Source: Azolla caroliniana (lineage: Eukaryota > Plantae > Polypodiophyta). Taken from it: a stretch of 64,000 nucleotides of DNA. The first letter of the stretch is position 1. Each line of letters starts with the position of its first letter. The stretch is from positions 1,922,001-1,986,000 of the forward strand of contig JBHGNT010000005.1 of NCBI GenBank assembly GCA_043228905.1, given 5' to 3'. The notes below the pieces were generated by a model, which searched no databases, was not told the DNA's origin, and was given only the letters and a program-made list of their open reading frames with translations. Made by a program: the position numbers and the translations under genes. Positions 1 to 64,000 of this stretch are shown here, piece after piece.

Positions 1-3000
1 TGCATGGCGTAGATAGTAAATAGTGATCATTCATAATCATGGACATGCTTACATTCAGTAATGCTTTCATGTCGTTAATTAAGATATAGTAACAATACAA
101 GATCTTCCAACTCCAAAATCAGAATTTATGGAAAAGAAATGCCATAGGTATTGGTTATAATGGCATCATCAAGTAAAAGGCCACTATGCCCATGCATAAC
201 ACTATCTTTGTAGCTCATGTGCACTGAAGAGGAATATAATGGCCTCACCAACACACAAGCAGCTATGCCATTGTGTTAATGCCTTCGTGGCTCACGTGCT
301 CACGTATTCACTAATGCATATAATGAGAAGCAATGCATGCAATTATGAAGGGAAGACGATCCTATAAAACGAGATCCAAAGTAAGTCGATGAAATAGGAT
401 ACAACACTATCTTCTCGCAATGCATGTTTAGGATACAACACTATCTTCTCTCAATATGAGCCATCAAAAGAGAAGTAGAAAGCATGTACATTCGTGTGAT
501 TATCTATGTATAGTGTAGCTACATCACAACATACAAGATATGTCAGAAAGATGTGGCATGAAATCCCCTCTTTTTGTGTCTATAGAAATTCCACCACTAA
601 TAAACTAGTCATGAATGCCGCACATACCATCAAGCTACTATTTTTTGGGTAGTTACTATTGTAGAAATTTCAGTCATTACTGACAAATAGTAATAATAGT
701 AAACCCAAAAGGTTGAAACCACTAGTTTCGGAAAGACTACAGCATGTTGCTTTCTTCATTTTGCCATATAATTCATTTTAGTTTGATACACACAATCGAA
801 TATAAAGAAAATTGTGTACTCAATGCAATCGATCGAGTAAAGAGATTGGTGACGGTAAAAAGTTGTACATATAGAAACTTTATAAAAAAGCTCCACAACT
901 AATAAAAAGAAGGCCTAGTCCAAAGAGAGGTGGTGAACATGTTAAAGGCATGTCAAGGGATAGTGCTAAATTCTGATCATGAGCCTAGTCCACATAAACC
1001 TCATTCTCTAAATCGTCAATGGAGTTTGGGACATTAGAGGAGTTGGGGCCAATCACATTGACATTACGAGTTCCTTTAGGAGACTCACAATCTATATCAA
1101 TTAACATACTACGCGTGTTATAATGTAACAAGATATATCGACTTTTAAGAACAATCGACCTACAAAAAAAACCAACCAGGATTGTTTTTTCATTTTAAAG
1201 AAAAACCATCATAAAAATGAGCTTTTCATTCACTAGACAAACATTTACATAATGAATTTCTTCAACATCAAATTTCATTAAGACGAAATGATTGGTCTCA
1301 GGGGGGCTATGCACAATGTGCATTGATCAATTGATAGATAAATGCTGATTTTGAACAGCCATTTCGTCCAATTCCAAGGCTCGAAATGATTCAAGTTGAT
1401 CTTTGTTTATTCAAAACTCTCGGTAGGTTAACAAGACTTGTTAATTTCCCAAACACTCACAAGTTGAGGATGCTGTGAGGATGCTCTGACGGGAGAAATG
1501 GAGTAGAGACTCACGTGCAATCAGCATTCAATGCTGAACAGTCAAATCTAATCATGATGAGGAATGGTATTCATTCTGTATTATCAAGCTCATGAGCTTA
1601 TTGGATGATCCAATGACCCCCAATTGTTCGTTTTGCGATCAAAATTCATTGGCATAATACCATACAGGCAAATGATCACTATGAAAGGCAATAAGGAGCA
1701 AAAACATGAATCGAAAAGCTCAAATTTTTTATTGCATATTCATGAACTTGGTGAAAAAACAATCACATTCGGAGACGACGGATTTCAATCTTGGAGTAAA
1801 TTACGTCAAGGTCTGATTGCAGGAGCACTTTCCTTCCTAATTGTCAAATCAACAGTCACAATAATTGAATTTGATGAGCCAGAAGAGAAGCTCTTCAATT
1901 CCACAAAGGTTAAATAATGGAGGAAAGTATGAAGGAAGCAATATTGTTAAGCATTGACAATTGTTGTCCGCACTCCAAAACATATTCTGTATTTACCGTC
2001 TACTCAAACGTGTAGCAATGCAGTTAATTTACTCTGGAAAATACTTGTTACCTAGATCACAAACTCTGATAGGTAATTCTGGGCTTCTTTTCATTCAGAA
2101 ACCTGGGGTTTCCGAATGTGCAAAATTAGAAATGATGCTCACTGCAATATCTTGCAATGTGTTAAGCTGTTGCATTAACAGTTATGACGGCAACAAAATG
2201 CATTTGCTGTCTCTGGTTTTGTCGCATTGGTTTGAAGTGCCCTGTTTCTTGTATTTTAACTGTTCATTTACTCGAGTACATGTGCACAGACATGTATACA
2301 TAAGCAGGGGAGAACTCTGTTTTCCATGGATATTATACGAATGTAAGAAACATGTAAAGATGTATATGTGGTGGTATCATTCATGTGTGTGTCGGTAGGG
2401 TCTTACGCGTCTGCAAGACTGCATGAGTGATGTTGCTTGACCTTTGAAAGAGGATGAATGGAAGTAGCTCCATCCTCTCGTACTTTACCAAGAGTACCTC
2501 TCTCCTTCTTGCCCTCTCTACTGTTTCTTATTGCAGTCATACACCATGGCCGAGACGGTGATGCTGCAGGCTCGGAGGGGCTATGATGCTATGTCTGCAT
2601 ATTTGACACATATGCTTTCAGGTACAATACATGTTTCCTTACAATAGAACCCCCCCACAGAGATACACAGACAGTCGCAGAGACAGTACACGTCTTCTGC
2701 AAACAGGAAACCCTAACCCTAGCGCATGGTGCGGCCACAGAGACCGCAGTAAAACGTGCCCTTAGCTATATCACAAACCCTAAACCTAAACCCTAAACCC
2801 TAAATAAAATGTGGGGGTTGCTTTCACACTTGGCCGCCGCAGAGACCTTCTCTAGAAAATGTGCAGCATTCTTCAATATACTTACTCTAAATCTTTCCAT
2901 TCATTTCGTACCCTTCGAGGCTCTTTGAAATCGCCCTCACGAAGACCAACAAACAAACGTCTGCTCGTTTGCTCTCCCGAAACCGCCTCTCGAGAGAGAC

Positions 3001-4249
3001 CGTCTCACTTTACAACTTCGAGCCTCGGTACAAGAGAGCTAGAGTATGTTGAGAATCTTTCGGAGAGGAGGGTGTGCATCGTGCTTCAAGCACTCGTTGG
3101 CATTGAAGGGAGGAATAGTTTGGCAATCATGAGCATTTCATCAACTAAACGTCATAGAAGGTTAGTTCAGGAATCAAGGAAGTCTGAGTGAGGCATTTTG
3201 GGGATCTCCATCACTAGCCATTTTGTTACCCTCAAAAGCTCAACCAAGGTCTCATTTTGTAACAAGTATAAAGAGCCAAATCACTCCAAGGGAAAAATAT
3301 TTGTAGTTAGAGTTCATATTTTCATGTGCCTGTTTCAATTAGTGTCGTATCTCTAGTTTTTATCTTAATCAAACATTTTTTTGACCAATCACATTGTGCT
3401 TCGCACAAAAATTCTTGTTGTTGTCTAAAGTATTACATTTTGCAACTAACTCATTTCCCCATGCATCAATATTTTTATTAAAAGTTATTTGATTCATTGA
3501 ACAGTTGCTTGAATGAACACATGATCCATCATGGCTCCGGCTCATCCCATATTACCTTTTATTCAACCAACCATAAACTACTTACTTGTCGAGCAAGAAT
3601 GGCAAGGAACAATTTCTTATGGAAAGATCTTCATTTAAACTAGTATAAATATTGGCATCATGTCATCGAGGACATGATGCTTCCATGAGGCAAATTCATG
3701 AAGATGGCACACTAAGTTTTATATGCAAATTACTCAAAACTTCACAATGTATGGACACCATCAAAACTATATGCTTTGAAGATATAATTGTATTGTGTAT
3801 ATTGAATAGTTAATGTTATGTGTGGCTAGTTATTTCACCCTCTTATGGTTGATTTAGCTCATACAAAGGTCTTTGTATCCTCTAGACGTTCCCCTCTTAA
3901 TCAAGCTAAGTGCTCAATGTGCGCTTCATTGCCTACAATTCATTGGCACATACACTAGCATTGGTATGAGGAAACACAGGGGGGAGAGAGGAAGGCATGG
4001 AGGGGTAAATATCTTTTTAATGTCCATAGAATTTCAATCTACGAGACAAGGCCAAGCCCATAGTGAAGACGGCACATGGGGTTTCGCATATTTATGACAT
4101 TTCAATGTTAAGCATTAAACCACCATTCCAATAGGCGAAGAGAGTGCACATTTTCAACATCCATGGGGGACTCATTATGATTTACGAGATAAAGCGTAGC
4201 CCATGGCGAGGATAAAGCTTAGGTTCTCCAAATTTTATGATTTTAATCC

Positions 4250-4930
4250 TACAATGTAAACCACCCAACAAACAACTAGAGAGAGAGTCATTTCATACAA
4301 TGTCTAATTGATCGTTAGATTTGGAGTTACATTTCGCTGATTTGGCAAGTCTTGTCTCATTGTTATTCAAAGCAAAGACAAATGGGTATTTGCATAATTC
4401 ACATAGATCGACCTAAAATTAGAGATGGAGATCGTTTTCTTATTTCTGAGATATTAGGGATTGTGTCACAACTAGGATATGTGCAATGCTTATGAAAGTG
4501 ATGATAGGCATGAAGATAGAGAATATCTACAAAACTTGAAGGGAGTACTGATGTGGCAAATTTATTTATTGGAACATAGTTGAATTTCTTTCCTCGGTGG
4601 AGTGTTGATCTTGCTTACCAATATAATGACAATACCACTCAATTGTGCTACCAAAGAAAGGGGTTGGGGGATTATTCTTTCGCACACATTTATGAATATA
4701 ATTGTTTGTTTGCACCAAAGTGGGGGGAGATATGGAAGAATTACACTTGTTGACAATAAAAGAATGACTTATGAGACAAAAAAATATAGCATTTTCACGT
4801 AAGACATGTGAAAGTGAGTAGCGTCTCCTGATGTTTAATAAATTTAGTAATGAATGTCAAAATTGAGAGTGCACATTGTGACTAGGTGAGAAATTCATGC
4901 AAGTGTATCTTCTAGATCTAGAGTTTAAGA
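4250..4930 (+). mobile_element. Highly decayed Ty1/copia RT-RNase H remnant
   Basis: Broken traces of RPD, VSQ, YL.G, ATKE..W, DNK and FH.R in the Copia RT/RH order. Confidence 0.35.
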
Positions 4931-5088
4931 GAGAAAGCTTGGAGCCTCATAAATGACATCATGTAGCAATAATGTGAAACAGGACAAAGGCAAGCACTTA
5001 AATGCAAGGCGAAGTATAAAAACTAACTTATTATCTCTTCCCCACTTATTCTTTTATTTCCCAATGTTGGATAAAAAGCTCTTTTCAG

Positions 5089-5129
<41 letters not shown>

Positions 5130-5920
5130 AGTGTTGGAGTTGAGAGTTTTCGTGTAAATATGTTGAAGTGAATAACACTCTGTTAACATCCTTAAGAATG
5201 GTTAATACTCACTTTTACTCGACTTGCCCCAGTCAACTGGGTGTAAATTGGCTCAAATCCGCCCAAGAAGACTTGAGTGTGAGAGTACTTTGCTCGAGGA
5301 AATTGTGCATTGGGGTAACAACACCTCTAGGACAACACATCATTTTCTTATCTTTGTGGGGGACTAGAGATTGATACTTAAAGCGTTCGGTACACCTTTT
5401 TGTAAGCTCCATGAGCAAAACAAGTGTTAATATTAAGTAAGAAGGTAATAATAAGGGATTCCTCACAATATAAGATGAGCCCAAAACCGAGAAGTTTAGG
5501 CTCCCTAATTATCCATATTAATTGCATCTAGTTTTTTAACTAGTTAGTTGTGAGCTAATTATGTTACTTTTTTTGTTGATCTTTTTCTTTTGTTTGTTCC
5601 AGATTCTTGTCACTAATCACATTATAATTTTCTATTTTCCCTACTTTTTTTTTTAATCCCGTTAAGTACACTAGGTACTCAATAACAATCAAGGGATAAG
5701 ATTGCTTGAGTTGATGGTTTGACATCTCACAATTCAAGGCCCGTAACTATTAAAGACGATTCACCTTAAATTTGAAAAAATAGATCCACGTTGAACCTTC
5801 ATTATTTTGAAGTTTGATTATGGTGATATTGATCAAGTTTTCCTGAATATGCCAACATGACTTATACCTACCTAGGAGTGTTGCACTTCCAAAGGTCTCT
5901 ACCAAGTCTTAAGGGGTTGT

Positions 5921-6377
5921 TGTCATGTGTATACAAAACCCAACAAGCTTTATGGTGATTTGAACCCATGACCTCCTCAAAGAAGGCATACAACCCCATC
6001 CATTAGGACACATCATATTGTACATATCAAATAATAAATTCTATTATATCAATAGGAAATATATATAATAATATTATTGAAATGTCGCCACCTTGCATAG
6101 GCTAACACATGATTGCCAAGGGGCATGCTTGCATGAATGCCAAGTGGCGATCATGCGGGCCTATGAGGTGGCGAGCATGCATGTATCCAAACCCTGCTAT
6201 ATAAACATGTATTTGACTATTGATGAACCATTCTGGTTCAACGCCAGTCTTCGGCATATTCTTGTAAACATTGCTCTCGTTGTTAATATATTATCAAATT
6301 CTTCTTATCTCGCTCATATATTTCGCTTCTCATTCTCTTCTTCATTTTAAAACTCATTCCTAACTTTGGCCCTGACA
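5921..6377 (+). repeat. 5' LTR (457 bp)
   Basis: Starts TGTCATGTGTATAC and ends CCTGACA. Aligns to 11344-11750. Contains TATATAAA at 6198-6205. Confidence 0.95.
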
Positions 6378-6512
6378 GTTTGAACCAAAATCTTCCTCCC
6401 TTCTCTCTTTATTCCTTGTTGTGTGTGTGTGTGTCTTTCACTCTCTGTCTCTCTCTCTCTCTCTTTTCCTTCCTTCCTTCTCCTTGAGAATCTTGCCAAA
6501 CGTTATCCTCTC

Positions 6513-7620
6513 CATGGAGTCAGTTAGCAAACAAGCGTATGTTCGCATCGTCTCTGAACTAGAGCATCTCACAAATAAGTTTGTGGCGTTAGAACAAGAG
6601 AATCAATGATTGCTTGGAGATTTGCAACAAGTAAGCATAGAAAAGGCACAACAATATGATGAGTTATCGATACGTGTATTGCAACTCGAAACAACATTGC
6701 GGTCTCTTCATCAACAAGTTTCAATGCAACAAACCTCTCCCAAAGAACCGAAGATTTGTTTGCCTGGGAAGTTCGATGGTAATCGATCACAGTTTGAAGG
6801 GTTTCTAAACCAAGTACGACTAGTAATTCATATGCACCCTAATAGGTATCTGACTGATGCATCTCAAGTTGGACTAGTTGGGACCCACTTAACAGGAACT
6901 GCATTAGCGCAGTTTGCACCACTGCTAGAAAAGAAGTCTTCTCTTCTCCAAGACTTCGAAGGTTTTATTAGAGAATTTCAAGCAAACTTTGGAGACATTG
7001 ATATTGTTAGAACAACGATTAACAAGATTCAAAGATTGCATCAAGGGGACTGTCCTACCTCTACCTATGCCACAGATTTTCGCCTCCTAGCTTGTGATAT
7101 TCCGTAGGATGAAGAAGCCTTAATGGATCAATTTCGCTATGGACTAAGAAATGATGTAAAGGATTTGCTATTAACTTTTCATGAAGATCCAAGATCACTT
7201 ACAGAAGCGATAAGTCGTGCACTGTGATGTGACAACCGCTTATTCGAGCGACGTTCGGAGCGTCAATTAGTGTCATGACCAAGAACGGATCAAACATATG
7301 CTTCGGTAGCAGCCTTGACGCCTACGAGCACTACCCAAACTTCACACATGATTCCATTAGGTGGTCCAAGTCCAATGGAGATCGATGTAACACGTTGTCG
7401 AGGGCCTTTATCTGAAGCTGAGAAGCAATGACGTTGAGCAAACCGTCTATGTTTGTATTGTGGTGGTCCAAGACACATCTCGATCACATGCCCACATAGG
7501 CCAAAACTTCAAGTAAATCAAGTAAGTATTAGTGAGAATCTTCATTCCAATTCTCTAGTTAGATCGTCTAGCCCTAGTAGTTCCACATGTAATGGTCAGT
7601 CCATAGTTTTGAAGTCTTGA
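6513..7620 (+). pseudogene. gag: gag (sushi/PEG10-like capsid plus CCHC zinc knuckle), interrupted by stops
   Basis: MESVSKQ... coiled coil, then PGKFDGNRSQFEGFLNQV and LHQGDCPTSTYATDFRLLA. Knuckle CLYCGGPRHISITC at about 7450. In-frame stops at 6607 (TGA) and 7105 (TAG), among others. Confidence 0.88.
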
Positions 7621-7675
7621 GTCAACTTGATGAAATATTAAACGAATAAGTCCAACCAAATTCAAAGCCATTTGG

Positions 7676-10600
7676 TTGGACAGTCATGAATATGTAAAGT
7701 CACCCCCAAGTAGTGGTTCCATTTTATCAAATCATGTTAGCATAGTTTTTTTAGCACAAGTTGAGCTTAGCACTTCTAGGTGTCATCGAGTTCTTGCCTC
7801 TACTCTCTTAGATTTAGGAGCCAACTCTTGTTTTATGGACAAAGAATTTGCTTTATTCGAGGAAATCCTATTGAAAAACCTCCCTTGCCCTGCATCTGTT
7901 GTTAGTCATTCATGGTCGCCCTATTTCATTCGGGAATATAGTTGAAGAATCTGAGCCAATCAGAGTAGTTTTTGGTAGCTTTGCTTGTATGATTTCCTTC
8001 AATATAATTAGTAGCCCTGAGCATCCGGTTATCCTTGGTTTGAACTTCATAATCTTGAAATTGACTGGAGAAATCGAACAATCAATGATTTCCAGCAGAA
8101 ACCTGAATCCAGCTGCCTTGTTACTAGCAACCAAGATTCAGAACCTCACCAAACCTCGCCCATCTCTCTACAAAAATTACGAGAAACCGGGCAAACAAAT
8201 GAAATTTTTGTCTTTGCAGTAATAGCAAACCCATCCTCTAGCTCACAAGGGGCAGGTACTCCCCTCCCTACCAAGTACTTGGATTTTGAAGACATCTTCA
8301 ACAAAGCTAAAGCTAGTTCTCTCCCAGACCATCGTCCTTATGATTGTCCTATCAATCTACAACCTGGGAAAGAGCCACCATGGGGCCCAATATATAATCT
8401 ATCACCTTTTGAACTCAAGGCCCTTCAAGAGTATATAGACGAGCACTTAGCAAATGGATTCATTCGACATTCTAAAAGCCCTGCTCGTGCACCCATCTTC
8501 TTTGTCAAGAAGAAAGATGGATCTCTACGACTGGTCGTGGACTATCGAGGTCTAAACAAAATCACAGTTCGAAATAGATATGCTCTACCCTTGATTTCGA
8601 GTTTACTATAGCGTCTTAGTGGAGCGAAAGTTTTCACGAAGCTAGATCTTCAAGGTGCATATAACCTTGTTCGGATACATCCAGGAGATGAATGGAAGAC
8701 AACATTCTGTACTCGATACAGACATTTTGAGTACACGGTTATGCCTTTTGGTCTCATGAATGCCCCCGCGGTTTTTCAACACATGGCGAATGATATTTTC
8801 CGCGATTTTTTGGATTCATTCACCATAGTATATTTTGATGACATCTTGATCTACTTGAAAACTCAAGAAGAGCATGACATACATGTCTGCCAAATCTTCC
8901 AACACTTACGAGAATATGGGCTCTATGCCAAACTTGAGAAATGTAGCTTTGATCAAAACCATGTGGAGTTTCTAGGGTATGTGGTTTCACAACAAGGTAT
9001 ATCTATGGATCCATCTAAGGTTCAGATAGTTCTAAATTGGCAACCACCTCATTCAGTGTGTGATGTTCAATGTTTCTTAGGATCTGCGAATTTTTACCGC
9101 AAATATATCAAGAATTATTCAAACATTGTGATGCCTCTTACAGAGCTTACACGAAAGAACAAGTCATTCACATGGAGTTCTAGTGCAACCAAAGCTTTTG
9201 AAAGCCTAAAGAGAGCATTCACTTTTGCTCCAATTCTACTTCATGCTGACCTAGAAAACCCGTTTATCATCGAGGCGGATGCGTCTAATTTTGCACTAGG
9301 AAGTATCTTGTCACAGACAGGAGATGATGGGAAGCTATATCCAATTGCTTTCCATTCACGCAAATTCGAAGCCGCAAAGATCAATTATGAGATTCACGAC
9401 AAATAGCTTCTAGCCATTATAGACTCGTTTGAACAATGGAGACATTTCTTAGAAGGTTCTCCCCACCAAATCATTGTTTACAATTATCATAAAAACCTCA
9501 CATACTTTCAAAGTGCCAGAGTCTTGAGTCGTCGACAAGCTCGTTGGGCACAGTTTCTAACACATTTTAACTTCGTCATCACATATCGCCCAGGAGTACA
9601 AGGAAAGGCAGATGCTCTCTTACGTTGGGCACAATTTCTAACACATTTTAAGTTCGTCATCACATATCGCCCAGGAGTACAACAAGGAAAGGCAGATGCT
9701 CTCTCACGACAATCTTATTTGGCTCCACAACCAGGAGAGCCCAGATTTGATCATAAAAAACAAATCGTCTTGGGGCCTAATCAGTTACAACTATTAACTA
9801 TTAATGCCTCTCAAGAATTTGAAGATTCAAGTCTTCTTGATTCAATCCAAACATATATAATTTCTGATGAATTTGCTCAAGATATATTGAACCATATAAT
9901 TTCAGATCGCGCTTCTTCTTCAAGCTCCAAGAATCCTCGTAAAGATTATAACCAATTTAAATGGGATAATGGTTTACTTTTTCGCAACACTCTTTTGTAT
10001 GTCCCAAATGGTTCATCTTGACTTCAAGTAATGCAATATTGTCATGACTACCCAATGGTCGGGCACTTTGGAGCTAGTTTCTCAAAACTATTGGTGGCTT
10101 CACCTTCAAGAGTTTGTTGAAGATTATGTTCGTAGTTGTGATGTGTGTTGTCGGTCAAAGATTCCATGACATCAACCATATGGGTTATTACAACCATTGC
10201 CAATTCCTATTGGTTCGTGGAAATCCATCTCAATGGATTTTATTATAGATCTTCCAATTTCGAAGAGTTTTGATGCATTTCTCACTATAGTAGATCGATT
10301 CACAAAGATGACACATTTTCTTCCATGCACAAAAACCATCAACATTAAAGAAACTGTAGACATTGTTATGAAAGAAGTATTTCGGCTTCACAGTCTTCCA
10401 AATGACATCATTAGTGATCGTGGCCCACAATTCATCTCAAATTTATGGAAACACTTGCTTGAGATGCTCAAAATCTCTTGTAAACTTTCGTCAAGCTATC
10501 ATCCACAAAGTGACGGTCAAACCGAGCAGACGAATCAAACATTAGAGCAATATCTTCGGTGTTTCATCAATTACCAACAGGGTGATTGGGTGGATTTTTT

Positions 10601-11343
10601 GCACTTTGCAGAGTTTGCATACAATAATTCAGTTCATTCCTCAACAGAGTATACTCCATTTTTTGCAAACATAGGATATCATCCTTGTTGGACAATGATG
10701 GCACATCCAGAAATCTCGAAAAATCCTGATGTTGAAGATTGTGTGTGTAAACTCCAAGACATGCATATTGCACATTCTCGACATTTGCAAACTGCTCAAG
10801 CCACACACAAAAAAGCCACAGATCGTCACCGTCTCAACTCTTCACCAAAGGAACTGAAGTTTCGAATTAGGGATCGTGTATGGTTACTACAACGTAATGT
10901 GAAGACTACTAGACCTTGTGACAAGTTGGATTATCAACAACTTGGTCCATTTATTATCTCCAATTAGATTAATGATGTTGCATTATGCCTTGATCTACCT
11001 CCACAGATGCATCTACATCCGGTGTTTCATGTCTCATTGTTGGAATCCTACATTGGTAGTTCCATTCCAAATCGGGTTGTTCTACCCCCACCTCCAATTC
11101 AACTTGTTGATGGCCTAGAATTTGAAATCAAAGCTATTCTGGACTCTAAGATAATACGTAAAAAACTTTATTATCTCGTGGATTGGTTACGATATACACC
11201 AAATGATCATACTTGGGAGCTAGTTGAGAACCTTGATAATGCCTCTGACTTGGTGGCTGAATTTCATCGCCAATATCCAAATAAGCCAAGTTCGAATTCA
11301 TGCATTACGACTCATGGAACTCGTTATCAAAGGAGGGGGATAG
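7676..11343 (+). pseudogene. pol: pol: protease, RT, RNase H, integrase, chromodomain (stops and frameshifts)
   Basis: [45 protein letters not shown] and VYFDDILIY. RH IEADASNFALG. IN SMDFI, SDRGPQF and HPQSDGQTEQTN. Chromodomain FEIKAILDS...YLVDW...TWE at 11120-11290. Confidence 0.93.
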
Positions 11344-11750
11344 TGTCATGTGTATACAAAACCCAATAAGCTTTATGGTGATTCGAACCCATGCCCTCCT
11401 CAAAGAAGGCATACAACCCCATCCATTAGGATACATCATATTATATATATTGAATAATAAATTCGGTTATATCAATAGGAAATACATATAATAATATTAT
11501 TGAAATGTTGTCACATTGCTTAGGCTGACACAGGATTGCCAAGGGGCATGCTTGCATGAATGCCAAGTGGCGATCATGCGTGTATTTGACTATTGATGAA
11601 CCATTCTGGTTCAACGCCAGTCTTCGGCATATTCTTGTAAACATTGCTCTCGTTGTTAATACATTATCAAATTCTTCTTATCTCTCTCATATCTTTCGCT
11701 TCTCGTTCTCTTCTTCATTTAAAAACTTGTTCCTAACTTTGGTCCTGACA
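11344..11750 (+). repeat. 3' LTR (407 bp)
   Basis: Same termini as the 5' LTR. Lacks the 50 bp corresponding to 6158-6207. Confidence 0.95.
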
Positions 11751-11759
11751 GTTGCCTTC

Positions 11760-13100
11760 CTCACAATGGGTTGGTTGAGGATTTGGGGGGTCTCACTCCT
11801 CAATTGCAAAGACCATAGCTCCACTCCATGGAACCATTAAACGCCTCGAAGGCTTCTCAAGTTAATAAAAAATAAACACACACCTAATCACCACAATAAT
11901 TAAGCAATGGGTTAGTTTTGATTAAAGAGATCATTAGTACACATTAAACATGCAAGGTGTGTCTCAATTAAGTAGATAATACTAAGCAGAAAACATGTAT
12001 ATCTCGATTAATTAACGTGGAATAGTTACACGGAGGAAAGTGGCTCTTTGTGGATACAAAGGGGGCATAGAATACAAATCAAGAGTGTTATGTGCATACC
12101 CATAACTGATCAAGACATCAATTTTCCGTAGTTTTTCCTAATCTTATGATGAATATGTGGGGGTTAATTTTGAAAGGAAGAAGGGTATGAAATTTGAATT
12201 ATATAAGCCTGTTAGCCATTAACCATTCATATACGATAAAGGGTAGTTAGTTACCCACAAATTATGATCATGTTCCATACACAGATTTGGCCTATTGCTT
12301 GTATCTTCGATTGGAAACAATAAGCCTTGTAAGGTTGTTAAAACTATGCGAATGCAACATCCATATCAGTCTAATGGTCATCAATAAATTGAGTTGAGCA
12401 AGGAAACATAGCCTTAGACTTTCAAGTTTATCGAGGGGGGGAGGGTGACCTTATTACCTCATCATGCCAGATATTATTGTTACTACACAGTGCGTTTGGG
12501 TGTAGTGGGGACATGGTAGAGCTTGGCATGCGACCACTCTCACTCACTTCCATAATGGGGATTTTCCCTATGCTGTCAATGACCATGCAAAACACATTGT
12601 GTATGTTATCCTCCTCTCTTGATGCCTATGTTTATTACTACATTTTCACTTGAACCACTCAAGGGTTAACATTCAACCTCGATTATTAAGTGCATACCTA
12701 CAACACATTCATGGGATGGCCCCAATGAAGTTGGTGGTCATAGGCAATGGTTTAGAGTCGAAGCATTGTAGGTATAATTCAACATGGAGTTTCATGCCAT
12801 CCACTTGAAAAGGACATTAAGACTAGGTATGCCTTGGAGTAGTATAAACTAATGTAGTCCTCATGTAGTGTAATGTGTTACGCCTAATATGTGTGTTTGC
12901 GTGGATTATGGAGAAGTAGGAATCCATTTGGGTTGATCGATAACATACACACATGAAACCCATGACAAGGGCAATATTTGTCAACAGTCGGTGACCATGA
13001 TGAAGCTACTTAGTGGGTAGCAAGCGAATGTGGCGTATGACTAATGTTTGCAATGGTTTATGTCTTGAGATGAAAAGGCCTTAACTGTTTGAAAGGTAAC
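11760..13100 (-). mobile_element. Old Gypsy integrase-like remnant, probable host of the nested chromovirus
   Basis: Decayed traces resembling L.PLP...W (about 12740) and H.QTD (about 12370). Only weakly recognisable. Confidence 0.25.
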
Positions 13101-13592
13101 AAAATCATATTGTATTAACAAAGGCTTCCATGGATGGACATCTTTTTTATCTTATTTTATCAACCACTCTCAAGGTGATATAGGCACACCCATTTCATTC
13201 TAGCTTTTCACATCCTCTCATTTGTTTGTATCGAATATACTCTTTTGTTTGAAAAGGGTGCATTGATGTTGGCCATTACAGGTCGTGAATAAATGACTCG
13301 AGCTTCCAACATGTGGTTTCATACAATGAATTGCGAGAAAATATACTGGAAGATGTAGCATTTACGGACATTTCGAAACACTTCGAGGGTAATTTCATGG
13401 GGCCGCATGGGTATGGGCCGGCCATTGAATTGATATGATAAGTTCAAATCAATGGTTCATACTATAGAACAATTTGATCGAAGATGTTTTAACAACCAAT
13501 GGTGGTATTGTCATGGCAGGCACATCACGGAACATTTCCTAGGGCCAAAACATGGAAGGGAAAGGAATCACCCAATCAATCCATAGGCCCAA

Positions 13593-13635
13593 AGAAGAAG
13601 AAGAAGAAGAAGAAGAAGAAGAAGAAGAAGAAGAA
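13593..13635. repeat. (AAG)n microsatellite upstream of the E1 gene
   Basis: Pure trinucleotide run that explains the poly-K ORF 13499-13705. Confidence 0.9.
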
Positions 13636-14005
13636 ATGTCACGGAATACATGGGTACCATAGCCGAATTATTTTATTTTGTGTTGGATTTGCTGTTGTTA
13701 TTTAGTGATTTAGGTATGTATGCATAGAACATGTGTGTGTGTGTCTATTCAAGTCTCACAAGAAAAGAAACAGAGCCTAATTCATACTCTGTTTTTTTTG
13801 TTCGCATTCACCCACAGAGCGGAGGGGAGGGAAGGAGAGAGAGAGAGAGAGACAGAGCGAGCGAGCGAGAGAGACGCCATTAGAGTTCTTCTTTTATCCT
13901 TTCTCTTTCCACTGAATCTATGTTTGTCTATCTCTACACCTCGTCATGAACCCATCTTCATCTTCTTCGCTTCGTTGACAGATGATTTAGAAAGTGGCCT
14001 CAGAA

Positions 14006-17000
14006 ATGGTGACTATGGAAGTTGATCGAGAGAATGTGCTTCAAGTTTCTTCACACAACTCAGAAATTGACGTGGATGAACTTCAGTACTCTCGCCTAAT
14101 CTACACAATCGGCAAAGATGCAATGAAATCTATCCGGAATAGCAGAGCATTAATTGTGGGTTGCAGAGGGGTAGGGGCAGAGATAGCTAAAAACCTTCTA
14201 TTAAGTGGGATAGAAAGATTAGGTCTTTCTGACCAAGGCGCAGTTTCTATGGCTGACCTTGGCTCGAATTTCTGCCTCCGGGAGCAAGACTTGGGTCGGA
14301 ATCGTGCAGTCGTGTTGTCTGAACGTCTACAAGATTTTGGTCGTCCATGTGGTTTCCACATGGACAATGATGCCACTATGAACCGCATTGTTGTTGTTGC
14401 AGAATCTACAATCGAAGATGCCATCGTCTCTTACCATGTGGTCATTGCTACCTCGGGTTCGATTCCTGAGCTTTCTTGGCTCAATTCTCTTTGTCGCACA
14501 TCAAATATCCCTTTTATCGCATCACAGACTCGTGGGTTATTTTCCTATGTATTTGCGGATCTCGGAGATTCCTTTGATTTCCAAGATAATCATGATGATT
14601 CGTCGAGTTTGATCCTCATTGCCAATGTCACACAAGATTCCCCAGCCACAGTCACAGTTGTCGAAGAACAAAGGCATGGTTTAGAGGATGGTGATGATGT
14701 TGTATTCACTGGTATCAAAGGTATGCAAGAGCTCAACCAGGATACTAATTCTGGCAGTAACAGTTATAGAGTAACTGTAACTGGAAGCCATACATTTAGC
14801 ATTCCAGTTGATACTCGAGGGTTTGGAAGGTATTTATCAGGTGGATATTTCCAAAAACTCATTCCTATGAAGAAATTCAGTTATATTCCACTTGAATTGG
14901 CACTGGGAAACCCAATATTCTCAGCTATGGATAACCTGGAGCTCTCACATGAGCCCCACATCCATGTGGCTCTACAAGCTATCGATGAGTTCATACGATC
15001 AAACAAGGACAACGATGTGATATCAAACACTGATATTGATAACATAGTGACAAGAGCCCAAGAGATATGGGAAGTATCTAATTTATCAACAAGCAGGTAC
15101 TATATGATTGACAACAAGGAGAGAATAGGTACTTCTACCCTGGAGTTAGAATGCTTAGAAAACAAGGAAAAGGAAGATAATACGATGCAGAATGAGAATG
15201 GTGAAGATAAAGCTCAAGAACATCATGAAGTAAAATTTTCAGTTTTGTTGGGTAATTTAGATGAGAAGCTTGTGAGGACTTTGGCTCACACAATGAATGT
15301 GGAGTTGTGCCCTTTGGTTGCTTTAACTGGAGGACTAGCCGCACAAGAAGTCATAAAGGTGTATATCATTTCTCATTTTCGTGCATAAATGAATTACAGA
15401 CAATGTATAAAAGGATACCCATCCTACAAGGGGCAATATGTCAATTCTACTCCATATAGTTCTAAAAATATCAGTAATGCCCCCAATATCAAAGTAAGAG
15501 TTTAAATATTGATTTTTCCTTTTTACTAGAAAGTAAGGTTGAATAGCTATATTTAACATGAATTCTGAAAGCAGATTGGTTGTTAGGATGTTTAATAAGC
15601 CAAATTATAGAATTGTGATAAAATGTTGTCTATGGTAATTCCAATTCTTTTTACAGGTCATAGGGAAGATATTTACACCATTGCATCAATGGATCTACTA
15701 TGATGTAGTTGACTGTGCCCCATCTCAATTTATAAACATTACAGATAATGCTCCACTGCAATCACGTTATGATATGCAGATAGCATTGTTTGGTCAAGAA
15801 TTTCAGCAAAAACTTGGCAGTTTGCAGGTACTAATGCTCCGTATGTGCTTTCAAGTTAAAATTTGAAGAGTGAAAGGTTTGAGCTTTGGACTTCTAATGC
15901 GCTCAATGAGGCATAATTAAAGCTCAAAAATCTACATTATATGAATCTATTGCTCAAACTTTGATTTTCATGATCGTTACCCAATTCATTGGGAAATTGG
16001 AATGATATAATTCCTTGCCTCTTTGTCCAGTGGCTGGTTGTTGGTGCTGGTGGGATTGGATGTGAAGTATTGAAGAACCTTGTCCTTATGGGAGTAGGTT
16101 GCGGTCCAAGTGGTAGTATCACAATCTCAGATATGGACCGTGTTTCAAAGCCTAATTATACAGATCAGTTATTATATCACATAGATGATCTAGGGAAACA
16201 CAAAGCAGCTACAGCGGGACGAGCTCTACGTAAGATAAATCCTGAAGCCCAAATCCGGGCTCTTCAAGAAAGATTTGATGTGGAGACAGAACACATATTC
16301 GATTTATCGTTTTTTCAGTCATTATCAGGTTCGTAGTCGTTGAATTCTTTATTTAAAACCTTACAATCTTGGTGCCAGTTTTATTTAAATGAATGACATG
16401 TTGGTTATTGTATATGTTGATTTTGGCTAGTATTTTTTTGAAGTGCAGTATCTTATAAAGCTGAATTTTTAATATTATTATCCCCCCACAAGTTAATCTC
16501 TTGTTTGGTCCATGGGTGGTTATTGATGAAATATAGAATTTGAGATCGTCATGTGCAATACACTAGTCACATGCCATACGATTTTGTCACTGTTTGTTAT
16601 CTCGTATCCCGAGTTTCTGTGAACACACTCTGTACCTCACTCTAGTTATATGCACACTATTTACATAAAAAGGAAAGGAAATTTAAAATAAGCAAATGAT
16701 ACAGTCAAAATAAGCATGTGATACAATCAAATGAGATTTTTCAACTTCGGCATGAACAAGAATCTTCATCAAATACTTCAAGTCGTCATGCATATATTTT
16801 ATAGGCACACTTGATGATGTAATCTATGTGGAAATACACATTTCCATTTAGCTATAATTTATTTAGAGTTTATTCACATTAGGGAAATCATGGAGCTGAG
16901 CTACAGGCTATGGAGTAGTTTGTTGCAGAATCAAAGATTCAAGACCAAAAGGGGATTTGGATGGCCTTCAAGTATAGCTTACCACTATTGGGAGGAGATT

Positions 17001-20000
17001 ATGAAGTTGAAATGGAATGGAAAAAGAGACTCTAGGTGTTATGGCTAGGGATTTGGACCCAACTCCGTGGATTGGATGATTTCAAACACAATTCACATTC
17101 TAGGCTTATGATTCTAAAGGGGATTTTTTTCACTGTCACATTCCATGTGTGCTGGTACTAAAGAGAGGTTTGTAGAAGATGGAGGATATCTATAACCAAT
17201 GAGGATGGAGGATATCTATAACCAATCAGGCTTAGGTAAAAAGCAGGCCTATCTGTTTTTTTATTCTTGGAGATATGTAGTTTTGGTTGTAGCAGAGAGT
17301 AGTTGTCTGATTTCATTTGACTCCATCAAGACTCTTCTTTTTCACCTTGGAGATGATCCTTCACGATGGCAACGATGATCAGCAATATTTTCATCTCGCT
17401 TTCCAGCATCACCTTATGGTTCATCTGCAAGAGTGGATGCTCGCAGATACTTGGTGAACATAACTTAGTATTTTATATATTCCTGTTTCTAATAAAATGA
17501 AACTTCTTAAATATCTCATGCTCCAATCGTACACCCACCTAAAACCTTTTTTTATATTTGAACGGTTCAAGAGGAGGGGCATTTCTAGTCCTGACAATGA
17601 AGGAAACACATTCCAAACTATCGGTGAACAGATATTAGATTCATCACCATAAACATTTGTATTTCGAATGTTTCAAGAGGGGCAATCATTTCTAGTTCTG
17701 ACAATTAAGGAAGCACATTCCAATCTATCAGTGGACAGATACTAGATTCATCACTATTTCCGGTATCATCTTAGGGTGTGTTTGGGAAAGCCAATATTCT
17801 TAGATTCATAGATCCAATGTTCTAAGATCCTTGGTAGGCAGCTATGATCTACATTAGATACTTCGAAGAATGGTTCTACTGGCGATTCGAAGGCTGCAAA
17901 GGAAATCTAATTAGTCTGTCATATCTTGGGGACAATCTCACCTATTTTTTGACTTTGCTCTTGGTGACATTACCTGGGGTATTTACTTCCACAGTGGATT
18001 TTCATGCCTTGCTATTCTTAGGCTTCCTGATTGAGAAACTTTAGCTGATTCTAATGCGTATATTACTTTTGCATTATCCTCCAAAGTAGGGCACATGGCA
18101 ATTATGATGGACTTTTTTCTGCAGGTAATATAAGCCATGCTCTCTGAATAAAGCAGTTAAGAATTTGGTAATCAGGAATATGGACACTGTTATGTGTGTC
18201 TCGCCTCTTGTATGAGCATACTGATCCATTTTATGTTTAGTATTCATTCTTTTATGTGACTTATTCCAGTTGATATTTTAATTTTATGTGTATGTGCTGC
18301 AGGTGTGTTCTCAGCAGTTGATACTGCATCCTCCCGGCTATATATAGACATGCGTTGTGTTACTTCCCGTAGGCCTATGATTGATGGCGGAAAGCATGAC
18401 ACACGGGGAAGTGTTCAGGTAATGCATGCTGACTACACAGTTGTGCAAATTTTGGAGTATTGATCAATAAACATTGTTTCATTTTGTTTCATGTATTACT
18501 TTTGTATAGGTGTTTCTTCCATTCCAGTCTGAGATGTATGCATCATCACGTGATCCTCCCGAGTTCAAGGAAACTCCTATATGCACTTTGAGGAACTTTC
18601 CCTATTCTACAGAACATACAATCCGGTGGGCTGTAGAAACATTTGAGTCTCTCTTCAAGCAAAGACCTGAGGATGTGAATGCTTACTTGTCAAATCGAGC
18701 CTTTCAAGATTCAATAAGGAAGGAAAATCCCTCTGCACGTCTTCCCATACTTGAAACTCTATGTGATTCTCTTTCAAGATATAAGCCATTAAGGTATTAA
18801 ACAGTTGTTTATGTCATTCTCATGTGCCATGTTATCTGGTCCTTGTCCTCTCTGTATGCTTGTAGGTAGGTGATCCTAGTAGATTTTCTTCAATTAAGGA
18901 CTCGACTAATTATTACTTCATTATGATATTATGACCGTGCATGTAGATGTCCTATTAGATATCTTTCAATTATGTCATCTTAGTAGAAATCAACATATGT
19001 TTGTATGTCCTTTGATTATTATTAACATACTGCTTTTTGATTTGCTATTTTAGCTTTGCAGCATGTATTCAGTGGGCAAGATTGCAATTTGAAGAGCTCT
19101 TTTCAAATAGTGTTAAACAGGTACTGCAGTTGAGAATATGTAATCTTGGCTGGATAAAGTGACATTGTTTTGTAGATATCAATATACAAGGTTGCATTCA
19201 CTTGTATTCATGTCTCTATTCTTTTGAAGATAACATATCCAATCTGCTATTTGTTTATTAAAGAATTTCTCTCAATGCATTTATATGCAGAATATAGAAT
19301 TCTATCTGTATGAGTTTCTTCAATCCAAGGAATGGGATACTTATACTTATGCCCGTAAGCATAGAGGCTTAGGATTGTTTCAAGTTGTGTAGTTCATTAA
19401 TGGCATAAAACATAGTACTCTTTGAGATTGGGCTGAAATGTGACAGTGGACACTGAAAAGTACAAGAGCTTTAAAAGAAATATCTGTATGGTTGACAGCA
19501 TGAATGAACAGCATACAATTTTTTCCTTGCTCTATGTAAAAGAATTTAGCATCTTTCCTCGAAATGAAGTGCACTAACTTACAGTAAAAAAACATTTCTT
19601 AACATTGAACAAATTGGTCATGCAAGTCACGGTTTAAAAATAGAGAAATAAATTTATCATAGTCCTTCTCAACCTGATCTAGTAACAGCTAATGGACATT
19701 TTATGTTGATTTGCATTACAACTTGTTAAACCACTCTGCACATCCATGTATCATGATATATACATGGTTCACGAAATAAAAGTTCTTACTTGCATATAAT
19801 ACTCGATTGGGTTACTCAAGGGCTCAAGATGCAGTAACATGAACAATATAGATAAGGAGGTTGGGCATTGATAAATATCCAACTCCAAATGTTCGTTGCT
19901 ATGCATCTAACACCAAAGTATCGTATCTCATAATTTGGCCACATGGAAATTTGAATCAATGCTACAAACAATTAATATAATCCATCCTTGAAACAAAGCC

Positions 20001-23000
20001 ATTACATAGGGAACACTTTAAAGTATGCAGATAACCTGCAATTATCCGCATTCATCCAAATGTTTCCTCAAGTTTATGCCTCTTTTCTTATTTTCTAATG
20101 TGATGTTTACAATTATCAGGGTTTGTGTTTTGCATAATTTTGACTTTGAAAGCTAGAAAATGCACATTTTTCTATATTTCTTTGCATTCTCTGTCTAACT
20201 CCACTTAAAATGGCATCTACCACCCATTTATTTCTAATGATTTGCCTTGTATGCCTGGAATTGGAGATCTGGAATTCTCTGGACTTTTGGTGAGATTAGG
20301 TGCTATATGCATCATATTTCTTGTTATGGCATTATCGTAGAGTGTATACCTTCTAGTTTGTTGTGTTTTTTTTATGACACATAAAAGACTCGTTTAGTAG
20401 GCTAATTTGGCTTGTGTTAAGATCCTAGTATACCTTTCTATCTACATTCTCATTTCTACACCATGGGACTTAGGGATAGCGTATATCTCAAATATGACAG
20501 TCCCTTGGGTAGTATTGGATCTGTATTTCACAGGTTTAACCTAACAATGTCTTCCGTTCTACAGCTTTCTTTCAATTTTCCAGAGGGCATGATGACGACT
20601 ACTGGTGCACCATTCTGGAGTGGAACTAAACGGCCACCAGTCCCTATAGTGTTTGATGCAATGGTAGCTTTACACTATGATTTCATTGTTGCAGCCTCTA
20701 ATCTTCAGGCAACTGTATATGGATTGAAGGGTTGCCAGGATCGTTCTCTGTTTATGGATGTCCTGCAGACCATAGAAGTACCTGTATTTCAGCCGAAGGT
20801 ATAGTCAGAAACATGAGCTTCGAAACTTCATTTTAAAGTTCAGAGTCGGAAATAGGAAATTGATTTATGATGGGATTTATAGGAAGGTGTCAAAATAGCA
20901 GTTTCTGACAATGATTTAAGGAGTGGAGGGCAGAAGAGTATTTTCAGCTCAGAAGATAATGATGCTGCAGAAAAATGTGAAGCTTTAATGCAGGAGCTTC
21001 CTACTCCAGCATCACTTGCGGTAAGCCTGCAATAATCTTCATGCTCTATGGCTCAACAATAATTTCTAATTTCCCCCCTCTAAAATGTGCTCTTTGTTAC
21101 TGGTTTCTGCTTTGTGTACATCATCTTGTTGTATTTGTTTTGCTGATTTCTTTAAGGGTGCATGCACTAATATTTGACTGTTGATAAACAGTTTTAAGGT
21201 TTATATCTGTGCTGTGTATCTGTATGAGAGCCAATTGTTTCTTAGAGATGGCCCTCCTATATAAAACTGACTAATAAAAATGCACTTCAGAATTCATTAA
21301 TTAATCTTGATTTACAACATTTTTAGAGACACTATGTGAATAATGTGTAATGTGGTGAGGAACGATCTAGTGTGATGATCTCTAACACTGTCTTGAGTCC
21401 TCATCAACAGAAAAACCTGTCTTGCACATAAAGACACAAGATCTAATGTGGAAACCAATAAACTTCTCTAAGAAATACCAAAGAATAAGAAAAGGCTGGC
21501 ATGGTAGGTCATAAGGTTAGAAAAAGCAAGATGACCAAGATGTAATTGGATCCTTTGATCCTCCCTTCTGTCCAGCCTCTGCTTATGTAATTGTTATGAG
21601 CGTATGCTTAACCTTAAGAAGCATGAGCTCGAGCTTTGATCTAGTGATGGTTTGTATGTTGCATTAGAAGCACAAACATAAAATTTCATAGCTATATGGC
21701 TAAGGAAATTGCAAGGTGAGCTCATTTGCATCAGTGACTATAGTAAAAGAAGCCCATCATCAAACATCACTATAGGTCTGGTGGTGCTATATATGAGGCC
21801 TAGTGTCCTAAGTGAATACTCACAGTAGTGAATGCTGTTAACTTACATTGGCCTCATTAAAGGATTGTCACTGATTTCCTGGTTTGTCTCTCCTCTTTTT
21901 CTTTTAATCCTCTTTGGAGCTCTGATGGCAGATGAGATGTGTAAGGACCTTTATGGTCTCAGTAGTTTTATGTACTAGGCCTAATGGTTTTATTTAGATA
22001 TTCATATAAGTGAAGGTTATTTAACTTATTTTGGTGTCATGAAAGGATTACCACCGATTTTCTTTCTTGTTACATCCTCCTTTTTCTTTGCTTGGAGTTC
22101 TGATGTCACATATGATTGTTTATCTAGGGATATAGGCTGACACCTATAGAGTTTGAGAAGGATGATGAACGGAACTTTCATTTGGAGTTTGTGGTTGCTG
22201 CTGCGAATCTACGGGCGCAGAACTATGGAATACCGCCATCGGATATTTTACAGGTTCAGCTATTAGCTACTTATATCTAAGAAGAATGAAATTCCATGTC
22301 TTAATGAAGGATAATTTACTGTTGATATTTCCTGGTTAATTTTGTTTATAGAAGATTTGAAGAGACAATAGGACAATTTTTTAAATATACTGGAACTATT
22401 TCAGGTTCGGCTTGTTGGCGGAAGAGCCATTCCTTCAGTTGTTACTACAACGTCTGTTGTTGCTGGGCTTATGTGCCTTGAGCTCTACAAAATTGTTTTA
22501 GAGAAGCCAATTGATTGTTTTAAGCATTCCTATTTAAATCTGGCTGTGCCCATGATATCAAATGCAGAACCAATAAAGGCTGTAGTAAACACGGTATGCT
22601 TTCAGGTGCTGTTTTGCGTTTATTTCTGTTGATATTCTCTCGTAATAGAAAAGATAAAACAGGTGGAAAGGATTGATCGTCCTCCTCTTCTCTGGACACT
22701 CTGGGACAAGTTCGAAATGAATTGTGTGGGCATGTCATTAGAAAGATTCCTGAGAGAGTTCAAGCAGCAACATGGGCTCGAGGTAAGAATGGTATTTAAC
22801 ACACAGTTGTATGTCAATAACATTATGTAGAAAGCCCCCATAGAAGTCAAATCGTCTAGCTTTAATTTAACAATGATTTTAGTATGCATTTTAAGTTAAT
22901 TCATATAAAAACATCTATTAACATGCAGAGACGCTTGCTATTTCTGTTTGCTACCATCTTTTGAAAAACTTGAAATGGCAGTCTAAGCTATTTATGGAAC

Positions 23001-25784
23001 AAAAACACTTTGGTATACAAATACAGAAATGATAAAAATGAAAATTGATCACCAACAAGAAGATAAACAAATAATACAAGATAAAGTAGCCTTTTTGGAG
23101 GATAGAAGACTCCTAGTTGCACTATAATCTTCACCATAAAAGTAAAGAATGAGGACCTCAAGTATAGGTCTCAACCTTAAATGATGCCCGACAGCTTGGT
23201 TATGTTGAAACAGAATCATGTCAAGAACATAGGAAATTTGGCAATACTCTGTGATTTCTGGCTTTTCTGTTTCTCTGCATATGGCATGATGAAAGTCCCA
23301 AATTCTTTATGCTATATACCCTCTCTGGACTGAAGAACAAAGATTAATTTACATCAATCAGTTGTTTGAACCCCAACTCAAGTTGGCGCCAACTTACCCC
23401 TGAATATACCCACGGTCTGAATATCTCAGGGATGCTTCTTAAATCTATATCTTGTTTTTATTTCAAATCGAAATGAAATATAAATATTCTATCTGCCACT
23501 GCAGTGTAAGTAGATTGATTCAGTATTTCTACAAAATAATGACGAATTGGCTGGTATCACCCTCGAAGTGGGTATTTATTGTGTTTTGTGCACTGTGAAA
23601 ACAACACCACACCCACACACACAGTGTGGACATATTTTTAAAGGAAAAGGAATAAAGTCGATGATACAAAGGATAACAGTACATGACACAATCTTTGAGT
23701 AAATACTAATGACTCATTTCGAATGGATCATTGTGAAGAACTCTACTGTAATTACAAATTTTTTTTCGGCCATTTAGATATCTTACTTGTTTTCTACAAG
23801 TTGGGATCTCATTTGCGTTTTCAGAAAACCTGATTCCTGGAGTTCTCTTCAAACAGGTTGTTTCATTCCGAATGTTTGTAACTTCCTGTGGCATCACAGG
23901 CCCTTTTCTTGGGTTCTGCTAAGTGAATGGTATTTATGCGATAATCAGGAGGTACTGTTAGAAATAATCTGATGAGTTTTGCCAGAACTTGTCGTTACAT
24001 TTGCATCAACCTTCCAATGGGAGATGTAGAGGCTTTTGAGTTGGATGTTCGAGAAGTTACCTGCCTCTCTATTTCTGAGTGAGGAGTTGACAGAATATCC
24101 CTCTAAATTAAATTGATGAGGATTTGACTCTGCGAGGGATGTAGGAAGATTGACCCCAGCCGCTTCCTACGTGCATCGGTTGTAGTTTTCTGTAATTCTG
24201 TCAAGTTAATGAAGTGGTAAGTACTCAACGAAATCGATGAAATGGGGGTGGAGTAGGTGGCATACTGTGGGCTTAATGATGTAAGTCGATGTTAAACTAA
24301 TGATATAAGTTGATGTTAAACTCAATAATCAATGAGATCAAGTTAATGAAGTGGTAAGTACTCAACGAAATCGATGAAATGGGGGTGGAGTAGGTGGCAT
24401 ACTGTGGGCTTAATGATGTAAGTCGATGTTAAACTAATGATATAAGTTGATGTTAAACTCAATAATCAATGAGATCAACAAAATGGGGATGAGGTAGGCA
24501 GCATATTGAGGGTTCAACGATATGATTTGATTTATTAAACTAGTGAAGATTGATTAGTTCTTAACCTCTAGCATTCCCTCCCAAAATGGAAATGAATCAT
24601 AAACTATAGAGTCACTGCAAAGGTAAGAGTATGAGGGCTGAGTAAAAAAGACTAGCTTGTTTCGGGAAAGATGAGGTGCAGGGTAATGATTCTTTCAAGA
24701 AGATATCTGTCAGAAGAAATCAATTAGTAATTGGCTTGGATTGAAGCATTGTTTGGATTCTGATCCACGGGCAGGGTGTGGATACACAGACCCTCCATTG
24801 CTTCGAATAGATCAGAAATAAATCGAGCAACCATCTGGCAATATCCCGATAGATTGTTTTGATGATGAATCCATAAGCTTGGTAACTCGTCTCCCACTAG
24901 TTTGTTATGGGAGAAAAATAAAGCAAAAATTATACTTTTAGATATTAAGCAACTGTGAGGTCACTTCCATAACAGGGGTTTGTGGTTTCCTGTTACTTCC
25001 TTTTCACAAGCTCAAAATATGCTGTGAAGCCACTCTATCTGAATGTGTAAAATCAAATGGGAAATAGGCTTGCTTTTGGAAATATGCTTTTCTAACTGTC
25101 CAATTATGATATTAAAGTGATGAATATGATTTTAGTGTGACCACCAATTAAAGAAGTTACTGGATTGTAAAATGTGCACGTCTCTTTCTGCCTTTTGTAT
25201 ACACCCGAAGTAGTTTCTTGTTGTGTGCTACACAACAGGTGAACCTAAAGTTTCTGATTCATAATTGCAAGTCTTGTGATTATTTTCGCAAAAAGGAATT
25301 CAGATTCATTTATTGCCCAACAGACTTAAATAATGTTCAGTGTTTTATGTGTAAATGCATATGTATATCTACTTGTGCATGTCTGTACATATCAATAATG
25401 CATGTATGACAATGTGTGCTGTTCAATGACTCCATATGCCTAGAAGATTATGCTCCTTACGAGTTATAGATGAATTGTTAAAAGTCTTCCTGTAATTACA
25501 TTTTTCTTTGTATTTCTGTAATACTTCAAAAAACCTACTCTAATATCAATGCTTATACTTCACAGATTACGATGCTATCGTATGGTAAGAGTCTACTATA
25601 TGCTGAGTTTGTTCCTAAAAAGAAGCTACAGGAACGAATGCCTTTGTCTTTGCTGGACCTCATTACATCCGTTGCGAAAGTGACAATCCCGCCAAGAGAA
25701 AACCGGGTAGTGTTTTCAGTGTCATGCTCGGATGCCACTGATAACGATGTTGATGTTCCTGACATTGTAGTGGAAATCAGATAG
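14006..25784 (+). CDS. UBA1/UBA6-family ubiquitin(-like)-activating enzyme E1, divergent, about 1104 aa, 12 exons
   Basis: Inferred GT-AG exons: 14006-15358, 15657-15827, 16031-16328, 18303-18418, 18510-18793, 19054-19120, 20565-20798, 20883-21020, 22128-22253, 22405-22593, 22663-22782, 25566-25784. Phases join into one open frame. IAD (YSR, GCRGVGAEIAKN), FCCH (RHGLEDGD), AAD GAGGIGCE, catalytic Cys PICTLRNFP (TGC 18582-18584), FEKDD, NLRAQNYGI, and C-terminal UFD (WTLWDKF...ITMLSYGKSLLY). Confidence 0.93.
24201..24478. repeat. 137-bp tandem duplication in E1 intron 11
   Basis: Copies start at 24201 and 24338 and appear identical by eye, with TCAA at the junctions. Confidence 0.92.
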
Positions 25785-26289
25785 CGATGCTCCATTGGAA
25801 GAGGATGTGTTAGTTTTAGCGGTTAGTGTTAGTTAACTATCCTAACTGTACATATATATAAATATCCCGCGCCTCTTTCTGTTTGCATCCTTTTTGAGTG
25901 CTCAATTGTAAGTAAAGTCTGGAATATAAGCCATCACATTCCGGTAAGAATGTGCAATATACTATGTGATCTCTTTTAACAGTCTACATGTGACTCCTAC
26001 GAATGACAAGCTGTAGGATTGTTTACCAGAAAGTTTTGTCATCCATTACAAGGTTGGGGCATAGCTCCATCTTTCCATTGATGTTGTATAACTTTTCAAA
26101 GGCAGACCCAAAAGATGATTTCATTGATTGTATTCTCGAAATGGAAGTTGGTATACAAGTTTGGTGGTGTCATGGTGCTTTTGTGAGAGAGATTACTAAT
26201 CCAATAAAATGTGAACACTGTTCTTCCTGAAATGATTATGAACTGCTGGTTTGTGGGAATTTTTTAATGGCTGAGAAAATACTGAGGGA

Positions 26290-26650
26290 TTCGTATTTAA
26301 CACTTCCATAGAAGTAGCACAAACTGCCTTTCGCATATTATTCCTCTTGGCCTAAGAGGGAACGCAACAACAGAGACATCACTATTATAGGTAATATCTA
26401 AGACAAAGAGAAGGCATAAGAGCAATGGTTTATATCCAGGCTTTGGTACTTTAACTACATAGTATGATTTATGTCCAACTCTATCAAAGGCCTCATGGAG
26501 GATTTGGGTATCATCTACCCTGACACTCAAATGTCCAACAAAGATCCCTCTCCATCTACCATGATTACACCCTATCCATCAATAGTCCAATAAACCAATG
26601 GTGGCAACTAGTATGTGATTAATTGCTTGATTGCACCATCTCTGTTAATT
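26290..26650 (-). mobile_element. Degenerate LINE RT fragment
   Basis: LHEAFDRVGH resembles the RT domain-3 motif DF.KAFDRV.H. The rest is heavily decayed. Confidence 0.4.
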
Positions 26651-27557
26651 GTACCAAGTAGTAAACTTTTTCTATTTGAAATTTCAAAATTTTGGGAGAA
26701 CTAAGGATTGTTTGCTTCCATTGCAGATATGTATATTTTGATGGGACAAAATTAGCTAGAGATATGGATGTTTTGATGTTTTCTTTCCACAATGGAATGA
26801 GGATGAGTTCTTATTAATGTTGCCTGATGCCGTTGTCATATATTGGTATGCTTAAGGTACATGGGGGTGAAGTGTTGGAATTATGCATATTAGATGGGAT
26901 GATAAACTTTAAAAAAGAAAAAAAGAAAAAAAGAAAAAAAAAATGTAGTGTGGCCTTCATTAATGCGCATATCTTCACCTGAAATTGAATCATTTCAGCA
27001 AAAGTTATCACCAAAAGATTAGGTAGCAAGAAAGTCATACCAACCCATGGTCCTTCCATGGTAGCACACACACACACAACACGTATCTTTGTGACCATGG
27101 TGCAATAAAAGGAGTAAGGTAACAAAAATCATAGTTGATCAATAGAATGACATATTTGTTTTCATGACATAATGACAACCCTTCTACTAAATCGACATGT
27201 GAACTTAAGATGAGAAGTGTTTTCTCTATGACCATCTCATGCAACATTTAATACTTTTTTTGTTACTCATGTGAAAGTGTTACGAGCATGACCATAATTT
27301 ATCCCGTGGTAGTTTGTATAGTAGTATTCTACACATGAGGACAAAAGTGTGAGGGTTAATTGAGAGCGTAAAGGAGGGAATATTAACTTTAATCCTAGGG
27401 ATTGAGACAACCCATAAGGGCCAAGTGTGAACTTGCGTGGGAGCAAAGAAAGGAATATGATGCTGTGTAAAATGAATCCTTTGAACTAGATTGGATAATT
27501 TCAAATTGCAATGGAGAAGGATGACCATTAATATTTATCAATGGAACCACCTTGGGA

Positions 27558-27595
<38 letters not shown>

Positions 27596-27940
27596 ATGGG
27601 AGCTAGCTTTTGAGAGGGGAACAATGAAGGCAACCTAGTGTTTCAGGTGGATAGCCCTTGTTCAATAGAGTTTTGGGGGAGAAAATAAGGGAGACAGATT
27701 CTCACAATCTAAAGGAATATCCAGGAATACTTGGAGCAAAGAAATGAAGAGGGAAACGTAGAAAACTTTGAGACTTTCAATCCATGATGAAATCATTTCC
27801 AATGTAGAAATGTACAAGTTTTGGTAAAGCCATCAACTATAGTGTATTGGATTTCGAAGAGAGTAAACCATTCAGTGTGCAACTGAGCTATTCAAATTTA
27901 TGGAGAGAAAAGACAAACTCTTCCACTACTAATGTTTTTT

Positions 27941-28127
27941 AATCCTTAGGGACATTAATCATGTTACTTCTTTTCTACTATACGTGTGCATTTTGTGTCT
28001 TGACATATCTTGTTTTTTATGACGTTTCAATATTGCATGGAACATATAGTAGAAAAGAAGTAACATGATTAATGTCCCTAAGGATTCCATGCAATATTGA
28101 AACGTCATAAAAAACAAGATATGTCAA
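27941..28127. repeat. Two interleaved perfect inverted repeats (A-B-A'-B')
   Basis: A 27941-27982 is the reverse complement of 28045-28086. B 28000-28042 is the reverse complement of 28085-28127. Confidence 0.92.
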
Positions 28128-30529
28128 AATTATGCTAATCAACATAAATGGTGTGTCCATACAACAATGTTGTTGAACCTCTCACAAAAATGGAACCTTT
28201 ACTCCCTATTTGTGTTGATTACTATGTTTACAATCAATACTTTCTTTTTCAGGACATACATGAACCTTGGTCAAGACATTTCAAAATCTTGTTATTATTT
28301 ACGTATTCAACAACAAGAAAACAAGTTACATGAAGGAAATAAATGCATGTTTTATAAATATAAGACTTTGAAAAATGCCGTTAAAGATAACAACAAATTT
28401 GCATTGAAGTTTTTAATGTTAGTTTCCTGTCAAATATGCAAATACTAGTACAAAACTCCTCTTAAAAACCCAATGTCAATTGTGCCAACATGTTTTAATT
28501 GTCGATATTATTCATGTGCAATGAATCGGGACAATGTTGGATGCTAAGTTGTAGGGGTGTGTACGTTTTCATAAAGTTTCCATCAATTATTTGTCCCTTT
28601 CTAAATTATAAAAGGAACATATATTTTTCGTCTAGGACATGTGTAGATGTAGAGGATGAAAGCAAAAATCTAATTTGGTCACAGTTTTCTTGTACCAATT
28701 TCACATTAGTTCATTCTAAATTCATAATAAGAATACAATACATATACTTTGTGGATTAGCTAGGCTTGTTTGATCATCAATCTTGGGTCTATCGTGCACC
28801 AAATTTCAGTCAAATCACATGATCTAATCTTGATGTCATCCATTTAAGCTTTTTTTAACCTAGGAAAATTCCTATTCATCGGTGAAGGTAAATTCAAAGT
28901 ACATAGGATTGCATATTAAGTGCCTAATGTCCCAAGTCTATGAGACTTTTAAGTTTCCAAGTTGATAATGCATTGCCCACCCATGAATAAATCTGCACAC
29001 AAGACAATTTCAAATCAACAATTTATGTGCCAAAGTACCCCCCTCACCGTTATTCCAAATGAATTGATCAATTGGGCCTCACCATTATTCCAACAAAAAC
29101 CTCAAATTATTTGAGCAAGCTAATTAAGGTTGATGTGCATGTGGGGCCATGCCAAGGCAAATGACTTTGTAGTTAAAATGTAGACCTAAAACATGGTCAT
29201 TTCTCAAGAAAAATTATTTCAATTATTTGTAGATATATCTGGAGAAGATAATGTGATGAAAAGATCTAATGCCATGTCGACATAGTTAAACATTTCAAAG
29301 TTTCGAAGACAAAATCAATTTGTAGATGTCTACATTTGTAAATGGATGTTTTTTGGAGGTCATATTCAAGCGCAAGTACACAAGGATTACACCAATGCAA
29401 TAGAGACATGTGTCCACCTGTGTGCACATATGTTAAAAACGAATGATTCATATGTTGTCGTCCTCTTTAATAAGACTTTTCGATGCTCTATATGATATGT
29501 TGGAAAATATTACATATGCATGGTTCGTACATATTTGTATTGAGTCGTAATAACGAACTTGCACGATAATGTCAAAAAGTACTTCATTATATGGGCCTCT
29601 TCCAACATCATATCGTCGAGGACTACACCTTTGTAGAATTCATACTTAAGCTTTTACAAATCTTGTGAAGTATGCCCTATCACCCTATCTTCGAGATTCC
29701 CTTATGTAGTTCAAGTGGTCATAGAAGCACTTCTACGAGGCATAAAAAAAGTATATTCTTCGGAGAATATTGGGTTGTCTAAGTAATTGTATAGAGTAAC
29801 TCGTTTGTAATATGGGTCACATTCTTACTAGGCCTTTTCACAACCAACTATTTATTTCATTGGTAGGTGGTACGTACACGAAGGCCATCTTATATAATGC
29901 ACCCACAGAATATGCGGGTGTGTTTTCATTTCACTTGTAAGACTCGTGGTATGTGCAAGTAAATAATCGGGAATGGTTCTTGGCATGCACCTTTTGGTTT
30001 TTGGGGAGTGTGAATACTTTGAGCTATGCCATTTGGCTCTACACTATAGTTATAAACTCTACTTTCTTATATCTCTTCTCTTTCCTCTCTCTACTTTGAT
30101 TTACCGTCTCTTCACTCTCCGAAGTTTTTCTCTTTATGTCTTCCTTTTTTTAATTGTTGTCTTGTTGCTAAAAATACCAAGGAAGTTCAAGCATTCACAA
30201 CCTAGGGAAAACCCTCCACACACACAAATCACAAGGGGGACTACCTTCCCTATATTATTTAGATAGAGAGTCTGTCATATATGAGACATTGCAACAAAGT
30301 GTTGATACAACATACATAATGTTAGAAACATCCCAAACAACCTACACTACAATTGAGCCGATAGCATTATTGGTAGATGTTCCCAATCATCGCCTCATGT
30401 CCAAGATTACCATCTTAATTGGCAATGTAGTATAACAAGTTTTATATATTTACCTCTCTATACTAGGTTTTGTTGTACTTATCTCTATACCTCTTTGCTT
30501 CTTTTCAAGTAGGTTCTCATTTCTTGAAC

Positions 30530-30571
<42 letters not shown>

Positions 30572-31662
30572 TTCATGCATCTTGGATTGACCTTGTCCTC
30601 TCTTTCTTGCATACTCTCTCTGAGTCTCCCTTTTCTATTTTCTATTTAACTCCCTTTTCAATGGTGTCTTTTTCTTCATTACTTAATTTGTTATTCAAAA
30701 TCATGCCACTACACAATGCTTAATGGTTAAGGGCTGCAACACTCTCCTAAGTGGTTTGAGGTCAAAAAGTTGTAACCACTTAAGCATACATAGACACAAA
30801 CACACACACTACCTTGATATGTAAGGGGGGCAAATGTATTACACACTGTCATTGCCAAGCTTATGGGTTCATCGAGATTGTAAAAGGGGCAATGACATTA
30901 ACCACGAAGTTATTGTGTGATAGTGTTATTTCGATCAACACATAAAGGTGGATCGAGCTCGTGAAAGTGGCAATGCCTTTCACCACGAATGTATTGTCTG
31001 ATATATTCCGCAATATCATGTAATAAGAGCTAAATTATATGGGATGGAAGGAAAATAAAAAAGGTGGAGAGAGTAGAGACAATTTAAAGAAGAAAGAGGA
31101 GATATTACAACCACCAAAGTTAGAGGTAAATGCAAGTAAAAAAGGAGAGGAGAGGAAAGAGCCACATCATCGTGAGAATAGAGACTGTGGAGGCTAGAGA
31201 CAAATGACAATGGAGAGATGATAAGAGTAGAGTACAAACAAAGGCCGTAGTAACATAAAGAGGGTATAGAGTAGATAAAGAACTAGTTTGACGAGCGACA
31301 TTACAAAGTAAAGTGGAGCAGAAAAGGAATGTGCAACAAATTTTTTGATGCTCCCAAGTCATTTAATAAATAACTTGCAACATTGCACTATGCTTCTAGA
31401 ACTACAATATTATAATTGACTTGTGTTGTTTAAATGTGTCTCATGACTTAACGTCATGTGGATGTCTCGCTAATGGTTTGGTTTGTACATTTAACAAGTA
31501 TATAGCTATTTAGAGGTACCATACAAATCCTGCCTTGTAACCGCTTACAATTTTGTCCTTGTAACCGAGCTAGAGTTGCTACTTTCAATTTAGTAATCAC
31601 ATACCACTCTAAAAGTGACCAAAAATTATGTGAAGGGGGTGTCAATAGATGTTTGCTATTCA

Positions 31663-31950
31663 AAGACCAATAGATGTTATTGACCCTTCAACTTCAAGGT
31701 TATTTGCAAATTCCAAAGCACTAACGACCCTTTCTATTCGTGATCATCCCAAAGGTTCAGAGATCTTGCCATTGAAATGAGGAAGGCCTATACAACTCAA
31801 TAAGGACCAATAGATGTTATTGACCTTTCAACTTCAAGGTCATTTGCAAATTCCAAAGCACTAATGACCCTTTCTATTTGTGATCATTCGAAAGGTCAAG
31901 AGATCTAACAATTGAAATGTGGAAGGTCGATACAACTCAAGTAAGGACCA
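31663..31950. repeat. About 140-bp tandem duplication
   Basis: GACCAATAGATGTTATTGACC...TACAACTCAA occurs twice with several substitutions. Confidence 0.85.
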
Positions 31951-33041
31951 TTGGAACTCCATTCTAACTATGCACTATCCCTAAATGTTATTTTAACTAT
32001 GAAAGCGATTTATACTACGAACATGTTGCACAATATTCCTTTTCGATACTGCTTGTTCAAGTAGAATATATCTATTCTTGTTATAACTTGAGATCCTATC
32101 TCAATTTTAAAGCATATTGTTTCAAGTCACATGTATAATCCTTTAACTAGTGATGCATGGTGTGCACATTCAACGAACATATTAAAGCTTCTATTTTGCG
32201 GTAAATACCAAAGTTCCAAAAATGTACATCTTTGCCCGTCAAATATTCGACAATTTGATTAAGTTACTAATGGCCCAGTAATATTTCAAGATACATTTAC
32301 TGCATCGAGGAAATTAGATAATAACGGGTGCATTATTATTGACACTTCATGGAGACCATAAGCCGAATTGAAGCGTGGACATAAAATGAACCAATGTTCT
32401 TATGGGTCACAATATGGAAAGAAAAGGATACCATGGTATCAATATTTTGATAAAGCATTTAATCGTCCTTGTCATGCGATGTCTGTCCTTTCACAACCAA
32501 AGGGCCCACAAGGTAGGTACACATACGTGGATCGAGTGCCCACCACATGGTAGGAAGCGTTTGTCCAACATGGGAAAGGTCCAATTAATTTTGATGTGTG
32601 AGGGGGGGAACAGAGACAGAACGAAAACAAAAGACAAGAAATATGTAAGAATAGGTGCACGATGATGATGATGATGATGGGCGGGGTCCATTGGACAAGT
32701 CTGATGGGGAAATGGGGGGGTTGGGGACACGAGGGACGAGGTGTGTGAAAGGGCCCACTGGACACAACATTGGCCTCAATTCTCACTCTTAACAATGTAA
32801 ATGACACCCCACAAATGCAAAACAAACACTTCACTTCAATTCATTATTACCTTTTGAATTGTACAAGGTGGGTTCCTCTCTTAGCTCTCTCTCTCTCTCT
32901 CTCGCTCTCTTGATTTATTGTCATTTTTAGGGTTTAGGGTTTCGGGTTTTCTTCTTCTTCTCTAAAAGACCATTAATGAAGGCATTGTCGTCGAATTCTT
33001 TCTTTCGGTTGTCGGTGTGAAACGGATCCATTTTGTTGATA

Positions 33042-36000
33042 CTAAGGTGCCTTTTTCCCATTGGAGGAGATGATGGGCACTGTTTTGATGCCTTTCTTCT
33101 GTAGCTCCACCATCACACTTTCCATTGATGGGGACTTCAACCCTAGGGGTAATGGCGTGAATGGATTCTTCAACACCTCTCTGATGGCAGCATCCACTCT
33201 CTCCTTGGGCTGTTTCAATGCAGCACATAAAAAGATGATGAGCACTTATCTCTACTTTAAAATAAACAAACAAACAATCAATATAACTTGAACTCCTTTT
33301 CATAAAGACTGTGTAGATCATTACCGGGTGCAGACCCGGCGATTTGTCGACAGGGATCATTCTATTCGCTACTCCTGGCATCGGTACAAGCGGTACTCTC
33401 TGTGTTCACAAATAATGCTTGTCCAATTTTAGAAATCCCCATTGTGGTTCAAAATGAAAAAAAAATCACCATAGAAATTCCCAATCATAATAATGCTTGG
33501 ATAACAACCACCACCATGGGAGAATGTTATTCGAAGAAGAAAGAAATTCTTGTGACATACCAACATGGGTCGAGGATAGAGCGGTGCTCCAGGTGCAGGA
33601 TGACCCCATGCATCGACACCAACCTAGACACATATAATCAAAAAGGGCAACCGAAATTCAAAACTATAGCCTTTGACATTATTATTGTATAGCTTGGCAT
33701 GTATCACGAGCTAAGACACAACAAGTGTGTACCGGTCGAGGAGGATGCCAATAGGTACCGTCGGGAGCTTGCCAAGGCTTTGGCCAAAAATGTTCGGGAG
33801 ATGGATGACCCCACACATGTAGACCCATTGGCATTATCGGTGTCGGTCGAGGAACCACATGCGTTTGTGTCTGTGGTGCTGGCAATTTCCGAGGAGCCGA
33901 CTCCACCCGTTGTATATGCTTTTTATGTGACCGGTATTTCTAGAGTAAAGCAAAACACAAATAAGACGTGTTGTCTTTAGATCAAAAGTCCAACTCATAA
34001 CACAACTTTTAAAATTTTAATGTCTCTGCCAATTTGAGCAGGTGAAGCACAACAAATAACTCTTTTTTCGTTGCATGTAATGATGATCCATAGCAATTTA
34101 TCTCCAAGGACAACATATGACTCTCATTTTTCTTGCAAGTCAAGGCAATGCAATGCAATGCTGATCCATGCAAGCATTCCCAAGAGTCTATGGAGATAGG
34201 TCTCTCCATGCAAGCATTTCCAAGAGTTTATGGAGATAGGTCTCTCCATGCAAGCATTTCCAAGAGTTTATGGCTCACACGAGTGACAAATAATTCCTTT
34301 CGCAAACATTACAACATCAATGCATTCATCTCTAGGTAAAGCATGTTCTAAGACTTTTTTGTAAATCATTCACGATTTGCCTTCTCGAATATAGTGCTAG
34401 AGATAGGCTTGAGCTACAAACTGTAAATACCTTGAGATGTTATGTAGATGTGTGAGATGTAACCCACTAACCTGTAGATGGCTTGCAATGTTATGTCGCG
34501 TCAAGTGTCGAACCCCCATCATTTCCAATATCTTTGAAGGAATTGCCTTATCCACTCCGAGTTGCTCTGCTGCTCGAACAAACCGACGATGCAATTCGGG
34601 TGTCCAATCGACCTGCTATTACATTAGCAACCATTCTTAGTACCATTTACAAATAGTTCCCATTTACTGATTACCTTCTTGAATTTGGAATATACTTATT
34701 TATACCTTCATCTTCTTCTTCGATCCACCGCTTTTATTCCTGTTCCCAGAAGTAAGTTCTGAATCATTCGATGTGGATACAAATTGCTTCATATAGGACT
34801 CATCCCCACGGACATTGCTATCTTTGTGGGTAGACTTGAAATCACATGCAAAGCTAGTACTACTACTACTACTACTACTCATACCCGCCTCGGCCTTGGC
34901 AACCTCGGCTAAAAGAAGAGCCTCTTCATCATTTTGCTCAGCTTCATCATCAATGTTTGCCGAGCTTAGCTCCATGTCTTTGCAGCCCGATATGTTGTCC
35001 ATAATACTAGAATGCATATCTATACACAAGAGTTCATCGACAAGTTCGTTAGCTAGAGTATCTTGGAAATCGAGCCCTTGATATTGCATATCATCGACCA
35101 CATCCTCACATAATGCTGCCTCTAGGCTCTCAAGATCATTGAAATCATATCGATCACAATGACTCTCTTCAAAGAGACAGGCTCCATCCATCTCATCGGC
35201 ATCATTTCTGACATGTGAAAAGCTACAATTATCATCAGTGCTCAGGTCATCTTCGACCTCAGATTTGGTACAAGTACAGTCGTCAGAATGGTGTGATCCA
35301 TCGAGAGAAATGTCCGCCCTCATAGCTTGTATGAGCTGAGGGGTTGAAGGTGCCGAATCGAAATCAGGACTGGGTTCAATGGATCTCTTTTGTGTGTCAC
35401 TCTCTTCCTCTATTATTTCCTCTTTCAAGAAGAAGCCAGTTTCACATGGTTTTTGGCATGATTGCATTTCATTAGTGATTTCTGGTTGTTGTGCTACGAT
35501 GACTTTACCACTCTCATTCGGACTGTTGTGCTCACTAAGAGAACAGAATTGTTGTGGCACAATTAACTCTCCTGTGATTAGTGCCTGATTCAAAAAGATT
35601 AAGAAGTGCTAAAATTTTAAGTTATTAAATCCTAGATCAGAAAAACTAAAAAGTGATAGTGATTAAGCCATAAACCAAAACACCAGTACAAAGGGGTAGA
35701 CCAAATAAGTATTATTTAGAGGGATATAATATAAAATTACCTTCCGAAACACATGTTGCCATATATTCTTCAACTTATTTGCAGTGAGAGGCTTCTCAAT
35801 GAACTCTGAAGCTCCAGCCTATAAGCATGGCGTGGATCTATTAGCTTAGGAAACAATCACAACTGCGATCCTTCTTAAGGATCATTAAGTAAACTTCCGT
35901 GTTGATGTACATACCTCAATGCCCTTCACCATCATGTCCACATTCTCTGTGCTAGAAAACACTGCAAGCATATGTAAAACAGACCTCTATTTAGTGAGCA

Positions 36001-37250
36001 ATTTTCTTTCCTCAGTTCCAATGCAGTTACATTTTTAACTTAAATGTCGATCGCAAGTTACAACAATGTTGAAAATTAAATTGTGAGCAAATTGATGTAC
36101 TAACAAATTGTGGGCAAATGTTTGGCGACAGCTGCAGCCACAATGGAAAAAGAATCAGATGCATTGATGGGGTTTATCTGTAAGAGAACAAAGAAAAAAA
36201 GGACCTTGTTATAGATGAATGATTATTGAAGGAAGATTAAAGGATTCATATGACTGAAAACAAGAAGAGATACATGGATGGAGACAACACCCAGTTTTCA
36301 TTAGCTAAAATTAAGGTGTTAACATGAGAAAGGCAAGAAGAGATTAAGAGGAGAAGGTCACGCTTAAAATAGAAATGATTTAAAGGAAAATATTGCTAAA
36401 ACTAAAAAGACAATTAAGGGGAGAAAGAAGAACAGGTTGAGGTAGGTTAAGTAAAAGATTCATTTCATACAAATATAGTAGGAATAGTAAGATGGTTGAA
36501 GGAAGGGCTTGGGGAGGGGAAGGGGAAGGGGGTGATCCGCTTTTACCTCTACAATGGCAAGATGGAAAGCAGTGGCGGCAGGGTGATGGTGCAAAGCTGA
36601 GAGAGCTTCTTCCCTTTTAGAGACAGCTGTGACTGTTTACCCCAAAAAACTCAAACCAAGAATTAGGGCTTTGAAATGATAAGTAAATTTTCACAAGATA
36701 ATCCTTACTTAGCAACCACAAAAAAGCAAGAAAAGGAATCCCCTTAAATCCAGAAACAAACAGTACAATCTGAACTGGGTTTAGGGTTTAATCCGAGGCA
36801 ATTTGATTAAACCATCAAATGGAGAGCATTGGAATCAAGAGAAACCCCTGAAAGAATCATCGAAAATGAGCAATCTGAACTAAGGTCAGGGGTTAAATAT
36901 TAGGCTTAAACCTAGGGTTAATGTTAGGATCAGTGAGACGCATTGTGATTGGAGCATCAAAAAATGGAGGTTCAGAGAAAGAAGTAAACATCAAAAGATG
37001 AGATAGGGTGAGGGTAGATTTAGAATTCGAAATAAGGATTTAAATTAGCAAAATTTAGAGTAAAAGAAAAAGGTTTAGGGTTTTTACCAGAGTAATTGCA
37101 GGATTCCAACTGGAGCTTTGCATCGGCGAGGGAGATGTGATCTTCATCGAGCAGGAGAGCATGGAGGCCGACAGGGAAATTCTTCCACGACGGGAATTTC
37201 TGCTCAAATGAAGAGGGAATGTCACAAGAGTCCATGCAGCTCATCGCCAT
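33042..37250 (-). CDS. APRR2: APRR2-like pseudo-response regulator (pseudo-receiver, GARP/Myb and GLK C-terminal GCT box)
   Basis: Inferred exons: 37250-37088, 36632-36547, 36177-36105, 35961-35915, 35818-35741, 35584-34706, 34612-34472, 33939-33733, 33623-33561, 33399-33325, 33209-33042. Motifs: [21 protein letters not shown] (phospho-Asp replaced by Glu), EFIEKPL...[18 protein letters not shown]...[14 protein letters not shown], and GCT box [27 protein letters not shown]. Confidence 0.92.
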
Positions 37251-37309
37251 AGCCACACAGAGGGAAGGCGCGGGGGAGTGTTCCTTGAGTGAAAACAGAG
37301 TAAATTACA

Positions 37310-37447
37310 GAGAGAGAGAGAGAGAGAGGAAAAGCAAGGAGGAGGAGGAGGAGGAGGAGAGATCTGTACCGAGTAGAACAGAGTAATTTACAGACGGAGA
37401 GAGAGAGAGCGCTGCTCTCTGTCACTAGAAGAAGAGAGCAGAGTAAT

Positions 37448-37482
<35 letters not shown>

Positions 37483-37666
37483 TGATGAGTGAGAGAGGAG
37501 GAGAAGAAGAAGAAGAAGAAGGAAAGAGGGCTCTGTCACTGCTGCTAGGAGGAGGAGGAGAACAAGACAAGAGCACTCTCACTTTAGGGGAAGAGAGAGA
37601 GAGAGAGAGAGAGAGAGAATTAGTTGAAGAAATGCGAATCAAAACGAATGAAATAAGAGAGAGAGA

Positions 37667-37733
<67 letters not shown>

Positions 37734-37900
37734 TGAGAGAGAGAGTGTGTGTGTGTTGTGTATGTGAGAGAGAGTGTGTGTGTGTATGTGAGAGAGAGAG
37801 AGAGTGTGTGTGTGTGTGTGTGAGAGAGAGAGAAAGAGAGAGAGAGAGTGTGTGTGAGAGAGAGTGTGTGTGTATGTGTGTGTATATGAGAGAGAGAGAC

Positions 37901-37931
<31 letters not shown>

Positions 37932-37932
37932 C

Positions 37933-37964
<32 letters not shown>

Positions 37965-37993
37965 TCTGTGTTTGTGTGTATGAGAGAAAGAGA

Positions 37994-38029
<36 letters not shown>

Positions 38030-38075
38030 AAGAGAGAGTCTGTGTGTGTGTCAGTGTGTGTATGAGAGAGAGAGA

Positions 38076-38111
<36 letters not shown>

Positions 38112-38147
38112 AAGAGAGAGTCAGTGTGTGTATGAGAGAGAGAGAGT

Positions 38148-38185
<38 letters not shown>

Positions 38186-38216
38186 AAGAGAGAGTCTGTG
38201 TGTGTATGAGAGAGAG

Positions 38217-38259
<43 letters not shown>

Positions 38260-38293
38260 AAGAGAGAGTCTGTGTGTGTATGAGAGAGAGAGA

Positions 38294-38332
<39 letters not shown>

Positions 38333-38526
38333 TTAATTGGAAGAAATGCGAATCAAACGAGTGAAATGAGAGAGAGAGAGAGAGACGCGGCGAAAGCGAA
38401 GTGTGTTTTTTTGCTGATATATGTATGTTATATGTATGTATTATGTATAGGCAGGTTAGAGTAGAGGCTTCTTCTTCTTATTCTTCTTCGTATATACATA
38501 TACATATAATGTACATAAAGAGAGAG

Positions 38527-38579
<53 letters not shown>

Positions 38580-38580
38580 C
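37310..38580. repeat. Compound (GA)n/(GT)n microsatellite array covering the APRR2 5' region
   Basis: Continuous alternating (GT)n and (GA)n blocks, plus (GGA)n and (GAA)n. Confidence 0.95.
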
Positions 38581-40299
38581 TCTGTTGTATGTTTTATGTT
38601 TTTGGCAAATTCCAATTTCTACCCTCTCTGAACGTGTGGCTTACACTTCTCTCGAACACTGTGTCGGTGGGGTTTCTCATAGCTATATAAATATATATAT
38701 ATAGATGCAAATGGAAGCTGTGTCACTCTATTTGCGGCTTGGTCCTCATTGTGGCTTGGTTGCTGGTTGTACTTCTACACCTTCGTAGCCCCATATACAT
38801 ACACCTCTCTCACTCTCCCATAAATGCTCCAACCTCCCCATTGTAAAGTTGTTATGCTATTGAGGGTAGCCATCTCGTGCCAAAGCACAAAAGAGGCTTG
38901 CAAAATAAGGGGTGGGGTCAGCCGTGGCACTAAACGGTATGTCACGTGAAAAGGATTCAGTAGAGCAATAGGCATTTGAACATGTAATCAATGTTTTATG
39001 AGCAATATGTATAGAAAGATGTGTGGATTTTACGATTGGAGGTCAGATATGATTTATGGGACCATAGATGCACATTTTCTTCACATGTCGTTCGGGTTGG
39101 ATAAGTGACTCCCAAAGTTCACAAATGCTACTCGTGAGGGGTTGCACAATGCCGATTCAAGTAGAATGTGGCTATGAGAGAAAAGTGTGTAAGACTTGGT
39201 CATACTTGAAAAGTACGAGTGATGGTAACTATGGTTGAAGTTCAGTCTTCCGAGGTTAAACTGAGGAATCATGTACATAATGAATGGTTGGAAAAAGCCA
39301 GTGGTGTTGACATGGTACTAAAGCGCTCATTGAAAAATATTAAGGAGAGTTAGTTGAGGTTGACGCTTCTCAGGCCAAAATGCAAAATTCAAATCTCAAT
39401 CATGGAAGGAAGCTTGGATGTTGACAAGGTACTTAGTTATTTATCACAAAGCAAGCATATTGGTGACCTAGTAACCAAGTCTAAGTAAGGCAAGGTTTCC
39501 AACCTTTATTTGTAGGTATTTGAGAATGGAAGGAAGGGGTGTGGTACCAACATGGTGTTGAATTCATCGTACGATGTAACAGAGGCACCCTATGAGTAAA
39601 TTGGAATATCAAAATCACTTCTACATAGTAGCAAACATGTACCATCTCGGCTTTGAGCTTGTGCCCGACCATTTAATTGTATGATTCGATAAATGACATG
39701 TCACATGATTTTGTCATTCTTTAGAGCCACAAGGTAAAATTTCCGAATGTGCTTAAATACCAATTCATTAATTGATATGAAAATACTATGTTTGGTCACA
39801 AGTAAGCATTACTTCTCTTTTTCATACTCGGCGAGAGGGTCAATTTAGACCAAGTAAAACCCCAACTTGCATCTCCTCGAAATAAAAATACATTACACCC
39901 GATTTCTTAATTGAGACCCGATGTATGTATATTTTCCTAAGGATGAATTCCATGTTTCCATAGGTGAGACAAATCATGCAAGCTTGGCATTGCTCACTCC
40001 TTATAGGTTGCCTAGGCTTAATATAACTAGCTTGTCATTTGGGGTAGGGAGATGTACACTTCCACAAACCTATATAGAGATGTATATGTTTTTATAATTT
40101 ATCTTGCTAACCTTGATAGGGTGAGTGAGGTTGTTCCTTGGTGACCCCATATCCATAGGGACATCTATGTCCAATACAAATGTTTGTGACACTAAGTGTT
40201 CCAAGGAAAACGTACGGAAAATGAGGATTCATATGTTGATACTTCATGGTCTCTACCCTCTACCATACCTAGCTAGTTCAATAGCATATAATTAACAAC

Positions 40300-42700
40300 A
40301 AATCATAATCGTGTGACAAAAGATAAGGAAATATGATCTCTTTTCCACAAGAATTGCTTCACGTATAATGTTTTAGGTAATTTAACTTAGAGTAATCATA
40401 TAGGAGGATAGTAGTGTTTTCCCATTCAATGGAAAATAGCCTATATCGCATGCCAAAGTTTTTTTCCTTATATATTTCTAAAGAAATGGTATTTGATTGA
40501 AAGCCAAAGACGACAAACTGCTCCAATGGTGCAACTAGTAGCAAGTTGTCCTAAATGCCTTTCCAAATGTTCCAACTTTTAAAACCAACTAGCTTGTGTT
40601 ATTTGCATTCAATTCTAGTAGGGTAGACTTACTTGCGAAGGTTGTCAGTTTAACACACCCATAGGAGGGCAACTCAAAGCATATGAATTTGCTCTTCAAT
40701 ATGCTTATTCCAATGGCATGCCCATAGCCACCAATTTGGGGTGTAAGAGGTTTTGCTTCACGTTGGAGTTGGTTCAAGCCTCAATCATTGTCATAATTTA
40801 TAATGCCCATCAAATACACATCCTAGATATGTCTAGCTCCTTGCAACGCTTTAGTTGAAAAAGGTCATGGTCATAGAGCACAAAAGGCCACATACTCATA
40901 AACTTGGTGCATGCACGAGCAAATAGTCTCTTTCAAATTGTTGCTCACTTGCAAAGAGGTTCACACATGCACAAATGAGCATTCTTATGAAGGAGGTAGG
41001 GTGCATACAACAAAAAAGGGATATTTCTCGAAAAGGACCATTGTACCACACATCATTGTTCAATGGGGATTATGTTGTAGTACAAATAGATGTTGAAAGT
41101 CTATGTGCGAGGCTTGGACCATGGGATAATCAGTTGTGCCATATTCTTACTTTCCTCAATCATTGCATAATATATGTTTCATTACATTCTCACCCTTCCC
41201 AGATTAAGAAGTCATTGCTCCTGGGTGGTCATATTGGGAATACATTCTTCGAGAAGCGATTGGTTTAGAGGAAACATTGAGGTGAGTGTCATATTAGGAT
41301 GATGTACCCTTAATTTGATCACGTCCTCAGAAAGGAATGGAAAAGGGGGGTCCTCAAGAACCCAAAACTAACATGGAATGAAGCACATCAAATCTCTTTG
41401 ACCCTCCAAAACTTTGAGGTATTGGCAAGCAATCTTGGATTCCCATTCTGAACCCTAATTACTCTAGAGTCTTAGTGTTCTCATGCATGTTGAATTTGGG
41501 TTCTCTTAGTCTTCATGTCCTTTCACATCATTTTTAACTTGTGGCATCATTGCTTTGTGTGGCTCCTAACATGTATAGACTCAAATTAGAATTATTTCTC
41601 TTACTTGGTTTATCATTGTCGTAAATTATTATGCTATCAAGAAATGGTTGTTGTGTCCAAATCCTTATACTTGCAAATGTGCTCATCACATCATATTGAC
41701 TTTTCCTAAACCACACACCACATCGATGCATTTAACTAATCATCTCATGGTCTTCATATGGTTAAGACAACTCTTTCGCCTTCTCATGAACATTATTAAT
41801 CAATGTCATAAGCAAGCATGTCTTACCCCATCGTATAATGTCTTTGAACCACAATGTTAACTCTCAATTGCAATATTCAATTTGAAAAAATCTTGAATAT
41901 TGAAGATCACTATAAAGTCCACATGCACTACATGAAAGTATTCAGTTAAAGTCTTAGAAGTTATATTTGACCTCCGAGGATGTTAGTACATTTTCGTTCT
42001 CTCCGTCAGGATAAGGACCTTCATTGCTGCTCAACACCTCTCCGGTATTTAGTGCTTGTCTCCTCCAAATCATTTCTCATGACACCCCTCAAGGAAAGAT
42101 GTTCGAGACACCCTTACATAGGATGCTCGCGTTTTTTTTACTTTTCGTGTACATGAAATTGTCACAATACTACAATGAGGAATTTCTTCTAGCTCTCAAT
42201 TAATGCACTAAGATCAACATAGGATTTAACCTTTTTTGTTGGAATCTAAGTGATAATGGATCAAAACTCCACTCATCAAAATATGGTGCTTCGCAAGTTC
42301 CAAATAAGACATCATTTTACAATTATTTCAAGGTGATGTAAGCATTAGCCAAAAAGAGCTCCAATTAATAAAGCAATGTTACAACCTAACAAAACAACAT
42401 CCAACTTTTGTATGAAATACTATACTTTCTAGTCTTTTATATTTAGTTATCCATTGCTAAAATGTTTGATTATCTATTTAGTATAATGATGGATTGTCAA
42501 GGGAATCAACCATTTTAGGTTTTAACCGAGGTTTCTTCTCTTTGGTATTGACATTAAAACGTTGCACGCCTGTAAATGATTTAAATTCTAACATAAAAAG
42601 TTTACTTAATTGTCTTCACTTCTATAGCATCCAGACCACATATGGATTGAGAACACCATACATCTCTTTGTGTAATTTTTGGATAGTAAAGTTTTGTGTA
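40300..42700 (-). mobile_element. Decayed Ty1/copia remnant (PR to integrase start)
   Basis: Traces of GATQ (protease, about 41565) and LVHA..VCG...STKALQGAR (integrase N-terminus, about 40840-40925). Confidence 0.35.
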
Positions 42701-45142
42701 ACCCTCAATAGTGTGCAATCTAGGTACTAAGTGAATGTGTCGTGTTTAAGTAAATCTTCTCAACCTTTGCTAGAGGATTTCTAGATTTTTCAAGATATTG
42801 TTTCCTTGCATTGATAACTAGTAAACATGTAGGATTGTTTTGATAAGTAGCAATCCTTTGATATTAATTTGTATACACACGCATGCACACAAGTACACAT
42901 GTAGTGCCTTGCAACACCTCAAAAGCATCAGAGATCAATATATTCAATTTGCTTTCAAATTCCAATAAGAATGCATTGGTTTCACAATTCGACTTTGATC
43001 ACCTCTGAACATCTTACATCTATTTACATCGGCACAAATTTCATTTTTGACCTCTTAGAGGATGTATCCATGACGATTACTCGTACGACAACAAATTTAA
43101 AATCCTATATCCTTTGAAAGGACTTAGGTGTGAACACATTCCAATGTAGTTGGTGTGTGTATGCAAGGGTAATGCAAACAATATATGTGGTATGCATGCA
43201 AGCAGGCATTCATGGCATTGTCAACTCGATCTCAAGTTGACAATGTATTTAGAAACATAGACGTTGTTCCCAATCTCCTTTATCTTGCTTAAACCCAAAA
43301 ACAAGACAAAATTTAATCTTTTCGTAGGGATCTATTCACCTTTACTGCCAAGGAGCATGTGATAAACTAGGAGGAGCACGTGCTCCCAATTTCTTTTAGC
43401 TAACCGGAATCTATATTGACACATAAAAAATTACTTGATAATTACAATCACAATACATAAAAGTGACGAAAAAATATATTAGACTAAGTAACAAATGGGC
43501 CACGGGAGTCGAGTCACAATGAGTTCTAAAAGCGTGAGGTGTTGTAAATATATAGATGGATCATGGATCTCGGGAAAAAGGTGTTGGAAAGAAGTGTAAA
43601 AACTAGAAATACGGGCATAAGGTTCTTGTTTCGAATCAAGATTCCGCATATGTAATATGTATTCATAATGTCAAAAAGCGGGTGGATCCCTCCTACCCTA
43701 ATTTATTCGTTTCCTTTGCAAGTTCCACACCTTTCCATTCATTCATGAGCATAATGTTAAACTAATGACACCTTCGAGCTAATATGTTATCCTTGCATAA
43801 CTTTTCTGTATAAGATAATGCTACAATACCCACAAAGCTGATCTACATAAACATCTTTGTCCATCCTCTCAAGTGGAACAATGCTTGATTAATTTATAGT
43901 GCAAAAAAATTTTTGAAGTGAGCAAATCGCATATACCAATCCAAGCATGTCTTTATTTCTGGACGAGTTGTTGTGGGTCTAGTCATGATGGAACTTGTCT
44001 TCTAGCCTTATCCATCTCGCAATAAACTAAGAAGAGAATATAAATATTTTAACAAGCTCAAAAAGACATTGAAATGTTCGTCCACAAGAAAAATAAAATG
44101 CAGTTTATTCTTTTTCCATTTTGAATGGCTAGAGAGGGATCTCTTATTATAATCAAGTGCCAACAGTATCTTTCCATGATTTTTTATTATTGCCACGTTG
44201 GGAAGACCTTCCATTATATGGAAGAAAATAGAACCTCCCTCATGTTACGACATTATAACATTTCTTATATGATAAGGAGCATTTCACATTTGTTTGTTCA
44301 TGTCAATTGAAAAGCTTGTTTAATCATGTGCAAACAGATTCTCGCACGCTGGTCCCCCAAACCCCTACATCCACCAATGCTTGAAAAACAATCGTATTAT
44401 CAAGATAATCAGTCTTCATCTAGAACCAATATTGACATGTTGGAGGCATTCATATCATTCAAGCATTGTCCCATTTACTAATAATGCACGTGTAAGTTAG
44501 CCAAAACTCTTATTCTAAATTGCAAACATAATGCACTCCCAATGGTCATGTGCTTACACCCTCATGACATTATATTGACATTCACCACAATATCATGAAC
44601 GCAAAATATCAAAACAACACATATAATGCAATGCATCTCAACATTTTAAATGTCCTTTTTCATTGACGTTCCAAGTGGACGACCACATATCAGTTGCTCA
44701 TTCATAACAAATGAGGAATCTACACAAGATTGTTAAAGAAATTGGCCACTTGCATGTCTCAAAAAGTGATCAAACAAAAAGAGTAGAAAACAGTTTTTTT
44801 TACCAGATGATATGTTTGATTGTCCACAACATGCCATGCAACACAAATTGAACCTCACCTTTGAGTAAAAGAGGATGCATAAACAATAGGACAACCATAA
44901 TTGGTTTTTATATAACAAAAGTTACACGCATGAATGACCAAAACAAATCTTAGTGCATTGCCAGATTGTGTTAGAAAGAAGGCATGTGCAAGTCCTTGTA
45001 AGCTTAACAGAGTGGTCCATCACCTTCTTATTCTTTGAACTCGAAAACCTCCAGCAGTGGTTTGAGTGCAAAATCACCTTGCCACATCAAAGGACTCCAA
45101 TTTCATGACAAAAAAGAGAGCAAGGAATCCATTGTATTGAAA

Positions 45143-45670
45143 GAGAAATTGTAGAAAACGCATATCACAAGCACATGTCACAGGTTTCCAGACTTCCATA
45201 CTTCACTCAACACCGACTCTCTCCATTGAAAAGATCCCATTGACATTGAAGGTAAAAACATCACTCAAGCTCCGGAGAAATTGTAGAAAACGCATATCAC
45301 AAGAACATGTCACAGGTTTCCAGATTTCCATACTTACTCAACACCGACTCTCTCCATTGAAAAGATCCCATTGACATTGAAGGTAAAAACATCACTCAAG
45401 CTCTGAAGAAATTGTAGAAAACGCAGATAACAAGAACATGTCACAGGTTTCCAGATTTCCTTACTTCACTGAACACCAACTCTCTCCATTGAAAAGATCC
45501 CATTGACATTGAAGGTAAAAACATCACTCAAGCTCCGGAGAAATTGTAGAAAACACATATCACAAGAATATGTCAGAGGTTTCCAGATTTCCATACTTCA
45601 CTCAACACCGACTCTCTCCATTGAAAAAATCCCATTGACATTGAAGGTAAAAACATCACTCAAGCTCCGG
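45143..45670. repeat. Tandem repeat, about 132-bp unit x4
   Basis: Unit AGAAATTGTAGAAAACGCATATCACAAG...AAAAACATCACTCAAGCTCCGG repeated four times with few substitutions. Confidence 0.93.
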
Positions 45671-46288
45671 TTTGTCCATTAAAAAGTTCCCGTTAACATT
45701 GAAGATGAATATTACATTACAATGTTCCCATTTGCAATGCAGCAGTCATTTCATACTTTTATTATTTGAAGATATGCTTGATTTTCATTCCACACTTTTA
45801 TTCAAAGAACAAGTGCCACAATGACTCCTAGTTCATATCGCAACATTCCGAAACATGGGTCGGGAACACTTCCTACAAAACAATGGTCCAAAATGTCAGA
45901 AACTTTCAAGTTACCTCGATCCTGATCAGTGGAGTGTGTTCTGAAAGAGAATCTATTTACTTCAATTATTATTGTCAAAGCTGCGTTACGTTGCTTTGCT
46001 ACTATTTCCCACAGGCACACTAAAGAATTCACATAAATTTGGTTTTTGGTTATGGAATTGAACTGGGAATGATTATATTTTCAATGTTGGTAAGGGAAAA
46101 TGCGCCACTGTTGGATTCATTTCCCTTCAAATCCTTGAGGACCTCAGTAATTTTAACTGTTTATAGTGTCTACAAAGACGCATGACAATCGTCTAGCAGA
46201 AAGATAACGCATTTTATGTGAACATCATAGGTCCTCCGACCCAAATTTTATTCTCGCGCGTACACAGCCACTGTAGACATGAAATGGG

Positions 46289-46574
46289 GAAATTAGGAGC
46301 GAATGATCCTAGTCAAAACTGTAAGCAAAGCTTAACAATGGGAATTCTACAGACGTTTCAGATACCAGGATTAGCAGATTGTGAAACGCAGAAATTAGTA
46401 GCGAAAGATCCTAGTAAAAACTGTAGGCCTTTTAACACTGGAAATTCTACAGACGTTTCAGTTGTCAGGATTAGAAGATTATGATATCCAGAAATTAGTA
46501 ACGGAAGACCCTAGTCAAAACCGTAACCCTTAACACTGAGAATTCTACAGACGTTTCAGTTGCCAGGATTAGCA
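46289..46574. repeat. Tandem repeat, about 100-bp unit x3 (diverged)
   Basis: GAAATTAG...CCTAGT.AAAAC...AATTCTACAGACGTTTCAG...CAGGATTAG recurs at about 46289, 46391 and 46491. Confidence 0.85.
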
Positions 46575-46970
46575 TCTGACGCAAAAGCTTTATCTTCATT
46601 AAGGGACATTAATTTCCGGAAGGAAAAAAAGACCTCAAATCGAAGCGCAAGGATAAGCTCAGATCATCATAAACGCATGATTTCATACAGCACATCAAAG
46701 CTTTCAGGCTTACATTTTCCGACAGAGTTGGCGACATACTTTTGAGGTGTAGATTACACACTTTGTAGTCCTGAGTTACAAGATCATGGAACATAGGAAG
46801 AGCTGTGTCATGAGCTCTGTGCTAGATCTGAAAGGCAGGACATTAATATAGTGGTAGATCACAAGCACGTGTTCACAGATGAATTGAAATAAACTATTAA
46901 CCACGAGCTGCACAAGAGAAACTCGACCACGCGCTCAAATCAATTTTCTGTCTAGTAAAACAGCATTGCA

Positions 46971-47213
46971 GAATGTAGCTAAGAAATTCTACGATCAAAG
47001 ATGAGATATGGACTCTGTACATGGAACCATGAGCGATCATAGAAGGGTCGACAGGTAACGAGAAACGAAAGTCCTGAGTGAGAGGAAAGCATGAGGCATC
47101 CGAGGCAGGAAGCCTGCACCCAGAAAACCATGAGCTCATCCCCTCTGATTCAATCTAACAATCGTGTAACCGTTCCTCATCATAGCGACAAAAGGAACAT
47201 GACTGCGATTGTC
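46971..47213 (-). ncRNA. H/ACA snoRNA, U19/snR191-like (LSU helix 69 pseudouridine guide)
   Basis: 5' hairpin GACAAUCG...CGAUUGUU with upper stem UGUUCCU/AGGAACG. The pocket AGUCA + GUUAC pairs with rRNA GUAAC-U-A-UGACU, 14 nt from an H-like box AGAUUG. A long internal hairpin follows. The 3' pocket AGAGU/UAG lies 15 nt before ACA-UUC. Confidence 0.7.
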
Positions 47214-47304
47214 GTTGCAGAGCTTACGATTAGAAGCTGGAAAATCCTTGACACAGAACAACACACATTACGCTACATACACTCAGGCAATACGACAGAT
47301 CGGA

Positions 47305-47485
47305 ATCTGTTTGGAATTGATCCGTTCACATTCAGTGAAAAGAGCTACCAGCAGAGGTGCTACTACGAGCACCATCGCTCTTCCATAGCCCTAGACTATG
47401 AACGAGATAGCTTGCTTTAGGGGCAATTGAACACCTGTGTTACTCGATTGATTCGATTGAAACAGGTTGCCTGAAGAAATGCCCC
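47305..47485 (-). ncRNA. H/ACA snoRNA copy B (paralog of copy A), 3' end uncertain
   Basis: Lower stem GGGGCA/UGCCCC, upper stem ACCUGU/ACAGGU, pocket UCAGGCA + GUUC, canonical H box AAAGCA (47418-47413) exactly 14 nt after the pocket. Confidence 0.68.
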
Positions 47486-47539
47486 GGAGATAAGAAAACA
47501 ACAAGGGGAGGAGAAAAAAGAAGCACATCTAGCCAGGTC

Positions 47540-47707
47540 AAATGTACACGCGATGGACAAGAGCTATCAACACAGAGATCAAAGTCTCAGCCATAGCTCA
47601 GAAAATCAGGTGTAAAAAAGAGAACTCCTTTTTATCGGTTTAGGGACAAATTAACACCTGACGGACTCGATGTAGACGAAGATACAGGATGCCTGAAAAG
47701 ATGTCCC
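47540..47707 (-). ncRNA. H/ACA snoRNA copy A (guide for LSU GAAC-U-AUGCCUGA)
   Basis: Lower stem GGGACA/UGUCCC, pocket UCAGGCA + GUU, H-like AAACCG 14 nt downstream. Second hairpin ACAC..GAGCUAU/AUAGCUC..GUGU followed by ACA-UUU. Confidence 0.68.
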
Positions 47708-48030
47708 ACAAGAAACACAGAAGGTCGTGTATCGAATTTCGACCGAATTTTCATGGTTAGCGCAATCGAAGCCTTAACAGAGGCCCAAGAGCTGAGCAAC
47801 TAAAGATCCATCCATGCGGAGCTCCGCTCTGTGTGGGATCGAGCAAAAGGAAGAAAAACCGCGAATGCAAACAATTTGTCGAGAAGGGAGGAGGTCATGG
47901 AGAGCTCTGCGACGCACGCAGGAAGCTCCTACCCCGCCTGCATAGCAGTGGGGTAAACGTAGTAGAGGGTTCTTGGCGATGAAGGCAAGCTGCAGAGATG
48001 TGCGTGGAAGAACGGATCCATAGCCATAGC

Positions 48031-48290
48031 TTTATAGTATGGATGGAGCATTGTTAGGGTTTCGTTAGGGTTTGTTGGGTGGAGGGTCGATTTACACAGG
48101 GGCCATAATAGACAAAGGGAAGGTTCTTTGTCCTTCCTTGAGAATTGTTAGGGTTTCGTTAGGGTTCGTGGGGGTGAAGGGTCGATTTACATGGGGGGGC
48201 CATAAGAAGATACATTGGGTTGGGGTCTGTTGTCCGGCTGCCCAGAAGAAAAGACCTTTGCGTTTGCAGAAGAGGCGGATTGGGCCCTAA
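48031..48290 (-). promoter_or_regulatory. Telo-box / site II / TATA promoter of the snoRNA cluster
   Basis: CTATAAA at 48037-48031. AAACCCTAA telo-boxes at about 48054-48073 and 48148-48166 (a duplicated block). GGGCC site II-like motifs at about 48100, 48198 and 48281. Confidence 0.65.
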
Positions 48291-48949
48291 GTTTATCCCT
48301 CGGCTCCATAACAAGAGGCAACAGTTCTGCTCTCCGGACCATTATGGGCACCTTGGTTTTTTACTTGCCCCCTCCTCTTCTTCTCCCTTGGTCTTATCAT
48401 AAATAAATAAATAAATAAATGAGGAAGGATAATTATCTTAGGATTTGGAGGCAACTTAACATGGTCAGCAACACGTAGCCACCTACGTTGCGGGCCTCTG
48501 GCTTAAGACATAAATATGGGACTAATTATCTCATTTTATCGTCTCCTTGGTGGGTGAAACTCTGAGACTTTGGTGGTTCATTGAAGCTCTTTATTTCAAG
48601 GCACCTATCATCTACATCTAATCCCAACCAAGGTACATCTTTAGACCACATGTGGTGTTATGGGATGCCATTAGGATTTATGGATTGTCTCAAATCCTTT
48701 GCTCAAGAATGGTCAACACATAAAAGGCATTCTCTCTCGTTTATTTCTTTTTGTTCAATAATATCATTCGTTTGATATATTCATTGCAAGCCAATCGGAA
48801 TAATAGATCTAAAGAACCTTAATATATCAAATTACTTGCATGTAAATTGCAAAATACATATGTGACGCATGCAAAATACATATGTGACGCATAAAATATT
48901 CATGGGGAAATTTGATGTAGAGTTGAGGCACTGTTGCATCACACAACAA

Positions 48950-49260
48950 AGGGGTGAATTCTTAAAATGGAACAACCTAAGACATGATTAATCAAAGAAC
49001 TTGGTTTTGGAGCATGAGCATTCAAGGTATGCTCATCATGTCTTTTTTAATTGATTGAAATGCCTCAGAATTGTGAGGGTTTGCATGATGGACAACCAAC
49101 ATTAGAAGCCATTCCCACTCAAGGTTGAGAGCGGGAAGCCTCACATAGAGCAAGTCCACACCAACCTCTTTGAAAGGATGATGGCTGAAGTAATAAATAA
49201 ATCACCCTACATCTTCCTACTCACATATTATTATTGCGAGTTGATGGATGAATGGATGTC
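48950..49260 (+). mobile_element. Copia GAG-pre-integrase/integrase fragment
   Basis: C..CMMDNQH*KPFP...EQVHTNL...SINKSPYIFLL, matching C..C..GKQHR.PF...LELVHSDL...S..GSRYFLL across frameshifts. Confidence 0.5.
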
Positions 49261-50101
49261 TCTACTACTCATCTCGGCATTTAACATCTCTCCCCATTGT
49301 TGACAAATTTGTTGACCTTCCACGATTTCTTGCTTCTTGCACTAGTACCACCAATTTGGGGAAAAGGCACTTCTTTTTTTATATTCCTATGAATACATCC
49401 CATTGAGTTTGATCACCATCAAACTTCTATCGCATTATACATTATCTAACCGTGGTGCCTTGCAAATAGACCTTTCTTCCAAAACAAACATCCCTAGGAA
49501 CATCCATGAGAATGGATTTGTCATGCAAAACCACCCATATAAATGCCAAAGAGGTAATACAAGGTAGAAAATATACACTACAACATCCAAGATACAATTA
49601 GTTAATCAGGTTACATCTAGAAGAGATGGGTTTATATGGTATACAAGCATTCGAAACTATGGTGTTGACAGTAACACTATTAAAAGCTCCCCTAATTAGA
49701 GGGTAAAACTATTAGAAGAGGGCATCAATCAATGTTCATGGGAAACATTAACAAAGTGTGATAACAGTGTCCCAAAAAGTTTGACAGACAATTCATGTTA
49801 CATCATTTTGGAAGATTCTATGAATAATTAGTTGCAGAAACTAGATCATACAAGAATATAAAGATAATGAAACTGATAGAAGATCAACACAACCTTTGGA
49901 GAAAGGCAATTGAAAACCATTCATCATATCAAACTTTTGAGAAAAGGCAATTCAAATCCATTCCTCATATCAAGAAGCCCTTGGACCTCCAACTATTCCA
50001 TTAGAAATAGCTTCGTCAGATGTTCGTATTCATTATACCATAGATGACAGGAACTTGTTATATTATGGTTGCATTGAAAGTTGATAAGGTCACATCACCG
50101 T

Positions 50102-53092
50102 TTATTTTCTGGGTTGTTTAAACCGATTAGAGCTCGGTGGTCTTCGTTTATCTGAGTTTTTCTTTGCGCTTAAGCCGCAAGCCTTTGGTGCAACTTTGCC
50201 AACTTCTTGCTTTGTCTGCACATGTGAATCAAAGTCCCTATTCATATTGATGCTACAAGTATTCACAATTGTTGTTATATCCTCGTCCTCATATACAACG
50301 GTGCCTTTGAAAACAAAAACAACATTTAGGAACAAGCAAATCACATAGGAGATTAAACAAAATTAACTATTGGTAGCCAATTAATGTTCTATTAGAATTA
50401 AACCAATACTAATTTTTTATTGGTTTGGACATTTATTTATAAAATGTTTAGCATTACCAATTTGTGTTTGTTCATGTTCAATTTCATTGGAAGCAAGTTC
50501 ACTGTCATCAACATCATCCTCGCCATTATTAACACCTGCATCCACTCCTAATTTAGATTCTCCAGTTGCAAGCCTCAATGCAAGTCGTCTCTGGCATTAT
50601 AAAAACCACGTAATACAAAATCTTGTTAGACTCATGATGAAGTATACATAGCCTCTCTATTCAAATTCGTGTTTCCTCTTAATCGTAATTGCCCACATAG
50701 CTTGTAGAAACCAATTGATATGCATTGGAATCATGATGACGTATACATAGCCTCTCTATTCAAATTCATGTTTCCTCTTAATCGTAATAGCCCACATAGC
50801 TTGTAGAAATTAATTGATATGCATTGGCTTCAACAGAAATTACATTGATATAGAGATTTATGATGATAACATCTTAGAGTAAGAGGAAACAAGATCAAAG
50901 TTAATATGTAAAAGAAAAGTGGAATACAACACACAATGTTATATGCTTTGTGAAGTAATGAATGGACATATATATATATATATATATGATAACCTTTTTA
51001 GTATTAGGGAAAAAAACTATGACTTTTTATATTTGATTAAGAAACATGAAGGGAACAAACCTCTTTTCGATCTTCAAGACGTTTCTGACGATCTTTCACC
51101 TGCTTCTCATGCTCCGCAATTTTCCTTCTTTTCTTCTTCCTTTTCTGGAATCCTGTTACAAATGATCTGTTTGGAGAAAGGAAAATAAATTTCTTCATGG
51201 AAGCAAGTTCATTACATATAATGCATAATGCATAAACTGAAGAATTTGCTTATAACAAACAATTCCTTACTACTAGATTGGATGACTATCCTACAAAATG
51301 GATTTATTCAGACTACAACATACATAATGAAAATATAATATTTCAGGTCAATTCAGAAATTCCACAGCCCTATTTCAACAATAAATAGCATTGAAAAATG
51401 GCAATGTCACCAGGACTTTTCATCTTCATCCCTATTTTATGATCTTCCACAAAGTTAAGACTGCCCTCGAATAAGCAAGCTACATTTTGGCAGCCTCTAA
51501 CAGATGGTAAGGTATCTTCGAAACATTAACTAGTTTAATTTATGATATTCAATCTTCCAAAAACTAGTATCAGAAATCACATAACATCGAGTGGTTCTGA
51601 AAGACAAAATTTCATCTCAAGAAATAGTTTCTGAAATTAGTTTATTGTACAAGATAACGAACTTTGTTTAGATTGAAATCATTTCTGAGGATGCCCAATG
51701 ATGTGGCTTAATATGGATGCCCAAAAAAAGATAATAACTACAGCACACATGCATAATCAACTTTGCCTTGGATGTTATGTCCAATCTAAGCTCAATTGAG
51801 TGTTACGGACAATGTAATGCATTTATGGCCCATGTTTTTGGCCATTTTCACTCTCCTGGGTTGCTAGCGGTGAACAGAAGATCAAGTGACCTGACTCTAT
51901 CTACCAGAGAAAGATAAAGGATTGAATGAAATCAGTAAGTGACTCTATCAATCATCATTAAGCCCTCTTAATATAGAGAATACAGAGGTTATTTATAGAG
52001 AAATATATTTTATCCTTCTAGAGAGAGAGGTACGATTCGAACTTTGAGCCAACCAAAGAGTGAGCAAAATGGGGATCCAACATTATCTAACACCAGTGAA
52101 CAGAAGATCGAGCGACCAGGCTCTATCTACCAGAGGAAGATAAAAGATTGAGTGAAATCAGTAAGTGACTCTATCAATCATCATTAAGCCCTCTTAATAT
52201 AGAAAATACGGAGGTTAGTTTTGTTGGTTCAGCCTTATCGAGATAGGCAAAAAAACCTATGTGCTCTAAACTGATATAAAATTTAACTACTGACCATAGA
52301 CTATTTATGCTTGTTAGCCAGAACTAGAGCAAACTCAAGATAATTTCAAAATAGTTCAAAAACATTCCTTGCAATGATTTCCAGGTCAGTGCTCTCTTGT
52401 TGTATCCATTTATACAAAACATCATTAATTTTCACGACAGCTCAAGCAGACAAGAAAACAAACAAATTCTAACCCACAAAGCCAGATGCTAAAGCCTGGA
52501 TTCGTAATATAAAACCTAACTGAGACTTCAAGAGACAATACACTAGATCCTAAACTCTCAAAGGCTAGTACTCTGTACCAGAAACCCTTTAATAATTAGT
52601 AAACAAACAAAATATCAGGATCAGGGGCTAGTATTAAATAGTACCTGGCATTTTTTATTGAATATATCCTTAGACTCTGAACCTTAAATCCTGACTAAAA
52701 GTTCAGCTTAATGAGCTAATATTCTAAACACTAAAACTTTACAAAATAGTACATTCCCTTAATCACCCAATAATTCCAACACTAAACCCCCAAAGTATAG
52801 TACTCTAACCCATGACCCTAAAGGCTGATGCTCTGGACACAAAAAACTAAAAGAAACAATCAATGACAAGGACCCTACTAAACCCTCGTGGGATAGTCCT
52901 CTAAACACTTAACCGTTAAGGGCTAGTATCCTGAACTATAAATGCTCCACTAATTCCTGTTAAAATATGGACACAATCCTGGCAATGTTTTGAAAAGAAA
53001 ACAAGATATCTCTCTCACTTTCCATCAGTCCCTTCTTCTATTCGCTCGTTTATGCCTTTAGAGATGTTAGTACACTTCTTCTTCTTCTTCTC

Positions 53093-53123
<31 letters not shown>

Positions 53124-53314
53124 CAGAGTTTAGATATTCTCTCGCTCCCTCTCTCAGAGTTTAGATATTCTTACTTGCGAGCTGCGGGATCAAAGACGAC
53201 AACAAGACCTTTGTTTCTTCGCGATCTCTTGGAGAGATGGTTTGCTATGGACCTCCTCCCCTCCCCTTCCTCCTGTTCGTGTTCATGCTCATGCTCATGC
53301 TCATGCTCCTCCAT
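50102..53314 (-). CDS. RRP17: RRP17/NOL12-like nucleolar rRNA-processing protein, about 193 aa, 4 exons
   Basis: Inferred exons 53314-53175, 51166-51061, 50590-50458, 50304-50102 join in frame. The sequence VVVFDPAARKSFVTGFQKRKKKRRKIAE...RQKRLEDRKERR matches the Nop25/Rrp17 F.....R..F.TGF.KRK..RR signature, followed by an acidic linker, VVYEDEDITTIV and a basic tail. Confidence 0.82.
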
Positions 53315-53849
53315 GGAAATCTGTCTCTGTCTCTGTCTCTGTCTCTGTCTCTGTCTCTGTCTCTGTCTCTGTCTCTCTCTGTTTTGTAGTATTATGTATG
53401 TAATCAAAAGGGCTTGTATTATGCAAGGTCACTAACCTCTTCTTCTACATACATGCATACAGACGTAGGTACATACATACATACGTCCGTATATGTATAG
53501 AGTCTAGACACACATACATGTATACATACATACACACACATACTGTGTGTATGTACGTATATGTACATACCTACAAGGCTACATGCATGCATGCATACAT
53601 ACGTAGGTACATATATACACACACATGTATACATACATACCTGCATACAGTACGTATGTGGCTTATCCGCATACCCTCTTGATGGTTTCCCACAATTCGT
53701 TATCTATTGCAAGCGGTTGTTGTTGGAAACTTTTACCCCCAACCCCGATGAGAGAATGACCTCAATACAACATTCTCGTCAACCCTACAAGATTCATTGT
53801 GCATAACCTTCGAGTATCTAATCATATGAATCCCCCAACATCAACCAAG

Positions 53850-54720
53850 CCTAAGACCGTACTGTCAATATCGTGGTCATGATTGTGATGATTGGGAATA
53901 TGAGTCCAACCTACACTACAAATGAGTTGATTGCATGTATTATCATCTAGCCCTCCTTGCACAATTAAAACCACCCTAACCACCTCAAGTCTTTACTTTA
54001 GGTTTATTATGGTCGTTGACATGCTTCCATTATCAACATGTACATCAATGACTACAATGTGTCAGATGTAAAAATGAAAACATGTTAAAAGTTCGACATA
54101 TTGGGAGAGGTGCCAATTTTGGCTTTGCATGGTGGACACCAACTCGATTGAGAACCTATTGTTCCATGTTGATGGTTGCCCTTTCCATGTCTCAACGGTC
54201 ATCTTTCATCTTGCAAAATGTGAATACCCACCTTGTCCTTTAGGTTGACCTTTGAACACAATTAACGTTGAAAGACAATTGTCATAAGCTCCCCACAACT
54301 GTTCAAGTTTTATGTACTTTGAAGGTCATTCTTTTGTTCAAGATTGATGTACTTCAATTGGTGCAATTCTATCGTTACCAAAACATGCTAGTAGCCAGCA
54401 TCTCAAATGTGGAAGGGTTGATGCACAAGAGCCAACAACTTTGTCTCTCACCAAACTTGTTTGAGAATAAGAAACATCGAATCAAGAAATGCAAACTTTG
54501 CATAATGATGCAAAGTACAACTCTAGTACATGTGAACCTATGATCTTACATTGATCCACAATTAGTGCTATTTGCCAAGGATCATGTGCCATGTCTTTGC
54601 CAATACCTAGTCAACTTGATCAACCACGAGGGTGTGTTTGCATGGTCCTACAATGACACAATGGGTTGGATCCTCAATTCTGGTGTCATCATATCATTTG
54701 AAGAAGATTTCCATGGCCTA
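53850..54720 (+). mobile_element. Decayed Gypsy PR/pre-RT remnant
   Basis: VFAWSYND.MG.DP....H.I at 54634-54700 is the typical pre-RT motif DVFAWSY.D..G.DP. Confidence 0.4.
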
Positions 54721-55591
54721 ATAATATAAAATGGCTTTATATGGAATCTAGCTAGACTGTTTTTGTAATTTAATAAGTATAAGAGAGAGAGAGCCCATAT
54801 GGATGTAGCTCAATTGGTAAGGTTGCCCTGCATTCCACAATGGCATCTAGTAAATTAAGAGATATATATGAAGTAATAAAGAGGTGAGAGATTGTGTTTC
54901 AAACCCAATACATAGTGCTAATAGTGTAACAAAGTACCACTAGGGTAAGCTAATTATAATAAAAAAGAGAACGACAATCAATTAGACATCACATTCTCCT
55001 ATTGACCATGTAGGCCTCTTTGGTTGCCTCCTGATCGTCTACCCAAGCAATTTGACCCTTAGGTGATGGGACATACCATTCCTTGTGTTTGGACTCCTTA
55101 GTCCAAAGATAACATTATAATTGTCAAGGTAGAGTAGAACCATGGCAACAACTTTTATGCCAAGAACCATGACCAAAGACAACTGTGGAGAATTGGAGTA
55201 TAACCCACGATGATGACTTTCGTGTCCATACACATGGGCAACAATATTTCAACGTCATTTGTTTAAAATAGAGATGTAAACACGACATTCCATTACACAC
55301 AAAGAATTGTCACGTCAAATAAACATATCCTAACATTTTGATTAATAAACAATCCATCTCAACAAAAACCATGTGCAACTTTTTAGTTTGGTTAAGACTA
55401 TTGATTGACGGAACCATATGAGATTGGGCATGATTAGGGAGACTAAATTGGACAAAGATGCAAATAAGGTGATGACATTGCATGAAGAAAACAATAAATT
55501 ACTTCCAAGATAAACATTCAACAAATGGGCTCACAAAGCAACAAATGATGGTTGGATGTTTAGAGAAACTCATTTGAAATAAGGTAGGAAC

Positions 55592-56032
55592 TGTCATGAA
55601 TCCGTGAACATTATGTGGCTTCACTTGGGCTTTAACCCAAGACCTTGTAATACATAAACAAGAACCTAACCATTAAGATAGCATATGATTATATGAGATA
55701 ATAAAAGCTACTTCTTGTAATAGACTGATATTGTAAATGTTCTAGAATGTTCTGGACCTAGAATATCCTATAACATCTTAGGATATTCTAGGCCTAGAAC
55801 ATTCTAGAACATTATAGAAATCACTAAGTTATTCTATAGGAACCTATAAATATGGACATACAACCACATCACTACTATTGGAGGAGTTGAGGTACCATGG
55901 GTTTTTGTATTGTTATGTTGTAATAATATCGTGGCTTTTCATCTCGTCTCGTTGTTTTCATAAAAACATATGTTTGCAACGAAGAAGAAGAGAGATATTC
56001 ATGACTATTGTGTTCGAGTGGATAAGATGACA
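55592..56032 (+). mobile_element. Possible LTR (solo or truncated), end uncertain
   Basis: Starts TGTCATG, has repeated TCTAGAA motifs, a TATAAATA box at about 55845 and a possible TGACA end. No TSD found. Confidence 0.4.
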
Positions 56033-56246
56033 TGGCCTTCAAAACTATGCAAACCAAGTTTCATGTGCTTCCTAGATGTGATCATATTCAAGGATGGTTA
56101 TATGCTTTGCCCATTCTTATGGCCCATTCTTTGCAATTGGCGAGAGATAAAAGGTGGAAAGGTTGTATGTTGCATGTGGGATGATAAGGTATTTTTTGTA
56201 CTCCCATGTTTTCATAACATGTACATCACTTTTACAAAAGAAATGA

Positions 56247-56277
<31 letters not shown>

Positions 56278-56286
56278 TGAGTGAGA

Positions 56287-58032
56287 GAAAGAAAGAAAGA
56301 AAGAAATATTAACGTCTTCAAAGACCAAAGTGGCCCATGAGACAATTGGTTTACAACAAAATGGGGTATTTACCTATTCATCAAAAATAAAATTAAAATA
56401 AAATAGAACTTAAGCTAAAAGAGTTATAGTATTGTACAAAACGTGTTATGGTGTAATATATTCCCTAAAGGCTATGACTTTGTACTAGGCCTAGTTTCAT
56501 TTCAATCAAAGTATTTCGAAAAGAAACGGAAGGTCAAAGGGTTTCGATGCAGTTGTAGCCCACGGTCCCAATATAAATGGTACCCCAACCATAGTTTCTA
56601 GGCGGTGTAGTTCACGTTCCCTTCTCTTCTTAATAACTTCTACACCACGTCGAGTTGCTTTGAAGCCCGATATCTGAGGCTGTTTGGTTGTTCTTTGGTT
56701 CTCTGCTTCATCAAGGGAGAGGCCGATTAGTGCAAGTGTGTCCAGATTCATCGTCTCCCCCTATCCCTGAAAATTTTCATTTGTTACATGTTGGGGAGAA
56801 TTCTAAAGGTTCTTGTTAACATTTTGTAGCTTATTCTCTCTACATTGTTTTAGCTCTAAGATATATCTACCTAATTTCTTTATATCTCATGTATCTAATA
56901 TTTTGGAGATGGTGGGGGAGGGTCCAAGTATGTTTTGATATTTTGCCCTTATCTCGGCATAAGTTGGACACTTGCATGTAAAGTGGTATTCATCCTCTAC
57001 CTCTATGTGGCATAATCTACATATACTTTCCTCTCTAGCAACTCCATTTGTATGACCATTCTCAATCTCAAGTTGGTGAGATGATATTCTAAGTTGTCCA
57101 ATGGCAACCCTTAGTGCATTCGGTAAGAATGTATCTAGATAGAAGTGCATGAAGTGTTCCTCATTGTACAACATTTTAGATGGGAGTGGCTCTTGTGGGG
57201 TGATCCATTTATATCAAGTGTAAAATTGCCATATTTCTCAGCGTATTACTTTATTACGGTCCTCATGAGAGATTAAAGTTTTTTAAGACTCATGGTCGTA
57301 CCTAAGGGGAGGTATGTTATTAATGTCTATGTTGTTTGCAAGAAGTCAACTCACCACAATGCTATACCAAGATCTAGTGTCTCCGGACTCATAAAGTGAT
57401 CGAGATGCCTCAAAAGCTTGACGAGATATCCTATCTTTATGGTTGACAATGTATCGTATAAATAAAAACTACAAGTTCGAAAAGTGCTTCTACTAACATC
57501 AGGGGTAAAGTGCACTTTACTTTAATAATGTCATGTGGTACCATCGATTTGCTTCGAAGTTGACATAATAACATCATCACCGATGCTCTCTCTAGTTGCG
57601 TCCACATGAAAGATGGTAACTTTGAAGCCCAAACTACTAATGAATCGAAGAGCCACCCCTTAGTACGTGGGTCTTGAATGTATGCCTGGTGGCATTGTCT
57701 CTCTAAGAGTGAGAAGGATGCATATCCTCTCGTTAGTCTGTCTTTAGCTGTCTGTGTCATCGAAAATTGACCTTAGCGAGCATTGAAAGTGACTCCAAGA
57801 TATACATATGATCCAACTACCTCAACTAGTCTATGGGAGAGGGTTAGGTGACATGTAGTCCTAACTCGAATAGATGTGTGAAAGATAAGAACTTTGGTTT
57901 TTCCTAGATTCATTACCAATCCTCGTTGTGTGAAAAGTCATCTAAGGCATTAGGGAGCCTTTGTAGGTTGTGTTCCTACTCCGAGAGCAAAACTATGTCA
58001 TCTACATAAAGCAAGAGACTAACTTGTGTACC

Positions 58033-58034
<2 letters not shown>
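56287..58034 (-). mobile_element. 5'-truncated non-LTR retrotransposon (LINE, RTE-X/L2-like C-terminus), degenerate
   Basis: RT core GTQVSLLLYVDDIVLLSE...MNLGKTKVL...YVYLGVTF. C-terminal LRISSHQLEIENG...CRLCHIEVEDEYHFTCKC zinc finger (56887-57174). 3' (TTTC)5 tail. Confidence 0.85.

Positions 58035-58125
<91 letters not shown>
58035..58125. repeat. (GA)45 microsatellite abutting the LINE 5' truncation
   Basis: Pure GA dinucleotide run. Confidence 0.95.
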
Positions 58126-58127
<2 letters not shown>

Positions 58128-58862
58128 GCTTGTGGGCAGATAGGACATAATAAAATGGTATAGCCTAGTGTCTCAAATACTCTTGCATGCATAAGGAGCA
58201 AATCCTCATTAGGCAACAATGTGTCACTTCCACTCAATCACGACAATTGCTTCCTTCTCCCTGATATTGACCACGCGTTTCAAAATGTTTGTGGTCTATC
58301 TAATAGATACAAGCCAACGAGGGAGGGGAGGGGTCCTACTTCGAGTAGTTGGTTGACCACACACGGGCGATCAACAATGGGCGACCATAGTTGCACATGT
58401 TCCCTCCCCCTCCCCTACATGTATTAGGTGCAATTGCCGTGTGTCTAGTGTTACAGATACAAATACGGATACATCGTGGTTGGTTATGTTTGCAATGTGG
58501 TGTGTACGGTTGCTTTGAAGGTGAAGCGTAGGGAATCAAGCATCCACAGGGGATGATGGGAGGCCATCATTGTGAGAGGGGTAGGGCCTTGGTCCTAATG
58601 GTCTATATGGCTGCGTTGAAGGTGAGGCCCACGAACCATGTGTCTGTTTATGGGGGGAGGTGTTGGGAGGCCATTGTCGTGAGAGAGGCTACATATCGGA
58701 TGGTCCTCCATTTTGGCCCCCTGGCCTTGGGGGTGGGGGTGTGCCCAGTTTTTCTTCTTTGCCAAAGGGATACATAATAAACAGAGAAAAATATGAGTAA
58801 TATAAAAAGGTATGAATTTGGAGAAATATAAATACAATAATAATAATGAATAATAATAAAGG

Positions 58863-59035
58863 TCTCTCTCTCTCTCTCTCTCTCTTTGAGAGATACAGAG
58901 AGAGTATGTAGATGCAGAGATGGTGAAAGCTTGTTATTTTTAGGGCAGATTTCCACTCCCAGAAGATTTCTCTCTCTCTCTCTCTCTCTCTCTGCCCATC
59001 TTCTTCATTCTTCCTCTGTGCATCGGATTAACAAA

Positions 59036-59073
<38 letters not shown>

Positions 59074-59190
59074 TCGTCCCTTCTCTCTCTCTCTCTCTCT
59101 CTGATTTGCTTCTTCTCTCTCTCTCTCTCTGTTTTTTTTTCTAGCTTCTCTTTCTATCTCATCTCTCCCTCTCTCTGTCTGTTTGTGTGC

Positions 59191-59227
<37 letters not shown>

Positions 59228-59730
59228 CTTCTCTCTCTCTCTCATCTCTTTTTTTTTCACTTGTTTATCCTCTTTTATAACTGGAGAGATCATCTATCTA
59301 TCTATCTATCGATCTGCCTATGTTTTTGATGCCCTCTGTTTTAGATACTCTTATATGTCTTCGATCGTCTGTTTCCTTTATCAGAACCAGATCTGTGCCG
59401 TATGAAGAGATCAGAGATAAGCGACATTTATATGAATCTCATGGCTAAGAAGAGAGATATATTCTCTTCATCCTCTTTTAGGGTTTCTTCAGAGATCTCC
59501 TCTCACCCTTTCGAGGGCGGCTTCTTCAGAGATATTTTCTGCTTCCTCCCGTATTAGGGTTTCTTTTATTACGTGGGCCTCAGATTCTAGGGTTTCCTAA
59601 GATGATGACTATATTTGGGTTTGAAAGTTTAGGGTTCTTAAGTTAATTTAGTGTATGGGACTGAAATTGGCGGGTTTCGTAAGTATGAAATGTTAGCATA
59701 CCATGGATTATTGAAACTTAGGGTTTACCA
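58863..59730 (+). promoter_or_regulatory. (CT)n-rich and telo-box-rich upstream/5' leader region of BPC
   Basis: At least six (CT)n tracts in 58863-59245 and five TAGGGTT telo-boxes in 59479-59726. Confidence 0.6.
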
Positions 59731-61372
59731 TTCGTACGGAAATGAACATCTGGGGTTGATTTTAGCAGTAAAACTCCATCCTATTATCCTCAGATATATG
59801 ACTTCTTAATATTATAGATGTGAACTAAGATTATCCCTCGTGCTAGATCTGAAGGAAGAAGCTCTCCATCACTATCTTCTGTTTGAAATATAATAAAGAC
59901 AAAACGTGTGTGCCTACTTGTTTCCTCATTTTCTACATTTTCCCGTATTGCAGAGGATGGTTCCATGGATGTTTCTGTGTTTCTTTTTGCTACTTGACTT
60001 TATTGTTTGTAGATAACGATCTATTTTTTCTAGATATGGGCTTGAGGTTTCAAGCTTCAGTTTCCATTTCTAGCTCTTTAATAATAAAGAGTAATACTGG
60101 TAGCATCTACTTGTGTGAATCTTTATCATCAGACGTAGACCCTGGAGATATTATTTTCTCATAGTCTGTGAAGGTTTAAAAGGCAATGAATGTGTTAGAT
60201 GAGTTGGTGATTCTAATATGGGTCCCGAATATTACAAAGAGAATGCATATTTCAGGTTTTTGCTAGGAGGACCAAAAGGAAATGCAAAATGGGTTTTGCT
60301 TACATTTTGGAGACCATTATTGGCTAGAAATGGTTGCACATGACATGGAAGTAATCTGAAAAGTTATTTAACCATGAAATGAAGAGAAATTGGAAGTAGG
60401 AAATGTTGATGACGTCTTATATAATGGTGTCTTGTGTATTTATTGAGTGTTTGAATACTGTCTCATTCACGTGTCTGGGGAAATCAAAAAACTAGAGAAT
60501 TTTGAAAGTGGGAAGTCTTGATGATTGTGCCTTAGTGCATATTATGTATTACTGTCTCATGTTTCGGGAAATTGAACATCTATTGAAAACAGTTTATGGA
60601 AGGAAAATTTTGAAAGTGGGAAGTGTTGATGATGTTTTATATGATGGTGCCTTCATGCATATTATGTAATACTGTGTCATGTTTCCGGAAATTGAATATC
60701 TATTGAAAAGAGTTTATGGAAGGAAGACGGAGGGGTGACTGCAAAAGCAGAAACTATTTTCGTGAGAATAGGTTATTAGTGTTCACAAGGGGCTATAGTA
60801 TACTGACAAGATTGGGTTCAATGTCTCCAGAACGCATGAGAGTGGTGTGCTACCTTTAGTTGACATTCCAATCGTCTTGAGGTATTGACATAGTGTATAT
60901 TCTGAAGTCAGGGAGGATAGATATGATGTATAGAATAGGTTTATCTTATCCTATGTATAGGTACATAATACTTATCCTCACAAGATTGGTTGGTCCTTTT
61001 GCTCATCTGTCTTCGTATAGTGGTGCATTTTCTTGTGTGAGAGATATGGAAGTATGTGTGCATATAGTGGTTTGTACTACAGAATGGCAGGACTTAAAAT
61101 GGCATACATTTCGTACTGTTGAACTTGAATGCATCCTAATGGATGTCTAACACAACATTTTCTTATGTATAAAGACAGTGCTTTTTCTAATGGATAAATA
61201 ATGACAATGCTTTGGGATTGTGCTTTCGTACATAATTAATGTCGTGCTTATTTTATTCTTTGCAGTGCGACTGGTTCTGAATTCTCAATATCGAAATCTT
61301 AATTCGAACTTCCACTTATCAGGGAGATAAACAAGTTTTGTACTATATATGAGTACGAAGAGTTGATAGTAG

Positions 61373-62254
61373 ATGGATGACTCTGGTAGGATGGATCTAA
61401 GGCACTGGCAAAATTTCGACCCGACACATTTGAAAGACTTGTTCCGGGACCACCCTGCATTGAAGTTGATGGATGTGCTCGCAGAAAGAGATGCAGCCAT
61501 TGCCGAGCGAGAGACTGCAATGGCCGAGAAAAAGACTGCATATGCAGAGCGTGATGCGGCTCTCTTACAGAGGGATGTCGCATATGCTGACAGGAACACT
61601 GCATGGATGGAGCGTGACACCGCCCTCGCAGCCCTTGCTATGGTAAGGGCCAACAAAGACAATGCTGACACGGCATCCAAGTTAATACAAATGGTTAACG
61701 TTCCACATATCGAACCTAACCATCATCTCTCGTCACTTCAAGATTGTAACAGTGGGTTTGGAAACATGAATGGTATGAAAAAACAAGGTAAGAAGGAGCA
61801 AGAAGCACTTCCTAGGAAGCGGAAAAGGTCGGTTTCTGCCTTGACACCCAAGACTCTACCAAAAGATTTATACCATCATCAACTTCAACCACCCGATATG
61901 CCTTATAAAGTGAAGCAAGAGGCGACTACTAGCTTTTTAGGGATGGACTATCATTATGACATGTTTTCGACGCCGATACCATATTGTTCTTGCACTGGAG
62001 TTCAGCATCAATGTTATAGGTGGGGTAAAGGTGGGTGGCAATCAGCTTGTTGTACAAATGTGGTTTCTACATATCCTCTACCCATGAGTGAAACAAAACG
62101 TGGTGCGAGAGTCCCCGGTCGTAAAATGAGTGGGGGGGCTTTCAAGAAGATCTTGGAAAGGCTGAGTGCCGATGGTGTCGATGTTACTTTGCCAATTGAC
62201 TTGAAGGATCATTGGGCAAAGCATGGTACAAATAGGTATGTCACGATCAAGTGA
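61373..62254 (+). CDS. BPC: BBR/BPC GAGA-binding transcription factor, class II (alanine-zipper type)
   Basis: AERDAAIAERETAMAEKKTAYAERDAA coiled coil. NLS RKRKR. Pentacysteine domain CSCTG..QCYRWGKGGWQSACC. Ends in the WAKHGTNRYVTIK motif. Acceptor TTTGCAG at 61265 implies a 5'UTR intron. Confidence 0.96.
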   Translation: MDDSGRMDLRHWQNFDPTHLKDLFRDHPALKLMDVLAERDAAIAERETAMAEKKTAYAERDAALLQRDVAYADRNTAWMERDTALAALAMVRANKDNADTASKLIQMVNVPHIEPNHHLSSLQDCNSGFGNMNGMKKQGKKEQEALPRKRKRSVSALTPKTLPKDLYHHQLQPPDMPYKVKQEATTSFLGMDYHYDMFSTPIPYCSCTGVQHQCYRWGKGGWQSACCTNVVSTYPLPMSETKRGARVPGRKMSGGAFKKILERLSADGVDVTLPIDLKDHWAKHGTNRYVTIK

Positions 62255-63049
62255 GATTGTATTATGTCTGGTTTATGTCTTGCCCAGATAATTTGGGCTT
62301 TATCAAAACTTTTGTTTTCTTTCTTTTCTGACATTTTCATGGAAAAATTTCAAATCAATATTTGTTGTCATTTGTTATGGTTTGTTAGAATGATGCAAGC
62401 AAGATGTTAATACCTTTTTTGCCATCTCTCACTTGGTTCCATGGTCTTGTGATGTTTCCTCAAGAGAGTCTTGCTTGTTTCTCCATGCTGTTTACTGCTT
62501 TTTTTGGTGATATTAAAAAATGATTAACTTTGTTCATGTGCTTGAGGATACTGGCATGTTCAAGTCAAGATTTATAAGTGGTTGTTATAACCATAATTAC
62601 ATTGCAGGATTTACTTGAATATAATATATATATATATCGGAAATTGCTACAAACATTTGATTAGAGGATAACATACTTCAGACAGAATAAAAGAGAATCT
62701 CGTTGTATATGAACGTTGAGTGTTAACTCGGTTTTTACAACTAGTATTCAAAGGTGATTTTATTGGATTTTTTCTTGATTCACAACTCACGCCACCATAA
62801 GCTCTAGGATCCGTAGAGCATACTCAGTTAACATATATGGTCTAACATAATCACATCTCAACAATTTAAGTGACATTTTTGTCATTTGTAATAAATGCCA
62901 TAGTACCAATGATTTTATTTTATTTTTGGTTCTTTGATAACATTTTTAAGAACAGATGATTTTTGAACATTGGATTTCACACACAGCACACACACACACA
63001 CACACAATTCTATTACTTTGAATGGGAAGAAACTTCATTGTAGTTTGGG

Positions 63050-64000
63050 CACATGAAATGAGATGGACAATGGTATCATACACAATGGATCCTCTCATGA
63101 TTATCTATGTGACAGCAAGCAATAGTGGACATTTGCAATGCATTGACTATCCAATGAGGACTAAGTTATTCATTGTGTTTTAAACTTGTTTGCATATATT
63201 TGTGGATAGATTTATATGCAATTACTCAAGGCTCTATTTGAGTACCCACAAATATATATTCATAGAAAAGATGGTTTCTAAAAAGCAATTCATCATGCCA
63301 ATTGAGCCCATTAATATTGATTCTTGAATATTGAATAAGCACAATTTGGACCAATATGACCTAAGCATCTCGAGTAAAAACTAGATGCATAAGCTTCCAC
63401 AAAGAAGAGCTTAGCTAAATCAACATGGAGCAAAATAGGGGGTAGAAGTGACAACTCTCTTTAAACTTTCAAATGCCTTGATTGCTTTGAAATTCTATGT
63501 AAATGGTTGATTCTTTTGTGTGAGCTACGTAAGAGGCAACATCAACTTTGTGTAATTCTTGATAAACTAGTAGTAGAAGTTTGTGAAACCTATGAAATAT
63601 TACACATCCCCCACTAAAGATGGAGTACACCAATCTAGAGCCATTCAAACTATCATTAGCTCTTCACTTGATTCCTAGTGATTCCTCTTATTGAGACTAA
63701 ATGTATTAGAAATTTTGCTTGATTGTGGCCAAAATTGTACATCACTAATTTGGTATAGAGGTAATATTCTTCCAATTGTTATATAAATTGATGAACATGG
63801 ATGTCACATTCCTCTTGAGTCTTTGAGTAGATCATGATGTGAGCTAGCTAAACTATGGCAATGTAGAGGAAATTCCAAAAAATATCATTTGCTATATGTT
63901 GGAAAACTATTTCCATATTTGTAAGACCCAAGGACATAAATGTGTACTCAAAATGTTTGTATGAAGTGCGAAAGTAGTCTTTCCCTTGTTGCATATCAAT
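63050..64000 (-). mobile_element. Decayed Copia remnant
   Basis: RCLGHIG (GAG-pre-integrase WH.RLGH.G) at about 63350-63375. Confidence 0.3.

Follow-up and report, generated by a model that had tools for sequence, protein, structure and literature searches.

E1 enzymes define conjugation pathways, and a separate conserved E1 clade therefore gives direct access to what may be a missing branch of ubiquitin-type conjugation in plants. Human UBA1 (PDB 6dc6) and yeast Uba1 share a six-domain architecture and fold with the enzyme described here, at approximately 40% identity. The UBA1s of animals, fungi, and red algae have R57, K528, D576, C632, and the pocket for the modifier's Arg72 in common with its family (human UBA1 numbering is used for equivalent positions). 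Canonical plant UBA1 (the CTVHSF type, represented by Spirodela P0133 and Wollemia P0156), which we take to be Arabidopsis UBA1/UBA2, has the same domain set but is only 35% identical; it has all the canonical ATP residues and occurs in angiosperms, whereas the family has replaced several of them, and no angiosperm member was found among the relatives retrieved. Selaginella and Physcomitrium have a canonical copy too, to judge from the leaf labels of Fig. S5 in PMC12412216.

Two further E1s are instructive. UBA6 resembles the family in that it, too, is a second monomeric E1 present alongside UBA1 and has an E2 selectivity of its own. UBA7 (UBE1L), the ISG15 E1, described as a vertebrate duplicate, resembles it in combining a conserved LRLRGG tail pocket with a rebuilt Ile44-patch platform, Tyr standing at the F926 position in both; our trees had no named UBA7 row, and UBA7 serves as an analogy only. 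UBA6 and human UBA7 (NLSRQF in 9jtc) keep an adenylation-site arginine that the land-plant members of the family have lost. The reading we favor, at a probability of about 0.45, is that the gene encodes an ATP-dependent E1 for an Arg72-tailed modifier, probably not ordinary ubiquitin, that works with its own E2.

A single-chain E1 gene with relatives across land plants

The window, the whole 64,000-nucleotide stretch of Azolla caroliniana DNA analyzed, contains a plus-strand gene modeled by script as 12 exons (14006-25784) encoding 1,104 amino acids in a frame open throughout, with GT-AG boundaries at 11/11 introns. The first-pass annotation was right about the 12-exon unbroken frame and the motif positions, but its range of 16031..18793 covers exons 3 to 5 only. 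Exon 1 (14006..15358) provides the start methionine, the inactive adenylation domain (IAD), FCCH, the helix bundle, and a disordered acidic insert, as assigned by the gene model and Pfam; exon 2 (15657..15827) ends the IAD and begins the active adenylation domain (AAD). Exons 6 (19054..19120), 7 (20565..20798; Pfam), and 8 (20883..21020) belong to the SCCH domain, which ends in exon 9 (22128..22253), where Lys898 (K851) lies. The chain re-enters the AAD in exon 10 (22405..22593); its ubiquitin-fold domain (UFD) starts in exon 11 (22663..22782) and continues in exon 12 (25566..25784) with the family motif ITMLSYGKSLLYAEF and the stop codon.

The arrangement IAD-FCCH-helix bundle-AAD-SCCH-UFD in a single chain was established with Pfam on the exons and relatives and with a model and Foldseek on the orthologue P0001, and by this architecture and the catalytic Cys in its SCCH domain the gene has the make-up of a monomeric canonical-type E1 (UBA1/UBA6/UBA7 type). 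The AlphaFold model (pLDDT 86, input 70 sequences) is of P0001, 74% identical to the window protein, and not of the window protein itself; its top structural match was human UBA1-ubiquitin (TM 0.94 by target), and the acidic insert of exon 1 fell below pLDDT 50. Land-plant orthologues numbered 20, from mosses, liverworts, lycophytes, ferns, Ginkgo, Cryptomeria, and Welwitschia, with further relatives in streptophyte algae, Cymbomonas, and one haptophyte (the Diacronema cluster). Physcomitrium XP_024373831.1 is one orthologue, and Marchantia and Ceratopteris each have the gene too. Members in gymnosperms and green algae contradict the earlier restriction of this branch to non-seed plants.

Surfaces that meet the modifier

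The first-pass annotation placed the novelty partly in the pocket for the modifier's tail; that pocket is in fact intact. Q608, Y618, D623, R581, and E626 were kept in 20/20 land-plant orthologues, and S621 was Ser or Thr. The roles of these residues are taken from published descriptions, in which Arg72 is called the primary specificity determinant. In the window protein they correspond to Arg619 (R581) and Gln646 (Q608) in exon 4 and to Tyr656, Ser659, Asp661, and Glu664 in the crossover loop of exon 5 (18510..18793), a loop with a one-residue insertion relative to animal, fungal, and red-algal UBA1. The equivalent pocket of UBA6 reads H599/E601/H614 versus S/Q/S-T in the family, and membership in UBA6 was rejected on this ground and on its forming a separate clade (support 100, both trees).

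The other contact surface has changed. PMC10409785 names F320, F926, F933, and S937 as the E1 contacts of the ubiquitin Ile44 patch; ubiquitin and ISG15 are not told apart by an LRLRGG pocket. F320 was lost in 27/27 family rows (20/20 land plants and 7/7 algae) and replaced by Asn or Pro, while 115 of 122 other E1s have F/L/Y/W/M there. S937A occurred in 20/20 land-plant orthologues and F926Y in 19/20; F933 was kept in 5/20 and was mostly Leu otherwise. The platform of the window protein consists of Asn310, which replaces Phe320 in the exon 1 helix bundle (14933-14935; alignment), and, in exon 10, Tyr972, Met979, and Ala983, with His970 at the N924 position. Mutation of UBA6 F316, which we infer to be the same position as F320, to Ala leaves 33% of ubiquitin activation. 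Both F926Y and F933L are conservative changes that some ordinary E1s also show, and ubiquitin may still bind, more weakly, despite them. The loss of F320 is present already in Chlorokybus, whose R515 remains.

These observations bear on the choice between a new modifier and ubiquitin itself. A second E1 for ubiquitin, slower and serving a restricted set of E2s in the manner of UBA6 with USE1 or BIRC6, would be consistent with the complete Arg72/Arg74 pocket, given the primacy ascribed to Arg72, with UBA1s as the closest sequence and structure matches, and with a distinct conserved UFD suited to E2 selectivity, and it calls for no unknown modifier. We nevertheless consider it unlikely, since the Ile44-patch contacts have been replaced and fixed although ubiquitin is nearly invariant in sequence, and since an LRLRGG pocket fails to separate ubiquitin from ISG15. 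Under the different-modifier reading, which the first-pass annotation had raised and which these previously overlooked platform changes strengthen as the likeliest, the modifier tail would thread below the crossover loop into the conserved Arg72/Arg74 pocket, and its beta-sheet face would meet the rebuilt platform (N/P for F320, Y for F926, mostly L for F933, A for S937), much as ISG15 does on UBA7. The thioester would then form on Cys671 (18582-18584; alignment to human UBA1), and a dedicated E2 would be recruited by the UFD, which is conserved and specific to the family, with plant UBA1 taking bulk ubiquitin and so freeing this paralogue to specialize. No modifier or E2 sharing the family's distribution was identified, which we count against this reading.

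A remodeled adenylation site

Exon 3 (16031..16328) includes the GAGGIG loop (16043), DMD (16130; D504/D506), and GKHKA (16193), together with RVSKPNYTDQLLY (16139-16177), the altered counterpart of a near-invariant canonical E1 motif. Alignment to human UBA1 places Asp553 (16163-16165) at R515 and Ser547 at E509, with Asn550 (N512) and Lys566 (K528; 16202-16204) kept. Exon 4 (18303..18418) includes SAVDT (18311), with the Mg-binding Asp614 (D576; 18320-18322) and Thr615 at N577, and DGGKHDTRGSVQ (18383-18418), with Lys638 (T600) and His639 (L601) in DGGKH and Ser644 at N606. Arg30 (14093-14095), in the YSRL of the IAD (14087), is the equivalent of R57. The changes first noted by eye, R to Asp, RVSKPNYTDQLLY, DGGKHDTRGSVQ, and RAIPSVVTTT (22423, exon 10), were all confirmed by this alignment, and two details now carry less weight: the Asp of DGGKHD is narrow in distribution, being Gly in 20/20 orthologue clusters, although exon 4 is identical letter for letter in the close relatives X3, X16, and X8, and the K-to-R change of GRAIP is present in yeast Uba1 too.

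The remodeling is a property of the family, as the first-pass annotation had proposed to check by looking for an orthologous clade. The R515 equivalent was absent in 20/20 land-plant orthologues (Asp in 13, Asn in 5, Glu in 1, Ser in 1), and Arg occupied the position in 81/83 comparison E1 rows, one exception being a fragment of the same family. E509S, T600K, and N606S were carried by all 20, and adenine-adjacent changes in the family comprised N577 to T/S, V552 to F, L575 to V, and A478 to G. Relative to animal, fungal, and red-algal UBA1, the family replaces R515, E509, T600, L601, N606, N577, F320, and S937 and has its own UFD motif. Canonically conserved sites were replaced in the clade at 25/94 positions in the AAD versus 10/137 elsewhere (Fisher p=1.2e-4), a clustering beyond chance that bears out the suggestion of concentrated substitutions. 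With 65 near-invariant sites gained in the clade, the new residues are fixed and not drifting. Even if the cargo is ubiquitin, the enzyme would stand as a naturally occurring E1 that lacks the near-universal AAD arginine.

The essential ATP-Mg residues and the catalytic Cys were retained: R57, D504, N512, K528, and D576 in the window protein and 20/20 land-plant orthologues, K851 in 20/20, and the catalytic Cys in 20/20 and in 10/10 algal and haptophyte rows. In yeast Uba1, according to PMC9378703, R481A or R21A alone lowers ATPase only marginally, and the double Arg mutant, D544A, and K494E have a severe effect; in the Schizosaccharomyces pombe E1, N471A blocks thioester formation. Since yeast Uba1 can nearly dispense with this Arg while R21 remains, and R57, N512, K528, D576, and Cys are kept in 20/20, the adenylation-dead enzyme that had been suggested is unlikely in land plants. 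Going from R to D reverses the charge, a harsher step than the R-to-A substitution made in yeast, and E509S, N577T/S, and A478G come with it; this counts against an active E1, as does the absence from some algal members, given below, of residues that matter. For the ATP-dependent E1 that we favor, ATP-Mg would be bound through D504, D506, N512, K528, D576, and the IAD Arg, so that loss of R515 would retune rather than abolish adenylation, and the fixed Lys at the T600 position may supply charge.

An adenylation-impaired pseudo-E1, charged at Cys671 through trans-thiolation with plant UBA1 or an E2 as donor and working as a relay, a buffer, or a discharger of E2s, is a doubtful proposition, less probable again than a second ubiquitin E1. 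It draws on changes at the ATP site as well as the modifier platform, on a land-plant to algal identity of 0.59 in SCCH and UFD versus a lower 0.50-0.52 in the AAD, and on ATP-pocket residues that decay differently by algal lineage (at N512, Chara and Mesostigma have His and the Diacronema cluster has Asp; the D576 position reads Gly in Chara) while Cys persists in every algal and haptophyte row. Against it stand the invariance of R57, N512, K528, D576, and K851 in land plants, the tolerance of single Arg loss in yeast, a first AAD segment as conserved within land plants as any domain (0.73), and the retention of R581 in 10/10 algal rows and of Q608 in all 9 rows covering the position. Use of a nucleotide other than ATP, to which the earlier suggestion of changed nucleotide specificity pointed, finds some encouragement in the adenine-adjacent changes but is very improbable, as PMC9378703 ascribes ATP/GTP discrimination in yeast Uba1 to main-chain atoms of V520, which a side-chain change leaves unaffected.

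An ancient green-lineage clade

The family is one ancient green-lineage clade carrying the remodeled residues. A single clade with plant UBA1 (Spirodela, Wollemia) was rejected (AU p=0.000127, delta lnL 147), and the family is separate from plant UBA1, not a duplicate of it. Its neighbors in two trees were the animal, fungal, and red-algal UBA1s (SH-aLRT 91-92), on a long stem branch (0.38-0.53); the alternative position, sister to the wider plant-type group, was not rejected (AU p=0.107). The family probably descends from the animal, fungal, and red-algal UBA1 paralogue, for which a published tree shows no green-plant members, and would change the published view that, of two ancient UBA1 paralogues, green plants retained just one. 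SCCH and UFD identity was 71-73% within the clade versus 30-47% to other E1s.

Public contigs matched the exon-exon joints of 11/11 introns in run X2 and likewise in run X15, of 9/11 in run X1, and of 3/11 in run X7. Computed from partial difference lists, pN/pS was 0.07 over residues 452-741 and 0.21 overall (30 synonymous versus 22 nonsynonymous among the differences listed), and on these figures purifying selection acts on the catalytic core. A plant UBA1 duplicate in decay and private to this genome, with the dN/dS near 1 and lack of transcription that the first-pass annotation had named as grounds for abandoning its claim, is refuted by the orthologues across land plants and algae, the spliced contigs, the constraint, and the AU test, and nothing was found in its favor.

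Among 80 metagenome loci scanned, only L001 and the L073 fragment scored clearly as family, and no partner modifier or E2 emerged; the ESM Atlas returned generic E1 clusters only. No description of the family was found in a literature search that left out most subscription journals; passages of PMC4327156, PMC11099125, PMC11354881, and PMC10693564 do not address it. We give somewhat less than even odds to the broader possibility of an undescribed ubiquitin-like conjugation pathway in green plants, older than the land plants, with its own E1, modifier, and E2, which would have arisen from a UBA1 paralogue thought absent there, been kept through gymnosperms, and been lost in the ancestor of flowering plants, so that Arabidopsis-based work would never have seen it.

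A link to flagellated sperm was also considered. Cryptomeria, Welwitschia, and Zygnematophyceae have no flagella, and because these aflagellate lineages have family members, the link was ruled out.

The gene and its family

The window gene is real, spliced and under constraint, and it belongs to an old family of E1 enzymes. Its 12 exons (14006-25784, + strand), with GT-AG boundaries at every intron, form an open 1104-aa frame in our scripted gene model, where each E1 motif named by the first-pass annotation was found where that annotation had placed it. Pfam matched ThiF, FCCH, 4HB, SCCH (catalytic Cys) and UFD (ubiquitin-fold) domains on these exons. The annotation had allowed that the gene might be untranscribed. 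All 11 introns are joined in contigs of the public sequencing runs X2 and X15, nine of 11 in X1 and three of 11 in X7, and contigs from four further runs are spliced over two or three introns lying between exons 2 and 5; RNA is on record for X7 only and the other runs are guessed or unlabelled, yet introns are skipped at GT-AG. Nor do we find private changes with dN/dS near 1, the other weakness it had foreseen: R515 (human UBA1 numbering, set by aligning the window protein to solved E1 structures) is replaced in all 20 land-plant orthologue clusters, and the coding differences listed against close relatives comprise at least 30 synonymous and 22 nonsynonymous (pN/pS 0.21 over those listed), those listed within residues 452-741 numbering 17 and 4 (pN/pS 0.07). 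Of the 22 nonsynonymous differences listed, 7 fall in an acidic insert in exon 1 (about 15050-15250) that is predicted to be disordered in the model of the orthologue P0001; none of the listed synonymous ones lies there.

An exon 1 query returned 39 matches, the best 17 forming a tight group that holds Adiantum, Ceratopteris, Ginkgo, Selaginella, Diphasiastrum, Riccia, Marchantia, Physcomitrium, Ceratodon and Cryptomeria. Searching with a profile brought in Calypogeia, Welwitschia and a 73-member cluster, after which the score falls from 1760 to 1125 bits. A search of 50% representatives and one with the Chlorokybus C-terminal half recovered Chara, Coleochaete, Spirogloea (two copies), Mesotaenium, Chlorokybus and Mesostigma among streptophytes, as well as a Cymbomonas and a Diacronema cluster. 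No named angiosperm appeared among family members, and each remaining full-length land-plant record fell beside ferns, mosses or gymnosperms. Since each word search scored only about 8000 candidates, angiosperms probably lack the family, though this is not proven. The 496-aa Physcomitrium record P0139 (PNR54711.1) shares a 90% cluster with full-length PNR54713.1 and is possibly a truncated neighbouring duplicate of that gene.

FastTree, applied to 251 sequences (all those of 700-1350 aa from three homologue searches, two cluster members and the window protein), placed the family in a 29-member clade with support of 1.0. In IQ-TREE analyses of 51 rows of our choosing, its support was 100 under both LG+G4 and a mixture model; the window protein is sister to Adiantum (73% identity) with full support, which makes a fern its probable source, and the family shares a group with the UBA1 of animals, fungi and red algae (SH-aLRT 91 and 92). 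Canonical plant UBA1 (Spirodela, Wollemia) clusters elsewhere, in a group that includes Thecamonas, and UBA6 forms a clade of its own. A single clade of the family and plant UBA1 was rejected (AU p=0.000127). Descent from the animal/fungal/red-algal UBA1 paralogue is favoured but not shown, because a sister position to the wider plant-type group survives the AU test (p=0.107). The SELMA study (bioRxiv 10.1101/2025.03.31.646294) describes an ancient Uba1 paralogy, with one orthologue in red algae and glaucophytes and another in Viridiplantae and alveolates. In the leaf labels of its Fig. S5 (PMC12412216 supplement), known from label text and not topology, all green plants fall in one block, with one Selaginella and one Physcomitrella and no second green UBA1 group; both species therefore own a canonical UBA1 as well. 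Our literature search of open-access papers found no published description of the family.

One E1 in the family, whose other members are all green, comes from the haptophyte Diacronema lutheri (the seven-member P0170/P0296 cluster and P0168/P0392), and its ATP pocket is heavily eroded. It is sister to Cymbomonas on a long branch (SH-aLRT 93-96), a placement that may reflect green-algal transfer, deeper ancestry or mislabelling.

Predicted modifier binding and transfer

The most likely reading, to which we give a probability of about 0.45, is an ATP-dependent E1 for a candidate Arg72-tailed modifier, with its own E2. Ubiquitin Arg72 and Arg74 are described as touching Q608, Y618, S621, D623, R581 and E626 (PMC10448642, citing Lv et al.; PMC12687455; PMC9378703). 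All are retained in the 20 land-plant clusters, S621 as S or T, which argues for an Arg72-tailed modifier and against RUB or SUMO, which differ at that residue. The Ile44 patch, as described in PMC10409785, contacts F320, F926, F933 and S937. The F320 position is F, L, Y, W or M in 115 of 122 other E1s; among land plants it is always one of P, N, S and T (20/20), and Phe is absent in 7/7 algae. Land plants also show S937A and N924H (20/20 each) and F926Y (19/20), and retain F933 in 5/20. UBA7 likewise combines a conserved tail pocket with a remodelled platform. The F320-type change is already present in Chlorokybus, whose R515 Arg persists.

In the transfer half, land-plant members share identities of 0.71 (SCCH) and 0.73 (UFD), against 0.47 and 0.38 with opisthokont UBA1 and 0.38 and 0.30 with plant UBA1. 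A family UFD motif spans Mesostigma and the Diacronema cluster through to the window protein, and a putative dedicated E2 would serve the family.

A second ubiquitin E1 is possible but improbable. The kept tail pocket would suit it, the family's distinct UFD would fit E2 selectivity, and the AlphaFold model of P0001 (74% identical to the window protein; pLDDT 86, pTM 0.84) has human UBA1-ubiquitin as its best structural match; on the other side stand the rebuilt platform and the LRLRGG interface, which as characterized in PMC10409785 does not tell ubiquitin and ISG15 apart.

The ATP site

The first-pass annotation asked whether its altered adenylation motif recurs in an orthologous clade, and the changes proved common to the land-plant orthologues. 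R515, E509, T600, L601 and N606 correspond to Asp553, Ser547, Lys638, His639 and Ser644 of the window protein. The R515 position is D in 13 of the 20 clusters, N in five and E or S in the remainder; E509S, S598G, T600K and N606S each occur in 20/20, and R57, G475, D504, D506, N512, Q516, K528, D576, C632 and K851 are kept in 20/20. Relative to 122 E1s that we selected as diverse full-length matches, canonically conserved sites are replaced more often in the active adenylation domain (25/94) than elsewhere (10/137; p=1.2e-4).

These substitutions invite a thioester relay with impaired adenylation, which we rate as unlikely, somewhat more so than a second ubiquitin E1. Published E1 structures have Arg22, Asn471, Arg474 and Lys487 contacting the phosphates and Asp537 the Mg, and N471A abolishes thioester formation (PMC6681703). 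In yeast Uba1, R21A or R481A singly lowers ATPase just marginally, whereas combining the two has a severe effect, as do D544A and K494E (PMC9378703); the T600-equivalent grips the diglycine via its backbone (PMC10409785). Because single-Arg mutants are near-normal in yeast and the D576 and K528 equivalents are present in 20/20, the land-plant enzyme retains the residues proven essential, with the proviso that the yeast mutants were R to A and the window protein has R to D. Among algae, R515 is still Arg in Chlorokybus and Cymbomonas; N512 is His in Chara and Mesostigma, the D576 position is Gly in Chara (possibly an alignment shift), and Mesostigma has D506 to Ala, K528 to Arg and D576 to Glu. 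Such variation counts against conserved adenylation across the family. A changed nucleotide, the other reading of the altered pocket, is very improbable.

Other features of the window

Within intron 11, the stretch 23828-24631 contains short pieces matching very abundant contigs (depth 99 in X1, 1737 in X7) and, by eye, an apparent tandem duplication of ~140 bp near 24200-24480; it is possibly an organellar or repeat insertion. A degraded LTR retrotransposon, interrupted by stop codons, lies at 6610-11369 (+ strand); a domain search identified its reverse transcriptase, RNase H and integrase, in an order that suggests Ty3/gypsy. On the - strand, a multi-exon gene at about 33000-37250, with a Pfam Myb-type domain at 34469-34615 and, by eye, a receiver-like N-terminus, resembles APRR2/GLK. 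An intact GAGA-binding protein (Pfam PF06217) is encoded at 61373-62254 (+ strand).
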